From: an uncultured Gemmatimonadales bacterium
GTDB taxonomy: Bacteria; Gemmatimonadota; Gemmatimonadetes; Longimicrobiales; RSA9
Direction: 5' to 3'
DNA length: 64,000 bases
Assembly: GCA_963708135.1 (NCBI GenBank)
Contig: OY970192.1
Coordinates: 3,968,001 to 4,032,000 of the forward strand
The notes under the pieces: generated by a model
Told to the model about the DNA's origin: nothing
The model's database searches: none
Seen by the model: the letters and a program-made list of their open reading frames with translations, nothing else
Made by a program: the position numbers and the translations under genes
Shown here: positions 1 to 64,000 of the stretch, piece by piece
Position numbering within the stretch: the stretch's first letter is position 1
How the letters are laid out: every line of letters begins with the position of its first letter

Positions 1-2
1 TA

Positions 3-1199
3 GGCGGACTCCTCGCCCGCGTCGAGCACGCCGTCCACCGCGTAGGCGCCAGCCGCGTATCCGTCAACTCGCTGGGCGCCGTCTTCTCCCAGTTCTCCGA
101 CCAGTCGATCATCCGCAGCGAGCTGTTCCGCTTCGCCTCCGCGCTCAAGCGTATGGGCGTCACCGCCATCATGACCGCCGAGCGGACCGCCGACTACGGC
201 GGCATCGCGCGCTTCGGCATCGAGGAGTTCATCGCCGACAACGTCATGGTCCTGCGCAACGTGCTGGAGGACGAGAAGCGCCGCCGCACCATCGAGATCC
301 TCAAGTTCCGCGGCACCAACCACCAGAAGGGCGAGTTCCCCTTCACCATCACCAGCCGGCAGGGCGTCGTCGTCATCCCGCTCTCGGCCATCCAGCTCCG
401 GCAGAAGTCCTCCAACATCCGCATCTCTTCCGGCAGCCCCGAGCTGGATGAGATGTGCGGCGGCGGCTTCTTCCGCGATTCCGTGATCCTCCTCTCCGGT
501 GCCACCGGCACGGGCAAGACGCTCACCGTCACGCAGTTCCTCCAGGGCGGCGCCTCGCAGGGCGAGCGCTGCCTCCTGCTCGCCTTCGAGGAGAGCCGCG
601 AGCAGCTGATCCGCAACGCCAGTGGCTGGGGCTTCGACTTCGAGAAGATGGAAGACGAGGGGCTGCTCCGCGTCGTCTGCGACTACCCCGAGGTCGCCGG
701 CCTCGAGGACTGGCTGATCGAGATCAAGGCCATCGTCCAGAGCTTCCGCCCCGCCCGCATCGCCCTCGACAGCCTCTCCGCCCTCGAGCGAATGGGCACG
801 CCAAAGGCGTTCCGCGAGTTCGTCATCGGCCTCACCTCCTTCATCAAGCACGAGGAGATCACCGGCCTCTTCACCTCCACTTCCGCCGCACTCATGGGCG
901 GCACATCGATCACTGACGGCCACATCTCCACCCTCACCGACTCGATCGTCCTGCTCCGCTATGTCGAGATGTACGGCGAGATGAAGCGCGGCATCACGGT
1001 GCTGAAGATGCGCGGCTCGATCCACGACAAGGACATCCGCGAGTTCACGATCGACGGCGAGGGCATGCACATCGGCCGCCCCTTCCGCCACGTCACCGGC
1101 ATCCTTGCCGGCTCACCCGTGCACCTCTCCCCCACCGACCTCGAGCGCGTCTGGACCCAGTTCGACTCTGACCTCGAGCGCCTCCCGCCACGCGCCTGA
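3..1199 (+). CDS. kaiC: Circadian clock-type kinase/ATPase KaiC, 5'-truncated by window edge
   Basis: Frame open from position 3 (GGLLARVEHAVHRVGASRVSVNSLGAVFSQF...ELFRF). CII Walker A GATGTGKT, FEESREQL, HISTLTD phosphosite loop, KMRGS finger, ELDEMCGGGFFRDS linker as in KaiC. Confidence 0.93.
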   Translation, partial: GGLLARVEHAVHRVGASRVSVNSLGAVFSQFSDQSIIRSELFRFASALKRMGVTAIMTAERTADYGGIARFGIEEFIADNVMVLRNVLEDEKRRRTIEILKFRGTNHQKGEFPFTITSRQGVVVIPLSAIQLRQKSSNIRISSGSPELDEMCGGGFFRDSVILLSGATGTGKTLTVTQFLQGGASQGERCLLLAFEESREQLIRNASGWGFDFEKMEDEGLLRVVCDYPEVAGLEDWLIEIKAIVQSFRPARIALDSLSALERMGTPKAFREFVIGLTSFIKHEEITGLFTSTSAALMGGTSITDGHISTLTDSIVLLRYVEMYGEMKRGITVLKMRGSIHDKDIREFTIDGEGMHIGRPFRHVTGILAGSPVHLSPTDLERVWTQFDSDLERLPPRA

Positions 1200-1226
1200 G
1201 CCGCACGGCGCAACCGCTGATCCCAC

Positions 1227-1242
1227 AGGCACATGCCATGCA
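1227..1242 (+). promoter_or_regulatory. Candidate sigma54 (-24/-12) promoter upstream of the histidine kinase
   Basis: AGGCACATGCCATGCA fits GG-N10-GC with GGCAC and TGCA, in the kaiC-kinase intergenic gap. Confidence 0.4.
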
Positions 1243-1310
1243 GAAGGGAATGGCTGTCCGAGCCGTCGAACCGCTGTATTCCACGCAGGCGAAGGGACCG
1301 GACGGACCAG

Positions 1311-3470
1311 ATGAGAGAAGGCGCTGCGGCGCACCGGGTGTTGATCCTCGGCCCCGGCGACGCCGCCCGGAAGATCGAGCGAAGATTGCGCCACGCGACC
1401 TCGTCGAGCACCGAGATCACCAGCGTCGCGGCGGTGTCGGATGCGCTCGACCACCTCCGGCGCACCGGCGCCGAGCTCGCCCTGGTTCACCTCTCCGCCG
1501 CCCGCGATGGCGGCGACGTCGTCGCCGCGCTCCACGACGTGGATCCCGACCTCCCCGTGATTGCTCTCGGCCGGCGCGCCGAGGAGCAACGCCTGCGCCG
1601 CATCACTCGCGACGGTGCGGCCGAGTTCCTGCTCGATGAGGAGCTCGATGGCGACGGCGCCGCGCGCACCCTCGGCGGCGCCCTCGAGCGCTGCCGGCTG
1701 CGCCGGATCATCCAGGAGCAGGAGGCCGCCCTCGCCGTGGCCGAGGCCCGCTTCCACGCCATCATCGAGCGGACCGCCGATGGGATCGTGATCGTCGACG
1801 GCAACGGGATCACGCGTTTCGTCAACGCCGCCGCCGAGGCCCTGTTCGGGCGTGCCGCCGCGGAGGTCCTGGGCCACGATTTCGGCTTCCCCATCGTCGC
1901 CGGTGCCACGACGGAGATCGACCTCGTCCGCCGCGGCGGCGGCACCACCGTGGCCGAGCTACGCGTGGTCGAGACCACCTGGGAGGGGCAGTCCGCCGCG
2001 CTCGTCTCGCTCCGCGACATCACCGACCGCCGCCACGCCGAGGAGCGCGCCCGCCGCCTCGCCACCGAGCGTGCCGCCCGCGCCGCCGCGGAGGCGGCAG
2101 AGCGCCGCGCGCGCTTCCTGTCCGAGGCGAGCAGCGCGCTGGCCAACTCCCTCGACTACGATGCCACCCTGGGCACGCTCGTCCGACTCGGCGTGCCGTT
2201 CCTGGGGGACTGGTGCGTCATCGACGTGCTCGAGGGCGGCGGGCTGCGCAGGGTGGCGAGCGCGCACGTGGACGCCGCGGGCGAGAGTGTGCTGCAGAAG
2301 CTGGAGTCGGCGCCCCGACTCGGAGCGGACGACAACGACACCCCCGTCGCGCAAGCGATCCGCACCGGCGAGCCCGTCCTCATCCCCGAGGTCTCGACCG
2401 AATGGCTGCTCGGGCTGGCAAAGACCGACGCGCAGCGGGACGCGCTAGAGCGCCTCGCGCCGGGCTCGCTCCTCGTCGTCCCTCTGGTCGCCCGCGAGCG
2501 GCTGCTCGGCGCCCTGACGCTCGCCACCGGCGGCAGCCGGCGTCTCGGCCAGGCCGACCTCGAGCTGGCCCGCGAGCTCGCCCGCCGCGCCGCGCTCTCC
2601 GTGGACAACGCGCGCCTCTACCGCGAGGCCCAGGCCGCGAACCAGGCCAAGGCCGACTTCCTCGCCGTCATGTCCCACGAGCTCCGCACCCCGCTCAACG
2701 CCATCCTCGGATATGGCGACCTGATGCTCATGGGCATCCCGGACACGCTGCCCTCGCCCCTGAAGCGCCACGTCGAGCGCATCGGCCTCGCCGCCAACCA
2801 CCTGCTCCAGGTCATCGACGAGATCCTCAGCTTCGCCCGGATGGAGGCGGGCCGCGAGGAGGTGCGCTTCCAGCCCGTCCCGCTCGCCCGCGTCCTCGAG
2901 GCGGTCGTCGCCGTGATCGAGCCCCTCGCCATGGACAAGGCGCTCGACTTCGAGGTACGCCTCCCCGACCGCGGCGTCGAGATCGAGACCGACACCTCCA
3001 AGCTGCGGCAGATCCTGCTCAACCTGCTGTCGAACGCGGTGAAGTTCACGGGCGCGGGACGTGTCTCGCTGCACGCTCGCGTGAAGGGGGACCACCTGGA
3101 GATGGAGGTGGCCGACACCGGGATCGGCATCCCGGCCGAACATCACCAGAGGGTCTTCGAGCCTTTCTGGCAGGTCGAGCACGCCGCCACCCGGCGGGCC
3201 GGAGGCACGGGCCTGGGGCTGACCGTGTGTCGTCGCCTGTCCAGGTTGCTCGGTGGTGAGCTCACGCTCGAGAGCCGCGAGGGCGCCGGCTCGATGTTCC
3301 TGCTGCGCCTGCCGCTCCGCTCCTCCCGACACGCGGACACGGCGGCGGAGGCCGCTCCCGATCCGGCCCCCGGCTTCCGCTCCCGCTCCGACCGGCCCTG
3401 GCCGCTGCGCGCCGCCGCCCGCCCCCCCGTCGCGACGCAGGCGCCGGAGGAGCCGCCGGCGCCTGCCTAG
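1311..3470 (+). CDS. Sensor histidine kinase (pseudo-receiver-PAS-GAF-HisKA-HATPase)
   Basis: H-box FLAVMSHELRTPLN, N-box NLLSNAVKFT, G1 DTGIGI, G2 GGTGLGL. PAS (ADGIVIVDGNGITRFVNAAAE), GAF (GDWCVID...LSVDNARLY). Start taken at ATG 1311. Confidence 0.9.
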   Translation: MREGAAAHRVLILGPGDAARKIERRLRHATSSSTEITSVAAVSDALDHLRRTGAELALVHLSAARDGGDVVAALHDVDPDLPVIALGRRAEEQRLRRITRDGAAEFLLDEELDGDGAARTLGGALERCRLRRIIQEQEAALAVAEARFHAIIERTADGIVIVDGNGITRFVNAAAEALFGRAAAEVLGHDFGFPIVAGATTEIDLVRRGGGTTVAELRVVETTWEGQSAALVSLRDITDRRHAEERARRLATERAARAAAEAAERRARFLSEASSALANSLDYDATLGTLVRLGVPFLGDWCVIDVLEGGGLRRVASAHVDAAGESVLQKLESAPRLGADDNDTPVAQAIRTGEPVLIPEVSTEWLLGLAKTDAQRDALERLAPGSLLVVPLVARERLLGALTLATGGSRRLGQADLELARELARRAALSVDNARLYREAQAANQAKADFLAVMSHELRTPLNAILGYGDLMLMGIPDTLPSPLKRHVERIGLAANHLLQVIDEILSFARMEAGREEVRFQPVPLARVLEAVVAVIEPLAMDKALDFEVRLPDRGVEIETDTSKLRQILLNLLSNAVKFTGAGRVSLHARVKGDHLEMEVADTGIGIPAEHHQRVFEPFWQVEHAATRRAGGTGLGLTVCRRLSRLLGGELTLESREGAGSMFLLRLPLRSSRHADTAAEAAPDPAPGFRSRSDRPWPLRAAARPPVATQAPEEPPAPA

Positions 3471-3477
3471 GCTAAGG

Positions 3478-3768
3478 CTAGAACACCTTGCCGCCCACGT
3501 CCTCGGGCTCGTACGGCAGCAGCGTCATGTAGTACTGCACGTCCAGATCGAGCCGCGATGTGCGCAGCTGGTCCGTCGACGCGTGCACCAGGTTCTCCAG
3601 CCCGTGGGGGTGCACCGAGATCTTCACGGTGCCGTCGCCGCCCCGCAGCATGATGGAGTGGCGGTCCTCCGCCACCTTCTCGAGCGGGAGCCGGCCCGTG
3701 AGCACCGTCTCCGCCTTGCGCAGCGCCTCCGCGATCCCGGCGGCGGTCCTCCGTTCGTAGCTCGCCAT
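3478..3768 (-). CDS. Hypothetical protein (96 aa)
   Basis: MASYERRT... preceded by GAGGA RBS. Protein-like composition, directly downstream of the DsbA-family gene. Confidence 0.65.
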   Translation of the reverse strand: MASYERRTAAGIAEALRKAETVLTGRLPLEKVAEDRHSIMLRGGDGTVKISVHPHGLENLVHASTDQLRTSRLDLDVQYYMTLLPYEPEDVGGKVF

Positions 3769-3803
3769 TCCTCGTCCTCGTCCGGCGCGGCCCCGGGAGC
3801 GCT

Positions 3804-4397
3804 TCACGCCCCTCCACCACGCTCCGATCCCAGCACCCAGGCGCGCAGCACGCCGTACGGCTGCAGCCCCACGAGCGCCTCGTCATCCACCAGGAAGGTC
3901 GGCACACCGCCGATCTCCCGCTCCAGCGCCTCCCGCTCCTCTTCCACAACCCGCTCGGCCCACCGGTCCACGCCGAGCCCCACCCCGAGCTCCTCCCGGT
4001 CCAGCCCCGCCTCCACCCCGATCTCCACCAGCACGTCGATCCGGCCAATGTCGCGGCCCTCCGCGAAGAACGCCCTGAACAGCGCGTCGTGCACCGGCTG
4101 GAAGCGGCCGTGCTCCGCTGCGAGCTTCGCCATCTCGTGCGCCTTCCTGGAGCGCGGCTGGACCTCCGGCTGCCGCATCCCCACGCCGAGCGCGGCCGCC
4201 AGCGGCAGGATCGTGTCGCGCCAGTGCCGCGCCAGCCACGGCGCGGCTGGATCGGGAAGCGGTACCGGCGCCGGCCTGAGCTCGTACGCCCGGTACTCCG
4301 TCTCCACCTCACCCTCCGCCCTCAGCCGCGTCAGCGCGGCCTCCGCCAGGCAGCTGAACGGGCACACGTAGTCGCTGTAGACCACCAGGCGCCGCAT
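3804..4397 (-). CDS. DsbA/FrnE-family thioredoxin-fold oxidoreductase
   Basis: VVYSDYVCPFSC, PRSRKAH, LFRAFFAEGRDIG, IGGVPTF, GLQP motifs. Confidence 0.85.
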   Translation of the reverse strand: MRRLVVYSDYVCPFSCLAEAALTRLRAEGEVETEYRAYELRPAPVPLPDPAAPWLARHWRDTILPLAAALGVGMRQPEVQPRSRKAHEMAKLAAEHGRFQPVHDALFRAFFAEGRDIGRIDVLVEIGVEAGLDREELGVGLGVDRWAERVVEEEREALEREIGGVPTFLVDDEALVGLQPYGVLRAWVLGSERGGGA

Positions 4398-4532
4398 CTT
4401 TGAAATCTGGCCGCCCGCCCGGGCGCCGGCAACCCGATCCGCTTGCCCGCTCCACCGCGCGCGCCGATATTCCGCCCCTGGACCCGCGGCCGAGGCCGCC
4501 GTCGCGCCGATCCCCGCATCCCCCCGAGTCCA

Positions 4533-5747
4533 ATGCATCTCAGCCAGAACGTCCGCGAACTCCAGCCCTCCGCCACGCTCACGATCTCGAACCTCGCGCG
4601 CGAGCTGCGCGCCCGCGGCCGCGACATCGTGGACCTCAGCGCCGGCGAGCCCGATCTGCCCACGCCCCGCTTCGTCCGCAACGCCGGCATCGAGGCGATC
4701 GAGCAGGGGCACACCCGCTATACCGCCGTGGCGGGAGTGCCGGCGCTTCGCGAGGCGATCGCCCTTTCGCTCTCCCGCCGCTCCCGCGCCAGGATCGATC
4801 CCGCCGGCATCGTCGTGAGCACCGGTGCCAAGCAGGCCCTCTTCAACGCCTGCTTCTCGCTCTTCGGGCCCGGAGACCGCGTGCTGCTCCCGGCTCCATA
4901 CTGGACGAGCTACCCGGCGTTGATCGGCCTCTCGCGTGCCGAGCCCGTGATCGTTCCAGGCGACGAGGCTCGCTCGTTCCGCGTCTCCACCAACGACCTC
5001 GACGCCGCCTACACCCCCGCGGTCCGCGGCCTCATCCTCAACTCGCCCGCGAACCCCACCGGCGCCGTGTACTCCCAGGACGAGATCCGCGCCATCGTGG
5101 CCTGGGCCGCCGAGCACGACGTCTGGGTGCTGAGCGATGAGATCTACGGCCCCCTCTGCTACACCGGCCCGCGCGCGCCCGGCGTGCTCGACCTCGAGCC
5201 CGGCCTGCTCTCCCGCGTCGTCCTCATCGACGGCGCCTCCAAGGCCTTCGCCATGACCGGCTGGCGCATCGGCTTCTCCTATTGCGCGCCCGAGCTCGCC
5301 GCCCGCTTCGCCGCGCTCCAGAGCCATGTGACTTCCAACCCCGCCTCGCCCTCCCAGTACGCCGCCCTTGCCGCCTTTTCGGCCGATGGCCGTCGCGCCG
5401 ACGCCATCGATGAGATCACCGACGCGTTCCGGCGCCGCCGCGAGCTCGTCATCCGCCTCCTCGACGAGAACCTGCCCGACATCCCCTATGTACGCCCCGA
5501 TGGCGCGTTCTACGCCTTCCTGCGCATCGACGGCTTCTTCGATGAGCGCGCCGCCAGCTCCACCGCTCTCTGCGAGCGGCTCATCGAGGAAGCCGGTGTC
5601 GTCCTGATCCCCGGCGCCGCCTTCGGAGAGGACCGGTATGCCCGGCTCTCCTTCGCGGTCTCCGACGAGACGCTCCGCGAGGGCGTCAGCCGCCTCGCCC
5701 GTGCCCTCGCGGGTGCCGGCTCGCCGTCCGGCGCCGCCTCCGCCTGA
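4533..5747 (+). CDS. PLP-dependent aminotransferase class I/II (aspartate aminotransferase-like)
   Basis: GEPD, LNSPANPTG, SDEIY, SKAFAMTGWRIG (PLP lysine), GAFY motifs. Confidence 0.92.
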   Translation: MHLSQNVRELQPSATLTISNLARELRARGRDIVDLSAGEPDLPTPRFVRNAGIEAIEQGHTRYTAVAGVPALREAIALSLSRRSRARIDPAGIVVSTGAKQALFNACFSLFGPGDRVLLPAPYWTSYPALIGLSRAEPVIVPGDEARSFRVSTNDLDAAYTPAVRGLILNSPANPTGAVYSQDEIRAIVAWAAEHDVWVLSDEIYGPLCYTGPRAPGVLDLEPGLLSRVVLIDGASKAFAMTGWRIGFSYCAPELAARFAALQSHVTSNPASPSQYAALAAFSADGRRADAIDEITDAFRRRRELVIRLLDENLPDIPYVRPDGAFYAFLRIDGFFDERAASSTALCERLIEEAGVVLIPGAAFGEDRYARLSFAVSDETLREGVSRLARALAGAGSPSGAASA

Positions 5748-5758
5748 GCGCCCACACC

Positions 5759-6448
5759 ATGGCCGGAGCCTCGCCCGATCCCGCCGCCCTCGGCGCCTAC
5801 ACCGAGCGCCTCTTCGCCCACGAGGACGCGCTCCTCCTCGAGCTCCGCGCCGAGATGGAGCGGCGCGGCTTCCCGCCCATCCAGGTCTCCGCCGAGGAGG
5901 GGCGCCTGCTCCAGCTCCTGCTGACCACCGTCGGCGCCACCCGCGTCCTCGAGATCGGCACCCTCGGCGGCTACAGCGCGCTGTGGATGGCCCGCGCGCT
6001 TCCCGAGGATGGGCGCCTCGTGACCCTCGAGATCGAGCCGGAGCACGCCGCCCTCGCCCGCGAGTTCGCCGACCGCGCCGGGCTGGCCGACCGCATCGAC
6101 GTCCGCCTCGGCCCGGCCGCCGATTCCCTCGCCGCGCTCGAGGCCGCGGGCGCCGGCTTCGACGCGTGCTTCATCGATGCCGACAAGGAGCCGTACCCGG
6201 ACTACCTGGCCGCCGTCCGCCGCATGGTCCGCGTCGGTGGGCTGATCATGGGGGACAACGCGTTCCGCGATGGGGATGTGCTGGAGCAGGAGCGTGACGC
6301 CGGCGCCGAGGGGGTACACCGCTTCAACGAGGCGCTCGCCGCGGACCCGGGCCTGCTGTCCACCATCATCCCCGTCCGCGATGGCCTGGCCGTGGCGGTC
6401 GTGCTTCAGCCCACCCGCGCCACCGCCGCCCGCGCGCCGGCCACGTAG
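5759..6448 (+). CDS. SAM-dependent O-methyltransferase (caffeoyl-CoA OMT-like)
   Basis: VLEIGTLGGYS, FIDADK, GGLIMGDN, RDGL motifs. Confidence 0.9.
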   Translation: MAGASPDPAALGAYTERLFAHEDALLLELRAEMERRGFPPIQVSAEEGRLLQLLLTTVGATRVLEIGTLGGYSALWMARALPEDGRLVTLEIEPEHAALAREFADRAGLADRIDVRLGPAADSLAALEAAGAGFDACFIDADKEPYPDYLAAVRRMVRVGGLIMGDNAFRDGDVLEQERDAGAEGVHRFNEALAADPGLLSTIIPVRDGLAVAVVLQPTRATAARAPAT

Positions 6449-7296
6449 CTTCCGCCGAACAGGTTGACGTGCACCAGCAGGTAGTACAGCTGGTAGACCG
6501 CGCGGCGCGCCTCCACGTACCCGGGCCGGAGCGGCCACGCCTCCCTGTACGCCGCGTGGAACTCCGCCCGAAATCCGCCGAATAGCTCGCTCATCGCCAG
6601 GTCTACCTCGCGGTGACCGTAGTAGATCGAGGGATCCACGAGCGCCGGCGCATCCGTCGTCATGTGGACGTTGCCGCCCCACAGGTCGCCGTGCAGGAGC
6701 GACGGTCCATCCGCGGCGGCTGCCTCCCCGAGCAGCCCGTCCAGCCGGTCGAGCAGCGCGGCGAAAGCGCGCCGGTCCGCGCCCGAGAAGTGCCCGCTCG
6801 CATAGGCCCGGCGCAGCTGCGGCAGCAGCCGCCGCTCGCGCCAGAAGGCCGGCCACCGCGCCATCCAGCCGTTCTCCTGCGGCAGCGAGCCGATGAAGTT
6901 GTCGGCCGGCCAGCCCCACGCCTCCGCCGTCGCGCGGTGCAGCGCCGCGAGACCCGCACCCAGCCGCCGCCAGGCCGCCGCGCCGCCGTCGCCAGGCTCC
7001 ATCCACTCGAGCAGCAGCCACGCGGGAGCCTCCGCCGCGCTGCCCAGCACCTCCGGGACCCGCACCGCACCCGCGGCCGCCAGCGCCTCGAGCGCCTCCG
7101 CCTCCGCCGCGAACATCCGCGAGGCCCCGTCCGCCCACTTCAGGAAGGCGACGTCCCCCGACTCCGACTCCACTCGCGCCGTAGGGCTCACGCACCCCCC
7201 GCCGACCGGCGCGCCGCTCGCGATCCGTACGATCCGGCCGAGGCGGGCCGACCACGCCGCCTCGGCGCCCCCGCGCACGCCGGGCGGAACCCTCAA
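6406..7296 (-). CDS. Fructosamine kinase family protein
   Basis: VGGGC, FLK, DNFIGSLPQEN, LLHGDLWGGN, DP..YYGHREVDLAM..LFGGF, HVNLFG. TTG start overlaps the upstream stop. Confidence 0.9.
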   Translation of the reverse strand: MRVPPGVRGGAEAAWSARLGRIVRIASGAPVGGGCVSPTARVESESGDVAFLKWADGASRMFAAEAEALEALAAAGAVRVPEVLGSAAEAPAWLLLEWMEPGDGGAAAWRRLGAGLAALHRATAEAWGWPADNFIGSLPQENGWMARWPAFWRERRLLPQLRRAYASGHFSGADRRAFAALLDRLDGLLGEAAAADGPSLLHGDLWGGNVHMTTDAPALVDPSIYYGHREVDLAMSELFGGFRAEFHAAYREAWPLRPGYVEARRAVYQLYYLLVHVNLFGGSYVAGARAAVARVG

Positions 7297-7787
7297 ATCC
7301 CCCGCTCCTTCCGGATGTGCGCGAGCAGCCCCCGGCACGCGCGCTCGATCATCTCGTACACGTCGTCGAAGCCGCCCGGCCCGCCGAAGTACGGGTCCGG
7401 CACTTCCGCCTCGGAGCCGCCCTGCGCGTCGAAGGCGCGCAGCAACTGCACCTCCGCACCCTTCGCCGCCGCCTCGAGCGGCCGGAGCCGCGCCAGGTTC
7501 TCGGCGTCCATCGCCAGCACGTAGTCGAACGTCGCGAGATCCGATGCCGCGACCTGCCTCGCCCGGCTCGTCAGCTCCACCCCCCGCCGTACCGCAACGG
7601 CGCTCGCCCGCTCATCCGGCGGCTCCCCCGTGTGCCAGGACGAGGTCCCCGCGGAGTCAACCTCGAAGCGGTCCGCGAGCCCCGCCCGCCGCACCACCTC
7701 CCGGAATACCCCCTCCGCCATCGGCGACCGGCAGATGTTGCCAAGGCAGACGAAGAGCACCCGGATCCGTCCATCCTCGGTGCCCAT
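7293..7787 (-). CDS. Low-molecular-weight protein tyrosine phosphatase
   Basis: VLFVCLGNICRSPMAEG P-loop, DSAGT, VPDPYFG. Confidence 0.93.
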   Translation of the reverse strand: MGTEDGRIRVLFVCLGNICRSPMAEGVFREVVRRAGLADRFEVDSAGTSSWHTGEPPDERASAVAVRRGVELTSRARQVAASDLATFDYVLAMDAENLARLRPLEAAAKGAEVQLLRAFDAQGGSEAEVPDPYFGGPGGFDDVYEMIERACRGLLAHIRKERGI

Positions 7788-7817
7788 CCTGGCCGGCTCC
7801 TTGCTCAAGCCGCCCCC

Positions 7818-8429
7818 ATGTTCGACTGGATCACCGGCTGGGTCGGCTCGCTCGGCGTCTTCGGCATTGCCCTGCTGATGCTGCTCGAGAACATCATCCT
7901 TTTCCTCCCCTCCGAGCTCATCATGCCGCTCGGTGGCTTCCTGGCCGCGCGCGGCGACTTCAACTTCTGGCTCATGCTCCTCGCGGGCTTCATCGGCTCC
8001 CTGATCGGCTCGCTCCCCTGGTACATCGTCGCACGCTCGATCGGCAGGGAGCGCACCACCGCATGGCTGACCCGCCACGGCCGCTGGCTCGGACTGCGCC
8101 GCCGCGAGATCGACCGCGCCGACCGCTGGTTCGACCGCCACGCCACGGGCGCCGTCTTCCTGGCTCGCGTGACGCCGGGCATCCGCCCCCTGATCGGCCT
8201 CCCCGCCGGCTTCGCCCGCATGCCCTGGCACTCCTTCGTCCTCTTCACCGCTCTCGGCACCGCCCTCTGGGTCGCCGCCCTCGCCTGGGCCGGCCGCCTG
8301 CTCGGCCGCCGCTGGAAGCAGGTCGCCGACACCGCGCGCCCCATCATCTGGATCACCCTCGCCCTCCTCCTCCTCGCCACCCTGATCTGGCTCGCGCGCC
8401 GCGCCCTCCGCCACCACCACACCCCCTGA
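7818..8429 (+). CDS. DedA family membrane protein
   Basis: LLENII.FLPSELIMPLGG, FLARVTPGIR..I..PAG motifs and hydrophobic helices. Confidence 0.88.
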   Translation: MFDWITGWVGSLGVFGIALLMLLENIILFLPSELIMPLGGFLAARGDFNFWLMLLAGFIGSLIGSLPWYIVARSIGRERTTAWLTRHGRWLGLRRREIDRADRWFDRHATGAVFLARVTPGIRPLIGLPAGFARMPWHSFVLFTALGTALWVAALAWAGRLLGRRWKQVADTARPIIWITLALLLLATLIWLARRALRHHHTP

Positions 8430-8527
8430 CCCCACCCCTCACCCTCACCCTCCCTCACCCCAATCCCAATCCCCACCCTCACCCCCACCCTCACCCTCCC
8501 TCTCCCTCTCCCTCTCCCTCTCCCTCT
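8430..8527. repeat. Hexamer simple-repeat tract (CCCTCA/CCCAAT/CCCTCT)n
   Basis: Tandem degenerate CCCTCA, CCCAAT and CCCTCT units between convergent genes. The distal part encodes the EGEGEGEG tail of the 8491..9327 ORF. Confidence 0.85.
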
Positions 8528-9327
8528 CGAAGCACCCCCAACGCCCACCTCCCCTCCGCCGTCCCCCCGAACCGCTCCGCCAGCCGATCGAGCTCCGGTC
8601 GGGCCGCCGCCGGCTCGTGCAGCCGCTCGATGCACAGCTCCGCGATGCTCCGCAGCACCATCGCCTCCGTCCCCGGCCCGAGATGCGCTCGCCTGAGCGC
8701 CCGGCGGTACCAGCCTACGGCCTCGCCAAAATTGCCCCGCCTGCGCAGCAGCATCGCCGCCCGCAGGTACGGTTCCGGCTCCGCCGGCCGGCGCTCCGCC
8801 GCCGCCGCGTAGGCGACCAGCGCCGCTTCGGTCTGCCCCCGGCCCGCCAGCGCATCCGCCGCCGAGTAGTCGCTCCGCGCGCGCCCCGCGCCCCCCGAGA
8901 GCAGGAAGCCGACGGCGGCGTCGATCGCGCCGCCACAGAAGATCTCGCCCAACAGAAACGAGTACGCCGCCCACCCCGCCGCCCCGGCCGCCATGCTCGA
9001 CCACGCCTGCGTGTGCGCCGCCGCGGCCGTAAGCGCACCGAACGCCGCGCCTACCGCGGTGTCCCGGACGAGCAGCGTGAGGGTCGAGCCCGCCTGCGCG
9101 CCCCCCGAGAGCAGCCCCCGCACGAGCGGCTCCAGCCGCTCGGCCGAGTGCAGCACCAGCAGGAACGCGCCCCCACCCAGCACCGCGGCCAATGCGCCCG
9201 GGACGTCCCACGCCCCCGCTCCCGCGGCGCCGTACAGCACGCCGGCAAAGAGCGCAATCGGGTACGTGAACGCTCGCCGGCAGCGGCGGTCCGCACCGGC
9301 TCCATCCTGGTCCAGTTGCCCGCTCAC
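8491..9327 (-). CDS. Membrane protein with C-terminal TPR-like helical repeats
   Basis: Hydrophobic N-terminal half, then YSAADALAGRG..EAALVAY, PEPYLRAA, EAVGWYRRA TPR-like repeats. Start uncertain. Confidence 0.65.
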   Translation of the reverse strand: MSGQLDQDGAGADRRCRRAFTYPIALFAGVLYGAAGAGAWDVPGALAAVLGGGAFLLVLHSAERLEPLVRGLLSGGAQAGSTLTLLVRDTAVGAAFGALTAAAAHTQAWSSMAAGAAGWAAYSFLLGEIFCGGAIDAAVGFLLSGGAGRARSDYSAADALAGRGQTEAALVAYAAAAERRPAEPEPYLRAAMLLRRRGNFGEAVGWYRRALRRAHLGPGTEAMVLRSIAELCIERLHEPAAARPELDRLAERFGGTAEGRWALGVLREGEGEGEGEGG

Positions 9328-9433
9328 GAGGCAGTCCGCTCCTGTCGAGGCGCGTCCGCTTGACGCCCGCCGGGGCGCCGCTCATCCTACCCGCCCACGT
9401 CCCTGGTCCGCCCTGTCCGGAAGGAGCCTCTGC

Positions 9434-10423
9434 ATGCGGCCTCGCGCGATGCCGCCATCCGCCCTGGCCGCCTGCGCCCTCGCCCTCTTCGCCGCGAGCC
9501 TCGCCGGCTGCGGCTCGCCCCGCGCCGGGCGCGGCCCGCCGTCCGGCGATTCCGTGGCCGGCGCTGCGACGCCCGGCGCCGCAGCCCGCACCGCTCCACC
9601 CCTCGGCGCCCCCTCGAGTGACGGCGTCGCGTGCCCGGTGGTGCTCGACACCGCCGCGCTGCCGGCCTCCCTCCACGAGTCCAGCGGCGTGGCCGCCAGC
9701 CGGCGCCATCCCGGCGTCTTCTGGACGCACAACGACTCCGGCGGGCGCCCCGTCGTCTACGCCGTGGACGCCACGGGTCGGTTGCTCGGCTCGGTGACGA
9801 TCCTCGGCGCGGCCAACATCGACTGGGAAGACATCGCCCTCGCCCCCTGCCCGGACGGGGCCGGAGACTGCCTCACCATCGCCGACACGGGCGACAACGC
9901 CGAGCGACGCCAGGACATCGTGCTCTACCGTGTCCCGGAGCCGGAACCGTCCGCCACCGAAACCCCGCCCGCCGTCCGGATCCCGCTCCGCTACCCCGAT
10001 CACCCGCGCGACACCGAGGCGCTCTACGTCCTCCCCGATCGGGCCGCGTATCTCGTGAGCAAGGGCCGGAGCGGCCCCATCGAGCTGTACCGCGTTCCGC
10101 CCGCGGGCGGCGTGCTCGAGCCGGTCGAGCGGATTGCGCCCCGGCCCGCCGAGCTCGGCGACGAGGTCACCGCCGCCGCCGCCCGTCCCGACGGCCGCGT
10201 CGTGGCCGTCCGCACCTACGCCGCGCTCTACTTCTTCCGCGTGGGCCCCGACGGCCACCTAACGCCCATGCCGCCGCGCGCCGGCATCGACTTGGCCAGC
10301 GTGGCGCAGGTCCAGGGGGAAGGTCTCGATCTGCTCCAGGATGGCACGGCCGTGCTCACCAGCGAGGCGGGACCCGGCGGCACCCGCGGCGCCATCGCCC
10401 GGATCCGCTGCACCATCCCCTGA
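9434..10423 (+). CDS. Lipoprotein, beta-propeller-like secreted family (HNDSG/DWED motifs)
   Basis: AAGGAG RBS, lipobox LAGC, conserved ESSG, WTHNDSG, DWEDIA, IADTGDN, QGEG motifs. Confidence 0.75.
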   Translation: MRPRAMPPSALAACALALFAASLAGCGSPRAGRGPPSGDSVAGAATPGAAARTAPPLGAPSSDGVACPVVLDTAALPASLHESSGVAASRRHPGVFWTHNDSGGRPVVYAVDATGRLLGSVTILGAANIDWEDIALAPCPDGAGDCLTIADTGDNAERRQDIVLYRVPEPEPSATETPPAVRIPLRYPDHPRDTEALYVLPDRAAYLVSKGRSGPIELYRVPPAGGVLEPVERIAPRPAELGDEVTAAAARPDGRVVAVRTYAALYFFRVGPDGHLTPMPPRAGIDLASVAQVQGEGLDLLQDGTAVLTSEAGPGGTRGAIARIRCTIP

Positions 10424-10442
10424 CTGCCGCCCGCCCGGCGGC

Positions 10443-10796
10443 TCAGCGCTGCTCCAGGTACCGCTTCAGCGCCAGCGCCGAGTTGTGCTCCACGTCCGCC
10501 GCCGCATAGACCAGCGTCACGTTCCCGCGCTCCAGCTCCTTCCGCAGCATGCCGACCACGCTCCGATGCTCGCTCAGCTCCGCCCAGTAGCGCCGCACGA
10601 ATTCCTCCCAGCGTGCCGGCTCGTGGTCGTACCAGCGCCGCAGCGCGGGGCTCGGCGCCACCTCCCGCAGCCACAGGTCCAGCGAAGCCCGCCGCTTTGT
10701 CACGCCCCGCGGCCATAGCCGCTCCACCAGCACCCGCGTACCGTCCCCCGGGGACGGCGCCTCGTAGATGCGCTTCAGTCGCAGCTCACCGGCCAT
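10443..10796 (-). CDS. DUF488 family protein (YeaO-like)
   Basis: LKRIYE...DGTRVLVERLWPRGV, VAPS..LRRWY.H, VTLVYAA.D.EHNSA. Confidence 0.9.
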   Translation of the reverse strand: MAGELRLKRIYEAPSPGDGTRVLVERLWPRGVTKRRASLDLWLREVAPSPALRRWYDHEPARWEEFVRRYWAELSEHRSVVGMLRKELERGNVTLVYAAADVEHNSALALKRYLEQR

Positions 10797-10975
10797 TCGA
10801 GTCGTTCCCTCGCGAGGGCATTGCCGCGCCGCCGCGCGCGCTCGGCGCCCCTACACTAGGACCCCCGCGAAGCCGGGGTCAAGCAATGGTGCCCGGAACC
10901 GCCTCGATGCCCTCCGTCGGCTATCCCATAAGATGCGCAGGCACAATGGTTTGTGGCGAACGAAACACGCGCCGC

Positions 10976-10991
10976 CGGCACGGATGCTGCA
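10976..10991 (+). promoter_or_regulatory. Candidate sigma54 promoter for the lytic transglycosylase gene
   Basis: CGGCACGGATGCTGCA matches YGGCACG-N4-(T)TGCA, about 80 nt before the start codon. Confidence 0.45.
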
Positions 10992-11073
10992 CCGTTTTGA
11001 CCCTGCCGGAGACCGCAACCGGGGCCCGCGGACCGTCGAATCGACCTCAGGCTAACCAGGCGTCAGGAGCCTC

Positions 11074-12024
11074 ATGATCAGCAGCGACCGAACCGCGACC
11101 GCCCGCCGTCGGACCCGCTCCGGCGGATACACCGTGCGTGCCCGCCGCTGGCCGGGCCGGCCTCCGTTCGACGGCGCCGGCCGGCCGTATGGCGGCTGGG
11201 CACGGGCGTTCGACGCGGCCGTTCCGGAGGATGCCGAAAACCCCTTCCTTCGCCGTCGCCACGGCGAGGTCGAGTGGCACGACCACGAGAGGCGTGCGCA
11301 TGACCGCCGCGCCGGGATCGACCGCCGCGACGACGGAGATCGCCGCCGCACCGACCGCCGCACGAGCCTGCTCCAGCGAGGTCGCGACTTCGCCCAGCGC
11401 TTCCGCGAGCCGATCATCGGCCTCACGATCGCGGGCGCGGCCGCGCCTCTGATCCGGGCCGGCAGCCGCTCGGCGGCCGCCTCCGCGGCGCCGGCGCCGG
11501 CGCGCCAGCCCGGGCCCGCCTCCGCCGCCACCGCGCGCGGGACGGATCCTGACGCCGCCGTAGGGGCGCGTTGGGCCAACGCCGAGCGCGACTCGGTGAT
11601 CAGCCGCGCCACGGGCGCATACAACATCTCGCCCCAGCTGGCCGCGTCGATCTACGACCATGCCCGACAGGAGGGCATCAAGCCCGAGCTCGCCTTCGGC
11701 CTCGTCCGCACCGAGAGCGCGTTCGACCCGCGCGCCATCAGCAGCGTCGGTGCCCGTGGCCTCACGCAGCTCATGCCGCGCACCGCCCGGTGGCTCCAGC
11801 CCGGCACGCGCGCGACGGACCTGTACCACCCCCAGACCAGCCTGCAGCTCGGGTTCCGCTATCTGCGCCACCTGCTCGACAACTACAACGGCAACGAGCA
11901 TCTCGCGCTGCTCGCCTACAACCGCGGCCCCGGGACGGTGAACCGCATCCTGCGGCAGGGCCGCAACCCCGCCAACGGGTACGCGCAGAAGGTGCTGGGC
12001 TTCGCCAGCCGCGTCGCCCCCTGA
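11074..12024 (+). CDS. Lytic transglycosylase (SLT domain) with Arg-rich N-terminus
   Basis: LVRTESAFDPRAISSVGARGLTQLMP, LLAYNRG SLT motifs. AGGAG RBS. Confidence 0.9.
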   Translation: MISSDRTATARRRTRSGGYTVRARRWPGRPPFDGAGRPYGGWARAFDAAVPEDAENPFLRRRHGEVEWHDHERRAHDRRAGIDRRDDGDRRRTDRRTSLLQRGRDFAQRFREPIIGLTIAGAAAPLIRAGSRSAAASAAPAPARQPGPASAATARGTDPDAAVGARWANAERDSVISRATGAYNISPQLAASIYDHARQEGIKPELAFGLVRTESAFDPRAISSVGARGLTQLMPRTARWLQPGTRATDLYHPQTSLQLGFRYLRHLLDNYNGNEHLALLAYNRGPGTVNRILRQGRNPANGYAQKVLGFASRVAP

Positions 12025-12096
12025 GCCCGCGGCGCGCGCCGGCACCTCCGCCCCCCGGCCGGTGTAGCCGAGAGAACTCGAGACCCGGGGGACGAA

Positions 12097-13614
12097 GTGC
12101 AGCGCGGATTCCGTAATGTCGTGCCGGCGGCGCTTCTGGCGCTTGCCGGGCTGGCCGCTCCGGCCGCCGCCCAGCACATCGATACGCTGGGCATGCGTGC
12201 CCACACCTATTTCCTGTCGAGTGACCTGCTCCAGGGTCGCGGAACCGGGACCCGCGGCGCTCATCTCGCCGCCGCCTACCTGGCCTCCGAGCTCCGTCGG
12301 CTGGGGCTCCAGGGAGTGGGCCCCGGGGGTGCCTACCTTCTGCCCGTCCCGCTCCAGGCCGCCGATGTGAACGACGCCACCACCACCCTCTCCGTCGCCG
12401 TGGGCGCCGACACCCTCGTCTTCCACTCGGGAATCAACTTCGTCCTGAATACCGGCGCACGCGCCGCGTTCCACGACATTGCCGGCCCCGCCCTCTTCGT
12501 CGGAACCGCCGCCCAGGCCGACGGGGCGCTCGAGGGCCGCAGCGACGTCGCCGGCAGCGTGCTGGTCGTGGCCGGAACCCTCGGCGCCGATGCCGCCACG
12601 CTCATCCCGGACTGGATCCGCCGCGGCGTGGCCGGCGTCATATTGGTCGTCCCCGACGCCGACCGCTTCCGCCTCCTCGCCGACTCCCGCGGCGGCGCCC
12701 GCATGTTCCTCGACGGCGCTGGCATGGACGATCCGGTCTGGCAGCCCGCGCTCCCCGAGATGGTGGCCGGCCCCGATGTCGCTCGCGCCCTGCTCGCCGG
12801 CGCACCCCTGGACGAGACCATGGTGGATGGCCATTCGCGGATCCGGGCGCTCCCGCTCGCGCGCTCCGTGACCACCCACGTGGTCGTGTCCTTCCGCCGT
12901 GTCGATGCCGCCAACGTCGCCGCCCTGCTCCCCGGCCGCGACCCCGCGCTCAGCCACCAGGTCGTCGTCTACACCGCGCACTACGACCACCTCGGCATCG
13001 GCGCGCCCGACCAGTCCGGTGACTCCATCTTCAACGGGTTCTCCGACAACGCCGCCGGCGACGCCATGCTCCTCGCCATCGCGGAGGCCATGAAGACAAG
13101 CCCGCCGGCCAGGTCCGTCCTGTTCCTGTTCCCGACCGGCGAGGAGCGAGGCCTGCTCGGATCCACGGCGTACGCCGCCGCGCCCGCCATCCCGCTCGCC
13201 CGCACCGTCGCCGTGATCAACCTCGACGCCGGCGCCCCGCCCGCCCCCCCGCTCGACTGGCGGATCGCCGGCGGCACCGCCTCTAGCCTCGGCGCCGAGG
13301 CCGTCCGCATCGCGAAAGCGCACGGCTGGACCGCCACATCCTCTCCGCCGTCGCCCAACTCCGACTACTGGCCGTTCCTGGCCCGCGGCGTCCCGTCCGC
13401 GTTCATCATCCCCGGGCCCGACTGGGAGGGCGTGGGCGCCGCTGAGAAGGCGCGCCTGGATGCCCGCTGGGAGCACTACCACCAGCGAGGCGACGAGTGG
13501 AAGCCCGACTTCCCTTTCGTCGGCCTCGCCCGCTACGCCCGCCTCGCGCTCGAGCTCGGAATGCACGTCGCCGACGCCCCTGCACGCCCCAAGCTCCTCT
13601 CGGCCGGCCGCTGA
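12097..13614 (+). CDS. M28 family metallopeptidase, secreted
   Basis: Signal peptide; YTAHYDHLG, GFSDNAAG, TGEERGLLGS, NLD, SDYWPF, YHQ. Confidence 0.9.
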   Translation: MQRGFRNVVPAALLALAGLAAPAAAQHIDTLGMRAHTYFLSSDLLQGRGTGTRGAHLAAAYLASELRRLGLQGVGPGGAYLLPVPLQAADVNDATTTLSVAVGADTLVFHSGINFVLNTGARAAFHDIAGPALFVGTAAQADGALEGRSDVAGSVLVVAGTLGADAATLIPDWIRRGVAGVILVVPDADRFRLLADSRGGARMFLDGAGMDDPVWQPALPEMVAGPDVARALLAGAPLDETMVDGHSRIRALPLARSVTTHVVVSFRRVDAANVAALLPGRDPALSHQVVVYTAHYDHLGIGAPDQSGDSIFNGFSDNAAGDAMLLAIAEAMKTSPPARSVLFLFPTGEERGLLGSTAYAAAPAIPLARTVAVINLDAGAPPAPPLDWRIAGGTASSLGAEAVRIAKAHGWTATSSPPSPNSDYWPFLARGVPSAFIIPGPDWEGVGAAEKARLDARWEHYHQRGDEWKPDFPFVGLARYARLALELGMHVADAPARPKLLSAGR

Positions 13615-13771
13615 CCCGGATAGTGCCGCGTCACAGCCCCCACCCGCCTTCCCGCCGTTTGACGGCCGCCCCCACTTGCAGCGCTCCCCGTCCAGTCCCA
13701 GTTTGCCGGTGCGGAATCATGCGGCGACGCCCGAGCGGGCGCCGCCGCTTCTCACTTCGAGGGAGGTCTCG

Positions 13772-14215
13772 ATGCCGAAAGCCGAGCGCAGCGCCAGCGT
13801 CGTATGGCAGGGGAAGCTCGCGGACGGGAGCGGACGCGTGCGGCTGGCCAGCGGCGCCCTGGATGAGTTCCCCGTCACCTGGGCCTCCCGCGTGGAGAGC
13901 TCCGATGGCCGCACCAGCCCGGAGGAGCTCCTCGCCGCCGCGCACGCCGCCTGCTTCTCCATGGCGCTCTCGCACGCCCTGACTGGCAAGGGACATCCGC
14001 CCGCCGAGCTCCACGTCGCCGCGACCTGCACGATCGAGAAGCTCGACGCCGGCTTCACCATTACCAGCATGCGGCTCCGCGTCGAGGGTGACGTGCCCGG
14101 GATCACGGAGGCCGGATTCCAGGAGGCCGCGAACGGCGCGAAGGCCGGCTGCCCCGTCTCCCGCGCCCTCCAGGGCAACGTGGACGTGAGCCTCGAGGCC
14201 GCCCTCCGCGTCTGA
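13772..14215 (+). CDS. osmC: OsmC family peroxiredoxin
   Basis: GGAGG RBS; TSPEELLAAAHAACFSMAL and AKAGCPVSRAL two-Cys motifs. Confidence 0.9.
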   Translation: MPKAERSASVVWQGKLADGSGRVRLASGALDEFPVTWASRVESSDGRTSPEELLAAAHAACFSMALSHALTGKGHPPAELHVAATCTIEKLDAGFTITSMRLRVEGDVPGITEAGFQEAANGAKAGCPVSRALQGNVDVSLEAALRV

Positions 14216-14266
14216 GACAGTGCACGTCCTGGTCGATCGTTTCCGGAGTACGGTCAGCACCGAGCC

Positions 14267-14415
14267 GGGTCCGTCGTCGGGCTCTCTCGCGCGGAGGCGC
14301 GGGAGGTCCGCGGCGGCGCGGAGGATGCCATGAGTTCACCGCGACTCCGCGGGCCTCCGCGTCCCTGTGAGAGACAGGCACCCCGGCGGTCTCGGGAACG
14401 CGCGTCGTCGGACCC
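14267..14415. repeat. REP-like long imperfect palindrome
   Basis: TCTCTCGCGCGGAGGCGCGG...CCGCGGGCCTCCGCGTCCCTGTGAGAGA arms with outer GGGTCCG/CGGACCC pair, between convergent genes. Confidence 0.6.
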
Positions 14416-14417
14416 TC

Positions 14418-15444
14418 TCATCTCGCGGCGGGGTTTGCCCGCCCGCCCCGCCCCGCCGCCCACGCGTCCGCCGCAGCCGCGAACCGCCGTACGATCGCGC
14501 CTGCCGCCTCCACCGCGTGGATCCCGTCCACGCTCCTGCCCGCCTGGAAGTAGTCCGCGTACGCCGAGCCCCGCAGCGAGGACCGCTTGAGCTTCCACGC
14601 GGCCTGGAGCTGGTACAGGAGCCGCATCGCGTGTTTCGTGCGCCGCCCCCTGAGCATCCGTCGCGCCAGCCACCCCGCCTTCGTGCCCACCCGCTCGATG
14701 TACGGCGTCCGAATCACCGCCAACGGCACTCCCGTCACCTTCTCCGTGATCGCAATGTCATCGGCGTTCGCCTCCAGGATCGCCCTCTGGTAGTCCGGAT
14801 GCACCCGGCACTCCGTCGTCGCGATGAAGCGGGTGCCCATCTGCACCCCGGCATAGCCGAGCGCGAGCGCCCCGACGAATCCCGCCTCGTCGCCGACGCC
14901 GCCCGCGCACACCACCGGAACACCCAGGTCGCCCAGCTCGTCCATGAGCTGCTCCGGCGTCCTCGGGCCCGCGTGTCCGCCCGCTCGGCTGTTCACCGCG
15001 ATCAGTCCCCGCACCCCGTTGTCCAGCGCCTTCAGCGCCCACTTCCGCTCCGTCACGTCGTGGTACACGATCCCGCCAGCCCGCCCCACCCGCTCCACTA
15101 CCCAGCGCGGGTTGCCCAGCGACGTCACATAGAAGCGCACCCCCTCCTCCAGCGCCACCTCCAGCCATCCCCTCCATCCGCCGCCGATACGCCTTCTGCG
15201 ACCGCTCCACGATGACGTTCATCCCGATCGGCTTCGTCGTCAGCCGTCGGATGAGACGCACCCCCTCCCGAAACTCGTGGCCGTGCACGTACACCAGCGA
15301 CATCGGCTGCAGGATCCCCAGCGCCCCCGCCTTCGAGGCCGCCGCCACCAGCTCCGGGTTGCTGCACGGGTACATCGCGCCGCACAGGATCGGAACCCCT
15401 ACTCCCGCATCGCGCGTCAGCGCCGTCTCGATTCCCACGCTCAT
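14418..15444 (-). CDS. Nitronate monooxygenase / 2-nitropropane dioxygenase family flavoprotein, frameshifted
   Basis: N-part (PILCGAMYPCSNPELVAA..KPIGMNVI) and C-part (AGGHAG, AGGVGD, GVQMGTRF) join if one base of the C4 run at 15169-15172 is removed. Confidence 0.85.
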
Positions 15445-15923
15445 CTCGCCTCCCGCGGCCCGATCCGCCACCGCACACGCGCCCGCGCCACCACTTCCCC
15501 CGCCTCGTCCCGGATCTCGGCCGGGAACGTGTGCTCGCCCTCCACCCGCCAGTCCGGAATCGCCGTGTCGCACAAGCCCGTCATCCGCCCTCGCCCCTTC
15601 TTCACGTAGTCCACCTCCAGGCCCACCGGGATGCCCCGCGCCTCCGCCGGCAAGCCGTACGTCACCGCCAGCCCCGACACCAGCTCCGCCAGGTTCGCCA
15701 GCGCGATCGCGTGCACCGAGCCCAGATGGTTCCGCACCCGCCGCCGGCCCGCCATCAGGATCCGGCAGTGGCCCGCCCTCAGTTCCACCACCCGAGGCCG
15801 GATCGTGCCGGAGTACGGCACCACCAGCGAGATCACCCGGCTGAACGTCCAGCGGCCGCCCGGAATCCCCGACAGCCGGTCCCAGCTCGTCCGCACGAAC
15901 CCCTCCGGCGACGCCAGTCGCAT
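15441..15923 (-). CDS. Hotdog-fold thioesterase-like protein (DUF4442/PaaI-like)
   Basis: PYSGTI, RRVRNHLGSVHAIALANLAE, YVKKGRG. Stop overlaps the next ATG. Confidence 0.85.
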   Translation of the reverse strand: MRLASPEGFVRTSWDRLSGIPGGRWTFSRVISLVVPYSGTIRPRVVELRAGHCRILMAGRRRVRNHLGSVHAIALANLAELVSGLAVTYGLPAEARGIPVGLEVDYVKKGRGRMTGLCDTAIPDWRVEGEHTFPAEIRDEAGEVVARARVRWRIGPREAR

Positions 15924-16100
15924 CCCGCCCCCTTTCCCGCTCGGCCTTGATCCCCCAGCCCCTGGCCCCATCCCCTGAAACGGCTGTTTTCCACCACCCC
16001 GTCCTGTTCCCACTCCCCACCGCAACCCCCTGCCCGCGGCCCCCTTCCACCCCCTCACCACTCCTACAACCACCGTTTGACCCACCCCACTTCGACAGAA

Positions 16101-16118
16101 TTCCAATGGGGATTGGAA
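16101..16118. promoter_or_regulatory. Palindromic operator-like site TTCCAAT-N4-ATTGGAA
   Basis: Perfect 7-bp AT-rich inverted repeat just upstream of a TTGAGC-17-TATGTT promoter (16146-16174) in a divergent intergenic region. Confidence 0.5.
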
Positions 16119-16302
16119 ACACCGATTCCCCACCCGCCGTGCCCCTTGAGCTTGGAGGCGCAATTGCTTATGTTTAGACCCGGTTCCGAGCGAACTGCCC
16201 GACCCGGGAACTCAGGCGGAAAATAGAGGATTTTGAGCTTGTGGGCGGATCGCCGCGAGGTCGCGTGTGGTCCGATTGATGGCATTGAAAGGAGACCCGC
16301 GC

Positions 16303-16926
16303 TTGGCTACGACGATGTTGAAGGGCACGCCGCGCAGGCGGGTGCAGCTCGGAGAGATGGCGGACAACGCGCTCGTGGCGGCGCACCTCGAGGGCCACCC
16401 CGGGGCGTTCAACGAGCTCTACGGGCGCTATCATGACAAGCTGGTCCATTTCATTGCGCGCAAGACCGGCGACCGCGATCGCGCCGAGGATCTGGTCCAG
16501 GAGGCGTTCATCCGGGTCACCCGGCATCTGCACCGCTTCGACCAGTCGAAGAAGTTCTCGACCTGGATCTACACCATCGCGGGCAACCTGTCCAAGAACG
16601 AGCTGCGCAATCGCTCGCGGAGTCCGCTGGTCCTGTTCCAGAAGCTGACCACGCACTGGGACCCGGACCACCGGCCCCTCCAGTTCGAGGACCTGAGCAA
16701 CCGGCCGGACGATCTGTACCGCAAGCGCTTCCTCCAGGACCTGGTGGAGCGTACGGTCGAGCAGCTGCCCGAGCACCACCAGCTCGTCTTCCGGCTCCGC
16801 GAGCTCGAGGGCAAGAGCTACGAGGAGATCGCCGAGATCACCGGCGTGAACCTCGGCACGGTGAAGAGCCGGCTGCACCGCGCCCGGACCAGCTTTGCGG
16901 AGCGGATCGAGCCGCACCTGAACTAG
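16303..16926 (+). CDS. ECF-type RNA polymerase sigma-70 factor
   Basis: Region 2 AEDLVQEAFIRV...FSTWIYTIAGN, region 4 SYEEIAEITGVNLGTVKSRLHRAR. TTG start after AAAGGAG. Confidence 0.92.
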   Translation: MATTMLKGTPRRRVQLGEMADNALVAAHLEGHPGAFNELYGRYHDKLVHFIARKTGDRDRAEDLVQEAFIRVTRHLHRFDQSKKFSTWIYTIAGNLSKNELRNRSRSPLVLFQKLTTHWDPDHRPLQFEDLSNRPDDLYRKRFLQDLVERTVEQLPEHHQLVFRLRELEGKSYEEIAEITGVNLGTVKSRLHRARTSFAERIEPHLN

Positions 16927-16946
16927 GCGATGTTTCCCGTCCGCCA

Positions 16947-16982
16947 AAAGGCGCCGCGCCCACTCCCGGGCGCGGCGCCTTT
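16947..16982. terminator. Bidirectional intrinsic terminator
   Basis: AAAGGCGCCGCGCCC / GGGCGCGGCGCCTTT perfect 15-bp stem between convergent genes. Confidence 0.8.
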
Positions 16983-17001
16983 CGCATCCCCGCCCGTCCG
17001 C

Positions 17002-17853
17002 TCACCGCCCGCACGTCACCCCGTCGGGACCCGCCGAGAACGTGAACCAGCGTCGCCCCCCGCTCAGCGTCTGCTCGACCACGGAGCCGCATGGCACGCG
17101 CGCCCGGCCGGCGTCGATCACCAGCGCGGGCCGGCCCTGGATCTCCAGCCGGAACTCGCGCGCGTCGCGCGGCAACACGATCGCGAGCGAGGTCGGCCCC
17201 TCGAGCGGCGGCAGCGCCAGCCGTCCAGCGCTGGGCCTGGGGACCGAGATCGGCCGGCTGCCCAGGATGCGGAAGCTGTTGCCTTCCCAGCGGACCGTCA
17301 GGGCCCGCAGGCTGGAGGCATCGGGAAGGGAGACGACGGCCGGCGGCATCCCGGCAAGGTAGGCGGGCTGGAGCATCGCCTCCCCCGAGCTCGGCGCGGG
17401 CGGCGCCGGCAGCGCCTCGGCCGCACGCTCGCCGTACGGCCGCGGCGGCTTCCACGAGTAGGACGCGCTTCGCTCGAGCGTGCCGAACGTCTGGGCCGCG
17501 CCAGCACCGGGCAGCCGCACGCGCACGGCAGCCTGCTCGGGCACGACGACGAGATAGTCCACCCGTGTTGCCCCGGCGGAGGTGAGCGTCAGGCGCTCGC
17601 GCGTGTCCGAGATCCCGAACCCGGCGAAGCCGTTCGCCGCCCGGGCGGTCACCTCGACCTGTCCCCGCTGTCCGTGGATCACGTGCACGGTGCCCGGCGC
17701 GTCCGACTGTACGTCCACCGTCAGACTCGAGCCGAGGAACGTGAACAGGCGGTGCTCCGTCGGCTGCAGCACCACCGCCTGCTGTGCGCGGGCCACGCGC
17801 GGAAGTGCCGCCCCGGCGGCGAGCGCGGCCACCACCATCGTAAGCGCTTTCAT
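17002..17853 (-). CDS. Secreted hypothetical protein
   Basis: AAAGGAG RBS, signal peptide MKALTMVVAALAAG...ARA|QQ, beta-rich mature part. Confidence 0.7.
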   Translation of the reverse strand: MKALTMVVAALAAGAALPRVARAQQAVVLQPTEHRLFTFLGSSLTVDVQSDAPGTVHVIHGQRGQVEVTARAANGFAGFGISDTRERLTLTSAGATRVDYLVVVPEQAAVRVRLPGAGAAQTFGTLERSASYSWKPPRPYGERAAEALPAPPAPSSGEAMLQPAYLAGMPPAVVSLPDASSLRALTVRWEGNSFRILGSRPISVPRPSAGRLALPPLEGPTSLAIVLPRDAREFRLEIQGRPALVIDAGRARVPCGSVVEQTLSGGRRWFTFSAGPDGVTCGR

Positions 17854-17956
17854 GATCTCTCCTTTCCGCTGCACCGGCCGACCCGGGCGAGGGGCACCGT
17901 CGGCTTTCCCATGGTACCCGTCCGGGCCGGCAAGGGTCGGCGAGCGGCCTGCGGCC

Positions 17957-18514
17957 TCAGCCGCCGCTCGTATCGGGCGGCGGCGAGGGCGACGTCGTGC
18001 CCGCGGCGGGCTCCACGTTGAGGTACAGTGTCTTCTGCAACGTCCACCCGGACTCCGGCTGGAGGGCCGCTTCCTGGACGCGTTGCGAGGACTCCGCGGG
18101 CGTCGCCTGCTCCAGCGTGCCCGTCAGCCCCGTCAGCTGCTGGCCGGGCTGCGCCTTCGCCCCCGACTCCACCCACAGGACGTCGTTGCCGGAGCGCAGC
18201 CAGAAACCGGTCCCCGTGGGCTTCCCCACCACCACCCCGCGCGCGCTCACGCGCTGCCCCACGTCCTCGGGCCCGAGCGGCAGGAGGCTGGAAAGCTCCA
18301 CCGCCGTCCCCTCCGGCGCCCCGGGCGCAGGCATCGCCGCGGGTGCGGCCGGCGTCTCCGGCTGCGTTCCCGGGGGCGCCTCGGCCGCCCGCGTCGTCTT
18401 GCGCGTGTTGACCAGCGCGGCAATGCCCCAGATGAGCAAGGCGAGCACCACCAGCCCCACGAGCCAGGGAATGACCGACGGCCCCTGACGCTTCTCGAGA
18501 TTGATGTCCACCAT
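17957..18514 (-). CDS. Hypothetical single-pass membrane protein
   Basis: AAGGAG RBS; MVDINLEKR + TM (IPWLVGLVVLALLIWGI), Pro/Ala linker, OB-fold-like C-terminus. Confidence 0.7.
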   Translation of the reverse strand: MVDINLEKRQGPSVIPWLVGLVVLALLIWGIAALVNTRKTTRAAEAPPGTQPETPAAPAAMPAPGAPEGTAVELSSLLPLGPEDVGQRVSARGVVVGKPTGTGFWLRSGNDVLWVESGAKAQPGQQLTGLTGTLEQATPAESSQRVQEAALQPESGWTLQKTLYLNVEPAAGTTSPSPPPDTSGG

Positions 18515-18687
18515 GGTTCATATCTCCTTGTGCCGCAACTATTTCGCGCTCTAGTGGCGCACCCTTGTCCGGCACCCAGCAGCAGCAAGTTGTGTTCCCC
18601 ATCCGGGACGACCGGCACTCGCGGATGCGCCACGGGGCGAGGTCGCTTCCGCGCCCCCGCCCCGACCCAGCGTGAAGCCCCCGAGGG

Positions 18688-19839
18688 CTACACGATCTGC
18701 TTCTTGATCCGGATCCCGCGTCGCTCCAGCTGCCGCACGTATTCCTCGGCCGGCACCACCTCGTCCGGCGTGGCCACGCCCGCGCCGCCCGTCTTCCCCT
18801 CCGCCTGCAGCTGCCCGGTGATGGAGAGCGAGTAGCCGGTCGTCCGCTCCATCGAGCTGATGCCGTTCTTCTCGTCGAAGTAGTCGAGCATGTCGTAGAC
18901 GATCCGGCGCGGCTCCCCGTCCTTCCGCCCATCCACCTCCACCCGCATCGCGACCAGGTCCTTCCCGCCGGTGCGCCTGAGCCGCGGCTCCACCACGGCG
19001 ATGAACAGGTCCCGCGGCACCACCTCCTGCCCGTCCACGGCCACCGGTTCGAGCCCGAGCAGACCCAGCTCCCGCACCGCGCGCATGATCGAGGCGTGCC
19101 CGGGGTAGCGGAGCGTCTTGTACTGCATCTCGCGCACCCGCCCCTCGTAGCGCCAGGGCAGCGTGGACAGGCCGCCGCCCGTCTGGAACGCCTCGAGGAT
19201 CCCGACCGGCGCGGGAAAATCCACCGGCTCGAGCTCGGAGAGAGCGTCCACCTGCTTCGGCTTCCCCTCGCGCAGCACCCACGCCGGCGTGGTGTAGTAG
19301 TCGAGCACGCCGTGAAGCGAGTAGACGATCTGGTAGTTCAGCGGCGGCTCCGGGTGCTGCGGCAGCCCGCCGACGCGGATCTTGACGGAATCCGTCGCCT
19401 CCAGCTCGCGGATCCCCTGCGCGGCCAGGATGTTCACCATCCCGGGCGCCAGCCCGCAGTCGGGGATGACGCTCGCGCCCCTCTCCTTCGCGCGCCCATC
19501 CAGCTCCAGCTGCTGGAAGACGATCTGCGTGTTGCCGCCCAGGTCACAGTAGTGGACGCCCGCGTCCACCGCCGCCACCGTCGCGTCCAGGTTGAAGTAG
19601 TACGGCAATGCGTTCATGCACACCCGCCGCCCCTCCATGACCCTGCGCAGCGCCGCGGTGTCGCGCGCGTCCAGGGTGACCAGCTCCAGCCGCGCGTCCC
19701 CGCGGTACGTCGCCAGGAACGGCGGGATCGCGTTAACATCAATGTCCGCCAGCGTCACCCGCTCCACCGCTTCGTTCTGAAGCAGGTCGTACGCGCACGC
19801 CGAGCCCTGTAGCCCGGCCCCCAGCACCAGCATCCGCAT
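18688..19839 (-). CDS. Saccharopine dehydrogenase / lysine 6-dehydrogenase family
   Basis: VLGAGLQG Rossmann, NALPY, HYCDLGG, DCGLAPG, VGGLPQHPEPPLNY, YKTLRYPGH. Confidence 0.9.
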   Translation of the reverse strand: MRMLVLGAGLQGSACAYDLLQNEAVERVTLADIDVNAIPPFLATYRGDARLELVTLDARDTAALRRVMEGRRVCMNALPYYFNLDATVAAVDAGVHYCDLGGNTQIVFQQLELDGRAKERGASVIPDCGLAPGMVNILAAQGIRELEATDSVKIRVGGLPQHPEPPLNYQIVYSLHGVLDYYTTPAWVLREGKPKQVDALSELEPVDFPAPVGILEAFQTGGGLSTLPWRYEGRVREMQYKTLRYPGHASIMRAVRELGLLGLEPVAVDGQEVVPRDLFIAVVEPRLRRTGGKDLVAMRVEVDGRKDGEPRRIVYDMLDYFDEKNGISSMERTTGYSLSITGQLQAEGKTGGAGVATPDEVVPAEEYVRQLERRGIRIKKQIV

Positions 19840-19965
19840 GTACCCTCCGAGATGAGATCGAGCGGGAAGGATCCGCCTGCGCATTCCCTCCGTTGTGTGC
19901 CATCCGCCGGACCCGTCGTCGGGCTCCGGTCCAGCCTTCCACAGTGCGTTCCCCCGCCCCTGGTG

Positions 19966-21723
19966 TCAACTCGGCGGCGCAGGCTCCACGACGGCCAGCA
20001 CCCAACCGTCCGGGTCCGCCACCACGCCCGTGGGCCGCGCCGGCAGCGGCACCGCCGCGGTCGTGGTCCGGCCGCGTAGCTCGATGCTGCGCCGCACGTC
20101 CCCGCCTCGGGTGTGCACCAGCAGCGTGAGCGGCATCCGGAACGCCGGCCACGACGCGGGCTGCACCTGCTCGACCGTGACAGCGGCGCGGCGGCTCGCC
20201 GCATCCCATTGCCAGGCGACGCGCAGCCGCGGGTACCCCGGCTGGCGCAGCCACTCGTCGAAGAACCACCCCAGGTCCTTCCCGGAGGCCGTCTCCATCG
20301 CGGACCGCAGGTCCGAGGTGAGGGCCGTTCCGTTCACGTGGGCCCGATAGTAGCCCCGGATCCCGCGGAAGAACGCGCTGTCTCCCAGCACGCCCCGGAG
20401 CATGTGGAGCACCCACGCGCCCTTCTGGTAGTTGTTCGCGTTCAGGAGCGCGAACAGGTCGTGCTGCGCCGTGTCGATTACCGGCCGGTCCACCACGTCC
20501 GAGCGCAGGTACGCCGCGCGGTTCTCCGCCATCATCGCCCGGAACGCCGCCTCGCCGTCCTCCTGCTCGTAGAACAGCGCCGCGAAGTACGTCGCGAATC
20601 CCTCCGAGAGCCAGAGATGGTGCCAGTCCGCCTCCGTCACCGCATCACCGAACCACTGGTGCGCCGTCTCGTGCGCCGCGGTCCGCTCGATGTCGTGGCC
20701 ACTCGCCAGGGCGCGCTCGTCGTAGAAGATGGCGCTCGCGTTCTCCATGCCGCCGAAACGCGTCGACGACTCCACGTGCGCCAGCTTCCCGTACTGGAAA
20801 GGACCGACCAGCCGGCTGTAGACCGCGACCATGCTGTCCGCCCGCCGGAACGAGCGCGCCGCCGCAGCCGTGTCCTGCGGGAACGCCCACCAGCTCACGA
20901 CCGGGCAGCGCTCGCCCTCACGCCCGCACACCGCGCCCACGAGCCCGATGCGGAACTCGGCCGCGCCGATCACCATCGTGTACGTCGGGATCGACACCGC
21001 CGTCGCCCACCGCCATACCGCGCGGGGCACCGATGCGCCGCCCGCCGGCACCAGCGGGGGGGGGCCGCCGCTGTCCGCGCGGACGCCGTTCGCCACCACC
21101 GACCACGCGGCCGGCGCGCTCACGGTGAACGCCACCGTCGCCTTGTCGCTCGGATGGTCGATCGACGGGAACCAGAAGCGCGCCCGGTTCGGCCAGTCGT
21201 CGGCGAATGCCGCACGCACGCCGTGCGCGTTCGGCCTGATGATCAGCCCGTCGTCCGGGTGACCGTGGTACAGGACCGCCACCGCGAGCGTGTCCGCCCC
21301 GCCGGCCGTGCCGGGGCCCGGCGGCAGCGCCACGCGCAACTTCCCGTCGGCATAGCGGTAGCCGGCCGGGGACCCGTCCACGGCCACCGAGTTGACCAGC
21401 AGCCCCGTCAGGTCCAGCGCCAGTGTGTCCAGCGCCTCATCCGTGCGCGCCACCCGCGCCGCAGCGCGCCCGCGGATCAGCGAGCCGGTGTCGGGAAGCG
21501 CGAGCGAGATGTCGTAGTGGAGCGCGTCGAATCCCGGCTCGTACGCGCCCGGCGGCGGCGCCATGCCGGCCTGAATCGGCGGCGGCTCCGGGGCCTCGGC
21601 CGCCACCGGCAGCGGCGGCTCCCGGGGCTCGGTGCGGGGCGGAGGATAGCGCGTCCCGCTCCCGGCCCGGGTGCAGCCCGCCGCGAGCGCGAGCAGGAAG
21701 GTCACAGCGGCGCGGCATCGCAT
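19966..21723 (-). CDS. M1 family aminopeptidase, lipoprotein
   Basis: Lipobox AAGC; GGMEN, HETAHQWFG..18..E (WLSEGFATY), YQKGAWVLHMLR. Confidence 0.92.
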   Translation of the reverse strand: MRCRAAVTFLLALAAGCTRAGSGTRYPPPRTEPREPPLPVAAEAPEPPPIQAGMAPPPGAYEPGFDALHYDISLALPDTGSLIRGRAAARVARTDEALDTLALDLTGLLVNSVAVDGSPAGYRYADGKLRVALPPGPGTAGGADTLAVAVLYHGHPDDGLIIRPNAHGVRAAFADDWPNRARFWFPSIDHPSDKATVAFTVSAPAAWSVVANGVRADSGGPPPLVPAGGASVPRAVWRWATAVSIPTYTMVIGAAEFRIGLVGAVCGREGERCPVVSWWAFPQDTAAAARSFRRADSMVAVYSRLVGPFQYGKLAHVESSTRFGGMENASAIFYDERALASGHDIERTAAHETAHQWFGDAVTEADWHHLWLSEGFATYFAALFYEQEDGEAAFRAMMAENRAAYLRSDVVDRPVIDTAQHDLFALLNANNYQKGAWVLHMLRGVLGDSAFFRGIRGYYRAHVNGTALTSDLRSAMETASGKDLGWFFDEWLRQPGYPRLRVAWQWDAASRRAAVTVEQVQPASWPAFRMPLTLLVHTRGGDVRRSIELRGRTTTAAVPLPARPTGVVADPDGWVLAVVEPAPPS

Positions 21724-21817
21724 CGGCCCGGCCTCCTCCTATGACGGTATTCTCGTTCCCGGCCGCGCGCGCCGGCCGGGCCGCCCCACGCCCGGCGGAA
21801 CCGCCGGCGCCGGGCCG

Positions 21818-24325
21818 CTACCTCGGCGGGGACCGGACGATGTCTCTCCCGATGGGCATGCTGCCCCGCGGCGGCGGCGGCGGCGTGCTGTCCCGCGCCG
21901 CCCGTGTGGTGTCCCGCGCCGGCGCCGTGCTGTCCGGCGGAGCCGGCTTCTCCTTCCCCGCCTTCGGCGGCGGGGGCTGCTTCCCCGGCGCGGGCTTCGA
22001 CGGACTCCCCTTCTTCACGCTGTCGGCACGGATGGAGTCCGGCGACGTGCGCGGAAGGGGCGGGAGCGTATCCACGCGCGGGGGGATCCGCTGCACGCGC
22101 GCCGTCGTATCCACGGGGACCCGGCCCGGCATCGGCACTCGCTGCCTGGTCGTGTCCATCTCCTCGGCCGCCGCCGGCACCGTGTCGGAGCCGGGGTCAC
22201 TGAAGATGCGCGCCTTCAGCCGGTCCCACCAGCTACGGTCCCCGGCCGCCACCCCACCCAGCGTGTCGTACGGCTGCTCCGCCGCGTAGCCCGGCGGCAC
22301 GCCGTAGCAGGCCGCCATCGGCGCCGTCCCCTGGATGAAGTACTCGGTCTGGGTCGGCCCCATCGGCGGGCATTCCGGAGAGCTGATGTCCCCGTTCGCG
22401 TCCACGACCATCGCCTCTACGCCCGCCGGCATGCCCCACCCCCCGCCGTTCGTGCCCACCCGCGCCATCACCCGGCCCCACACCGGCGCCGCCAGCGTCC
22501 CGCCCTGCCCACCCCGGACGATCGTCTGCGGTTTGTCCAGGCCGACCCACACCCCCATCACCAGCTGCGGCGTGTAGCCGACGAACCACGCGTCCGCGCC
22601 GTCCTGCGTCGTGCCCGTCTTGCCCGCCGCCACGCCGTGGAAGCCGACGGCCCGGACCGCCGTCCCCGTTCCCTCGTCCACCACGTCCCGCAGGATGCTC
22701 GTCAGCACGAACGCGGTGGCCGGATCCAGCACCTGCTGCGTCTGGACCGGCTGCGCCCATATCGTCCGCCCATCCCGATCCTCCACCTCCGTCACCAGAC
22801 GCGGCGTCGGCCGCGTCCCCAGCGTCGCGAACGCCGCATAGGCATCCGTCAGCTCCAGCGGCGTGACCGAGACCACCCCCAGCGCCACCGAAGGTACATC
22901 CGGGATCGTCTCGTCGATCCCGATCTGGTGCGCCTCGTCGATGATCCGGCCATACCCGACCGCCTGCGCCAGCCGCACCGTCGGAATGTTCAGCGAGTGC
23001 ACCAACGCATCGTGCAGCGTGACCTCGCCCGTCTGCTCACCCTCGAAGTTCTGCGGCGCCCATACCTTCCCGCCGCTCGCCGCCAGCCGCAGCGGAGACC
23101 CCGACAGCCGGTACGTCGGCGGATACCCCGCCTGCAGCGCCGCCGCGTATACGAACGGCTTGAACGCGCTCCCCGGCTGCCGCTTCGCCAGCAGCACCCG
23201 GTCGAACTTCGACTGGTCGAAGTCGCGCCCCCCGACCCACGCCCGCACATCCCCCGTCCGCGCATCCAGCATCACAAGCGCGCCCTGCAGATATTTCGTC
23301 CCTTCCTGCGACGTGTCCTGCGATGCCGGGTCGTAGCGCGGATGCCCGTACCCCCCGTACGCCCCGTGCTCGATCGATTCCAGCTGCCGCTCCAGCTCGG
23401 CCTTCGCCACCCGCTGCGCGTCGAGATCCAGCGTCGTGTGGATCCGTAGCCCCCCGGTGTACAGCTCATCACCCAGCTGATCCTCCAGCGTCTGCCGCAC
23501 CGCCTCGATGAAGTACGGCGCCTGGTTCTCCTCTCCCTTCGAGCGGCCATGCGCCAGCCGCAGCCGCGCCGATTCCGCCGCGCGCTTCTGCGCCCCCGTG
23601 ATCAGCCCCTGCTCCGCCATCTTGTCCAGCACCACGTTCCGCCGCGCCAGCGCCGCCTCCCGGTCCGAGCGCGGGTTGTTCCGCGACGGCGCCTGCGGCA
23701 GACCCGCCAGCGTCGCCGCCTCCGAAAGGCTCAGCCGGCGCGCCGGCTTGCCGAAGTACTCCTGCGCCGCCGCGTCGATGCCCCATGCACCATGACCAAA
23801 GTAGATCTGGTTCAGGTACAGCTGCAGGATGTCCTGCTTCGTGAACCGGTCCTCGATCTTCTCCGCCACCCGCATCTCCGACAACTTCCGCCACGGCGTC
23901 TTCTCCTGCGCCGGCAGCCGGTTCGGAAACAGGTTGCGCGCCAGCTGCATCGTGATCGTGCTGAACCCCTCCCGGAAGTCCATCGCCTTCGCATCCGCCA
24001 GCACCGCCCCTGGCACCCGCCGCCAGTCCACCCCGTGATGCTCCCAGAACCGCTGGTCCTCCACCGCCACGAACGCCTCGCCCACATACTTCGGCAGCGA
24101 GTCCAGCGGCACGATCTCCCGGTTCACCCGGAACAGCTTCCCCACTTCCTGGCCCCGCCGGTCCAGCACCACCGACGCCTCATCCGGGATATAGGCCCGC
24201 AGCCCCTTCACGTCCGGACACCCCTCGAACCCGCACGTGTAGTAGGTCGCCACGCCCGCCAGCAGCGCGAGCGCGCCAACCACCAGCAGAATCGCCAGTG
24301 CCACACCCGCCTTCGTTCGCTTCAT
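21818..24325 (-). CDS. Class A penicillin-binding protein (PBP1A family)
   Basis: GT51 motifs EDQRFWEHHGVD, GFSTITMQLARN, LYLNQIYFG; transpeptidase SAFK, SLN, KTG; Pro-rich tail. Confidence 0.94.
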   Translation of the reverse strand: MKRTKAGVALAILLVVGALALLAGVATYYTCGFEGCPDVKGLRAYIPDEASVVLDRRGQEVGKLFRVNREIVPLDSLPKYVGEAFVAVEDQRFWEHHGVDWRRVPGAVLADAKAMDFREGFSTITMQLARNLFPNRLPAQEKTPWRKLSEMRVAEKIEDRFTKQDILQLYLNQIYFGHGAWGIDAAAQEYFGKPARRLSLSEAATLAGLPQAPSRNNPRSDREAALARRNVVLDKMAEQGLITGAQKRAAESARLRLAHGRSKGEENQAPYFIEAVRQTLEDQLGDELYTGGLRIHTTLDLDAQRVAKAELERQLESIEHGAYGGYGHPRYDPASQDTSQEGTKYLQGALVMLDARTGDVRAWVGGRDFDQSKFDRVLLAKRQPGSAFKPFVYAAALQAGYPPTYRLSGSPLRLAASGGKVWAPQNFEGEQTGEVTLHDALVHSLNIPTVRLAQAVGYGRIIDEAHQIGIDETIPDVPSVALGVVSVTPLELTDAYAAFATLGTRPTPRLVTEVEDRDGRTIWAQPVQTQQVLDPATAFVLTSILRDVVDEGTGTAVRAVGFHGVAAGKTGTTQDGADAWFVGYTPQLVMGVWVGLDKPQTIVRGGQGGTLAAPVWGRVMARVGTNGGGWGMPAGVEAMVVDANGDISSPECPPMGPTQTEYFIQGTAPMAACYGVPPGYAAEQPYDTLGGVAAGDRSWWDRLKARIFSDPGSDTVPAAAEEMDTTRQRVPMPGRVPVDTTARVQRIPPRVDTLPPLPRTSPDSIRADSVKKGSPSKPAPGKQPPPPKAGKEKPAPPDSTAPARDTTRAARDSTPPPPPRGSMPIGRDIVRSPPR

Positions 24326-24453
24326 GCACCCGTTCCCTTTGGATTGGTCCACCTCTCCTATCGGCAAGTACCAGACCAGGATAGCCCCCCTGCCCCCACC
24401 TGGCCGCCACCCTCGACGCCCCCGTTGTCCCCCACCCGCCGTCCCCCGGGGGA

Positions 24454-24508
24454 TTGACGCTCCCCCCGCCCGTGTCCCATCTTTCCACGTCTACCGAACG
24501 AGCGTTCG
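24454..24508 (+). promoter_or_regulatory. paa promoter (TTGACG-18-CATCTT) with PaaR-type operator CGAACGAGCGTTCG
   Basis: Palindrome at 24495-24508 fits the TetR-family PaaR consensus CNAACGNNCGTTNG and lies between the -10 and the GGAGG RBS. Confidence 0.65.
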
Positions 24509-24523
24509 AACGAGCGGAGGACC

Positions 24524-25468
24524 ATGGCACGACTCTCCGAGGAGCAGCTCAAGCAGAAGGTCCAGGATGGCTACATCCTCGAGTCGCCGGACGAGATGAC
24601 GGACGGCTACCGCAAGGCGCTCATCGTACAGCTCCTCGTCCAGGGCGACACGGAGCTCATCAGCGCGCCCGCCTACTGGATGGCCGCGCAGGATGCGCCG
24701 TCCACGAACACCCAGGTCTCCGCCGTCGCGATCATCCAGGATGAGCTGGCGCACGCCAACATCGCCTATCGGATCCTCGAGGACCTCGGGCTGGACAAGG
24801 AGCAGCTCGTCTACGGCCGCGAGCCGCACGAGTTCAAGCACCCCTACGGTTTCGACCAGCCCCTGGAGAGCTGGGTGGAGCTCGTCACGGCCAACGGCTT
24901 CTTCGATCGCGCGGGCATCACGCTGCTCTCGGACGTGTACAAGAACACCTCCTACGGGCCGCTCAAGCGGGCCCTCGTCAAGGTGGACCTCGAGGAGACG
25001 TTCCACCTGCGCCACGGCGAGGTATGGATGAAGCGGCTCGCGCAGGCGGGAGGTGAGGCGCGCGAGAAGCTGCAGCGGGCGGTCGATTGGATGTTCCCGA
25101 TGACGATCGAGTGGTTCGGCCTGCCGGACGAGATGAAACGTCACAGCGGGCAGCTCGAGTACCGGCTGAAGGGACTCACGAACGACCAGCTCCGGCAGGT
25201 CTGGATGTCCTCCACCGTGCCGCTCTGCGAGTCGCTCGATCTGGATGTCCCCGCTCACTGGGATGAGGAGGAGCAGCGGTACGTGCTCGACTATCCCTTC
25301 CCCTGCCGCTACGACGCGTCGGAGAAGCGCTGGCTCTTCGAGCAGGGCCAGATCACGTGGGACCAGGTCTTCGAGCGCTGGAGGGCGCGCGGCCCGATGA
25401 ACGAGCGCTACGTCGAGAGCGTCCGCCGCAGCCACGCGCCGATGAACCGGATGCTGAACGCCGCGTGA
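24524..25468 (+). CDS. paaA: Phenylacetyl-CoA epoxidase large diiron subunit (PaaA-like)
   Basis: Ferritin-like diiron motifs DTE, QDELAH, D, EETFH; YRKALI, APS..., LQRAVDWMFP. Confidence 0.8.
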   Translation: MARLSEEQLKQKVQDGYILESPDEMTDGYRKALIVQLLVQGDTELISAPAYWMAAQDAPSTNTQVSAVAIIQDELAHANIAYRILEDLGLDKEQLVYGREPHEFKHPYGFDQPLESWVELVTANGFFDRAGITLLSDVYKNTSYGPLKRALVKVDLEETFHLRHGEVWMKRLAQAGGEAREKLQRAVDWMFPMTIEWFGLPDEMKRHSGQLEYRLKGLTNDQLRQVWMSSTVPLCESLDLDVPAHWDEEEQRYVLDYPFPCRYDASEKRWLFEQGQITWDQVFERWRARGPMNERYVESVRRSHAPMNRMLNAA

Positions 25469-25860
25469 GCGCTCCGGGCGAGGTTTCCCGCTCCAACTCC
25501 GCGGGCGTGAGCGAGGCCGCGGGAGCCCGGCCCGCCACCGGCGCCATCGAGCCGGGCTCGGAGGCGCTCTGGCAGGCGCTGCGGGAGGTGAACGATCCCG
25601 AGTTTCCGATCAGCCTCGTGGACCTCGGCCTGGTCTACGGTATCCGCCGCGCCGGCCCGCTCGTGGAGGTGGACCTCACCTTCACGGCCACGGCCTGTCC
25701 CTGCATGGACTTCATCGAGGAGGACGTGCGAAATCGGCTGCTCGAGGAGCCCGGCGTCGAACGGGTCGAGATCCGCCAGGTGTGGGATCCGCCCTGGACG
25801 CGCGAGCGGATGACTGAAGAAGGAAGGGCCGCGCTGCGCCGCTGCGGCGTCGCCGCCTAG
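25465..25860 (+). CDS. DUF59/MIP18 metal-sulfur cluster assembly protein (PaaD N-terminal part)
   Basis: LREVNDPEFPISLVDLGLV, TFTATACP, VWDPPWT..RMTEEGR. GTG overlaps the paaA stop. Confidence 0.85.
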   Translation: MSAPGEVSRSNSAGVSEAAGARPATGAIEPGSEALWQALREVNDPEFPISLVDLGLVYGIRRAGPLVEVDLTFTATACPCMDFIEEDVRNRLLEEPGVERVEIRQVWDPPWTRERMTEEGRAALRRCGVAA

Positions 25861-25890
25861 CCCCGCGCCCCGAAACCCGAGCCCCGAGCC

Positions 25891-26094
25891 ATGGTCTACG
25901 AGGTCTTCGCACGCAAGAGCCGCGGCGAGCCGCTGCGCCACATCGGCAACCTCAACGCGCCCGACGACGAGCTCGCGCGCGTGTACGCCTACAACACCTA
26001 CGACGAGGAGAAGTGGTTCGACATGTGGATCGCGCCGCGTGACCGCTTCCTCGAGGTGTTCAACGTCGACCGCGCCGCCGGGACGCCTTTCTGA
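25891..26094 (+). CDS. paaB: PaaB-like small epoxidase subunit
   Basis: YEVFARKSRGEPLRHIGNLNAPDDELA..YA motif typical of PaaB, plus operon position. Confidence 0.8.
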   Translation: MVYEVFARKSRGEPLRHIGNLNAPDDELARVYAYNTYDEEKWFDMWIAPRDRFLEVFNVDRAAGTPF

Positions 26095-26897
26095 TGGCGA
26101 CGACGCCGACCGCCGACGCCGCGTCGGACCTCCAGCCGCCGGTGCGTGAGGCGCTCCGCGACCTTATCCTCGTCCTCGCCGACAGCAAGCGCCTCCTCGG
26201 CACCCGGTACGCCGAGTGGATCCTGGGTGCGCCCGAGCTCGAGACCGGCATCGCCTGCGCTTCGATGGCCCAGGACGAGTGGGGGCACGGCCGTCTCTTC
26301 TACGCCATGCTCAAGGACTTCGGCGAGGATCCCGGACCGCTGGAGCACGACCGGGAGCCGGCGGACTATCGCAGCCTCGAGCCGCTCGACCGCGAGCCGG
26401 ACGGCTGGCCCGACGTCGTCGCCCTTTTCGCGCTCGCCGATGCCGCCCTCTCCGCCCAGATCGAGGCGCTCCGCGGCTCGGCCTACGCGCCGCTCCGCCA
26501 GCGCGTGGAGAAGCTGCTGGTCGAGGAGCGCTTCCACGCCGCCCATGGCGCCGCCTGGGTCCACCGCCTGGCCGGCACGGAGGACGCCCGCGCTGCCCTC
26601 GCGGCGTCCTGCCGCGCCATGCTGCCCTCCCTCGCACGCTGGTTCGGGCCCGACTCCGAGCGCGCCCGCGCGCTCGTCCAGGCCGGCATTGCCGATGCCG
26701 CGGGTGGGGCACTCCGTGCCCGCTTTTACGAACGCGTCGCCCCGCTGCTCGCCGCGGTCGGCGTCGAGACCACGACCGCCGAACCCGACTTCGACGGCTT
26801 CGATGAGGGCGCCCGTCGCGGCCATGCCGGCGCCCCCGATGCCGCGACCATCGCCCACGTGCGCGGCGACCTGAACCGCGCTTTCCTGATGGACTGA
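26094..26897 (+). CDS. paaC: PaaC-like structural epoxidase subunit
   Basis: LAD.K.LLG.RY.EW..GAPELE..IA..SMAQDEWGH, EERFH motifs. Confidence 0.8.
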   Translation: MATTPTADAASDLQPPVREALRDLILVLADSKRLLGTRYAEWILGAPELETGIACASMAQDEWGHGRLFYAMLKDFGEDPGPLEHDREPADYRSLEPLDREPDGWPDVVALFALADAALSAQIEALRGSAYAPLRQRVEKLLVEERFHAAHGAAWVHRLAGTEDARAALAASCRAMLPSLARWFGPDSERARALVQAGIADAAGGALRARFYERVAPLLAAVGVETTTAEPDFDGFDEGARRGHAGAPDAATIAHVRGDLNRAFLMD

Positions 26898-26899
26898 CC

Positions 26900-27100
26900 G
26901 TGGCCGACCTGCACGACCCCGCCGACACCGCCGCCCGCATGGGCCTGCCCGTCGCCGTCCGCTGCCCCTTCTGCGAGCGCGACGATACCGAGCTCCATTC
27001 CCCGTTCGGCTCCGCGCTGTCCGTCGCCACCTACTGGTGCCGTCGCTGCCACACCGCCTTCGAGTGGTTCAAGTGGGGCGCCGAAGCCGGAAATAAGTAG
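26900..27100 (+). CDS. Stand-alone PaaD-type zinc ribbon
   Basis: CPFC..DTE..SPFGS......YWCRRC..AFEWFK matches the C-terminal ribbon of PaaD. Confidence 0.75.
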   Translation: MADLHDPADTAARMGLPVAVRCPFCERDDTELHSPFGSALSVATYWCRRCHTAFEWFKWGAEAGNK

Positions 27101-27313
27101 CGAGCCTCGCAACAAAGATCCCGCCCTTTCGGGTATCTTCGGGATCCCCGGCGCGCTCCCCGACAAGCCTGCAAGCTACTTCCAGTCCACGATTTGAGCC
27201 TCCGTTCCATCACCTCCCCGGCACCGGGAACGTGCCTTGCCCCACCGCCGGGCCGGGAGTGACGAAGCTCCCTGACAGTGCGGAAGCGACGCAGCTTCGC
27301 AACAAGACATGGA

Positions 27314-27403
27314 CGCTGCTCAGAGCAAAGCCGCCGAAAGGCGGTGGCGCAGAGCCACGGGGCTACAGCGGTTCAGGCCGCCATGTCCGCCGGGCCGCCA
27401 GCG
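27314..27403 (+). ncRNA. c-di-GMP-I (GEMM) riboswitch aptamer, A20 variant (predicted c-AMP-GMP sensing)
   Basis: P1 CGCTG/CAGCG; GCTCAGAGCAAA junction; P2 GCCGCC-GAAA-GGCGGT; GGCGC-AGA-GCCACGGG; 3' GCCGGGCCGCC. Colinear with the Vc2 aptamer layout. Confidence 0.82.
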
Positions 27404-27472
27404 ATTCGACACCATCGTCGAGGCTGGTGGCCCGTTGCGTTACCGGCCCGACCGCACCCGGAGGAGTGATCC

Positions 27473-27619
27473 ATGGGCAGTGCAGTCGGAATCCTCCTGA
27501 TGTTGTGCCTGCCCCTGATGGTGAGCTTCATCGTCATCTGCCTCACGGCCGCGAAGGCGCTCTACAACGAGCAGGAGCGCCTGGTCACGCTCTCACGGAG
27601 CGAGGCAACGACGAGCTGA
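27473..27619 (+). CDS. 48-aa single-TM microprotein downstream of the riboswitch (absent from ORF track)
   Basis: GGAGGAG RBS at 27460-27466; MGSAVGILLMLCLPLMVSFIVICLTAAKALYNEQERLVTLSRSEATTS*. Confidence 0.7.
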   Translation: MGSAVGILLMLCLPLMVSFIVICLTAAKALYNEQERLVTLSRSEATTS

Positions 27620-27877
27620 TCCGGCCGCCTCACGAGCACCGGGGGTACGCCCCTCCAAAGTTGGCCGCCGCGCCGGGTCGACGAGGAAAAGCGACGACTC
27701 CCACCGGCCGTAACTCCGCGGGCCTCGCAAACCCGCGCTCGCCCCACCACCGACTCTACCGGACTGCTTGCTCCCGGTGCCGGGGCCCGGATCTCGCGGC
27801 GGCTCTCGATTCCTTCGAGGGCCGCCGCTCGCTCATCCGCCTCCCACCATCCTCTGCTCTGCTCACCGCGATCCCAA

Positions 27878-28874
27878 TCAGGCGCGGCCGCGCCGGTCCT
27901 GGAACCAGCGAACGGTCGGGGGCAGCCCTTCGTCCAGGCAGCGGGGCGTCCAGCCGAGTTCGCGCGTCGCCTTGTCGTGGGAGTGGAGCCAGCGCAGCCC
28001 GGCCGCGGTGGCGGCGTTCTCGCGCGAGATCGGAAACCGAAGGCCGGTGGCGCGGGAGAGCACGTCCAGCAGGACGCCGGTCCAGCGGACGAGTGGAGCC
28101 GGAAAGCGCAGGCGCGGCGGCCGCTTCCCGGCGAGTGCCACCACGCGGCCCGCGAAGTCGTCCAGCCTGGCGGGCTCGCCCGAGAGGACGTAGGTCTCCC
28201 CAGCCACACCGCGCTCGCCCGCCGCGAGGAGTCCATCCACCACGTCATCCACGTGGACGTACGAGAACCAGGAGGGGATGGAGCGGGAATCCGGGGATCC
28301 GTCCCGCCAGCAGGTCCTTCACGAAGCGGCCGTTCGGCCCCTCGTCTCCGGGCCCGTACACGTTGGCCGGCGCCACGATCACGACCGGAAGCCCCCGGCG
28401 CTGGGCTGCCACCGCGAGCCGGTGCGCCGCCGTCTTCGTCCGCTCGTATTCGGAGGTGAAGCGCGGGCCGTGCTCGGAGCCCTCATCTCCCTCGCCCGCG
28501 GCCACAGGTCCGAGCGCCACGGTAGTCGAGACGTGGACCACGCGCGCGGTGCCGGCGCCCTCGATGGCCGCCAGGAAGACGCGCGTTCCCTCGACGTTCG
28601 TGCGCCGCATCGCCGCCGCGTCCACCACGCCGATGTCGTAGTACCCGGCCAGATGGTACGCCAGCTCCGCGCCGGCGAGGCCCCGCGCCACGGCCGCCTC
28701 GTCCCATGTCTCCCCGACGAACAGCTCGGCGCCCAGGCGCTCCAACTCGCCGGTCCGCGAGGTGGGCCTCACCAGACAGCGCAGCCCGGCCCCTCCCTCC
28801 GCCAACCGGCGGGCCAGCCGCGTGCCGATGAACCCCGTCGCCCCCGTCAGAAACACCAGCCGCCGGTCCGCCAT
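27878..28874 (-). CDS. NAD-dependent epimerase/dehydratase, frameshifted
   Basis: TGATGFIG, YHLAG, YERTK, VYGPGD. Continues as SWFSYVHVDDVV if one base of the G4 run at 28274-28277 is removed. Confidence 0.85.
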
Positions 28875-28883
28875 CGCTGCCGC

Positions 28884-29216
28884 TCAGTCCCCGACCGCGA
28901 ACCACCCGATGCCGACCGGCCGCCCCTCGTCCGTGGCATCCGCCTCCGAGATCACCACGTCCAGCTCTCGCTTCTTCTCCAGCGACGCCTGCGTCGCTCG
29001 CCCGCCCGTCACCGACAGCGCCCGAACCTCCACCTCTCGCGGCGTGCCGTCCGGCGCCAGGAGGCGCAGCCGCTTGCCCGGCTCGAGCACACCCAGCTGC
29101 GGCCGCCCCTGCAGCAGCCGCAGCCGCAGCAGATACCCTCGCAGCGGGACCGGCAGCACATCCGATACCCGGAACCGAAAGCCCCCGGCCTCGCCGCCGT
29201 CCGTGCCTGTTGTCAT
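28884..29216 (-). CDS. Hypothetical protein, EF-Tu/SelB domain-II-like beta barrel
   Basis: FRFRVSDVLPVPLRG...G.LEPG..L...VEVRAL pattern. Start could be 29216 or 29222. Confidence 0.6.
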   Translation of the reverse strand: MTTGTDGGEAGGFRFRVSDVLPVPLRGYLLRLRLLQGRPQLGVLEPGKRLRLLAPDGTPREVEVRALSVTGGRATQASLEKKRELDVVISEADATDEGRPVGIGWFAVGD

Positions 29217-29332
29217 GATCATCCATCGCCTGGATCGGGTCCGCTCCCGCCTCCCGCGGCGGGGCGAGTGGAGGGTAGCGCGGGCGGGCGGCCGCGTCAA
29301 TCGACGACGCGGCTGCCCCCGTCCCGGCGCTC

Positions 29333-29361
29333 TTGACTTGGCGCGGGGCCGCGTCTAACGT
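29333..29361 (+). promoter_or_regulatory. Sigma70 promoter for the csp leader
   Basis: TTGACT-17 bp-TAACGT. Confidence 0.65.
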
Positions 29362-29426
29362 TGTGCGCGGGGTTGGCCGAAGTCGGTCCCACCATGCATC
29401 GCGGGGAGTCGTCCTTCGGGAAAGCC

Positions 29427-29456
29427 GGACCTGCGTAACGACGCAGGTCCTTTTTT
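29427..29456 (+). terminator. Intrinsic terminator inside the csp 5' leader
   Basis: GGACCTGCGT-AACG-ACGCAGGTCC perfect 10-bp stem followed by TTTTTT. Confidence 0.8.
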
Positions 29457-29565
29457 CATGCGTGGGCCGCCGACGCGGACGGGCGGTGGATCGGTCCGAG
29501 GGTACGGGACATCGCACCGTCCCCGTGACAGGTTTCCAGTCCAGTTCTACTCAGGAGCAAGGGCG

Positions 29566-29868
29566 ATGGCTCGCACCACAGGCACCGTGAAATGGTTCTC
29601 GCAGGAGAAGGGCTACGGGTTTCTCCAGCGGGAGGGCGGACCGGACGTGTTCGTGCACTACAGCGCGATCGAGGGCTCCGGCTTCAAGGTCCTCTACGAG
29701 GGGGAGGAGGTGGAGTTCGACGTCGTCGAGGAGGCCAAGGGCCCCAAGGCCGCGAACGTCGTCCGCCTGAACCCGCCCGCCGAGGCCCCGCGCCGCGGTG
29801 GCGAGAGCCGGCCCGGCGGCACGGGCCGCGGCGACTACAGTGCCGGGCGCGGCGAGCCCCGCTACTAG
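29566..29868 (+). CDS. Cold-shock domain protein with Gly/Arg-rich tail
   Basis: GTVKWF..EKGYGFL (RNP1), DVFVHYSAI (RNP2), [16 protein letters not shown]. Confidence 0.95.
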
Positions 29869-30032
29869 TGGACCGCATCTGAAGTTCGGTGAGCACCGAG
29901 CCGGCGGAGCGGGCGCGAAGCGCAAGGCGCGAGGAGGAAGGAATAGCAGCGCTATTTCGACGACGAGCAACGCGGCGGGTCGCGTCCGATCCGCCGGCGA
30001 ATGCCATCGCTACTTCGGATACGGTCCACTAG
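29865..30032. mobile_element. MITE-like non-autonomous element, CTAG-bounded
   Basis: Terminal inverted repeats CTAGTGGACCGCATCTGAAGT / ACTTCGGATACGGTCCACTAG (19 of 21 match), nested inner inverted repeats, no coding capacity. Confidence 0.7.
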
Positions 30033-30147
30033 GGCGCCCCCGCAGCGACCACCGTCTTTCGTCCAGCGCGCGGACAGGCGCCCGCGAGGCCACGCCTCGC
30101 GGGCGCTTCGTCTTGCGCGCACGGCCCCGGTCCGCTCCTTTGCGCCC

Positions 30148-31587
30148 ATGGATGACGACGCTGCCTCCCGGCGCCCTGGCGCGCCCCTCGAGATCGACCC
30201 CGAGCGAATGCGCCGCATGGGCTACGAGGTCGTGGACTACTTGGTCGAGCGCGTTGCCGGACTGGACGCCGACCGCGCGTGGAGCCGGCGCGACCGCGCC
30301 GCCCTGGCACCCCACCTCTCCGGCCCGGCACCCGAAGGGCCGACCGGGTTCGAGACCCTGCTCCGACAGTTGCGCGATGACGTGCTCGCCTTCACTGCGC
30401 GCATCGACCATCCCCGCTTCATGGCTTTCGTCCCCGGCGCCGGCACCTGGCCGGGGATCCTCGCGGACTTTCTGGCGGCCGGGCACAACGTCTTCCAGGG
30501 GACCTGGCTTGCGTCCTCCGGTCCCAGCGCCGTCGAGTTGGTCGTCCTCGACTGGTTCCGCACCTGGCTCGGCTGCCCCGAACAGGCCGCTGGTCTCCTC
30601 GTCAGCGGAGGCTCCGCCGCCAACCTGACCGCCCTCGCCTGCGCCCGCGACAGCCGCCTCGGCGGCCACGATCCCGACGCCGTGATCTACGCCTCCGACC
30701 AGGTCCACTCCTCCGCACTGCGAGCCGCGCGCATCCTCGGCTTCAGGCCAGAGCAGCTGCGCGTCCTCCCCGCCGACCAGGCGTTCCGCCTCCCCGTCGC
30801 CGCCCTCGAGGCCGCGATCGCCGCCGACCGGGGCGCCGGCCGCCGGCCGTTCCTCGTCATTGCGAGCGCGGGCACCACCAGCACTGGCGCCGTGGACCCG
30901 CTCCCCGAGCTCCGGCGACTCTGCGATGCACAGGATCTCTGGCTGCACGTGGACGCAGCCTACGGCGGCTTCGCGGTCCTCACGGAGCGAGGCCGCGCCG
31001 CGCTGCCTGGCATCGGTGCCGCCGACTCCATCACTCTCGATCCACACAAGTGGCTGTACCAGCCGTTCGAGGCCGGCTGCCTCCTCGTCCGCGACGGGGC
31101 CGCCCTCGTCCAGACCTTCCACGTCATGCCCGACTATCTCCAGGACACCGCCGTGGGCGGGCGGGAGGTCAATTTCGCCGACCGCGGCCTGCAGCTGACC
31201 CGCGCCGCTCGCGCGCTGAAGATCTGGACCTCCATCCGCCACTTCGGTCTGGATGCCTTCCGACGCACCATCGATGGCTGCATCGATCTCGCGCTGCACG
31301 CCGAGGAGGTCATCCGCCGGACCCCCTCGCTCGAGCTGCTCGCCCCCGCCGCCCTCGGCGTGGTCTGCTTCCGCCGGCGCGGCGCGCCGGGCCAGGATGA
31401 AGCGGAGGTCGAGGCTGCCAATGCGGCGCTGCTCCGCCGCATCCTCGACAGCGGCCTCGCGATGGCCTCCTCCACCCGGCTCCGCGGAATCTACGCGCTG
31501 CGTCTCTGCATCCTGAACTTCCGGACGACCGAGGCCAATGTGGACCGCGTCCTGCATTGGTTCGCCGGGGCGGCGCTGGAGGAGTGA
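30148..31587 (+). CDS. Group II PLP-dependent decarboxylase (aromatic L-amino acid decarboxylase-like)
   Basis: HPRFMAFVP, SGGSAAN, GTTSTGAVD, WLHVDAAYGG, DSITLDPHKWL. Confidence 0.92.
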   Translation: MDDDAASRRPGAPLEIDPERMRRMGYEVVDYLVERVAGLDADRAWSRRDRAALAPHLSGPAPEGPTGFETLLRQLRDDVLAFTARIDHPRFMAFVPGAGTWPGILADFLAAGHNVFQGTWLASSGPSAVELVVLDWFRTWLGCPEQAAGLLVSGGSAANLTALACARDSRLGGHDPDAVIYASDQVHSSALRAARILGFRPEQLRVLPADQAFRLPVAALEAAIAADRGAGRRPFLVIASAGTTSTGAVDPLPELRRLCDAQDLWLHVDAAYGGFAVLTERGRAALPGIGAADSITLDPHKWLYQPFEAGCLLVRDGAALVQTFHVMPDYLQDTAVGGREVNFADRGLQLTRAARALKIWTSIRHFGLDAFRRTIDGCIDLALHAEEVIRRTPSLELLAPAALGVVCFRRRGAPGQDEAEVEAANAALLRRILDSGLAMASSTRLRGIYALRLCILNFRTTEANVDRVLHWFAGAALEE

Positions 31588-31645
31588 CCCCGCGCGCGGG
31601 CGGGTTGACTTCCGCGCCTGCCGCTTCCCTGTTGGAGGAGAGATC

Positions 31646-31927
31646 ATGCCGGACATCACATGCGTCCGCTGCGGCGAGACCGCGCCCCAGCTCCCCAGGC
31701 CACCTCTTCGCAACGAGCTCGGCCAGCGCATCTTCGAGTCCATCGGCGAGCGCTGCTGGGGCGAGTGGCTCCGCTACCAGACCGCCCTCATCAATCATCA
31801 CGGGCTGGATGTCCGCGACGCGGACGCCAAGGAGTTCCTCACCGCCAACATGGAGGGGTTCCTCTTCAAGAAGGGCGGGGAGACCGAGGACATCGACACC
31901 TCCCAGCAGGGGAACGTTACATGGTGA
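31646..31927 (+). CDS. yggX: Fe(II)-trafficking / oxidative damage protection protein YggX
   Basis: GGAGGAG RBS; ELGQRIFESI...W.EW...QTALIN..GL motif. Confidence 0.85.
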   Translation: MPDITCVRCGETAPQLPRPPLRNELGQRIFESIGERCWGEWLRYQTALINHHGLDVRDADAKEFLTANMEGFLFKKGGETEDIDTSQQGNVTW

Positions 31928-33012
31928 CCCGCTCCCCGGCGGAGCGAGCGCTCCGCGAGATCCCCGGCATCGGCCCGAGCCTCGCCCACGACCTCTACGA
32001 CCTCGGAATGCGTGCCGTGCCCGACCTCACCGGCCGGGATCCTAGGGCCTTGTACGAGCGGCTCTCCGACATCCGCGGCGCGCGCATGGACCCTTGCGTC
32101 CTCTACACGTTCCGCTGCGCCGTATACTACGCCTCCACGCCGGACCCCGACCCCGAGCTCCTCGCCTGGTGGCGCTGGAAGAACCGGCGCGGCGCGACCG
32201 AATCCCCACCGGAAAGCGTCCCTGCACCAGGCGCGACGCCGCGGTTCGCCGCGCGTGAGCCCGGGGAAGATCCCGAGTCCACGATGACGCCGGCAACCGC
32301 TGATCGATCGGGTGCCATGCCGGCCGCGGCATGGGACGCCATCCTCTTCGATCTCGACGGCACCCTCGCCAATACCGTCGAGCTCATCCTCCGCTGCTAC
32401 CGCCATACCATGCGCGCACACCTCGGCGCCGAGCGCCCTGACGCGGAGTGGCTCGCCACCATGGGCACTCCCCTCGCCGAGCAGATGCGCGCGTTCGCCC
32501 GCTCGGACGAGGAGGGCGCCGCGATGGTCGGCACCTACGTCGCCTTCCAGAAGCAGGTACACGACACCCTCGTCCGGCCGTACCCCGGTGTCCCGTCGGC
32601 GCTGGACGCGCTCGCCGACGCGGCGGTACCCATGGCGCTCGTCACCAGCAAGCGGCTCGGAATGACCCGCCGGACCCTCGACGTGTGCGGCATCCTCCAC
32701 CACTTCGCCGTCATCGTCACTCCCGACGAGGTCGCCCGCCCCAAGCCCCACCCCGAGTCTGTCCTCGCCGCGCTCGAGCGCCTCGACGCCGGCTCGCCCG
32801 AGCGCGTGCTCTTCGTCGGCGACTCCCCCTTCGATCTTGCGGCGGGCCGCGCCGCCGGGACGCGCACCGCCGCCGCCACCTGGGGCCCCTTCTCACGCGA
32901 CACCCTTCTCGGGCACGCGCCGGACTTCGTCCTCGACCGCATCGAGGACCTCATGGCCACCTCGCCGGCGAGCGCATCGCGACCCCCGCCACTACGGAGG
33001 CACCCACGCTGA
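31921..33012 (+). CDS. Cdd1-like helix-hairpin-helix domain fused in frame to a PpaX-like HAD phosphatase
   Basis: IPGIGPSLA.DL..LG, DPCVLYTFRCAVY..WWRWK, then FDLDGTL, VTSK, KPHP, VGDSPFD. Confidence 0.75.
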   Translation: MVTRSPAERALREIPGIGPSLAHDLYDLGMRAVPDLTGRDPRALYERLSDIRGARMDPCVLYTFRCAVYYASTPDPDPELLAWWRWKNRRGATESPPESVPAPGATPRFAAREPGEDPESTMTPATADRSGAMPAAAWDAILFDLDGTLANTVELILRCYRHTMRAHLGAERPDAEWLATMGTPLAEQMRAFARSDEEGAAMVGTYVAFQKQVHDTLVRPYPGVPSALDALADAAVPMALVTSKRLGMTRRTLDVCGILHHFAVIVTPDEVARPKPHPESVLAALERLDAGSPERVLFVGDSPFDLAAGRAAGTRTAAATWGPFSRDTLLGHAPDFVLDRIEDLMATSPASASRPPPLRRHPR

Positions 33013-33060
33013 CGGCGCCCGCCGGGACGCGAAATGTCGCGCCGGCTCCGCCCTTGCGGC

Positions 33061-34305
33061 TCATTCGTAGCGCAGCGACTCCACCGGGTCCACCGACGCC
33101 GCGCGCCGCGCGGGAAACACTCCTGCCGCGAGGCCGATCATCGTGAGGATCCCCACCGTCGTAAGCGCGATCGGCCACGACAGCTTCGGGTTCGCGATGA
33201 ACTCCATGGCCATGTTCGTCCTGGGCAACGAGCCGACGATCGCCACGATCCCCGACGCCAGCGCGAGCCCCGCCAGGCCCCCAATGAACGCCAGCAGCAG
33301 CGCCTCGAAGACGAACTGCGCCACGATGTGGCGCCGCCGCGCGCCGATCGCCAGCTTCACCCCGATCTCCCGCGTCCGCTCGCGCACCACCACGTACATG
33401 ATGTTGGCCACCCCCACCCCCGCCACCAGCAGCGTGAACGCGCCCACCACACCCAGGAAGATCTGGATGCCCGCGCCAATCAGCCGCGTCATCCGCTCAT
33501 CCTCGAAGAAGTCCCAGATCGCGAGCGCCCGCTCGTCCTTCGGGTCGAAGCGGTATTGGCGCCCGAGGACCTCATAAAGCCGCTGCTTCACCAGCCGGGC
33601 GTCCGCCTCCGTCCGCGGCGCCACCAGCAGCGAACTCACGTGCCGCGTGCCGAAGATCGTGGCGAACGTCGTCGCCGGAATCACTATCCTGTCCGCGTCG
33701 GGCCCGTTGTTCATGCTTGTCTGCAGCTTCTTCTCCATCGTCCCGACGACCGTGAACGGCAGCCCATCCAGAACCAGACGCCGCCCCACCGGGTCCGCCC
33801 CGCCGAAGAGCTGCTTCGCGATCGAGTCGCCCAGGAAGACTACCCGCCGGCGCTGCTCGAGATCACGCTCGTTCAGGAAGCGGCCGCCCGCCACCGGGTA
33901 CATGTGCCGCAGCAGTTCGAACTGCGGCGACACCCCCTCCATGTACCCCGTCGTCCGCACCCGCCCCACCTGCACCGCCACGTTGTCCCGACCGTACGAT
34001 GGGCTCACGAGCCCGATCTCCGGGATCGAGCGCACGAGCAGATCCAGGTCATCCGCCGTTAACCGGATGCTGCGCCCCTTCGGCAGGCCCTCCCATACCC
34101 GGCTCGTCTCCCCGCCCCACACCATGAACATCTTCTCGCCCGCGTTCAGCAATCCCTCCACCACCGCCTGCTTCAGCCCCTCACCGAACGAAAGCAGCAG
34201 CACCACCGCCAGCGTCCCCCACAGCACCGCCAGCGTCGTGAGGGCCGCGCGCAGCTTCTGCGTCCGGAGATCGCCCCAGAACTCCTCGAGAAGGATCCTC
34301 CACAT
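33061..34305 (-). CDS. MacB/FtsX-like ABC transporter permease
   Basis: GRFLNE.D, GVANIMYVVVRERTREIGVKLAIGA, FPARRAA..DPVESLRYE. Confidence 0.92.
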   Translation of the reverse strand: MWRILLEEFWGDLRTQKLRAALTTLAVLWGTLAVVLLLSFGEGLKQAVVEGLLNAGEKMFMVWGGETSRVWEGLPKGRSIRLTADDLDLLVRSIPEIGLVSPSYGRDNVAVQVGRVRTTGYMEGVSPQFELLRHMYPVAGGRFLNERDLEQRRRVVFLGDSIAKQLFGGADPVGRRLVLDGLPFTVVGTMEKKLQTSMNNGPDADRIVIPATTFATIFGTRHVSSLLVAPRTEADARLVKQRLYEVLGRQYRFDPKDERALAIWDFFEDERMTRLIGAGIQIFLGVVGAFTLLVAGVGVANIMYVVVRERTREIGVKLAIGARRRHIVAQFVFEALLLAFIGGLAGLALASGIVAIVGSLPRTNMAMEFIANPKLSWPIALTTVGILTMIGLAAGVFPARRAASVDPVESLRYE

Positions 34306-34309
34306 GCGC

Positions 34310-35543
34310 CTACCCCCGCATGCACTCGACTGGATCCAGCGCCGCGGCCTTGCGCGCCGGAAACAGCCCCGCCAGGAACGCTACTCCGCCCAGCAGCGCT
34401 ACGGTGCCCGCCAGCGCCACCGGCGAAAGCATCGGAACCCCCACGCTGTCCTGCAGCGGCAGCCGCGCCGCAATCTTCACCACACCTACGCTGAACGCCA
34501 GCCCGAGCACGGCGCCGACTCCCACGATCAGGAACGTCTCGCCGATGAACTGCCCCAGGATGTCCCGACGCGTCGCGCCCAGCGAGCGCTTGATCCCGAT
34601 CTCGTGCCGCCGCTCCCGCACCACCACGTACATGATGTTCGCGACCCCGATCCCGCCCACCAGCAGCGTGAAGCTGCCTACGATGGCGAGGAAGAGGTTG
34701 AAGCCGCCGAACAGGTAACGGAACATCTTCATCTGCTCCGTCGTGTCCCACACGCCGAGCGCGTCCTCGTCCGTCGGATTGAACTTGTCCCGCCGCCCCA
34801 GCACCCGGTACATCCCGCGTCTGGCTGGCCTTCGACACCCGCGGATCTACCGGCTTGTAGACGATGTTGTGCAGCGTGCGTGCGCCGAACACCGCCCGGA
34901 AAGTGCTCGCCGGCATGAACAGGCGGCTTTGGTCCCGCGCGCTGTAGGAGCTGTTCTGCGTCTTGTGACGCATGACGCCCACCACCGTGAACGGCACGCC
35001 ACCGACCTCGATCTGCCTCCCGACGGCCGCGCCATCTCCGAACAGCAGCCGCTTCACCTCGTCCCCCAGCACCGCCACGCGGCGCCGCTCCTGCAGGTCG
35101 ATCGCATCGAGGAACCGCCCGCCCGCGTCCACGTTGATGTTGCGCATCTGCCCGTACACCGGCGTCACGCCCGTCACATACGGGCTCGTCGTCGCCTTTC
35201 CCCACCGCACCGGCGTGCCCCACCGGCCGTACTCGGGGCTGATCTGCCCGATCTCCGGCACATCGCGCTGGAGCGCTCCCACGTCCTCCTCGCGCAGCTG
35301 GATCGAGCGGCCGTCGGGGAAGCCCTGGAACGGCTTCGTCGTCTTCCCGCCGAACACGATCACGATGCCGTCGCCGAGCCCGCGCGCGTTGCGTGTCATC
35401 TGCACCTGCAGCCCGACCCCGAACGCTAGCAGCACCACCACCGCCACGGTGCCCCAGGTGATCCCGAGTACCGTCAGCGCCGTGCGCAGCCGCTGCGTGC
35501 GTACGTCGTCCACGAACTGGTCCAGCAGAGCCCGCATGCGCAT
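34310..35543 (-). CDS. MacB/FtsX-like ABC transporter permease, frameshifted
   Basis: N-part LTVLGITWGT...; C-part GVANIMYVVVRERRHEIG. Joined by removing one base of the C3 run at 34814-34816. Confidence 0.85.
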
Positions 35544-35545
35544 GG

Positions 35546-36640
35546 CTACTTGACGTCCATGACCGGCTTCTCCAGCACCTTCTCGCCCGCCTTCAGCCCC
35601 GACAGCACCTCGATGTTGATCGCATCGCTCAGCCCGGTCCGGATCACCCGCTTCTGCTCCTTGCCGTCCGGCCCCGGCACCTTCACCCACGCCGTGTCGC
35701 CGTCGAACGTCACCACCCGCTCCGGGATCTGCAGGACGGCTTCCTTGCGCTGGATGATGATCTCCGCGTTCGCCGAGTAGCCCGCGCGCAGCATCGCACC
35801 GCCCGTCAACGTCAGCCGGATCTCCACCGGGAACGTCGTCGCCGTCTCGTCCTTCTTGGCCTTCAGGCTGATCTTCGCGAGCACGCCCCGGATCTTCTCG
35901 TCCGGCAGCGCGCCCACCTTGATCTCGACGGGCATCCCCTCGCGCAGCCGCCCCACGTCGATCTCGTCCACGTCGCCCCGGAAGATCAGGTGCTTCATGT
36001 CCGCCATGGTCATGAGCACGGTGCCTTCCTGGTAGGTGCTCAGCGGCACCACCGGGTCGCCCACCTCCACCTTCTTCTCCAGGATGTAGCCGGAGATCGG
36101 CGCCCGGACGAGGCTCTCGATCTCGCTGTTCGAGATCGTGACCTTCCCCTTCTCCATTAGCGCCAGCTTCTCTCTCGCCATCTCCACCTGCACCGCCGCC
36201 TGGTCGTACGCCTGCTTTGTCGCGTCGAACGCCTGCGGAGCCACCAGCCCCTGCTTGCGAAGGTCCTCCTGCCGACCCAGGTCCCGCTTCTGCGCCTCCA
36301 GGTCCAGCTGCCGCAGCTCCAGCTGACGGCGCGCCTCCGCCAGCTCCAGCGGAGTCGGGTCCGGCTTGATCTCCAGCAGCGGCGCCCCAGCCTCCACATA
36401 GTCGCCGGGATCCGCGAAGCGACGCTTCACCACGCCCGAGATCTTCGACTTGACGCTGACCTCCACGTCCGGCTGGATCGTGCCCACCGCCAGCGCCCGG
36501 TCCACCAGCGTGCCGCGCGTGACGGTCACCGTCCGACCGCCGTCCTTGGGCGCGCCCTCGGCGCTCTTCAACGCGATGCCGCCCCCGAACAGCACCACCG
36601 GCAGGCCTACGCCGAGGGCGATCTTCCATCGTCTCTTCAT
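35546..36640 (-). CDS. Periplasmic adaptor subunit (MacA-like membrane fusion protein)
   Basis: VSVKSKISG, coiled coil, VRAPISG, VDEIDVG, GLSD..NIEVLSGLKAGE. Confidence 0.92.
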   Translation of the reverse strand: MKRRWKIALGVGLPVVLFGGGIALKSAEGAPKDGGRTVTVTRGTLVDRALAVGTIQPDVEVSVKSKISGVVKRRFADPGDYVEAGAPLLEIKPDPTPLELAEARRQLELRQLDLEAQKRDLGRQEDLRKQGLVAPQAFDATKQAYDQAAVQVEMAREKLALMEKGKVTISNSEIESLVRAPISGYILEKKVEVGDPVVPLSTYQEGTVLMTMADMKHLIFRGDVDEIDVGRLREGMPVEIKVGALPDEKIRGVLAKISLKAKKDETATTFPVEIRLTLTGGAMLRAGYSANAEIIIQRKEAVLQIPERVVTFDGDTAWVKVPGPDGKEQKRVIRTGLSDAINIEVLSGLKAGEKVLEKPVMDVK

Positions 36641-36815
36641 GGCTGGAGCTCCGTTCCGATCAGGCGCGAGGCCGGCGCCCCCCCCACGCCGGCCCACTCC
36701 CGTACGCCACGGTCCGGCGACCGGTTTCAGAGCCGCTCCCGCTCGGGACCACGCGCCGGCTCCGCCTTCCTCGCCGGCCGGCGCCCCGCGTGCCCCTTGC
36801 GCAGCCCCCACGCCG

Positions 36816-36844
36816 TTGACCCGCCCTCCCGCCGCATCTAGCTT
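36816..36844 (+). promoter_or_regulatory. Sigma70 promoter for the GH18 gene
   Basis: TTGACC-17 bp-TAGCTT, 40 nt before the start. Confidence 0.5.
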
Positions 36845-36884
36845 CCTCCTTTCACCCACGGCCCCCTGATCCCGACCGCCAGAA

Positions 36885-37937
36885 ATGAAGCCCGTCTCCT
36901 TTCTTGCAGCCGCGCTCCTCGCGGCCGCGGCCGGACCGCTGCGGGCCCAGCGCCCGGAGGCGCTCTGGTACGCGACGGCTGGGGAGGAGAGCGTCCGCAG
37001 CTTCCTCGAGCACGCCGACCAGGTCTCCATCGTTGCGCCCCAGACCTACAAGCTCGACGAGAGCGGCACCGTCTGGGGCTCGGTCGATCCTCGGCTCCTC
37101 GACGCCGCCCGCGAGCATCACGTGAAGGTCGTGCCCCTCATCGTGAACCCCGGCTTCGACCAGCCTCTGATCCATCACGTCCTGACCACGCCGGACGCCC
37201 GCGACCGCGCCGTCATGGCCATCGCCGACCTGTGCCGCAACGAGCACTTCGACGGCATCCAGTTCGACTTCGAGAACATCAACGCCGCGGATCGCGACGC
37301 CTTCACCGACTTCTTCCGCCGCACCGCGGACGCGCTCCACGCCGTGAGCTGCACCGCCAGCGTCGCCGTCGTGCCACGGGCCGCCGAGTTCCCCGGCCCG
37401 ACCTCGTATCACCACTGGATCTACGAGAACTGGCGGGCCGCGTACGACTACGCGAAGCTCGCCCAGGCGGCCGATTTCCTCTCGCTCATGACGTACGATC
37501 AGCATACCGGGAACACGCCGCCCGGACCCGTCGCCGGCGTGCCCTGGATGGAGAGCGTCGTGGACTTCCTGCTCGCGCAGGGCGTGCCGCCGGCAAAGAT
37601 CTCCCTCGGCATCCCCTCGTATTCCGTCCACTGGTTCCCCTCCTGGGACGCGCGGGGCGGCGCCCGCGTGGCGGCCCGCCAGCTGCCGTGGAGAACGGCC
37701 GATGGGCTCCTGCAGGCCAACCACGCCAAGCCGGTCTGGGATGACACGGCCCGCGTCTTCCACGCCCGCTGGATGAACGACGGCGTGGACGAGTACCTCT
37801 ACCTCGAGGACGCTGCCTCCTTCCGCGCCAAGCGCAGCATCGTGGCGGCGCGCCATCTGCGCGGCTACTCCGTCTGGGTGCTCGGCTCCGAGGACCCCGC
37901 CGTCTGGACCATGCTTCGCGGGCTCGGCGGGCGCTGA
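36885..37937 (+). CDS. Glycoside hydrolase family 18, secreted
   Basis: Signal peptide; FDGIQFDFE catalytic motif, LMTYD, KISLGIPSY, WVLGSED. Confidence 0.9.
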   Translation: MKPVSFLAAALLAAAAGPLRAQRPEALWYATAGEESVRSFLEHADQVSIVAPQTYKLDESGTVWGSVDPRLLDAAREHHVKVVPLIVNPGFDQPLIHHVLTTPDARDRAVMAIADLCRNEHFDGIQFDFENINAADRDAFTDFFRRTADALHAVSCTASVAVVPRAAEFPGPTSYHHWIYENWRAAYDYAKLAQAADFLSLMTYDQHTGNTPPGPVAGVPWMESVVDFLLAQGVPPAKISLGIPSYSVHWFPSWDARGGARVAARQLPWRTADGLLQANHAKPVWDDTARVFHARWMNDGVDEYLYLEDAASFRAKRSIVAARHLRGYSVWVLGSEDPAVWTMLRGLGGR

Positions 37938-38650
37938 TGGCCCGCGGCATCGCCCTCGTCCTGGTGGATTTCGACGACACCCTCGTCGAAACCGCGCCCC
38001 GGTTCCTCGGCGCCCGGCGCGCCCTCTTCGCCCGTCTCGCCGAGCTCGGCTTCTCCGAGGAGGGGGCGAGCGAAGTGCACCATGAGCGGGTGGAGCGGGA
38101 CATGATGCGGCGCTATGGCCTGGGGCCGGCCCGGCTCGAGCATTCCTTCCGGGAGACTTACATGGTTCTCTGCGAGGAGGCCGGGTCTCGGCCGGATGGC
38201 GACGTCGCCGCCGCGCTCGCCGGGCTCGGCCGCACCGTCGCGGGCACCCCGCCCGCCATCGACGGCGCGATCGACGCCCTGCGCGCCCTCGCCGCCGAGG
38301 TGCCGACGGTCCTCTACACGCAGGCCGGCGACGCCGACTACCAGCTCGGCTGCGTGCGCGAGACCGGCGTGCTCGAGGTGCTCCCTGCCGAGCACGTCCG
38401 CATCTGCCCGCGCAAGACCGCCGAGGCGTTCCGCGAGGCGGTCGGCCACTACGGCGTGCCTGCCGAGGAGGCCTGGATGGTGGGAAACAGCATCCGCAGC
38501 GACGTGAATCCCGCCCTCGCCGCCGGCGCCAACGCGATTCTCATCGAGCTCGACGACCCCTGGGAGTTCGACCTCGTCGAGCCGCTCTCGGACGGCTTCG
38601 TGCGCGTCCGCTCCTTCCCCGAGGCCGTCCGTTTCCTGCTGGAGCGATGA
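37937..38650 (+). CDS. HAD superfamily hydrolase
   Basis: VDFDDTL, K, WMVGNSIRSDVNPA. Confidence 0.88.
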   Translation: MARGIALVLVDFDDTLVETAPRFLGARRALFARLAELGFSEEGASEVHHERVERDMMRRYGLGPARLEHSFRETYMVLCEEAGSRPDGDVAAALAGLGRTVAGTPPAIDGAIDALRALAAEVPTVLYTQAGDADYQLGCVRETGVLEVLPAEHVRICPRKTAEAFREAVGHYGVPAEEAWMVGNSIRSDVNPALAAGANAILIELDDPWEFDLVEPLSDGFVRVRSFPEAVRFLLER

Positions 38651-38651
38651 C

Positions 38652-39083
38652 ATGCACGTGAAGCTCGCCGTGGTCGCCGATTACGCCAATGTCAGCACCG
38701 ACGGAAAGCTCAACATCCTGGGCATCTTCGAGCGCATCCACGTGACGGAGCTGCCGGCCGTGCATCCACAGATGCACCTCGTGCTCCGCCTCGAGGCGCA
38801 CCCCGCCGAGCGCGACCGGCCGCACGGCGTGGAGATCCGCCTCCAGGACCCGGACGGCCAGACCATCTTCCAGCTCGGCGGCGAGATCGTACCGCGCGGG
38901 CCCGCCGGCCAGACGATCCTCAACAATCAGATCCTGACCATCAACAACCTCGCAATCGGCAAGGTCGGTGAGTACAATTTCGTCATCTTCGTCGACAATG
39001 ACCTGAAGGCGGAGACGCCGCTCTCCGTCGCCTTCGCCGCGGAGCCGCCCGCCGTCGGGGAGGGTGCCGGTCCGATCATGTGA
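38652..39083 (+). CDS. Conserved hypothetical protein (DUF6941-like beta sandwich)
   Basis: LAVVADYA...DGKLNILGIF.RI....LPAVHP, GEY.F motif. Confidence 0.7.
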   Translation: MHVKLAVVADYANVSTDGKLNILGIFERIHVTELPAVHPQMHLVLRLEAHPAERDRPHGVEIRLQDPDGQTIFQLGGEIVPRGPAGQTILNNQILTINNLAIGKVGEYNFVIFVDNDLKAETPLSVAFAAEPPAVGEGAGPIM

Positions 39084-39151
39084 CGCGCCGCCGCGCGACA
39101 CCCGCGCGGCCCTCGCGGGTATGAACGCCTTCACCACGACCCGGGGATCCA

Positions 39152-39625
39152 ATGCTCGACGAGATCAAGACGAAAATCGCCGACGAGATCGACCGCCTGC
39201 AGTACGAGCTCACGGTGACGCTTCCCGCTGCCATCCAGAAGGCGGTGGAGCTCGGCGACCTGCGCGAGAACGCCGACTACAAGTCGTCGCTCGAGCGCCA
39301 GCAGTTCGTGCAGGCGCGCATCGGCCACCTGAGCCAGCGCCTCTCCGAGCTCTCCAAGATCGACCTCGCCGCCATCCCCGACGACCGCGTGGGCTTCGGT
39401 TCCAGGGTCACGCTCCGCGATCTACGCAGCGGCGAGGAGATGACCTACACCATCGCCGCCGGCGACTACATCGACCTCGACGCCGGCCACATCTCGATGG
39501 CCTCCCCCGTGGGCCGCGGCCTCATGGGCCACCGCACGGGCGATGAGGTCGCCATCGACCTCCCCGCCGGCACCCGGACCTACAGGGTCCTCGACCTCGT
39601 GACCCTCCCCCAGATGGTCAAGTAG
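39152..39625 (+). CDS. greA: Transcription elongation factor GreA/GreB family
   Basis: GDLRENADY, VGFGSRV, ISMASPVGRGL.G...GD. Confidence 0.9.
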   Translation: MLDEIKTKIADEIDRLQYELTVTLPAAIQKAVELGDLRENADYKSSLERQQFVQARIGHLSQRLSELSKIDLAAIPDDRVGFGSRVTLRDLRSGEEMTYTIAAGDYIDLDAGHISMASPVGRGLMGHRTGDEVAIDLPAGTRTYRVLDLVTLPQMVK

Positions 39626-39656
39626 GCGGTCCGACCTCCGGAAGCCGACAGCCCAC

Positions 39657-40430
39657 TCAACCCACCTCGTCCCGGATACCCTCCACCACCCGGTCGGCGA
39701 GCGCCATGACGGTCAGGTACGGGTTGATCTCCACGGAGTCCGGGAACAGGCTGGCGTCCGCCACCCGCAGCCACCCCATCCCGTGCACCCGGCCCCACGC
39801 ATCCGTCACCGAATCGGCCGCGCTCCGCCCCATGCCGCAGCCGCCCATGAGGTGCGCCGCGGATACGCTCGTCTTTCCCGGCCTGAAGTGCCGCGCCTGG
39901 ATGAGCGCTTCGACCTCGGCCGCGTCGCGCCGCTCGATCAGGGGTGGATCAGCCGACCGGGCATGGACGCGCCGGGCACCTGCGCCGAAGAAGATCCGTG
40001 CAGAGGCCCGCGTCGCCCTGACCATGGACTCGATCACGGGGCGCGTGAGCCGGTAGTGGACGACCGGCCGGCCGGACCGGTCCACCGTCACCCGATTCCT
40101 CTGCACGGCGCGGTCGCACGCGAGCGCACCCCTCGACGAAGAGCCGGTTGTTGTCGTTGATCTCGGCATCCGATAGCAGGTGCACGTGGTTCTGCTCCAT
40201 GTACCTTCCCGAGCGACGCACCACGTCGGCATGCTCGAGGCCCTCGACCGCCCACTTCGAGGTCACCCGCTCCGGCGCCACGAGCGACGTCCCGGTGTAC
40301 ACGACCGTGGAGCCGCCGTACGCCCGCCCGAAGGCCAGCCTCATCGCCCCGTCCGCCGTGAGGAACCCACCCCCGTCCGCATAGAGCGCGGCCGCCATCT
40401 CCAGCTCGCGCCCCGTGAACTCGCCAGCCC
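39657..40430 (-). pseudogene. GMC oxidoreductase remnant (N-terminus lost, internal deletion)
   Basis: GRAYGGSTVVY.G fragment in one frame abuts the C-terminal SAAHLMGGC.MG..DASLFP....NPYLTVMALA fragment in another near 40125. No GxGxxG start. Confidence 0.78.
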
Positions 40431-40467
40431 CACGCTCGCCCGCGGTTGCATTTGCCGTTGAACAAGA

Positions 40468-40495
40468 AGAGGCCCTGTCTCGCGACAGGGCCTCT
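40468..40495 (-). terminator. Intrinsic terminator of the large lipoprotein gene
   Basis: AGAGGCCCTGTC/GACAGGGCCTCT 12-bp stem followed by TCTTGTT on the minus strand. Confidence 0.7.
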
Positions 40496-40537
40496 CCCCT
40501 CCTGCGTGCTACCGGTGTTGCTTCAGGCGGCTATGGC

Positions 40538-43312
40538 TCAGTCCGCCGTCAGCGTAACAGCCACCGGCTGCGTGATCAGCGCGTGACCGTTACTGTCCAC
40601 GCCCACTGCGTACACCGTGATCGCCTGCGGCGCCAGCGAGGCCGGCGGAGCCCAGTTCGCGAACGTGTACGTCCACGTCCGGAAACCAGCGTCGACCACG
40701 CCAACCGTCCCCGGGCCGATCAGGATCAGCCGCGTCGGGTCTGCCGCGGTGGCATAGTAGAAGTTCACCGCCGCGAACGGATTGGCGAAGGTGGCCGTCG
40801 TGCCCGCCGCGCTCGCCTGCAGCGTGGTGGACGTCTTGCTGGCGGCATCGCAGCCGTTCGCGTCGGAGTCGTTGCAGACCGTCGTGTTCGAGGCGGTTGC
40901 CGCGAACGTGTTGAAATCGCTCGCCGGAGCGAACTGCGACACGGCCCCGACGTTGGTGCTGATGTCCTGCAACACCGTCGTCGAGTTGCCGGCGACATCC
41001 GTCGTCGTCGTGATCGCGTTCGTCGCCAGGAACTTGATGACGGTGTCCGGCTGGTTCGAGCCGTTCACCTGCGACAGGCTGACCAGGAAGTTGTTCACCG
41101 GAACCGAGGCGTTCACGCTCGTCGTGAACACATCGTAGCCAAACGACCCGAGAGTCGTCAACGGGAAGCCAAGCACGAACCCGGCCGTGGCCGTGTCACC
41201 GTACTCGATCGCCGGCGTCGACTTGGCGAGATCGATGTTGTCGTTCACCGACTGCGTGAACGTCACCGTGCTGCCGCCGGAGATGGTCGACGGAGAAACG
41301 ATGCCACCGGCCGTCGGCGCTTCATTGTCGATCAGAACGGTCCGCTGGGCCACCGTGTCACTCTGGTTGCCCGCGGCGTCCTCGACGAACGCGCTGAACG
41401 TGAAGTACCCCTCGTTCCCCGTCGCGTTGTCCACCAGCTGCGAGAAGGTCGGCGGACTCGACGCCACGCCCTTGAAGGCGCAGTCCGTACCGCCCACCAC
41501 ACACGTGGTGGAGCTGGGCAGGTACTGATACATGTGCTCGTGAACCGGTGTCCCGTCGAACCCGCTGGGCCCGGCCGGCGGCACCGCGGTGTCACTGAAC
41601 TGCACGATGTAGGACGTGCCCGGAGACGTGGTCATGTACGTCGTCTTGTCCTTCACGCTGCCGCTCGTGTACGAGATCGTCGGCAGCGTCTTGTTGACGC
41701 CGAACGTCGCGATGACCGTGGCGCACGACGGAACGGTCGTGGCCGAGCTCGATACGCAGGTCGCCACGTCGGTGCCGAACACCGTGCGGGCGTTGCCGAG
41801 CGCGTCGGTCGTCGTGACCTGGAGCAGGTAGTCGTGATTCGTGGCCGTCTCCGCCAGGTCGGCGCCCGTCGTGACCGCCGTCAGGCTGGACGCATCCGCG
41901 CCCGCCGCGAACGTCTCCGTCTGGCTGTCGACGCCGTAATCCACCGTCGTCACGTTGTCGGCGAAGCTGTAGTCGGCATTGACGTAGCCGTTCGTGTTAC
42001 TGACCGTGAGGCTCACCACGCGCGGCGCCAGATTGTCCACACGCACCTGGCCGGCCGCGAGGCCGTTGCCGCACCCGGCGTTCTGCGGATTCGTCGTCGG
42101 GTCGGGGTTGATGCAGACCGGCCCGGCCTGGCCGCCGGCCGTCACGCTGTTGACCACCACGCTGGCGAGGACGTCCTCCATCCCCTTGACGCCAGGCGCG
42201 CCCGCCTTGTCGATCGCGTTCGCGGCCGGGAATGTCACCGACAGGCCGTCGGACGCATCCGCATCCGTCCGCGTCGCGCTCTTCGCCGCGCAGCTCGGGG
42301 TGGTCGCGCCACCGGCGCCGCCGTCTGCCGCGGCCACCGTGGGATCGGCCGCCACATTACTGGTCGGCTGGCAACCCGTGGCACCCGTTACGCCCGTGGC
42401 CGCCGTCGTGAGCGACACCGAGATGCTGGCCGGGGCGTTGGCGCTGCCGCTGTAGATCACCGGCATGGCCGCGAAGGTCAGGTCGCCCGCGCCCCACAGC
42501 GAGCCGGCCGGCGCAAGCGCGCCCGTGCCGCTCGTCGCCGTTCCGTTCGAGAACGTCGGCTTGACCTTGATGAAGTCCGTGTTGTTGAAGATCAGCGTCT
42601 GGCTGACCGACGCCTGCGTGTTGCCGTTCGGCCCGATCAGCTGCGCCGACAGCGTGTGCGGCCCGTTCAGATACGTCACCGTCCCCGTCGTCGTGTCGTA
42701 CGCCTGCGTCGGGATCGGGCAGGTGATCGTCAGCACGTCCTGCGAGGCCTCCGCCGACGTGCTCGACGAGAACGCCTGCGAGCACACCTGCGTGCCGTCC
42801 AGCAGCACCTGAGCGCTGCTCACCGTCACGCCCTGCGGAATGCTGACGTTGAGGGCCACGTTGATCTGATCCTTGGTGTTCGTCACGTCCACCGGCTGAC
42901 CGGCCAGGTTCGTGATCGAGCTGATCGTGATCGTCGGCGTGCCCTCGCCGCCCGTGCCCGTCACCGTCACGCTGCCCGCCGCCTTCGCGTTCGGGTCGGC
43001 CGTCGACGTCGCGATGATCGACGCCTGCCCGGATGCGACCGCGGTCACGTTGCCGTTCGCGTCCACCGTGGCGACGCTCGAATTCGACGACGACCACGTC
43101 ACCGTCCGCGCCGTGGTCTGGTCGCCGCCCGTCACCGTCGCGACGAACGAGCCGGTGCCACCGACCGGCAGCGTCAGCGCGGCAGGCGTCACCGTCACCT
43201 GGATCGACTCCGGCGGTATCACCAGATTCGACTTGCTCTCGCACGCGGCGAGCGCAATGGCCGACAGTGCGGCGATCGCCAGCCCCTTCATTACGTACGT
43301 TCGAGAACTCAT
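40538..43312 (-). CDS. Large Thr/Ala/Val-rich surface lipoprotein with Big_2 Ig-like domain
   Basis: GGAGG RBS, lipobox LAAC, VTWSSSNSSVATVDANGNVTAVASG Big_2 motif, further beta-rich modules and spaced cysteines. Confidence 0.85.
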   Translation of the reverse strand: MSSRTYVMKGLAIAALSAIALAACESKSNLVIPPESIQVTVTPAALTLPVGGTGSFVATVTGGDQTTARTVTWSSSNSSVATVDANGNVTAVASGQASIIATSTADPNAKAAGSVTVTGTGGEGTPTITISSITNLAGQPVDVTNTKDQINVALNVSIPQGVTVSSAQVLLDGTQVCSQAFSSSTSAEASQDVLTITCPIPTQAYDTTTGTVTYLNGPHTLSAQLIGPNGNTQASVSQTLIFNNTDFIKVKPTFSNGTATSGTGALAPAGSLWGAGDLTFAAMPVIYSGSANAPASISVSLTTAATGVTGATGCQPTSNVAADPTVAAADGGAGGATTPSCAAKSATRTDADASDGLSVTFPAANAIDKAGAPGVKGMEDVLASVVVNSVTAGGQAGPVCINPDPTTNPQNAGCGNGLAAGQVRVDNLAPRVVSLTVSNTNGYVNADYSFADNVTTVDYGVDSQTETFAAGADASSLTAVTTGADLAETATNHDYLLQVTTTDALGNARTVFGTDVATCVSSSATTVPSCATVIATFGVNKTLPTISYTSGSVKDKTTYMTTSPGTSYIVQFSDTAVPPAGPSGFDGTPVHEHMYQYLPSSTTCVVGGTDCAFKGVASSPPTFSQLVDNATGNEGYFTFSAFVEDAAGNQSDTVAQRTVLIDNEAPTAGGIVSPSTISGGSTVTFTQSVNDNIDLAKSTPAIEYGDTATAGFVLGFPLTTLGSFGYDVFTTSVNASVPVNNFLVSLSQVNGSNQPDTVIKFLATNAITTTTDVAGNSTTVLQDISTNVGAVSQFAPASDFNTFAATASNTTVCNDSDANGCDAASKTSTTLQASAAGTTATFANPFAAVNFYYATAADPTRLILIGPGTVGVVDAGFRTWTYTFANWAPPASLAPQAITVYAVGVDSNGHALITQPVAVTLTAD

Positions 43313-43362
43313 TTCCCTCCTCCGTATCGGAGCGAGTGTCATTTGACTTCGTCCTGCGTTAG

Positions 43363-43402
43363 TACTGCCGTGCTGCAATCCTGCGGTCCTGCAGTGCTGC
43401 GT
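43363..43402. repeat. Five imperfect tandem octamers (TNCTGCNN)
   Basis: TACTGCCG TGCTGCAA TCCTGCGG TCCTGCAG TGCTGCGT. Confidence 0.7.
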
Positions 43403-43699
43403 AATGCGCCTTCGTCTCAGACGCACCGGACTGAGAGCATCGCACCTCCTTGCATGCCGGTCCATCGACGGAACAAGGGGGCAACGGTCCCCCGCTCGGG
43501 CGGACCGCAAACCCCGGATCGCATCTACATTTCCGTTGCTCCCGCCATAACCTGTTCCCCGTGGAAGTCCTTCCCGGGAACCGGGCGGCCGACAACGTAC
43601 CGCCGCGTCGCGGGTCCCGTCAAGGATACATGCGCTTGGGAACGACTTCGCCGGGGGAACGGCGGTTCGTGCCGGGGGAAAGCCGGCACTGCGGGAGCT

Positions 43700-43727
43700 A
43701 AAGTAACACTTGAGGTGCGCACGTCAA
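43700..43727 (-). promoter_or_regulatory. Candidate sigma70 promoter for the surface lipoprotein gene
   Basis: TTGACG-16 bp-TACTTT with TGn extension on the minus strand. Confidence 0.45.
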
Positions 43728-43868
43728 GCCTCTTGTTTTCGGAACGGTCTCGCACCATGCCCATGGCTCCCCTATTTTCGCCGCCGAGCACCCGGCTCCG
43801 GCCGCACCACCGCCGCTGCGGCCGCGGCCGCCAGTAGCGTCCCTGCACCCCCGGACCTGGAGGCGAAG

Positions 43869-45929
43869 TTGCCTTTTCCCCGCTCGATTCCGAACGCGCT
43901 CCTCCTCGGCCTGCTTCCCCTCGCCTGCGCCCACTCCGGACGCGTCCCGGCCAAGCCCCCACCTGCAGTGTCGCCCGCCGTTTCTCCATCCTCACCCTCA
44001 CCCTCAACTGCCTTCGAAGTCTTCACGACACCGAAGCCCTTCGAGCGCCCACGCCCCTATCCGGTGTTCGAGACGCCCGGTTTCCGGCGCGCCGTCGAGC
44101 ACGGCACGCGCACGCGGACAGGGCGGCCCGGGCCTCGCTACTGGACGCAGCGGGCGGAATATCGGCTGGAGGCGACATTCGACCCTTCGCACGCGCGCGT
44201 GACGGGCGCGGGCACCGTGCGCTACCACAACCGCTCGCCCGACACGCTCCGTGTGGTGGCCGTCGAGCTCTATCAGAACGCGAACGCGCCGGGAGCCATG
44301 CGGGTCCGCTTTCAGCCGGTCACCGGCGGCATCCACCTGACGCGCGTATCCGCCGGCGGTCGGGTCCTGCGGGAAGCGCCGCGTGGCGCCGGACCGGGCT
44401 ACCAGGTGGTGGGCACGATCGCGTGGGTCACGCTGCCGCAGCCCGTCGTCCCCGGCGGCACGGCCGAGCTGGCGTTCGACTGGAGCTTCGTCATCCCGCC
44501 GAAGGAGAATTCGCGGATGGGGCAGGATGGCGTGGTCTACTTCGTGGGCTACTGGTATCCGCAGATCGCGGTCTACGACGACGTGAACGGCTGGCAGGCC
44601 GACCAGTTCATGACCAACGCCGAGTTCTACATGGACTACGCGGACTACGACGTCACCCTGCACGTCCCGCAGGGCTGGCTCGTCTCCGCCACCGGCGTGC
44701 TGCAGGATCCGGCGGCGGTGCTCGCGCCGCGCACCCGTGCCCGCCTGGCGGCGGCCCGCGTGGGCGCCGTGACCGCGGTGGTGGCCGCGGACGATCGCGC
44801 GCCGGGGCGCTCGACGGCCACGTCGCCCGACGGGATCCTGAGCTGGCACTTCGCGGCGACGAACGTGCGCGACTTCGCCTGGGCCAGCTCGGACCGCTAC
44901 CTCTGGGACGCCACCCGTGTGGTGGTCGGCGATGCGGACGGCGACGCGCGTCCCGATACCACGGTGATCAACGCCTTCTACCGCCCCAAGGGTCCACCGT
45001 ACACGGACTGGGCGCGCTACGCGGCCGCGTCCATCGACTTCCTGTCGCGCTATCTCTGGCCCTACCCGTGGCCCCACATGGATGTGGTGGACGGCACCGT
45101 GGGCGGGATGGAGTACCCGATGCTCGTCAACATCACGGGTGCCCGCGACAGCGTCTCGCTCTACGGCGTGACGCTCCACGAGATCGGCCACATGTGGTTC
45201 CCGATGATGGTCGGCAGCGACGAGAAGCGGCACTCCTGGCAGGACGAGGGCGTGAACACGTACGTGGACCAGCAGGGCGAGAAGGAGTTCTTCCACGGCC
45301 ACGTCGATGCGGAAGGGCAGGCGCGCCGGGCCTACACCGACTTCGCCCGCCGCGGCAGCGGCGGCGAGTGGATCGGCGGCGAGGTCGAGCTCATGCGCCA
45401 CGGCGACCTCTACCCGCCGCTCTCCCGTGCCTTCTCCATGGCGAGCTACACCAAGATGTCCGTGATCCTCCAGATGCTGCGCGGCCTCCTGGGCGATGAC
45501 CTCGTGCACCGGGCGTTGCGCGAATACGGCCAGCGCTGGCTGTACAGGCACCCGGACGCCTACGACTTCTTCAACACTTTCAATGACGTCTCGGGGCGGG
45601 ACCTCGGCTGGTTCTGGCGCACCTGGTTCTTCGAGACCTGGTCGCTCGACCAGGCGGTGGCCGGTGTCTCGGCCGTGGGCGACTCCGCCACCATCGCGAT
45701 CGAGGACCGCGGCCTCGCCCCCATGCCCGTCGAGCTCGCCGTGACCCGCGCGGACGGCTCGGTCCAGCGGCTCGAGCTGCCGGTCAACGTCTGGCTCGCC
45801 GGCACTCGCCACGCCTCGGTCCGCCTCCTGGCCCGCCCGGAGATCGTGCGGGTGGAGATCGACCCCGATTCGCTCTTCGCCGACATCGACCGCACGAACC
45901 AGGTCTGGACCGCACCGGGCGGCGCTTGA
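43869..45929 (+). CDS. M1 family metallopeptidase, lipoprotein
   Basis: TTG start after GGAGG, lipobox PLAC, GGMEYP, HEIGHMWFP..DEG, Y.K motifs. Confidence 0.88.
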   Translation: MPFPRSIPNALLLGLLPLACAHSGRVPAKPPPAVSPAVSPSSPSPSTAFEVFTTPKPFERPRPYPVFETPGFRRAVEHGTRTRTGRPGPRYWTQRAEYRLEATFDPSHARVTGAGTVRYHNRSPDTLRVVAVELYQNANAPGAMRVRFQPVTGGIHLTRVSAGGRVLREAPRGAGPGYQVVGTIAWVTLPQPVVPGGTAELAFDWSFVIPPKENSRMGQDGVVYFVGYWYPQIAVYDDVNGWQADQFMTNAEFYMDYADYDVTLHVPQGWLVSATGVLQDPAAVLAPRTRARLAAARVGAVTAVVAADDRAPGRSTATSPDGILSWHFAATNVRDFAWASSDRYLWDATRVVVGDADGDARPDTTVINAFYRPKGPPYTDWARYAAASIDFLSRYLWPYPWPHMDVVDGTVGGMEYPMLVNITGARDSVSLYGVTLHEIGHMWFPMMVGSDEKRHSWQDEGVNTYVDQQGEKEFFHGHVDAEGQARRAYTDFARRGSGGEWIGGEVELMRHGDLYPPLSRAFSMASYTKMSVILQMLRGLLGDDLVHRALREYGQRWLYRHPDAYDFFNTFNDVSGRDLGWFWRTWFFETWSLDQAVAGVSAVGDSATIAIEDRGLAPMPVELAVTRADGSVQRLELPVNVWLAGTRHASVRLLARPEIVRVEIDPDSLFADIDRTNQVWTAPGGA

Positions 45930-45968
45930 CGTCGGCCCGCCCGGGACTGGCCAGGAGGATCGCCGGCG

Positions 45969-46643
45969 TCAGTGCAGCACATCGACGACCAGGCGGGCCG
46001 GGGACCGCAGCGTGAGAACGCGGTAGCGGCTCGGTCGCGCCAAGCCGAGCACCCAGCTCACGTCGGCCTCGAAGTCGCAAGTCAGCACGAGAGCCTCGAG
46101 GTTGGGCAGCCCCGGGCTCTGCCGTCGGGCCTGGATCGTCGGACGGCCTGCATCGTCGTGCGCCTGCGCCGGGGCGAGCCGCACCTCGAGCCACGCATCG
46201 CCCGCAAGCGGAACCGGCTCGCCCGAGCCGCACGCGCGCACCGGACGGTCAACGTACTCAATGTGGTAGCCCGGCACGCGCTCGGCGAAGCGGAAGACCA
46301 CCCGGTCGTAGCCTTCGTGGCGCCCCGTCTCGACCGCCTCGAGCAGCACCGGCATCCCGCTGCCACTTCGCTCCGACACGCCCGCCGTCCCCGAGAACGG
46401 CGGCGCGGCGGATTGACCTGCTCGGTTCGTGTCCGTCGCGGCACCGGCTGCCGCTGTATCCGTGCGCGCGGTATCCGTGCGCCTGGGAGCCGGCGCGACG
46501 GTATCGGCGGGATCGACGGGCGCGCCACGGTCGGCACGTCCCCCGCACGCCGCTGCCACGATCACGCTGACGGCAGCCAGGGCAACCTGCCGGGCGCCGG
46601 CCTGGAGGGACGACGGGTGGAGCGGGGCAGCACGGTGGGGCAC
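45969..46643 (-). CDS. Lipoprotein with AMIN-like domain
   Basis: Lipobox AAAC, Thr/Ala linker, GRHEGYDRVVFRF..PGY..EYV, DFEA, P.RLVVDV. Start uncertain. Confidence 0.72.
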   Translation of the reverse strand: MPHRAAPLHPSSLQAGARQVALAAVSVIVAAACGGRADRGAPVDPADTVAPAPRRTDTARTDTAAAGAATDTNRAGQSAAPPFSGTAGVSERSGSGMPVLLEAVETGRHEGYDRVVFRFAERVPGYHIEYVDRPVRACGSGEPVPLAGDAWLEVRLAPAQAHDDAGRPTIQARRQSPGLPNLEALVLTCDFEADVSWVLGLARPSRYRVLTLRSPARLVVDVLH

Positions 46644-46707
46644 GGGAGCTCCGGAGCTCGGGAGAAACGGGGCGGAATCGCGCGGGTAGGCGCGGCGGAT
46701 GCGTCGC

Positions 46708-47316
46708 CTACTCGAGCAGCCGCATCTGCGCCCGCGTGACCGCGGGCACGACGTGGCAGGCGCGGCAGCGCGCCTCGTAACTCTCGAGGCCGCCCACCTG
46801 GATTGTGGGGCCCTCGGCCGGTGCCGGCTTGCCATCCACCAGCCGCTGGTTGCGGGTGGCCGGGCTGCCGCACACCACGCAGATCGCCGTCAGCTTGTCC
46901 ACCTGCTCCGCGATCGCCAGCAGCTCCGCCATTGGCCCGAAGGGATCGCCCCGGAAGTCCATGTCCGTGCCCGCGACCACCACCCGCACGCCGCGATTGG
47001 CGAGCGTGTTGACCACGCGCACGATTCCAGCATCGAGGAACTGCGCCTCATCGATCGCGATCACCTCCGCCCGCGGGTCCAGGTGCTCCGTCACCTCCAT
47101 CGAGGATTGCACCGGGATCGCCTCGATCCTGCCGCCGTCGTGCGAGCTCACCACCTGGAGTCCGCCGTACCGGTCGTCCAGCTGCGACTTGAAGACCTGC
47201 ACCTTCTTGCGCGCGATCGTCGCGCGTCGGACCCGCCGGATCAGCTCCTCGGACTTGCCGCTGAACATGACCCCGCTGATCACCTCGATCCAGCCGTGTC
47301 GGGGGGAGTAGTCCAT
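46708..47316 (-). CDS. tdk: Thymidine kinase
   Basis: [27 protein letters not shown], zinc CVVC..CRACH. Confidence 0.96.
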
Positions 47317-47584
47317 GGCGACGAGTTTACCCCCGACCCGTTCGCCTTGTCCAGATCGCCCGATCCCCCGCCCGCCACAGGCCAGCGCTCCCCCGCCGAT
47401 TCAGGCGCAAATGCACGGCTCCACTTGACATACGCTGCCGGTAAAGGCAAACTACTTCTTACCCCTCTGGCACATCCATATCGGGAGTGGGCGCGTGCGG
47501 TCGCGCCTGGCCGCATGGACCACCACCTGCGTCGCCGCGGACGCAATCGCGGCTTCGCGCCGCCCAAGAAGGGGACCAGGAGAG

Positions 47585-48499
47585 ATGAGCCAATCACGGG
47601 AACAGCCCACCGATCCGGGCGAAACCCGCGCGGCGCGCGCGGAGGCACTTCTGCGCTCTCTCACCGGCATCCTCGATGCCCGCGTCGAGACCGACGCCGG
47701 CGGCGGGATCCGGCGCATCGCCCTCCTGGCGCAGCACGGCCTGGCCGCTCGCGACGCCGTGCGCAACGCGCAGTCCGCGCTCCTCGCCTCGCTCGGCCTC
47801 GCCATCGACTCCGATCGCGTCGCCATCGACTTCGGTGAGCCCGCCACTTCCCCGCCCTGGCGCGCCCACGCCGCGCACGTGCCCGCGCCCCGAGATCCGG
47901 CAGCCGCCGCAGGCTTCGTCACGTCAGTGCCGACCGGCCGCAACGGTAGCGCGGCGCCGCCGCAGAACGGGAAGGCTCACGCCCACGGCAACGGCGGCGC
48001 GCCGACACCAGAAACCACCCTGGGCAGCCGCGGCCGGGGCGCCTCCGTCGGCGCACCCCGCGCGCCCGGCCCAACGCATCGGACGGCGGAGCTCGCCGAG
48101 AGCGTCGATGCGGCGGAGACCGAAGTCGCGCCGGCCCATACCCGGCCCGCGCCCGGGCTCGTCCGTGTCGACATCGAGCCCGCCCCCCCGGACCGCGTGC
48201 GCGTCCGCGTCGTCCTCGCCTTCGAGGACCGCATCAACGTCGGTGAGGCCGATGGCATCGACACGCCCACGGCCCGCCTCGAGCTCGCCGCCCGCGCCCT
48301 GCTGCGCGCCGTCCCCGCGCGCCACGACCGCGACCTCGACGGCGTCCGTACCCTCGACATCGCCGGCCGCACCTACATCGTCGTCGCCGTCCGCTCGATC
48401 CGCGGCCGCACCGTTCAATACCACGCCGACGCCATTGCCGCCGACGGCCCGCTCGAGCACGCCGCGGCCCTGGCAACCCTCGGCGCCGTAATCCGATAG
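47585..48499 (+). CDS. Two-domain hypothetical protein with low-complexity linker
   Basis: AGGAG RBS and TTGACA at 47425. N-domain LTGILDARV...VRNAQSAL; C-domain VRVVL..VGEA.G...AAALATLGAV loosely like the LeuA regulatory fold. Confidence 0.7.
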   Translation: MSQSREQPTDPGETRAARAEALLRSLTGILDARVETDAGGGIRRIALLAQHGLAARDAVRNAQSALLASLGLAIDSDRVAIDFGEPATSPPWRAHAAHVPAPRDPAAAAGFVTSVPTGRNGSAAPPQNGKAHAHGNGGAPTPETTLGSRGRGASVGAPRAPGPTHRTAELAESVDAAETEVAPAHTRPAPGLVRVDIEPAPPDRVRVRVVLAFEDRINVGEADGIDTPTARLELAARALLRAVPARHDRDLDGVRTLDIAGRTYIVVAVRSIRGRTVQYHADAIAADGPLEHAAALATLGAVIR

Positions 48500-48645
48500 C
48501 ACGTCCCGATACACCAACAAGGACCTGCAACCCGAACAAGGAGCCCCCGTCCCGCACAGCGGAGCCCAGCATAGCGAAGTAGCGGAGTGACCGCGACCTA
48601 TGTCCTAGCCGAGGTCGACGTGATCTCCGAAGGGAGGTGAGCTGG

Positions 48646-48723
48646 GTGTTCCTTCAGGCGCTATTTGAGCTCATCGGCGCACTAGTTGCGCTTCTTGGCG
48701 GCGGTATCACCATCGCAAACTAG
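48646..48723 (+). CDS. 25-aa hydrophobic peptide (absent from ORF track)
   Basis: Strong GGGAGGTGA RBS at 48632-48640, GTG start, MFLQALFELIGALVALLGGGITIAN*, 26 nt before the HD-GYP start. Confidence 0.68.
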   Translation: MFLQALFELIGALVALLGGGITIAN

Positions 48724-48749
48724 CGTCGGGCGGGGGCTCCTCCTTCTGT

Positions 48750-50072
48750 ATGAACCGAAAAGGTCAATTCTTCTTCTGGGCGGTTTTGGTGGCAGCAGCA
48801 GCTTTGCTGCTGCCCCTGCCGTGGCGTGCGTTTTGGCTCTCGACTCCGCGCGAGATCCTCGGTCTCGCCACATTTGTAGGGCTTGCTGTGCTGTCGGAAG
48901 CCATGGCCATCGGCTTCACGTTCGGTGCGTCAAAGTCCAACGCATCCATTTCGTTCGTTCCGTTGCTGGCAGCGGTCGTGGTATTCCCGCCAGTGTTTTC
49001 GGTATCGGCTGCGGCCGTTACGGTATTTGTGGCAGAGGCCTTCTTGCGGCGCCGCCCTGCGTGGCTAACAGCATTCAACACCGGCCAGTACATATTAGGG
49101 TATGGAACCGCGGCGCTCATCTACTCTTGGCTTGCGCCCGGAGGCGGCGGAGACATCAGTCTGATAGCGTTCTTACCCGCCGCGCTGGCGTTTTTCTCGG
49201 CCAACCTTTTTATTGTTTCGGGATTTGTCTCCGTTCGGCGCGGTGAGAGTCTCATTGAAACCGCCCGCCAATTCGCAGGGCCGTCCGGCGCGAATCTGTT
49301 TTATGACTTTCTTGCCACACCAACAGCGCTTTTTGCGGCCTATTTGTACACCAAGTTCTATGTGGCCGGATTATTCCTGTTCATCTTGCCATTTCTGTTA
49401 ATCCGCTATTCGTTTATCTCGAAGATTCGACTGGAACAGGCCAACCGGGACCTAATTCGGGTCCTGATTAAGGCCATCGAGACCAGGGACCCCTATACAT
49501 CTGGGCATTCGGTTCGGGTTTCGACGTTGGCGAAGATGATAGCGGAGGACCTTCATCTCTCGAAACGAAGGATTTACGATATCGAGACAGCGGCGCTACT
49601 ACACGACATCGGTAAAATTGAGGCGCTCTACGCGGACGTGATAAGTAAGCCGTATTCGCTATCTGATACTGAACGGGCATTAATCCGGACCCATGCGACC
49701 AAGGGCGCTGACCTGCTGCACGGCCTCAGCGCCTTTGGCCCTGAGATCATCAAGGCGGTCCGTCATCATCACGAGCGATTTGACGGACAGGGTTACCCCG
49801 ACGGCATCTCGGGCGCCGCGATACCGCTTGCCGCAAGAATTATCATGTTATGCGATTCCATAGACGCAATGCTGTCGGATCGCCCCTACCGATCCGCTCT
49901 AACCGTTAACGCTACTTACAACGAGATAGTGCGATGTTCTGGCACTCAGTTTGACCCCGACATAGTCGAGGTGATCTTACGCAGAGATACGCTCAGGCGT
50001 GCGGCAGGCTTGGCTGAGGCGGAACCAACTAGACAGGCGTCCCTTACGGCAGCCGCCGCTGAGCCAGTCTAG
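48750..50072 (+). CDS. Membrane-anchored HD-GYP cyclic-dinucleotide phosphodiesterase
   Basis: Multi-TM N-terminal domain; ETRDPYTSGHS, LHDIGK, HHHERFDGQGYP, D..DAM.SDRPYR. Confidence 0.92.
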   Translation: MNRKGQFFFWAVLVAAAALLLPLPWRAFWLSTPREILGLATFVGLAVLSEAMAIGFTFGASKSNASISFVPLLAAVVVFPPVFSVSAAAVTVFVAEAFLRRRPAWLTAFNTGQYILGYGTAALIYSWLAPGGGGDISLIAFLPAALAFFSANLFIVSGFVSVRRGESLIETARQFAGPSGANLFYDFLATPTALFAAYLYTKFYVAGLFLFILPFLLIRYSFISKIRLEQANRDLIRVLIKAIETRDPYTSGHSVRVSTLAKMIAEDLHLSKRRIYDIETAALLHDIGKIEALYADVISKPYSLSDTERALIRTHATKGADLLHGLSAFGPEIIKAVRHHHERFDGQGYPDGISGAAIPLAARIIMLCDSIDAMLSDRPYRSALTVNATYNEIVRCSGTQFDPDIVEVILRRDTLRRAAGLAEAEPTRQASLTAAAAEPV

Positions 50073-50346
50073 AGGCGGCGACAGCGAGCTCTACATCTGG
50101 GAGGATAGCGGAAATTGCGGAATGGACATCAGCGACTTTGAAGCATACGCCGCCCTTAAGGGCGACGAAACCCTCCGCGTGCGGCCTGATCGCACCGCCT
50201 TGCTTGTTGTCGACATGCAGCGGTATTTCGTGGAACCTGAGTTCCCGTTCGGCCAAGTCTTAGCCAAGTTTCAGCCTGACGCAGCGGCTGCGTATTTCGA
50301 CCGTGTCAAAACTACCGTAGTTCCAAATGTCCAGGAATTGCTCAAG

Positions 50347-52319
50347 CCCATCTTGAACAGTTTGGAAGGGGTACGCGTCCGAAAGCCGTTGTGCCGCAAC
50401 AATCCGACCGCCGCCGCCGCCGATCTGTAGTGCCACAGAGTGCACCCCTAGACTCGCCCGTAAAGCAGGCTAACAACATTGCATCAGCGCCGGTCCACGC
50501 GTAGCTTGCCGTAGTGCTCCAACCGGCGAGGCGCCCGTGTTCCTGCGCAGCAAGCGAAGCGGCCGATACGAGTACCTGCAACTCGTCCACAACACGCGCG
50601 TGGACGGCCACATCCGCCAGCAGGTGCTGGCCACGCTGGGGCGCCTGGACCGGCTGCGGGGCAGCGGGCAACTGGACGGGCTGATCGCTTCGCTCAGCCG
50701 CTTCTCGGAGGTGAGCGCGGTGCTGGGCCCCGAGGGGCGCACGGCCCGCGAGGGGGCGGAGACAATCCGGATCGGCCCCGCACTCCTCTTCGAGCGGCTG
50801 TGGGAGGAGAGCACCATCGGGCCGGTGCTGCGGCGCGCGCTGGGGGCTCGGCGCTTCGAGTTCGACCTGGAGCGGGCGGTCTTCCTCACGGTGCTGCACC
50901 GGCTTTTCGCCTCCGGGAGTGATCGTGCGGCGGAGTACTGGCGGCAGGACTACCGCATCGGGGGTGTCGAGGACCTGGGGCTGCACCACCTCTACCGGGC
51001 CATGGCGTGGCTGGGCGAGGTGCTGCCGGCGAGTGAGCAGGTGGACGCAGCGCTGTTCGCGCCGCGCACGCGGAAGGACGCGCTCGAGGAGGCGCTGTTT
51101 GCAGCGCGGCGCGACCTCTTCAGCAGCCTGGACCTGGTCTTCTTCGACACCACTTCGCTGTACTTCGAGGGCGCGGGCGGGGAGCGGCTGGGCCGCTTCG
51201 GGAAAAGCAAGGACCACCGCCCCGACCGGCACCAGATGGTCGTGGGCGCGATCCTGGACACGGAGGGGCGCCCCGTCGCGAGCGAGCTCTGGCCGGGCAA
51301 CACGGCGGATGTGCGGACACTGCTCCCGGTCGTGGACCGGCTGCGCAGCCGGTTTGCGCTGGAGGAGCTCTGTGTCGTGGCCGACCGGGGCATGATCAGC
51401 CGCGCGACCATGGCGGCGCTCGAAGGCGAGGACACGCGCTGCCACTACATCCTGGGCGCGCGCATGCGGAAGGTGAAGGAGGTGCGCGAGGTGGTGCTCG
51501 CCGACCCGGCGCCGTTCGAGGCGGTGCGCGGGCCGCGCACGCGAAGCGAGGACCCGGCACCGCTCCAGGTGAAGGAGGTCCGCGTCGGTCCGCGGCGCTA
51601 CATCGTCTGCTTCAACCCCGAGCAGGCGAAGAAGGAGCGCGCGGACCGGGAGGCGATCCTCACCGCGCTGGAGGCGCAGCTCCGCCAGGGCGAGGGGAGC
51701 CTGGTCGGCAACAAGGGCTGCCGGAAGTACCTGAAGACGCCCGGTCAGCACTTCGAGATCGACGATGCCCGGGTGGAGGCGGAGGCGCGCTACGACGGGC
51801 TCTGGGTCCTCCAGACCGACCTGGAGCTGCCCCCGGCCGAGGTCGCGCTCCGCTACAAGGAGCTCTGGCAGGTCGAGGCGCTCTTCCGCAGCATGAAGTC
51901 CGTCCTCGACACCCGGCCGATCTACCACCAGAGCGATGCGGCCATCTGCGGCCACGTCTTCGCGAGCTTCCTGGCGCTCGTGCTCCTGGACGAGCTGCGC
52001 CGGCGCATGGACCGCCGCGGCTTCGGCTACGAGTGGGCCCGGCTGCGGGCGGACTTGGACGCACTGGAGGAGATCCGGTTGGAGGCCGTCGGCCGCACCG
52101 TGCTCGTGCGCAGCCTCCCGCGCGGCGCGGCGGGCGCGGCGCTCCAGGCCGCCGGTGTCGCTCTCGGCCCCGCCGTGCGCTTCGTCGAGCTGGAGCCCGA
52201 CGCAGGCGAGTAGCCTTCCTACCCGCACCTCCCCCCAAGACCGTAGTGCCAAGGCGCCGTGCCACGCCCGTAACTCTGCATCACAGCCACACTTGCAAAT
52301 CGCTACTGTTCAAGATGGG
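50347..52319 (+). mobile_element. IS1634-family insertion sequence (1973 bp)
   Basis: 15-bp perfect TIRs CCCATCTTGAACAGT / ACTGTTCAAGATGGG, flanked by 5-bp direct repeat TCAAG (50342-50346 and 52320-52324). Confidence 0.93.
50537..52213 (+). CDS. IS1634-family DDE transposase
   Basis: YLQLVH..R..G..RQ.V.A.LGR N-terminus, FFDTTS.YFEG, GKSKDHRPD, VADRG, Y..LWQVE..FR..K, RPIYH. Confidence 0.93.
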   Translation: MFLRSKRSGRYEYLQLVHNTRVDGHIRQQVLATLGRLDRLRGSGQLDGLIASLSRFSEVSAVLGPEGRTAREGAETIRIGPALLFERLWEESTIGPVLRRALGARRFEFDLERAVFLTVLHRLFASGSDRAAEYWRQDYRIGGVEDLGLHHLYRAMAWLGEVLPASEQVDAALFAPRTRKDALEEALFAARRDLFSSLDLVFFDTTSLYFEGAGGERLGRFGKSKDHRPDRHQMVVGAILDTEGRPVASELWPGNTADVRTLLPVVDRLRSRFALEELCVVADRGMISRATMAALEGEDTRCHYILGARMRKVKEVREVVLADPAPFEAVRGPRTRSEDPAPLQVKEVRVGPRRYIVCFNPEQAKKERADREAILTALEAQLRQGEGSLVGNKGCRKYLKTPGQHFEIDDARVEAEARYDGLWVLQTDLELPPAEVALRYKELWQVEALFRSMKSVLDTRPIYHQSDAAICGHVFASFLALVLLDELRRRMDRRGFGYEWARLRADLDALEEIRLEAVGRTVLVRSLPRGAAGAALQAAGVALGPAVRFVELEPDAGE

Positions 52320-52876
52320 TCAAGTCTTGTCGCAAACTGGGAATCCCGACCTACTTCACGGCTCTCGGCTCCCTCCGCAGTGACGGGCGGGATCTGCCCG
52401 GCTAGGCTCGTCAACTCAACAAATTGAGCCAGAAGACGGTTGGTGCGCCAATGTACCCACCGCGGGATGACGACAGTTGGCAGATTCACGCGACTCTCGC
52501 TCCCCGGCAAGGTGAACCCGTGCTGGCAAAGACAACCAGCGGACCGCTGAACTCTGCTCGGCTGGATCAAACGCTCCACATGCTTGGCGTAGACACTGTC
52601 CTCGTTGTCGGCGTGACCACGGACGTTTGCGTTACTCAGGCAGCCCGCGAGTTGGCCAATGGCGGCTTCAGCGTCATCATTCTTGCAGACAGCTGTGCCG
52701 CTCCAGGCGACGATCGACACCGATCGGCGCTGGAGACGTTCGCCATGGTATTTGGACGCGTTTGTTCAACCCGGTCGGTTTTAGAGGCGCTTGAAGAGAA
52801 CTAACGCGCCGCCTCTAGGCCCCTTTGGGCAGCTTCTTGTCCCATCCTGCTATTGCAATCGGCGGGAGCTTTTCTT

Positions 52877-53677
52877 CTATTTGGACCGTCCGCTGCCCGC
52901 GTCCCTTTTCGTGGAGCACGCCTGCTCCCGGCGAAGCCAACTCTCTACAATCCACTCCCAGCCCAAGCACGATTTCACGTCGGTCGGGCGGCATCCGACC
53001 AGCCTTTTCATCTGATTGCTCATCGTAAAGGCATCTGGGTAGCCGAACATTGACGCAACGCTCCCCGCACTCCGCTGGGTGTGCTGGAGGTGGATGCTGA
53101 CGTGGAGCAGCCGGGCGAACTGGAGCCAATGCGACGGCACGGGCAGGTGCTGAACTTCGAAATGCCGTCCAAGAGTTCTCCGGGACATATAGAGCTTTCT
53201 CGTCAGCTTTGAGAGGCTGTTGACCTGTGGCGCTAGCCGGAAGATCAGGCGGATTTCTTCCAAGGCGTTTGTATCGACCACGGCGCCTCTCGTGTGGAGG
53301 TATTCGGTTACGCTCGCGGACAGGTCAAGAGGTGGCGTGGCAAGTAGGCGCGCAAGCGTTCGCGGATTGGCCAGTTCCCCCTCCGGTAAGACGGCACGGG
53401 GGTGGGCCGCCGGCAATAGGTCGAGATACTGTCGGAGAGCAACCACCGCCGCTGGCCGGGGTAGGATGATAAACAACGGCACGCCGGCTGGACGACGTTC
53501 CAGCCATCGAGATTCGGCGCAGATGTTCTCGGTCGCACCCAGCCACCAAGCCAGAGCATGCCCACGGGGCGGCTCCGTGTCCGGTCTCCAGGAAAAGTCG
53601 ATAGGAGTGTGAACCTCGTAGGCAGGGGTGAGGAGCGTGAGGCGGTGCTTCCCCTGGGGAATCTCAGGCGTGGACAT
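52877..53677 (-). CDS. AraC-type HTH transcriptional regulator
   Basis: LYMSRRTLGRHF...P.HWLQFARL, VA..FGYPDAFTMSNQMKRLVG.RP double-HTH pattern. Confidence 0.8.
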   Translation of the reverse strand: MSTPEIPQGKHRLTLLTPAYEVHTPIDFSWRPDTEPPRGHALAWWLGATENICAESRWLERRPAGVPLFIILPRPAAVVALRQYLDLLPAAHPRAVLPEGELANPRTLARLLATPPLDLSASVTEYLHTRGAVVDTNALEEIRLIFRLAPQVNSLSKLTRKLYMSRRTLGRHFEVQHLPVPSHWLQFARLLHVSIHLQHTQRSAGSVASMFGYPDAFTMSNQMKRLVGCRPTDVKSCLGWEWIVESWLRREQACSTKRDAGSGRSK

Positions 53678-53829
53678 GGTCGGCTCCAGGCAAGGGGTGA
53701 TCGACGCCCCTAAATTGGCCGACCTCTGTCAGCCCGGTATCATCCGAGGATGCGTAAGCTGAGATAAGGGCAGCAGTTAGGGCCGCGACAACCGCCAGCG
53801 CGAAGCCGCGAGCTGAGGAGGCCTTCAGG

Positions 53830-56800
53830 ATGTCAGCACTTCATCTCATCACTCTAGGACGCTGCGCTCTCCTTTCCGGCGGGGCCGTGGTCCTAAGATC
53901 CCGGCCTAAGGAATTGGCGCTTCTCGCGTACCTTGCCCTATCGTCGGAGCGGCCGGTTACGCGCGTAGAATTGGTGCGCCTCTTCTGGAACGACAGAAAC
54001 GAACGCCGAAGCAGGCACGCACTGAGTCAGGCGCTGCACTCCTTGAAACGTACCTTGCCGAACCTCACGATCGGTTCAGGCGGTGACGAGCTATGGATCT
54101 CGCCAGGTAAGCTTCAGGTGGATGTTAGCCTTTTCAGAACTGCAATTGTGCGCAACGAGCTTGAGGAGGCTGCACGGCACTTTGCCGGGCACTTCATGAA
54201 TGGGTTACGCATCAGCGCTACGCGCGACTTCGAGGAGTGGCAGGAGCAAACGCGGGCACAACTATCACATGAAGCATTGGTCGTGTTTCGAAGCCTTGCT
54301 CGTTCCTACTATGCGGCAGGAGACGTACACCAAGCAGGCCACTTTGCGGCTCAGGCGCTCCGGCTCCAGCCAATGGACGAGCAAATGATCCGGATCGGGC
54401 GGGAGGCGGCTAGTGTTGACCTTCGATCCGCTAATAGGGACACCGTGGCGCAGTTTCCAATTCCAGATTTGAGATCGGAACTGGCGCCGGAGTTGGCGTG
54501 CCGACATCCGACTCTGCCTTTTGTGGGACGGTCACACGAGCTAGCGGCTGCCCAAGAGATTTTTCACGCTGCAGCAGTTAGAGGACTTAGAGTCCTGAGC
54601 GTCACCGGCGAGGCTGGTGTCGGCAAGACGCGATTTTGTGAGCAGGTGCTCCGGTGGGCCGCGATTCGGGGTGCCCGCGTGTTACATGGGCGTTGCTCGC
54701 ACGGCGCGTCACAACTCCCGTACGGTGCAATTGCCAGTGCCCTCGCGGACGGCTTCGACTCAGGGGACCTGAGCGTCCTGTCGACTCGCTTGCGGAGGTC
54801 ACTCTGTCGAATCGTCCCGGAATTGTGCCACCCGCGCGGACAGCAGCTCGCCCATGGGGCTTCGCCTCGTGCGCGACAAGAGATTTGCGAGTCTTCGGCA
54901 CGATTGCTCGCGATCAGTTCCGGCGACCGCCCTACGGCGTTGTTCCTGGATGATTTTCAATGGAGCGACGACTCGACGATACGGCTACTAAGCTACCTAT
55001 TGCAGCGCTTGCCGAACGCGACTCTCTTTGTCCTGCTCGCGTCGCGCCCCAAGCTCGCTACGGAGGGCGCCGTCGCCGCGTTCTTGAGGCACCTCCCCGC
55101 CGATCGCTGCGATTCCATCTCTCTGGACGAATTTGACGAACCCACCGTACGCGAGCTTGTATCGAAGGCTTACGCGGGCCACGCCCATGGCGATCTGCAT
55201 GAGCTTGGCACGGAACTGTTCAGACTCGTGGGGGGCCACGCCTTCTTACTAGGCGAACTGATTCTGGCGGCTCAACGAGACGGACGTGGACCCAATGGCA
55301 ACCCGTCCCGCCCGCAGGACCTGATTGGCCCGCGCACACCGTCATCGATCGAGAGGTTTCTCTCGGAGAGAGTCTGCCAACTGACTGGAGAAGAGACCAA
55401 CGTGCTCGAGGCCACCGCCGTACTCGGCGACCAGGCTACGCTAAACATAATTTCGCGGCTCACAGGAGCGAACGAAGACCGCGCGACTCGCTCGCTCGAC
55501 TCCCTCGAGCGCGCACGGCTAATCCGGATTACTCGAACACGAATAGCGTTTGCACATGATTTGGTTCGGGAGGCGGTATACGCACGTATGGGCGCGGCAC
55601 GTCGGCTTCTCCTTCACAAGCGAGCTGCGGTTGATTTGACTTCCAACGGCAATGTGCCCGTCGGCACGATCGCGCAGCACTGGGATCTGGCCGGGGAGCG
55701 GCCTTTTGCGTTCCAGTGCGCACTTCGGGCCGCGGAGGAGGCGCAAAAGGTCGGCGGAACTGCTGAAGAGGAGCACTTCCTCCAAATGGCTATTCAGAAC
55801 GCCATCTCCCCGAGCAACTTATCACATGCGCGGTGGCGGCTCGCTGAGCACTATTCCACCCTGAATAGGTACGAACATGCGCGCGCCCTGTTGGGGGAGA
55901 TGGCGGCGGCCGAAGATGGGACCGATCCGGACAATGCTTTCTTGGTTGAGGCCATGCTATTCGGCATCGCGGTACGCACTGGAGACATGGATACGCGAAC
56001 ACTGGATCAGAAGTATAAGTCATTATCGGATCCGTATTTGGCCTCTCCAGACAGCGACGGTGCTCTTGAACTCTTGTGGCATCGCGTCTTAGCCTCTCAT
56101 TACCTCAATGACATTAGGTCCTCGCTTGACGAACTGGATCGGTTGGTGGATTGGGGCAGGAATGCTTCAGATCCGAGCCGTGCAGTACGGGCACTGGTGT
56201 TGGCCTCCCACGTCGTTACAGCAAATTTCGGCCTCGACGCGGCGGAACCTCTGATCGCGCAGAGTGTCGCGAGAGCCGTGGAAGCTGGCACCGCCTCGGC
56301 AATGGCATCGGCATTGGCGTGTCGAGCAGCGAACCGTCTCCAGCGCGGGAGGCTAACCGAGGCACTCGAAGATTTTTCTAAGGCTCAGGATCTTGAACAG
56401 AGGGCGGGGCTTTCCTCGTTCTGGATGGGTGCTGCCAACAATTATGGAGTCACGTTGCTCGAGGCCGGTGAGCTGGCCGCTGCAGTTGCGATCTTCGAAG
56501 GGGCGGTCAGCGTGGCGCGTGCGAGCGGACGCATAGATTGGCCCTTCCCAATGCTCAATCTCGCGATGGCGCATTATGAGCGACGCTGCTTTGCGGATGT
56601 CCGCAGGACGTGTCTCGATCTTGTCGGGGATCCGGCGCTTGCGGCGTGTCGACCGAACGTGGCAATGGCGTTGGCGTTACTCGGCCTGGTCGATCTGGAG
56701 GAGGAGAGATTCGCGCGGGCCAGACACTGGAACCTGGCATGTCGTGAATTCACTCCGGAGGACCCGGTGCAGCTGGTGCTCGATATGTCCTACCCCGAGG

Positions 56801-57114
56801 CGCTCAACGCGCGGATTCTCGCGCTCGATGGGCGGCGGGGGGAGGCGATTGCGCGGTTGCGGGCGGTGCTGGCGGCGTATGAGAATCGGGACGTGTTCTG
56901 CCGGAACAGGTTGCGACTGGAGCTGGCGCGACAGCTGGTGGCGGTGGACCGTGATGAGGCGGAGGCGCAGGCGCTCGCGGTGAAGGCGTTCGGGGAGGAG
57001 TCGGGGGCCAGGCCGCTGGTGCGGAAGGCGAGGAATCTGCTGCAGGCAATGGGGCGGCCGGTGCGCGCGGGGGGGCGTGGGGCGCACCTTGCCGCCTCCA
57101 CGGCGCAGAGATAG
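53830..57114 (+). CDS. SARP-like (wHTH-BTAD) regulator with AAA ATPase and TPR repeats
   Basis: LITLG, LALLAYL, LSQAL..L, FEEW BTAD features; PFVGR..EL, GEAGVGKT, LDDFQWSD, FAHDLVRE; helical repeats. Confidence 0.88.
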   Translation: MSALHLITLGRCALLSGGAVVLRSRPKELALLAYLALSSERPVTRVELVRLFWNDRNERRSRHALSQALHSLKRTLPNLTIGSGGDELWISPGKLQVDVSLFRTAIVRNELEEAARHFAGHFMNGLRISATRDFEEWQEQTRAQLSHEALVVFRSLARSYYAAGDVHQAGHFAAQALRLQPMDEQMIRIGREAASVDLRSANRDTVAQFPIPDLRSELAPELACRHPTLPFVGRSHELAAAQEIFHAAAVRGLRVLSVTGEAGVGKTRFCEQVLRWAAIRGARVLHGRCSHGASQLPYGAIASALADGFDSGDLSVLSTRLRRSLCRIVPELCHPRGQQLAHGASPRARQEICESSARLLAISSGDRPTALFLDDFQWSDDSTIRLLSYLLQRLPNATLFVLLASRPKLATEGAVAAFLRHLPADRCDSISLDEFDEPTVRELVSKAYAGHAHGDLHELGTELFRLVGGHAFLLGELILAAQRDGRGPNGNPSRPQDLIGPRTPSSIERFLSERVCQLTGEETNVLEATAVLGDQATLNIISRLTGANEDRATRSLDSLERARLIRITRTRIAFAHDLVREAVYARMGAARRLLLHKRAAVDLTSNGNVPVGTIAQHWDLAGERPFAFQCALRAAEEAQKVGGTAEEEHFLQMAIQNAISPSNLSHARWRLAEHYSTLNRYEHARALLGEMAAAEDGTDPDNAFLVEAMLFGIAVRTGDMDTRTLDQKYKSLSDPYLASPDSDGALELLWHRVLASHYLNDIRSSLDELDRLVDWGRNASDPSRAVRALVLASHVVTANFGLDAAEPLIAQSVARAVEAGTASAMASALACRAANRLQRGRLTEALEDFSKAQDLEQRAGLSSFWMGAANNYGVTLLEAGELAAAVAIFEGAVSVARASGRIDWPFPMLNLAMAHYERRCFADVRRTCLDLVGDPALAACRPNVAMALALLGLVDLEEERFARARHWNLACREFTPEDPVQLVLDMSYPEALNARILALDGRRGEAIARLRAVLAAYENRDVFCRNRLRLELARQLVAVDRDEAEAQALAVKAFGEESGARPLVRKARNLLQAMGRPVRAGGRGAHLAASTAQR

Positions 57115-57176
57115 GTTGCGGAGTCATCCTCGAAGGCATCCGCACTCCGACCGGCCCTCTTCGGCCTCCCGGTTCT

Positions 57177-57899
57177 ATGCTGGTCCGCAGCCGCATGACG
57201 CGCGACATCATCACGGTGGAGCCGGCCGCCTCGCTGGCGCGGGCACTGCTGCTCATGCACGAGCATCGGATCCGTCACCTTCCGGTGGTGGCGGGCGAGG
57301 ATCTGGTGGGGCTGCTGAGCGACCGGGATATCCGGCTGGCGGCGCCGCCGCCGGGGAGCGTGGTGGAGGGGGAGCGGCAGCGCTTCCTGGAGTCGCGGCG
57401 GGCGGACGACGTCATGGTTCGCGAGGTGGTCACGACGACGGCGGACACGCCGGTCGAGGAGGCGGCGCGTGTGATGGCGCAGCACCGGATCGGGGCGCTG
57501 CCGGTGGTCTCGGGCGAGCGGCTGGTGGGGATGCTCACCACGGCGGATCTGCTGCGGGCGTTCGTGGAGCTCTTCGGGGTGAACCGGCCGTCCAGCCGGA
57601 TCGAGGTGCGGATGCCGAATCGGCCCGGGGAGCTGGCGCGGGTGGTGCGGCTGATCGGGGTGGACGCGCGGCTGAACATCTCGGGGATCGTGCTGGCGGG
57701 AAGCCAGGGATCGCACGCGACGGCCGTGCTCCGGGTGCAGACGGTGGACCCGCGCGGGGTGATCGAGTCGCTCCGCCGCCTGGGATACCAGGTCGGCTGG
57801 CCGGCGCTGGACATGGCTCCGCCATCGCTGGACCCGCACGAGGGTCCGGGGAGCGTGGCGGGTCCGAACTCGCGGCACGCGACGGATCCGGCGCGCTGA
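57177..57899 (+). CDS. acuB: AcuB-like CBS-pair + ACT domain protein
   Basis: MTRDIITV, IRHLPVV..LVGLLSDRD, IGALPVV, RIEVRMPNRPGELA ACT start. Adjacent to acuC. Confidence 0.85.
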   Translation: MLVRSRMTRDIITVEPAASLARALLLMHEHRIRHLPVVAGEDLVGLLSDRDIRLAAPPPGSVVEGERQRFLESRRADDVMVREVVTTTADTPVEEAARVMAQHRIGALPVVSGERLVGMLTTADLLRAFVELFGVNRPSSRIEVRMPNRPGELARVVRLIGVDARLNISGIVLAGSQGSHATAVLRVQTVDPRGVIESLRRLGYQVGWPALDMAPPSLDPHEGPGSVAGPNSRHATDPAR

Positions 57900-57939
57900 C
57901 CTCGCGGCGCGCGGAGACGCCCCTTCCCCGGACGGCCGC

Positions 57940-59118
57940 TTGAGCCCGACCGCTCTCATCTGGGACGAAGTCCTCGCCACCTACCGCTTCCGGCCGGAGC
58001 ACCCAATGAACCCGCGGCGGCTGCACTGGACGGTGCAGCTGATCGGCGCGCTGGGCCTGGCCGGTGACGCGGCGACGCCCCTCATCGTCCCGCGACCGGC
58101 GACGGAGGAGGAGCTGCTCCTGGCGCACGACCGCGCGTACGTCGATGCGGTGCGCGCGCTCTCGGAGCCGGGCGCGGATCCCATGGATGGCCTCCCATGG
58201 GGGCTCGGCACGGAGGACACGCCGGTCGTGGAGGGGATGCACGCGGCCGCATCGCGCGTGGTGGGAGCCACGCTCGTGGCGGCGGAGGAGGTCATCACGG
58301 GACGCGCCCGGCGGGCGTTCAATCCCGCCGGCGGGCTGCACCACGCTCGCCGCGCCGAAGGCGCAGGCTTCTGCGTGTACAACGACCTGGCGGTGGCGAT
58401 CCGCTGGCTCGAGCGGCAACACGGCGCGCGCGTGATGTACATCGATGTCGACGCACACCACGGCGACGGAGTGCAGCAGATCTTCTACGACGACCCCGAG
58501 GTCCTCACGCTCTCGCTGCACGAGAGCGGCACCTACCTCTTTCCCGGGACCGGATTCGTGGACGAGCTCGGCGAGGGGGACGGATACGGCTACTCGGTGA
58601 ACGTTCCGCTCGACGTGCACACGGAGGACGGCTCGTTCATGGAGGCCTTCGAGGCGCTCGTTCCGCGGCTGGCGGGAGCCTTCCACCCCGACATCATCGT
58701 GCTCCAGACCGGCTGCGACGGGCACGTCCTCGATCCGCTGACGCACCTTCGGCTGACCACGGGCGTGTACGAGCGCATCGCGAGGCTGGTCGGCGAGGTG
58801 GCGGACGCGGAATGCGAGGGGCGCCTCGTCGCCACCGGCGGCGGCGGGTACGCCGCGTACACGGTCGTGCCGCGCGCGTGGACGCTGGTGTGGGGAGCCG
58901 TGGCGGGTCTCGAGGTGCCGGACCGCGCTCCGGACGAATGGCTCCGGGCGGTCCGCCTGGAGGCGGGGGAGGAGGTACCCTGGGCGCTGCGGGACCCGCC
59001 GGACGCCTTTGCGCCCTCTCCCCGGCGCGCGGAAGTCGCGGCTGCGAACCGGCGGACCGTCGAGGCGGTCCGGCGGCGCGTGCTTCCGCTGCTCACGGGC
59101 TGGGGCCTTGCCTTCTAG
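57940..59118 (+). CDS. acuC: AcuC / class I histone deacetylase-like lysine deacetylase
   Basis: HPMNPRR, GGLHHA..GFCVYND, YIDVDAHHGDG, FPGTG, GCDGH..DPL, GGGGY. Confidence 0.92.
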   Translation: MSPTALIWDEVLATYRFRPEHPMNPRRLHWTVQLIGALGLAGDAATPLIVPRPATEEELLLAHDRAYVDAVRALSEPGADPMDGLPWGLGTEDTPVVEGMHAAASRVVGATLVAAEEVITGRARRAFNPAGGLHHARRAEGAGFCVYNDLAVAIRWLERQHGARVMYIDVDAHHGDGVQQIFYDDPEVLTLSLHESGTYLFPGTGFVDELGEGDGYGYSVNVPLDVHTEDGSFMEAFEALVPRLAGAFHPDIIVLQTGCDGHVLDPLTHLRLTTGVYERIARLVGEVADAECEGRLVATGGGGYAAYTVVPRAWTLVWGAVAGLEVPDRAPDEWLRAVRLEAGEEVPWALRDPPDAFAPSPRRAEVAAANRRTVEAVRRRVLPLLTGWGLAF

Positions 59119-59122
59119 CGCC

Positions 59123-59632
59123 ATGGCACTCGAGCTCCCGCTGAGTCTGGCCGACGCGACGGGCGCACCGTTCGTGGTGCGCGCCTACACGCCCGCGGAC
59201 CGCCGCGCGCTCGACGCGATGTACGCGCGCTTCGAGCCGAAGCGGGCCGCCCAGGGCCTGCCGCCAACCGGAGAGGCGAACCTGAAGCGCTGGCTGGACC
59301 GCGTGCTCGCGCAGGGTGAGCACCTGGTCGTCGAGGTGGGTGGCGCCGTGCTCGGCCACATCATGCTGATCCCGATGGACGGCACGGTCGAGCTCGCGAA
59401 CTTCCTGCACCAGTCGATCCGGGGTCGCGGCATCGGCACCCGCCTGAACCGCGTAGCCGTCGAGCTGGCGCGCGAGCGCGGATACCGCAGGATCTGGCTC
59501 TCGGTGGAGCCGGGGAACCGTCCGGCGGTGCGCTCCTACGAGAAGGCGGGATTCCGGCGACTGCCCGGCTCTCTCTGGGCCCCCGAGATCGAGATGCAGG
59601 TGGAGCTGGAGGCGCCGCCGCCGGCGGCCTGA
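59123..59632 (+). CDS. GNAT family acetyltransferase
   Basis: RGRGIG acetyl-CoA motif, N.PAVRSYEKAGF. Confidence 0.88.
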   Translation: MALELPLSLADATGAPFVVRAYTPADRRALDAMYARFEPKRAAQGLPPTGEANLKRWLDRVLAQGEHLVVEVGGAVLGHIMLIPMDGTVELANFLHQSIRGRGIGTRLNRVAVELARERGYRRIWLSVEPGNRPAVRSYEKAGFRRLPGSLWAPEIEMQVELEAPPPAA

Positions 59633-59706
59633 GCGCCGGCGTGCGGCGTGCGGCGTCGCCTGAAACGCTGTGGAGACCTGGGAAAGCGGGCGGCGGGAGC
59701 CGGGCG

Positions 59707-60246
59707 TCAGAGCAGTGAGTCGTCGCTCTCGCGCGCTGTCCGGGCGGTTTTCTCGGCATCCTCGCCGAAGACGAGGCCGGTGCCCGCCGCCTGCGCGGCG
59801 AGGGCCTGGCGCAGGGCGCGGATCTCCTCGTCCGTGCGGCCGCTGGCACGCAGGCGGCGGTCCATTCGAAGACGGCGCACTGCGGCCTTCAGGGTACCGA
59901 GGGCGAGGGTGGCGCAGCGGGGCCGGGAGCCGACGATGTCCTCGCCCAGCAGCTCGATCATCTGCTCGTAGGAGAGGTCCTCGACCTGCTCGAAGGTGAG
60001 CTTTTTCCGGTTGACGCGGTCGGCAAGGATCGAGGCAGCCGCCTGGCTGATGGTGCAGCCCTCGCCCTCGAAGCTCATCTCCTCGATGCGCTCGGAATCG
60101 GCGGCGGACCTGAGGAAGACGGTCACCAGGTCGCCACAGCCGGGGTTGCCGCCCGGCATCCTGACGTCGGCATCCTCGAGCGCGCCCTTGTGGCGCGGCC
60201 GCTTGAAGTGGTCGACGAGCAGCGCGATGCGGGTCTGGCGGTCCAC
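59707..60246 (-). CDS. SufU/IscU-type Fe-S scaffold or sulfur acceptor protein
   Basis: DHFKRPRHKG, NPGCGD, FEGEGCTISQAAAS, RPRCATL. Confidence 0.88.
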   Translation of the reverse strand: MDRQTRIALLVDHFKRPRHKGALEDADVRMPGGNPGCGDLVTVFLRSAADSERIEEMSFEGEGCTISQAAASILADRVNRKKLTFEQVEDLSYEQMIELLGEDIVGSRPRCATLALGTLKAAVRRLRMDRRLRASGRTDEEIRALRQALAAQAAGTGLVFGEDAEKTARTARESDDSLL

Positions 60247-60251
60247 GGAGT

Positions 60252-61127
60252 CTAGCGCTCGATGGGCATGCGGACGGCATTGCCCCACTCGGTCCATGAG
60301 CCGTCGTAATTGCGGGCCCGCGGGAATCCGAGCAGGTAGGTCAGCACGAACCAGGTGTGGGAGGAGCGCTCGCCGATCCGGCAGTAGGCCACCACGGGAC
60401 TCGCGGGATCGAGGCCCTGCTCCTCGAGGTAGATCTCTCGAAGGGCGTCGGCGGGCTTGAAGGTGTGGGTTTCGGCATCCACGGCGCGCCCCCACGGCAC
60501 ATTCCGGGCGCCCGGAATGTGGCCACCGCGGAGCGCGCCCTCGTTCGGGTAGTCCGGCATGTGGAGGCGCACGCCGCTGTACTCCTCCGGGCTCCGCACG
60601 TCGACCAGCTGACCGCCGGAGCCCGCGTGCTCGAGCACCTCGTCCCGGAAGGCGCGGATCGCGCCGTCCGCGCGCTCCCCGAGGGTGATGTCGCCGGCGC
60701 GATAGTGGGGAGTCTCGGTGGACATCGGGCGGTCCTCCTCCTCCCAGCGCGCCCTCCCTCCGTCCATGATCCGCAGCCGCTCGAGGCCGAACAGCCGGAA
60801 CACCCAGAAGGCATAGGTCGCCCACCAGTTGTTCTTGTCGCCGTAGAGGACGATGGTGGTGTCCCGGTTCACGCCGAGACGGCGAAGCAGCGACTGCATG
60901 GCCCCCTGCCCGATGTAGTCGCGGGTGAGCGGATCGTTCAGATCCGCGACCCAGTCCACCTTCACGGCGCCGGGGATGTGACCGATCTCGTAGAGGAGGA
61001 CGTCCTCGTCCGACTCGATGATGCGCACGGCCGCCTCCTCGAGGCGGTCCGCGACCCACTGCGTGGAGACGAGCACCTCGGGATGAGCGTAGCCGCGTTC
61101 CTCGATCGGGGCGGGCTTCCTGGCCAT
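60252..61127 (-). CDS. Tandem-rhodanese sulfurtransferase (SseA/CysA-like)
   Basis: LVSTQWV, GHIPGA twice, YCRIGERS active loop, [10 protein letters not shown]. Confidence 0.93.
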
Positions 61128-61141
61128 CGGCGCCTCCGGCG

Positions 61142-61972
61142 TCAGAAGATGAAGACGGGGGTCCCCACCGGCACCATCTGGTAAAGCTGCTCGATGTCGT
61201 CGTTGTGCAGGCGCACGCAGCCGTGGGAGACCGCGTGGCCGATCGACCCGACGTCGAAGTCGTTCGTGCCGTGGAGCAGGTAGCCATCCCCCATGTTGAG
61301 CGCGTACGGTCCGAGCGCGCGCGGCACCTTGCGCTGCGGGCTGGCGGCGGGCGGCATGAACAGCTTTCCCGCGAACTCGATGAAATGCTGTCCATCGGGC
61401 GCGTAGAAGTACCCGTTCCTGTTGATCCAGCCGACCTGCCCGTCCCGTTCCACTACGTACTTGATGTACGCATCGCCGACGGGATAGCGCTCGCCCGGCT
61501 TTACGCGCACCAGCTCGAGGTTGTTGTCCGCCGCCTGCTCGTAGTACTGCCAGTCCGGGACCGTCCACACCGGGTCCACTTTCTTGCTGAGCACGCGCCG
61601 GCGGCCGCGCGGTGTCTCGAAGTACCACTTCCGGCCCGCGTAGCTGAAGGACTGCCCCATACCCACGGCGACCGGGACGCTCATGAGCGTGTCGCCCCCC
61701 TGTACCAGCCACAGCCAGCGGTCCTCCGTGGACACGAGGATCTTGAGCCCGTGGCCCCGACGGGCGAGCCGGTACACCCGCATCCCGCCCGTGTCATGGG
61801 GCACCTTCGGCGCCGCCAGGACGACGGGCGCGGGATCCGGCACCTGCGGCCGTTGCGGGGCGGGCGCGAGCGGCGCGGGCGCGCCGCTTCCGAGAAAGCA
61901 GGCGGACAACGCCACGACGACGGCGGTACTGAAGGTTCCCCAGCGAAGCGGTGCGGCGATCGACCTCAACAT
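61142..61972 (-). CDS. L,D-transpeptidase (YkuD family) lipoprotein
   Basis: GGAGG RBS, lipobox LSAC, LHGT...[17 protein letters not shown]. Confidence 0.9.
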
Positions 61973-62053
61973 GATACCTCCGTGCATTCAACGCCTTGCA
62001 CGGCTAATGGTTGCAGGGAGCGGGCCAGCGTGGGGCTGGCGATCCGCCTTGGC

Positions 62054-63265
62054 TCAGGACCGGGAGACGGTGCGGGTGCCCAGGATACGCTCGATCGTCT
62101 GCCCGATCTTGTTGTTCGGGGTGGATGCCCCGGCCGTGATGCCGATTCGCAGCGGCCCCGCCGGCAGCCAGTCGGAGGCGAGCACCTCGGGCGCATCCGC
62201 GGCGAGCTCGGGCTTGTGCCGGATCGTGCCGGCGCCCGAATCGATGCACGTCGCGTCCGCGATGTGGTACGTGCTCGTGTACTCGCGGCAGAGGTGCGCC
62301 AGATGGTTCGTGTTCGAGGAGTTGTAGCCGCCGATCACGATCATCAGGTCGGGCGGCTCCCGCATGAGCTCGAGCACCGCGTCCTGCCGCTCCTGCGTGG
62401 CCGAGCAGATGGTGTCGAAGGAGCGGAAGTGCGAGTCGATCGCGTCCGCGCCGTAGCGCCGGGCCAGGCTGCGGCCGACCTCGTCCGCGATGGCGAGCGA
62501 CTCGGAGGCGAGCATCGTCGTCTGGTTGGCCACCCCCACCCGCACCAGGTCCGGCTCGGGGTCGAATCCGGGGGACGCCTTGTCCAGGAAGTGGGCGCGA
62601 AAATCCCCCCGGGAGAGGGCACCGGGCAGACGCTCGATATAGTCGCAGACCAGGCGCGCCTCGTCCATGTTTCGTACCACGATGTACTTCCCGCCCTCGT
62701 CCGTGTGCACCTGCGAGGCCGTGGCACGGGTCTCCTCGTGAAACGACTTGCCGTGTATCAGCGCGGTAAAGCCGTCCCGGGCGTAGGACTCCACGCGCTT
62801 CCAGACGTTCAGCACCGAGCCGCAGGTGGTGTCCACGAGCACGGAGCCGGCCGCCTTGAGCCGCTCGAAATCCTGCAGGGTGACCCCGAACGCCGGCAGG
62901 ATCACGACATCCTCCGGGCCGAGCCCCGTGAAATCGAACGTCCCCCTGGCGTCCGGATAGAGGAACGAGATGCCGCGGTCGCGCAGCCGCTGGTTCACGT
63001 GTGGGTTGTGGATGATCTCGCCCACCAGATGGATGCGTCGGTCGGGAAACTTGTGACGCGCCTGGTAGGCGTAGTCCACGGCCCGGTCCACGCCGTAGCA
63101 GAAGCCGAACGCGGCCGCCAGGCGGAACGTCAGGTCCCCGAACGTGGCCGTGTGGCCGCTCGCCCGGATCTCGTCCAGCAGCGCGCTGTGGTTGTACTCC
63201 GTGTCGAGCACGGGGCCGACGTCCTTCTTCAGTCCGAACCCGCGTCGGAAGTAGGTCTGCTCCAT
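62054..63265 (-). CDS. ispH: 4-hydroxy-3-methylbut-2-enyl diphosphate reductase
   Basis: FGFCYGVDRA, IIHN, DTTC, H.ET, QTT, TICSATQERQ, SSNT, TAGASTP. Confidence 0.94.
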   Translation of the reverse strand: MEQTYFRRGFGLKKDVGPVLDTEYNHSALLDEIRASGHTATFGDLTFRLAAAFGFCYGVDRAVDYAYQARHKFPDRRIHLVGEIIHNPHVNQRLRDRGISFLYPDARGTFDFTGLGPEDVVILPAFGVTLQDFERLKAAGSVLVDTTCGSVLNVWKRVESYARDGFTALIHGKSFHEETRATASQVHTDEGGKYIVVRNMDEARLVCDYIERLPGALSRGDFRAHFLDKASPGFDPEPDLVRVGVANQTTMLASESLAIADEVGRSLARRYGADAIDSHFRSFDTICSATQERQDAVLELMREPPDLMIVIGGYNSSNTNHLAHLCREYTSTYHIADATCIDSGAGTIRHKPELAADAPEVLASDWLPAGPLRIGITAGASTPNNKIGQTIERILGTRTVSRS

Positions 63266-63505
63266 GGACATATGATAACGCCGGCGGCGGGGCCGGAGCA
63301 ACGCATCCGAGGCCTCGAGCGGGTGCGGCCGCGGCCTTGGCGGCACCCGGAGCGGCGCCCGGAACAGCGCCCGGCGCGGCAGGTGGTGCGCTGCCCGAGC
63401 GTCGCCGTGCGGCAGCGACGCTCGCGACGGGTCCCGCTGGCAATCCGCGCATCCTCTTCCTATGTTAATGGGCTTGAATTCTTTCCGACTACGCCGGGGG
63501 AAGTC

Positions 63506-64000
63506 GTGGAACCATCATCCATAGCGTTCCTGAAGCGGCTGCTGGACACGCCGGGGCCGAGCGGCTTCGAGGCCGCGGCCGCGCGCGTATGGCGGGAGGA
63601 AGCCTCCACGTTCACCGAGGACGTGGACACGGATGTGACGGGCAACTCGGCGGCCCGGGTGAGGCGGGGCGGCGCGCCGCGCGTGATGCTGGCCGGGCAC
63701 ATCGACGAGATCGGCCTGATGATCACGCACGTGGACGACGAGGGCTTCCTGTACTTCGAGGGGATCGGCGGCTGGGATCCCCAGGTGCTGGTCGGCCAGC
63801 GGGTCCGGCTGCTGTCGCGCGGCGGCGATGTGCTCGGGGTGGTGGGCAAGAAGCCGATCCACCTGATCAAGGGAGACGAGCGGGAGAAGGCCTCGAAGAT
63901 CACGGACCTGTGGATCGATATCGGGGCGAAGGACCGCGAGGCGGTGCGGGCGCGCGGCGTCCGGATCGGCGATCCGGCGGTGCTGCACACCTCTCTCGTC
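63506..64000 (+). CDS. M42 family aminopeptidase, 3'-truncated by window edge
   Basis: Read directly: FLKRLLDTPGPSGFE, DVTGN, MLAGHIDEIG, IGGWDPQVL, WIDIGA. Not in the ORF track because it has no stop in the window. Confidence 0.9.
   Translation, partial: MEPSSIAFLKRLLDTPGPSGFEAAAARVWREEASTFTEDVDTDVTGNSAARVRRGGAPRVMLAGHIDEIGLMITHVDDEGFLYFEGIGGWDPQVLVGQRVRLLSRGGDVLGVVGKKPIHLIKGDEREKASKITDLWIDIGAKDREAVRARGVRIGDPAVLHTSLV

Follow-up and report, generated by a model that had tools for sequence, protein, structure and literature searches.

The window analysed here, a 64-kb stretch of a genome that consists of one contig and is 97.65% complete, carries a riboswitch unit beside housekeeping genes. 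Upstream of the unit lies a phenylacetyl-CoA epoxidase-like cluster (24524-27100, +), the parts of which score below NCBIfam cut-offs. PaaD is represented in it by two pieces, an Fe-S assembly domain and a zinc ribbon encoded on its own; the ribbon gene was found in 65 of 73 family genomes. The convergent neighbour is a NAD-dependent epimerase gene (27878-28874, −) that is split into two frames near 28274, probably by an assembly error, since a short-read contig lacks one base there. A ~146-nt element after a cold-shock gene (~29864-30010) occurs in about nine near-identical copies (91-100%) across the genome, along with shorter matches. The unit itself consists of a promoter-like site, a GEMM-I aptamer with its expression platform, a 48-aa open reading frame, a conserved non-coding 3' element and a strong hairpin that separates it from the epimerase gene.

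The aptamer (27314..27403, +) is recognized by the Rfam model RF01051 (c-di-GMP-I/GEMM-I) at 27314-27402, scoring 57.6 bits (E 1.2e-08) where the gathering score is 35, over the full model (positions 1-87), and it is the sole match at gathering level in the window. None of the Rfam c-di-GMP-I variant families (GGC, UAU) outscored RF01051, which is the best of its clan. A first-pass annotation made from the sequence had described a full GEMM-I layout here and named a covariance-model search as a check; with a match well above gathering and with P1 (CGCTG/CAGCG, 27314-27318/27399-27403), a GNRA-capped P2, P3, A47 and C92 all present, that description is upheld. The numbering of the Vibrio cholerae Vc2 aptamer, which has the same whole fold, was transferred through the Rfam paired columns together with Vc2 pairs given in two publications (G14-C93, G21-C46, C22-G45, G50-U89, and A48-U90; PMC5049679, PMC11705072). 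In this register position 20 is A (27324), as had been read by eye, 43 is G (27347), 47 is A (27351), 48 is G (27352), 90 is C (27396), and 92 is C (27398). G20, the mark of c-di-GMP-selective Vc2-type GEMM-I, is absent, the A48-U90 pair of Vc2 is replaced by G48/C90, and the copy has the combination of A20 and C92 by which GEMM-Ib (c-AMP-GMP) riboswitches are told apart in sequence. Short-read contigs of a possible source run agree with the assembly without a single difference over the overlapping pieces 26900-27379 and 27350-28107, and a relative from a different habitat has just 3 letters and 2 gaps changed across 27317-27412. The stretch 27314-27402 is confirmed as a genuine GEMM-I aptamer with the A20/C92 pattern.

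This copy is one of five GEMM-I matches in its genome. Two of these have A20, namely the window copy and one that precedes a 797-aa Ig-domain lipoprotein, while the three G20 copies likewise precede lipoproteins. RF01051 also matched in 37 of 61 related genomes, and all 126 family hits in these were read as an unbiased set; three were unscorable, one of them a cut-off, misregistered match that still stands among the 65 G20 rows of the counts given below. Among the scorable hits, A20 was joined by G48 in 53 of 55 cases and by A48 in two, G20 was joined by A48 in 62 of 64 and by G48 in two, and four copies combined C20 with A48. C90 is present in 51 of the 53 A20/G48 copies, and since it is also present in 27 of the 62 G20/A48 copies, C90 does not force G48. 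Because A48 of Vc2 forms a Hoogsteen pair with U90 (PMC11705072), G48/C90 is by analogy probably a swapped pair adjoining the ligand pocket. The first-pass annotation had proposed that G at positions 43 and 48 might shift specificity further. The A43G change was rejected as a determinant, as both A and G occur at 43 in A20 copies and G43 is seen in one G20 copy; G48, by contrast, is non-random, in that it tracks A20.

The coupling of positions 20 and 48 is seen in two aptamer backgrounds, long and short. On a tree of 123 aptamers built with both columns masked, it corresponds to 7 changes, at least 4 of which are forced by well-supported branches, while an underpowered independent-pairs test with only 4 pairs was not significant (median p 0.5). 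In the long subtype A20 has almost never reverted, with one G20 case, itself below gathering score, against 42 A20 copies. P1 varies in step among the subtype copies, and the invariant J1/2 and the G48/C90/G91 changes around the pocket extend across many phyla. The A20/G48 form occurs in 32 of the 61 related genomes, and the long-form pattern matches at least 124 stretches in GTDB; the 80 matches listed fall mostly in Gemmatimonadota, followed by Nitrospirota, Acidobacteriota, and deltaproteobacteria. Judged by its sequence, A20/G48 is a multi-phylum GEMM-I subtype and not a one-off. Pfam searches of 76 downstream proteins, hand-picked from 126 candidates, returned mostly Ig-like/fn3 domains on secreted proteins, together with some cytochromes, receivers and GAF proteins, one kinase and one GGDEF protein. 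Two other arrangements came to light in the same set. Four copies with C20 and A48/U90/C92 (L260, L264, L268, L272; genomes G054, G050, G044, G020) have a pattern that fits neither c-di-GMP nor cGAMP types, and at one locus (L025, genome G008) two aptamers stand in tandem before a single lipoprotein gene, A20/G48 first and G20/A48 second, which could make a leader with two inputs or two thresholds. Literature searches for such riboswitches in Gemmatimonadota, Nitrospirota or Acidobacteriota were without result, and no mention of the A20-G48 link was met in the text examined, although the primary GEMM-Ib and variant papers and their supplements may already contain the subtype.

What such a pocket binds can be approached through characterized A20 aptamers. 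The first-pass annotation had taken A20 as the signature of cGAMP preference, and while the A20/C92 pattern is real, A20 alone does not fix selectivity: as reported, the Vc2 G20A mutant binds both ligands (53 vs 120 nM), Cbe 1-2 of Clostridium beijerinckii binds c-di-GMP better (30 vs 463 nM), and A20 riboswitches take up c-di-GMP through a protonated adenine (PMC6140456). Aptamers with A20 span the range from ~1000-fold selective to c-di-GMP-preferring (PMC6456294, PMC6140456), and since they can prefer either ligand, sequence cannot settle which one is used here. The window copy resembles Geobacter GEMM-Ib riboswitches (Gs1761, Gm0970) in A20, C92, and A47, in a surface-protein regulon, and in a logic by which ligand prevents a terminator, which for the window copy is a prediction. 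It differs from them in having G48/C90 and an invariant J1/2, whereas in one Desulfuromonadales genome the Geobacter-type A20 copies that were read carry A48; in its genome, which has neither a Hypr GGDEF nor a cGAMP-type HD-GYP; and in its output, a microprotein plus a 3' element. With the bispecific Cbe 1-2 and Vc2 G20A (PMC6140456) it shares the A20 pocket, a c-di-GMP-producing background, and, probably, binding of c-di-GMP via protonated A20, while its subtype is set apart by G48 and by a fixed P1/J1-2 sequence. Further sources consulted are PMC5473149, PMC5888326, PMC8835794, PMC3764141, and 10.64898/2026.01.30.702909. c-di-AMP was rejected as a ligand on account of C92.

The enzyme inventory of the genome does not support the cGAMP signalling that had been proposed for this lineage. 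Hypr GGDEF enzymes have Ser in place of Asp (PMC6456294). The genome has 12 GGDEF domains, ten of which bear the motif and have Asp at the Hypr position, with no Ser, Thr or Asn there, and two of which are degenerate; none of the 12 has Ser at the position of GacA Ser348, and no orthologue of the Hypr enzyme of relatives was found in the genome. The cGAMP-type HD-GYP signature is Rxx(Q/N) (10.1101/600031). No such signature was found among the five HD_5 matches, four of which have the canonical Rxx(K/R) and the fifth of which lacks such a motif. The SMODS cyclase family (PF18144) has no match in the genome, while the control was positive in 3 of 14, and PF21654, searched for CD-NTases, matched neither here nor anywhere in its control. 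Of the 11 PF01909 frames, the four longer ones were read; by eye none is CD-NTase-like, and they resemble other proteins. Of the two enzyme searches that the first-pass annotation had named, the one for Hypr-type GGDEF was negative over all 12 domains, and the one for CD-NTase synthases gave no candidate among the models and frames covered. Two DAC proteins are present.

We give a probability of roughly 45% to the reading that the pocket is cGAMP-capable and that its working ligand in this organism is c-di-GMP. According to this reading, c-di-GMP would bind via protonated A20 less tightly than it does at the genome's three G20 copies, and the unit would therefore be on only at high c-di-GMP. 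The enzyme inventory speaks for c-di-GMP, as do the retention of the subtype in 32 of 61 related genomes, a Hypr enzyme being present in only 5 of these 32, and the 17 of 44 subtype genomes of the phylum in which a pattern search placed no non-Asp GGDEF. Against it stands the near-absence of reversion at A20, for which selection for an adenine-containing ligand is as good an account as selection for a threshold. The enzymes of other subtype-bearing organisms stand against it as well. Outside Gemmatimonadota, non-Asp GGDEF proteins are found in 26 of 31 subtype genomes (27 hits, one false), a count made in subtype-bearing genomes only, and the 19 non-Asp loci read there comprise 14 Ser, 4 Asn, and one false case. 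In Nitrospirota, Acidobacteriota, and deltaproteobacterial genomes the subtype occurs together with Ser-type Hypr enzymes, and for 50 of the 80 GTDB loci listed, 38 genomes had a non-Asp GGDEF pattern hit.

It is possible, if rather less probable, that the subtype is a selective 3',3'-cGAMP sensor in which G48, paired to C90, acts as a second determinant, and that cGAMP is produced in this lineage by a synthase that is recognisable neither as a Ser-type Hypr enzyme nor as a SMODS protein. The near-strict pairing of A20 with G48 and of G20 with A48, its recurrence in both aptamer backgrounds and on the tree, the coexistence of A20 and G20 copies in one genome (two and three here), and the Ser-type Hypr enzymes beside the subtype in other phyla and in 6 of 61 relatives all point in this direction. 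The genome itself points the other way, as it offers no candidate synthase or cGAMP-type phosphodiesterase and its four longer nucleotidyltransferase-domain frames look like other proteins; the non-significant independent-pairs test weighs on the same side. Of 23 pattern hits among the relatives, 6 proved to be real GGDEFs, which gives a Ser-type GAF-GGDEF in 6 of 61 genomes; this Hypr enzyme is found in 5 of 32 genomes with A20/G48 and in 1 of 29 without (Fisher p 0.2). Across 301 genomes of the phylum, a pattern search placed a non-Asp GGDEF in 27 of 44 genomes with the subtype and in 78 of 257 without, leaving 17 of the 44 with none. Most of this excess comes from one family with an Asn-type enzyme, for which all 30 loci read have Asn, and within that family the link to the subtype is weak (26/30 with vs 65/95 without, p 0.06); moreover, the literature searched, as far as its text was accessible, contained no demonstration of cGAMP activity for an Asn-type GGDEF. 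As observations in their own right, the GAF-GGDEF family with Hypr serine and GGDEF motif (L337-L342; genomes G030, G058, G006, G020, G004, G052) comprises candidate cGAMP synthases in Gemmatimonadota, and the Asn-type GGDEF (L403-L413, L419-L448) is conserved in 91 of 125 genomes of one Gemmatimonadota family.

Two further explanations both appear unlikely. One is that the window copy is a relic, leaky or constitutive after loss of a cGAMP synthase. The patchiness of Hypr enzymes in the order (6/61) and a U tract weaker than that of its orthologues would agree with decay, but the aptamer core and the competing strand described below (10 of 10 pairs) are intact here and, across many genera, in dozens of genomes without a Hypr enzyme, and the relative from a different habitat has hardly changed over the aptamer. 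The other is that the subtype reads another purine dinucleotide, a scenario with about the same low probability. The invariant J1/2 and the G48/C90/G91 changes round the pocket in many phyla, together with the frequent absence of known cGAMP enzymes, speak for it; yet C92 still demands guanine and A20 a purine edge, c-di-AMP misfits C92 despite the two DAC proteins, and Ser-type Hypr enzymes do co-occur with the subtype elsewhere.

Transcription of the unit appears to depend on sigma54. A sigma54 (-24/-12)-type promoter site lies at 27226..27240 (+), where 9 of 11 letters agree with the sigma54 consensus, while a scan for sigma70 promoters found none. The genome encodes one sigma54, and the site is retained at 4 of 4 orthologous loci. 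Such a site is found within 160 nt upstream of 22 of 30 long A20 copies against 1.8 expected from shuffles (12 further copies lacked flank), of 5 of 15 G20 copies against 1.4 expected (50 lacked flank), and of 27 of 120 GTDB loci against 7.1 expected. In the interval between promoter and aptamer there is a small leader hairpin (~27257-27275), and a similar loop recurs at 4 of 4 orthologous loci.

The expression platform (27392..27443, +) consists of a competing hairpin and a weak U tract. Strand 27423-27433 complements the aptamer 3' strand 27392-27402 and is mutually exclusive with P1; in the window copy all 10 of 10 pairs can form, followed by 4 U in 10 nt, a weaker tract than in the orthologues. 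The hairpin is present in the free fold, 15 kcal/mol below the forced aptamer fold. Competing strands with at least 9 of 10 pairs are found in 30 of 42 long A20 copies against 2.9 expected, usually with 5-8 U next, in 6 of 65 G20 copies against 2.3 expected, and in 0 of 15 short A20 copies. By sequence, the hairpin is a terminator whose 5' arm is the P1 strand of the aptamer, intrinsic in most relatives, and ligand should therefore allow read-through. We infer an ON switch: a sigma54-driven leader would carry the A20/G48 aptamer; without ligand, the hairpin would consume the P1 3' strand and, in most relatives, end in a U run as an intrinsic terminator; with ligand, P1 would be locked and the hairpin blocked, and read-through into the 48-aa ORF and the 3' element would follow. 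Translational control through masking of the Shine-Dalgarno site was weak in constrained folding and was set aside, with access to the site moving from 0.32 to 0.39 between states and access to the start codon being 0.14 and 0.62. Because the U tract is weak and the change in Shine-Dalgarno access is small, the switching strength of the window copy is uncertain.

The next gene on the same strand, as had been proposed, is a 48-aa ORF (27473..27619, +) preceded by a Shine-Dalgarno-like GGAGGAG (27460..27466, +). Its product has an N-terminal hydrophobic helix and a polar tail, belongs to no known family, and is modelled by single-sequence AlphaFold as one long helix. The first-pass annotation had called it unannotated, which is right insofar as no function has been assigned, but it already exists in a gene-call database as a singleton from this contig. 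ORFs of this kind (28-85 aa, with a ribosome-binding site, a hydrophobic N-terminus, and a start within 130 nt) follow 8 of 42 long A20 copies, from 7 genomes with that of the window included, whereas they follow none of the 65 G20 or 15 short A20 copies and were met at 9 of 6000 random positions. Codon composition is consistent with coding (GC3 0.90, GC2 0.44; binomial p 0.001), although by a synonymous-codon score the ORF does not stand out among 4018 other short frames, since 33% of them reach a value as high. The paaD zinc-ribbon gene, with 65 matches in 73 genomes, served to locate syntenic orthologues; the stretch following it was read at 30 loci, and a riboswitch was found at four of them (genomes G000, G006, G002, and G080). 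Orthologues of 45-46 aa, ~30% identical to the window protein, are encoded in G006 and on a metagenome contig (L349); in the contig search, two of three hits were riboswitch-plus-microprotein loci, one of them identical to G006, and the third was unrelated.

The G006 and L349 orthologues differ with pN 0.09 and pS 0.62, two paralogues in genome G011 with pN 0.15 and pS 0.60, and two cross-genus pairs, over ~20 codons, with pN/pS of 0.21/0.46 and 0.30/0.37. These comparisons of sequence show purifying selection on the syntenic orthologues. A contig from another study covers 27509-27760 and carries no gap or stop in the ORF among the differences listed, which, sorted by hand, leave six codons silent and change the residue in six, with the hydrophobic part carrying one change only, a silent one. 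Because of the selection on its orthologues and the unbroken frame in this contig, the 48-aa gene is very probably real. Conservation is seen in the syntenic orthologues; homology search with the protein returned only itself. Pfam and NCBIfam contain no family for it, the best ESM Atlas score (0.86) is at chance level, the genome has no paralogue, and a 9-sequence profile found six proteins, five of them training members and the sixth a new relative of the G011 pair. In segment-shuffle tests of the eight microproteins, the window protein shows a resemblance to its counterparts in G006 (p 0.013) and G012 (p 0.038) only. As the effector of the switch, which is the part it had been assigned, the protein qualifies as a real and selected next gene, but it is not an invariant output, as two orthologous loci lack the ORF. 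Its most likely role would be to tune a membrane partner within the surface or biofilm programme that other copies of the subtype control.

The element 3' of this gene (27636..27780, placed on the plus strand as its presumed strand of action) is a conserved non-coding sequence of ~145 nt, with a closing stem (27636-27645/27771-27780) and a conserved core (27717-27737), known from four loci and with modest structural support. It is common to 4 of 4 orthologous loci and is followed in each by a terminal hairpin; in the window, the strong hairpin at 27796..27828, between the unit and the convergent epimerase gene, is the probable transcript end, and in two orthologues a plus-strand hairpin with a U run lies at the matching place. 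Searches of Rfam returned no family for the element at E up to 1, and it matched neither a tRNA nor a repeat. No further copies were found beyond the orthologous loci, either by pattern (3 of 251 genomes) or by model (4 of 73 genomes). Separately, a second shared non-coding hairpin of ~70 nt occurs 3' of the microprotein ORFs of genomes G012, G032, and G035 and, more loosely, G019 (L029, L040, L221, L039), with no Rfam match.

The 3' element may be the conserved output and the ORF an accessory. A transcript that is dual-function, or a riboswitch-gated small RNA into which the microprotein was inserted, can be reconciled with either ligand and is a tentative reading that we hold to be possible but not probable. 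Its best evidence comes from G002 and G080, where the promoter, aptamer, terminator, element, and terminal hairpin with U run are kept after the paaD zinc-ribbon gene and no ORF with a ribosome-binding site is found; in addition, three genera share the core but not the spacer that precedes the promoter, and the second group of microprotein loci has a shared 3' hairpin of its own. Set against this, the element is known from only four genomic loci, two of them from one genus, and searching 73 genomes with a model gave no additional copy. The window copy folds no better than shuffles (z 0.34, with -0.8, -2.3, and -2.5 in the other three), 4 of 30 consensus pairs covary with a covariation term of about zero, and its action may be at the DNA level or from the opposite strand.

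The small protein also invites comparison with the C. difficile CD1980.2 family, in which, by the description in PMC13724677, a GEMM-I riboswitch likewise lies directly before a membrane-associated protein of 50-60 aa missed by annotation. These are OFF switches, whereas the window copy is predicted to be an ON switch; the C. difficile protein is a 58-aa, four-helix one with a C-terminal hydrophobic helix, whereas that of the window is N-terminal; and the family is described as confined to C. difficile. In the same organism GEMM-I riboswitches precede type I toxins (PMC13724677), and the window protein would suit such a module, with an antisense antitoxin, in its size, its single hydrophobic helix (hydropathy 2.95 over 17 residues), the structured 3' region, and terminator-like sites on the minus strand at 27692-27711. 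We nevertheless regard a toxin as improbable: the gene is a single chromosomal copy adjoining housekeeping genes, the protein has no Pfam or NCBIfam match and a tail that is not strongly basic, loci without the ORF still retain the 3' element, and the sigma70 scan gave no antisense promoter.

Taken together, these observations describe a sensor that dozens of genomes carry without the synthase known for it. Either A20 would serve to tune c-di-GMP thresholds, or textbooks would lack a cGAMP synthase. The determinant of cGAMP versus c-di-GMP selectivity in A20 riboswitches has been stated to be open (PMC6140456), and the A20/G48 subtype, in which position 48 follows position 20 almost always, is a natural and testable candidate for it. 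A bolder version, which we consider rather unlikely, would make A20/G48 a cGAMP-selective, multi-phylum subclass, served in soil Gemmatimonadota by a synthase of a new kind and gating here a dual-function microprotein/small-RNA transcript; if that were true, G48-C90 would be an unrecognised second determinant, and some relatives would keep a structured small RNA without the microprotein. In either case, while C. difficile already provides examples of small membrane proteins under riboswitch control, this locus adds a selected microprotein output, and possibly a riboswitch-gated small RNA, in an understudied soil phylum.

Follow-up and report, generated by a model that had tools for sequence, protein, structure and literature searches.

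A small hydrophobic peptide gene in a predicted structured mRNA leader, conserved upstream of MASE9-HD-GYP genes in Gemmatimonadota and Clostridia

Small membrane proteins such as MgrB and SafA, which act with PhoQ, modulate sensors. In SecM-SecA, MifM-YidC2 and the long-range pairing of phage MS2, upstream ORFs unmask a downstream ribosome-binding site. Repeated leader motifs are bound by oligomeric proteins: GAG/UAG repeats by TRAP, UAG repeats by HutP and GGA by CsrA. Short hydrophobic peptides (SHP) and Phr are Firmicutes pheromones with cytoplasmic RRNPP receptors. Among enzymes with a MASE9 sensor domain, the single member studied is said to have low expression and no phenotype. T. maritima TM1467 and S. 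venezuelae HdgA have the architecture of the enzyme described here, in which HD-GYP with intact HD and GYP motifs follows an integral-membrane MASE9 domain, and share the conserved aromatic and Asn/Ser positions of its membrane part, as far as the accessible text of the Galperin and Chou preprint goes (10.1101/2021.11.05.467447). That text proposes ligand binding within the membrane and notes low expression of HdgA, the Streptomyces member; it mentions neither a small ORF (the term 'small protein' occurs 0 times) nor a leader RNA or partner protein (10.1101/2021.11.05.467447). The sequence-only reading of this DNA had known of no characterised system of the form found here, and a full-text literature search returned none.

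The window is the whole stretch of 64,000 nucleotides that was analysed. The features of the locus are as follows.

47585..48499, + strand: cytoplasmic two-domain protein of unknown family, co-oriented with the peptide and HD-GYP genes
48534..48555, + strand: 5' strand of helix P1, core AGGAGCCCCCGUCC, pairing with 48723-48746
48558-64, 48573-79 and 48581-87, + strand: three tandem AGCGRAG motifs, aligned and partly invariant in 34 leaders
48592..48620, + strand: hairpin P2, with loop CUAGCCGA, a variant of the UAGCGGA loop motif of the family
48623-28, + strand: anti-Shine-Dalgarno (anti-SD) AUCUCC, whose CUCC may pair with the SD or, in the minimum free energy (MFE) fold, with GGAG of the third repeat
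48632-48640, + strand: SD of the peptide, GGGAGGTGA / GGGAGGUGA, 5 nt 5' of the GTG at 48646
48646..48723, + strand: small ORF with GTG start, 25 codons plus stop, predicted to encode a hydrophobic helix, GGG, then ITIAN
48723..48746, + strand: 3' strand of P1, core GGGCGGGGGCUCCU, including the last base of the stop codon and ending 4 nt short of the HD-GYP ATG
48750..50072, + strand: predicted MASE9-HD-GYP c-di-GMP phosphodiesterase of 440 aa, MASE9-like at aa 41-219, HD_5 at aa 237-405

The enzyme is a predicted c-di-GMP phosphodiesterase of the HD-GYP type. It matches HD_5 (PF13487) with 109.9 bits (cut-off 27.2) and PF01966 with 64 bits (cut-off 22), and its HD-GYP motifs, LLHDIGK and RHHHERFDGQGYP, are intact, in columns that are invariant in 7 orthologues. 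The N-terminal half is hydrophobic; it had been read as a multi-TM sensor-like domain, and its probable identity with the already described MASE9 had been overlooked. The window protein matches Pfam MASE9 (PF20972) at E 0.0052 with 17.2 bits, under the 24.3-bit cut-off, in which it differs from the MASE9 domains of TM1467 and HdgA. The same profile matches 9/9 orthologues at E<=10 (best 5.3e-14), and the Vallitalea homologue scores above the cut-off with 26.2 bits. Residues S66, F69, F79, F109, N110, F149, N152, Y185, Y200 and S221 are invariant in 9 sequences, and such aromatic (Phe/Tyr) and hydrophilic (Asn/Ser) positions fit the published MASE9 description. The membrane half is thus probably a MASE9 sensor domain, which makes the enzyme a MASE9-HD-GYP phosphodiesterase.

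A tiny ORF with a strong SD had been placed 26 nt ahead of the HD-GYP gene; these coordinates were confirmed, and the arrangement recurs beyond chance. The stop codon lies at 48721-48723, 26 nt from the ATG at 48750, and the 25-aa product is MFLQALFELIGALVALLGGGITIAN. The ORF listing gives 48637..48723 (+), a 28-aa form that begins at an earlier GTG in the identical frame. The peptide contains no Lys or Arg and has a Glu within its helix. Peptides of this group have no NCBIfam or Pfam family, apart from a sub-threshold match to LPAM_1 (E 0.0085, below cut-off), and 7/7 of the sequences searched are missing from a collection of 15 billion proteins. Gene callers overlook both the peptide gene and the leader RNA. 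A scan between the genes gave no usable promoter or terminator prediction, and the window holds no tRNA genes.

Homologous loci were scanned for a small ORF led by a ribosome-binding site, as the sequence-only reading had proposed, and the ORF was present in most of them. An SD-led hydrophobic ORF of 20-26 codons occupies the same position in 39/39 Gemmatimonadota loci (38 found by script and 1 by eye), which yield 35 distinct peptides including that of the window. It recurs at the same place in 26/26 further loci (24 new ones of Clostridia class, 1 Bacillota MAG and 1 Actinomycetota MAG) and in 10 of 15 named loci from across the phyla (8 by script, 2 by eye). The other five of these named MASE9-like HD-GYP loci, 3 from Chloroflexota and 2 from Actinomycetota, have no such ORF. 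Two Actinomycetota MAGs carry the peptide ORF before an orthologous HD-GYP gene, and genome G494, which was found solely through the RNA model described below, possesses the complete module. The peptides are 20-29 residues long with a mean hydropathy of 0.8-1.9, that is, shorter than 50 aa and fit for one membrane span.

The ORFs bear the signature of coding sequence. Across codon positions 1/2/3 the column entropy of 35 ORFs from Gemmatimonadota is 1.53/1.03/1.67, and that of 19 ORFs from Clostridia 1.19/0.71/1.50; T at position 2 reaches 0.48 and 0.45 in the two sets, compared with 0.22-0.28 at positions 1 and 3. The Clostridia reading frame has a pN/pS of 0.55, the two other frames 0.74 and 1.37, and stop codons number 0 in frame but 48 and 7 in the other two. 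The pooled Gemmatimonadota contrast is weak (just 0.72 in frame against 0.84 and 1.39) because the comparison is saturated. Nucleotides within the ORF are poorly conserved, and what is maintained is the frame, the length, the SD spacing and the hydrophobic periodicity. The Clostridia peptides follow a common plan: M-K-K, about 15 hydrophobic residues, L-A-G-G-A and a tail of 4-5 residues with a Trp. In the Gemmatimonadota peptides a basic N-terminus is lacking and the helix contains Asp or Glu. Tails are variable among relatives while the helix is conserved, and membrane-helix character, a conserved Gly and the Trp tail persist in three phyla despite complete nucleotide turnover. Taken together, these comparative signatures show that the tiny ORF is a real gene, conserved over great evolutionary distances and linked to a predicted membrane phosphodiesterase across phyla.

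The first reading had the ORF and its neighbours right and overlooked the folded RNA around them. From its predicted folding, the peptide gene is set within a conserved, structured mRNA leader, a new element of this locus. The two strands of P1 lie about 190 nt apart, and the helix encloses the leader and the whole peptide ORF; the pairing is seen in the MFE fold of 48531-48755, by RNAduplex and by RNAalifold (alignment A4). The CCCAGC at 48565-70 has its complement, GCUGGG, at 48641-46. The MFE fold of the window leaves the SD mostly unpaired and pairs the start region alone. Folding energy of the whole element is -96.9 kcal/mol (z -2.73), a value equalled by 3/200 shuffles. The triple AGCGRAG pattern occurs a single time in the 5.45-Mb genome. 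Rfam gave no match at E<=1 in the window between 46000 and 58000, nor at the leaders of 7 related loci.

P1 was scored by duplex folding and shuffles, as bulges defeat an anchor-based register in about one third of the sequences. A duplex of 11-23 bp is present in 34/34 Gemmatimonadota leaders, with a mean of -34.1 kcal/mol compared to -23.8 with foreign partners (mean z -4.3), and in 25 of these 34 none of 100 shuffles matched the native value. The Clostridia leaders average -28.2 kcal/mol and their shuffled versions -15.0, and in 25/26 of these leaders at most 5/100 shuffles were as good. The helix sequences themselves are wholly different from phylum to phylum. Across loci the small-ORF stop lies 0-26 nt ahead of the P1 3' strand. 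In Vallitalea the enzyme's own SD is downstream of P1; P1 therefore does not mask the enzyme SD everywhere.

The inner helices, which cover the SD or the start region of the peptide, are also favoured by comparison. In alignment A6, 94.4% of cells are paired, compared with 85.2% when shuffled (0/500 as high) and 32-53% when slid, and both sides have changed in 7/14 pairs. Alignment A7 gives 73.4% against 64.7% (0/500), with both sides changed in 10/13 pairs. The argument for P2 is drawn from compensatory changes, seen in 5/7 pairs among relatives, because hairpin energies taken alone are weak evidence (at most 5/100 shuffles were as good in just 14/37 sequences). P3, between the third repeat and the SD-start spacer, is only moderately supported across the sequences, with at most 10/200 shuffles as good in only 17/37; in the window it is unsupported (-8.7 kcal/mol compared to -8.5 shuffled, 80/200 as good). 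Finally, an RNA model built from Clostridia (R1) found one site per genome in 18/150 genomes. Sixteen of the 18 sites adjoin a MASE9 gene, but those 16 were the seeds of the model. Among non-Clostridia sources it matched correctly placed Gemmatimonadota leaders in 4/20 cases at E<0.05 and 9/20 at E<=1; the window's own leader was missed at E<=1.

We propose that the locus is a four-part c-di-GMP signalling operon, which would comprise the cytoplasmic two-domain protein, the mRNA leader, the single-helix membrane peptide and the MASE9-HD-GYP phosphodiesterase. The peptide would be a small membrane subunit, or an intramembrane ligand, of the MASE9 sensor domain. A ribosome terminating on the peptide ORF would melt P1 and free the ribosome-binding region of the enzyme, so that the enzyme would be translated only upon translation of the peptide ORF; through this coupling both products would be made together and in low amounts. 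The geometry for coupling is present in the window, where the P1 3' strand lies between the small-ORF stop and the ATG. Opening of the leader would then be the regulated step, with the AGCGGA-type motifs as a candidate site at which a factor binds; this could be the two-domain protein encoded upstream or a small ligand. We give an even chance to the central claim, that MASE9 has in the peptide a small membrane partner, co-made with the enzyme by leader-controlled translational coupling.

The contact between peptide and transmembrane domain that had been suggested is weakly supported: complex prediction with the MASE9 domain gave a score of 0.52 (runs 0.30, 0.52 and 0.65) compared to 0.01 for the best of 3 controls, for a peptide shorter than any calibration chain (none was below 30 residues). 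Agreement between the runs is at least 87% of contacts, with a partner pLDDT of 64 or more. The mark used was reached by 116/157 solved complexes and 2/215 mismatches, and at scores of 0.60 or below just 18 of the 157 solved complexes passed, plus both mismatches. As with MgrB and SafA and their sensor PhoQ, the product is a single helix of less than 50 aa whose gene neighbours that of a membrane sensor or shares its regulation, and it is proposed to bind the sensor's membrane part. Unlike in those systems, the predicted output is a c-di-GMP phosphodiesterase instead of a kinase, and the peptide gene is fixed directly upstream, within a folded leader, and conserved across phyla. MASE9 is widespread, and the peptide, the leader RNA and the unnamed protein family, kept in at least three phyla, offer three handles on it, and the peptide gene may indicate the signal input of this enzyme family. 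In addition, the locus yields a small protein of deep conservation and a candidate for a new cis-regulatory RNA class.

The strongest competing explanation, which we consider rather unlikely, is that only the act of translation matters, through opening of P1 or stalling of the SecM/MifM/TnaC kind, and that the released peptide has no function. The location of the ORF inside P1, with its stop just before the 3' strand, would suit this, and a length held at 20-29 codons fits the ribosome tunnel at termination. As in SecM-SecA, MifM-YidC2 and MS2, the upstream ORF stands where a ribosome translating it would open a helix over the next initiation region; unlike in SecM-SecA and MifM-YidC2, an arrest motif is not evident and the long-range helix encloses the whole ORF and its own leader. 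The helix character, Gly and Trp tail retained in three phyla argue against a functionless product, as does the complex prediction, which passed its controls weakly. To our knowledge, known arrest peptides are not membrane-helix-like, which also counts against this explanation.

A secreted or surface-exposed signal, the quorum-like option of the sequence-only reading, in which the helix would be an export or leader segment and the C-terminal tail of 4-7 residues would be released or displayed and then sensed outside by MASE9, is less likely than a membrane partner, and we hold it to be improbable in its own right. The ORFs of about 22-25 codons with a variable C-terminal end resemble SHP and Phr genes, and the Clostridia versions share their basic hydrophobic N-terminus. 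These Clostridia peptides are signal-peptide-like, with a small-residue motif before the variable tail, a shape that the weak LPAM_1 match reflects, and it is the tails that vary between relatives. In contrast, the Gemmatimonadota peptides carry acidic residues in the helix and, the window's included, have no basic N-terminus of the export-signal kind. The Trp near the C-terminus could also serve an uncleaved helix as its interfacial anchor, and a processing or export gene was never a conserved neighbour in the loci examined. Close placement before the receptor gene within one folded RNA suits a co-made subunit, and that neighbour, unlike those of SHP and Phr, is a membrane enzyme rather than a cytoplasmic RRNPP receptor.

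Recent joint acquisition of peptide and enzyme as a foreign cassette is very improbable. GC content does fall at about 48500, from 0.75-0.77 to 0.52-0.60, and the low-GC stretch extends to about 56700 and contains an IS1634-family transposase. The sequence-only reading had taken the lower GC as the sign of a swapped cognate pair, which does not hold: the HD-GYP gene has a GC content of 0.49-0.62, compared with 0.64-0.77 upstream, in 13/13 relatives checked, so that low GC characterises the gene family and indicates no recent swap. Leader and peptide subtype also match the family relatives, and the high-GC upstream gene remains in synteny. Least credible of all is a merely structured RNA (riboswitch or sRNA) with the open frame as its by-product, since the strong RNA structure signals that surround the ORF would not account for a frame, length, spacing and periodicity kept over poorly conserved nucleotides, nor for the Clostridia stops, absent in frame alone.

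The upstream protein, noted in the first reading as a co-oriented two-domain protein, proved to be part of a conserved neighbourhood: its gene lies co-oriented 5' of the HD-GYP gene in 31/39 Gemmatimonadota loci and 27/27 further loci. An AlphaFold model (pLDDT 77 overall, above 90 in each domain) shows an alpha-beta-beta-alpha-beta N-domain (aa 15-83), a disordered P/A-rich linker and a C-domain of two beta-beta-beta-alpha units (aa 191-303). The protein has no Pfam or NCBIfam match, and an ESM Atlas search returned unnamed Bacillota clusters alone. The best Foldseek match in the PDB is the allosteric domain of LeuA / citramalate synthase (E 7e-4), weaker ones being dsRBD, S5 and PUR; the N-domain resembles the ring-building motifs of PrgK/EscJ.

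Like the leaders bound by TRAP, HutP and CsrA, and like riboswitches, the leader places 2-4 AGCGGA-type motifs, single-stranded and in a hairpin loop, beside an SD-masking helix. Unlike them it is without an Rfam match, and the motif occurs once per genome, at this operon only, among the genomes searched. A bolder and rather doubtful extension would make the AGCGGA leader a new RNA switch. It would be bound by the two-domain protein, whose C-domain is similar to an allosteric domain that binds amino acids, or by a small ligand, and would gate synthesis of a peptide co-receptor and the MASE9 phosphodiesterase; the variable Trp tail, displayed or released at the surface, would be the MASE9 input. 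If true, the operon would constitute a self-contained circuit that links a peptide signal to c-di-GMP, conserved from Clostridia through Gemmatimonadota. A paralogue of the upstream protein adjoins a soluble histidine kinase and has no such leader; this context argues for signalling proteins, and against RNA, as the partners of the family.

The module consists of three genes co-oriented on the + strand, with 26 nt between the stop codon of the peptide and the ATG of the enzyme:

47585-48499, + strand: two-domain protein of 304 aa, matching no Pfam or NCBIfam family.
48646-48723, + strand: small ORF of 25 codons, read from the sequence, with a GTG start and GGGAGGTGA 5 nt upstream.
48750-50072, + strand: enzyme of 440 aa, with a domain match to HD_5 at aa 237-405 (109.9 bits).

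The translated enzyme contains the motifs LLHDIGK and HHERFDGQGYP. The ORF listing also gives a 28-aa version of the peptide, starting at a GTG within the SD. The sequence-only reading's description of these parts, with a tiny ORF and a strong RBS 26 nt before an HD-GYP gene, was right in all details. The region upstream of the module (43710-47316) is occupied by ordinary high-GC genes: a large ORF that is M1 peptidase-like by eye only (43710-45929), an AMIN-like domain protein (45969-46835, - strand) and a thymidine kinase (46708-47316, - strand).

Judged from its sequence, the small ORF is a conserved gene. Homologous loci were checked for RBS-led hydrophobic ORFs, as the same reading had proposed, and an SD-led hydrophobic ORF of 20-26 codons was found before the enzyme by script in 38 of 39 Gemmatimonadota loci and by eye in the 39th, where the SD is AAAGGGGGA. 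Between the end of the ORF and the extrapolated start of the enzyme there are 22-111 nt (22-53 nt if one clade is set aside), and the 39 loci encode 35 distinct peptides, the window's included (alignment A2). At an additional locus, L018, the enzyme gene is broken and the ORF ambiguous. Of 15 named loci from beyond Gemmatimonadota, 10 have the ORF (in Bacillota, in Actinomycetota and in an unclassified MAG), and no such ORF was found in the other five (three Chloroflexota, two Actinomycetota). An ORF of 25-29 codons was present in all 26 loci read after sampling of the class of Vallitalea (24 new loci, one Bacillota MAG and one Actinomycetota MAG). Two of the 39 loci, L013 (genome G016) and L014 (G019), come from genomes flagged unpublished and supply 2 of 9 rows in alignment A1, 2 of 35 in A2, 2 of 34 in the Gemmatimonadota leader alignment A4 and 2 of 7 in A5; leaving them out alters no conclusion.

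Clostridia peptides follow a common plan, with M-K-K, about 15 hydrophobic residues, L-A-G-G-A and a tail of 4-5 residues including Trp. Gemmatimonadota peptides consist of a helix bearing a single Asp or Glu, a near-invariant Gly and a short tail whose last residue is often Trp; the window peptide ends in ITIAN. Codon position 2 is the least variable (entropy 1.53/1.03/1.67 in Gemmatimonadota, 1.19/0.71/1.50 in Clostridia) and is enriched in T (0.48 and 0.45 in the two ORF sets). For the Clostridia ORFs, pN/pS is 0.55 in frame compared to 0.74 and 1.37 out of frame, with no stops in frame compared to 48 and 7 out of frame. The contrast is weak in Gemmatimonadota (0.72 compared to 0.84 and 1.39) because the comparison is saturated. 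None of seven peptide sequences was present in a collection of 15 billion proteins; they have therefore been overlooked by gene callers.

A structured leader, missed in the sequence-only reading, surrounds the small ORF. Alignment of the intergenic region makes conserved blocks visible, and a segment about 100 nt 5′ of the ORF pairs with a segment immediately 3′ of its stop codon, forming the long-range helix P1:

48534-48555 with 48723-48746, + strand: P1 in the window, a 14-bp core plus extensions, located by pairing.

A P1 duplex of 11-23 bp is found in all 34 Gemmatimonadota leaders, with a mean energy of -34.1 kcal/mol compared to -23.8 kcal/mol with foreign 3′ strands. The z-score averages -4.3, and for 25 of the 34 leaders not one of 100 dinucleotide shuffles was as good as the native duplex. 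RNAalifold retrieves the P1 core; of the 11 pairs that it predicts overall, 5 show changes on both sides. The P1 sequence is wholly different in Clostridia, where the energy is -28.2 kcal/mol compared to -15.0 kcal/mol for shuffled sequences and at most 5 of 100 shuffles were as good in 25 of 26 leaders. In the outer part of the window's P1, an SD-like AAGGAG on the 5′ strand (48538-48543) pairs with CUCCUCCUU on the 3′ strand (48737-48745), which we take to resemble the 16S rRNA 3′ end. AAGGAG ahead of a C-run recurs in many relatives.

Inside P1, AGCGGA-type motifs occur as three tandem copies plus one in a hairpin loop in Gemmatimonadota, and as one copy ahead of helix P3 and one in the loop of hairpin P2 in Clostridia. 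Pairing was counted over P2, P3 and the anti-SD. In alignment A6 (14 sequences) 94.4% of cells are paired, compared to 85.2% after shuffling (0 of 500 shuffles as high) and 32-53% when slid, and 7 of 14 pairs changed on both sides (5 of 7 in P2). In A7 (26 Clostridia), where MAFFT is off by one column in register for one sequence class, the values are 73.4%, 64.7% (0 of 500) and 38-54%, with 10 of 13 pairs changed on both sides. P3 joins the sequence after the AGCGGAG motif to the 3′ part of the SD and the spacer; in Clostridia it falls into four sequence classes, seen by eye in 21 of 26 leaders. Its energy support is moderate overall (17 of 37 sequences) and is absent for the window itself, where alternative pairings join CCCAGC to GCUGGG(UG), covering the start codon, and CUCC to the SD or to the third repeat. 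Folding of the entire element in the window gives -96.9 kcal/mol (z -2.73).

Rfam gave no match to the leader of the window or of related loci. A covariance model made from the Clostridia leader core, R1, hit 18 of 150 genomes, each at exactly one site: 16 are seeds beside MASE9, one is at a contig end, and one, in genome G494, led to a complete module previously unused in the analysis (two-domain protein, RNA, 27-aa ORF, MASE9-HD-GYP and a DUF5317-like gene). R1 also matches Gemmatimonadota leaders at the expected place in four sources (E 8e-4 to 0.046). At E≤1, 9 of 20 non-Clostridia sources were matched, the window leader not among them. The genome from which the window comes contains the triple-motif pattern a single time.

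Domain matches make the enzyme a probable member of the MASE9-HD-GYP type. Each of 9 orthologues has a Pfam MASE9 match in the N-terminal half at E≤10 (best E 5.3e-14); the window enzyme scores 17.2 bits, under the cut-off of 24.3, and a Vallitalea homologue scores above it. A profile of the MASE9 half found the gene in 223 of 401 sampled Gemmatimonadota genomes, mostly in single copy (G015, G026, G097 and G187 enter only genome tallies such as this one), and MASE9 is present in 25 of 250 genomes sampled from the class holding Vallitalea. The MASE9 passages of the defining preprint (10.1101/2021.11.05.467447) describe 8 predicted TM segments and conservation at aromatic and Asn/Ser positions, place the proposed ligand site inside the membrane, and present the poorly expressed HdgA of S. 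venezuelae as the only studied member. The HdgA passages of PMC6205966 describe a membrane-bound protein, among the least abundant, without developmental phenotype. The small ORF is mentioned in neither set of passages. A full-text literature search, with supplements (including preprint Figure S5, possibly on genomic context) outside its scope, found no description of the small ORF, leader or partner protein. A DUF5317 membrane protein gene lies directly 3′ of the MASE9-HD-GYP gene in three Bacillota loci and is absent downstream of the enzyme in the window:

L130, 3057-3578: DUF5317 gene (Pfam E 1e-29).
L075, 3113-3688: DUF5317 gene (Pfam E 2.5e-30).
L177, 1-441: DUF5317 gene, by sequence likeness only.

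Conserved gene order, the coding ORF, P1 and the inner helices are what was observed; we propose that the folded leader would hold the initiation regions of both peptide and enzyme closed. A factor targeting the AGCGGA motifs would free the SD or start region of the peptide, and a ribosome terminating on the small ORF would melt the P1 3′ strand, 0-26 nt away. This melting would permit enzyme initiation, so that peptide and enzyme would appear together, and the peptide may then rest against MASE9 within the membrane. Modelling lends weak support to such a contact, which the sequence-only reading had also envisaged: the complex scored 0.52 (runs 0.30, 0.52 and 0.65) compared to 0.01 for the best control, on a calibration without any chain under 30 residues. 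The runs share at least 87% of contacts, with a partner pLDDT of at least 64. The mark used was met by 116 of 157 solved complexes and 2 of 215 mismatches; at scores of 0.60 or less, only 18 of those 157 passed, plus both mismatches.

The two-domain gene precedes the enzyme in the same orientation in 31 of 39 Gemmatimonadota loci, with further, weaker matches, and in 27 of 27 loci of the scan that tested P1 in Clostridia. Its predicted structure (22-row alignment, pLDDT >90 in both domains) comprises an alpha-beta-beta-alpha-beta N-domain resembling PrgK/EscJ-type motifs, a disordered linker and two beta-beta-beta-alpha units. Within the PDB it best matches the allosteric domains with which LeuA and citramalate synthase bind leucine or isoleucine (E 7e-4 to 1e-2), while dsRBD, ribosomal S5 and PUR repeats match less well; one of 22 family members has a sub-threshold LeuA_dimer match. 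Genomes hold several paralogues. In the window's genome the second copy is found at locus L056 (G000:C1:3463500-3468500), 40 nt upstream of a gene for a soluble HATPase_c histidine-kinase-like protein; a leader of this kind is absent there:

1470-2159 of L056: paralogue ORF.
2199-3623 of L056: kinase-like ORF.

We suggest that the family pairs with different signalling outputs; the protein may be an RNA binder, a ligand sensor or an enzyme partner. In one Gemmatimonadota clade (L044 at about 400-1330, L045, L050-L054) the two-domain gene and the leader are separated by a gene of about 210 aa, whose product resembles, by eye only, a helix-turn-helix with a receiver-like domain after it.

The GC content of the enzyme gene is 0.56 (GC3 0.61-0.63) compared to 0.76 (GC3 0.87) for the upstream gene. 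Lower GC had been taken as a sign of a swapped cognate pair; this is contradicted by the same contrast in 13 of 13 relatives checked (0.49-0.62 compared to 0.64-0.77). Low GC is a trait of the enzyme gene and does not indicate that it was swapped in recently. Among possible causes of the low GC and GC3 is selection for rare codons or low expression. The low-GC stretch of the window (about 48500-56700, 0.52-0.63 within 0.70 overall) holds the HD-GYP gene, a split isochorismatase gene, an AraC-type regulator (52877-53677, - strand) and a regulator of 1094 aa (53830-57114) that partially matches the NCBIfam TOMM kinase/cyclase fusion family (70.1 bits, far under the cut-off of 705.75). The isochorismatase-family gene is interrupted by an IS1634-family transposase gene (358.7 bits, GC 0.72), and the gene directly downstream of HD-GYP is therefore disrupted:

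50122-50430: N-terminal part of the isochorismatase-family gene.
50537-52213: transposase gene.
52424-52804: C-terminal part, with the Pfam Isochorismatase match.
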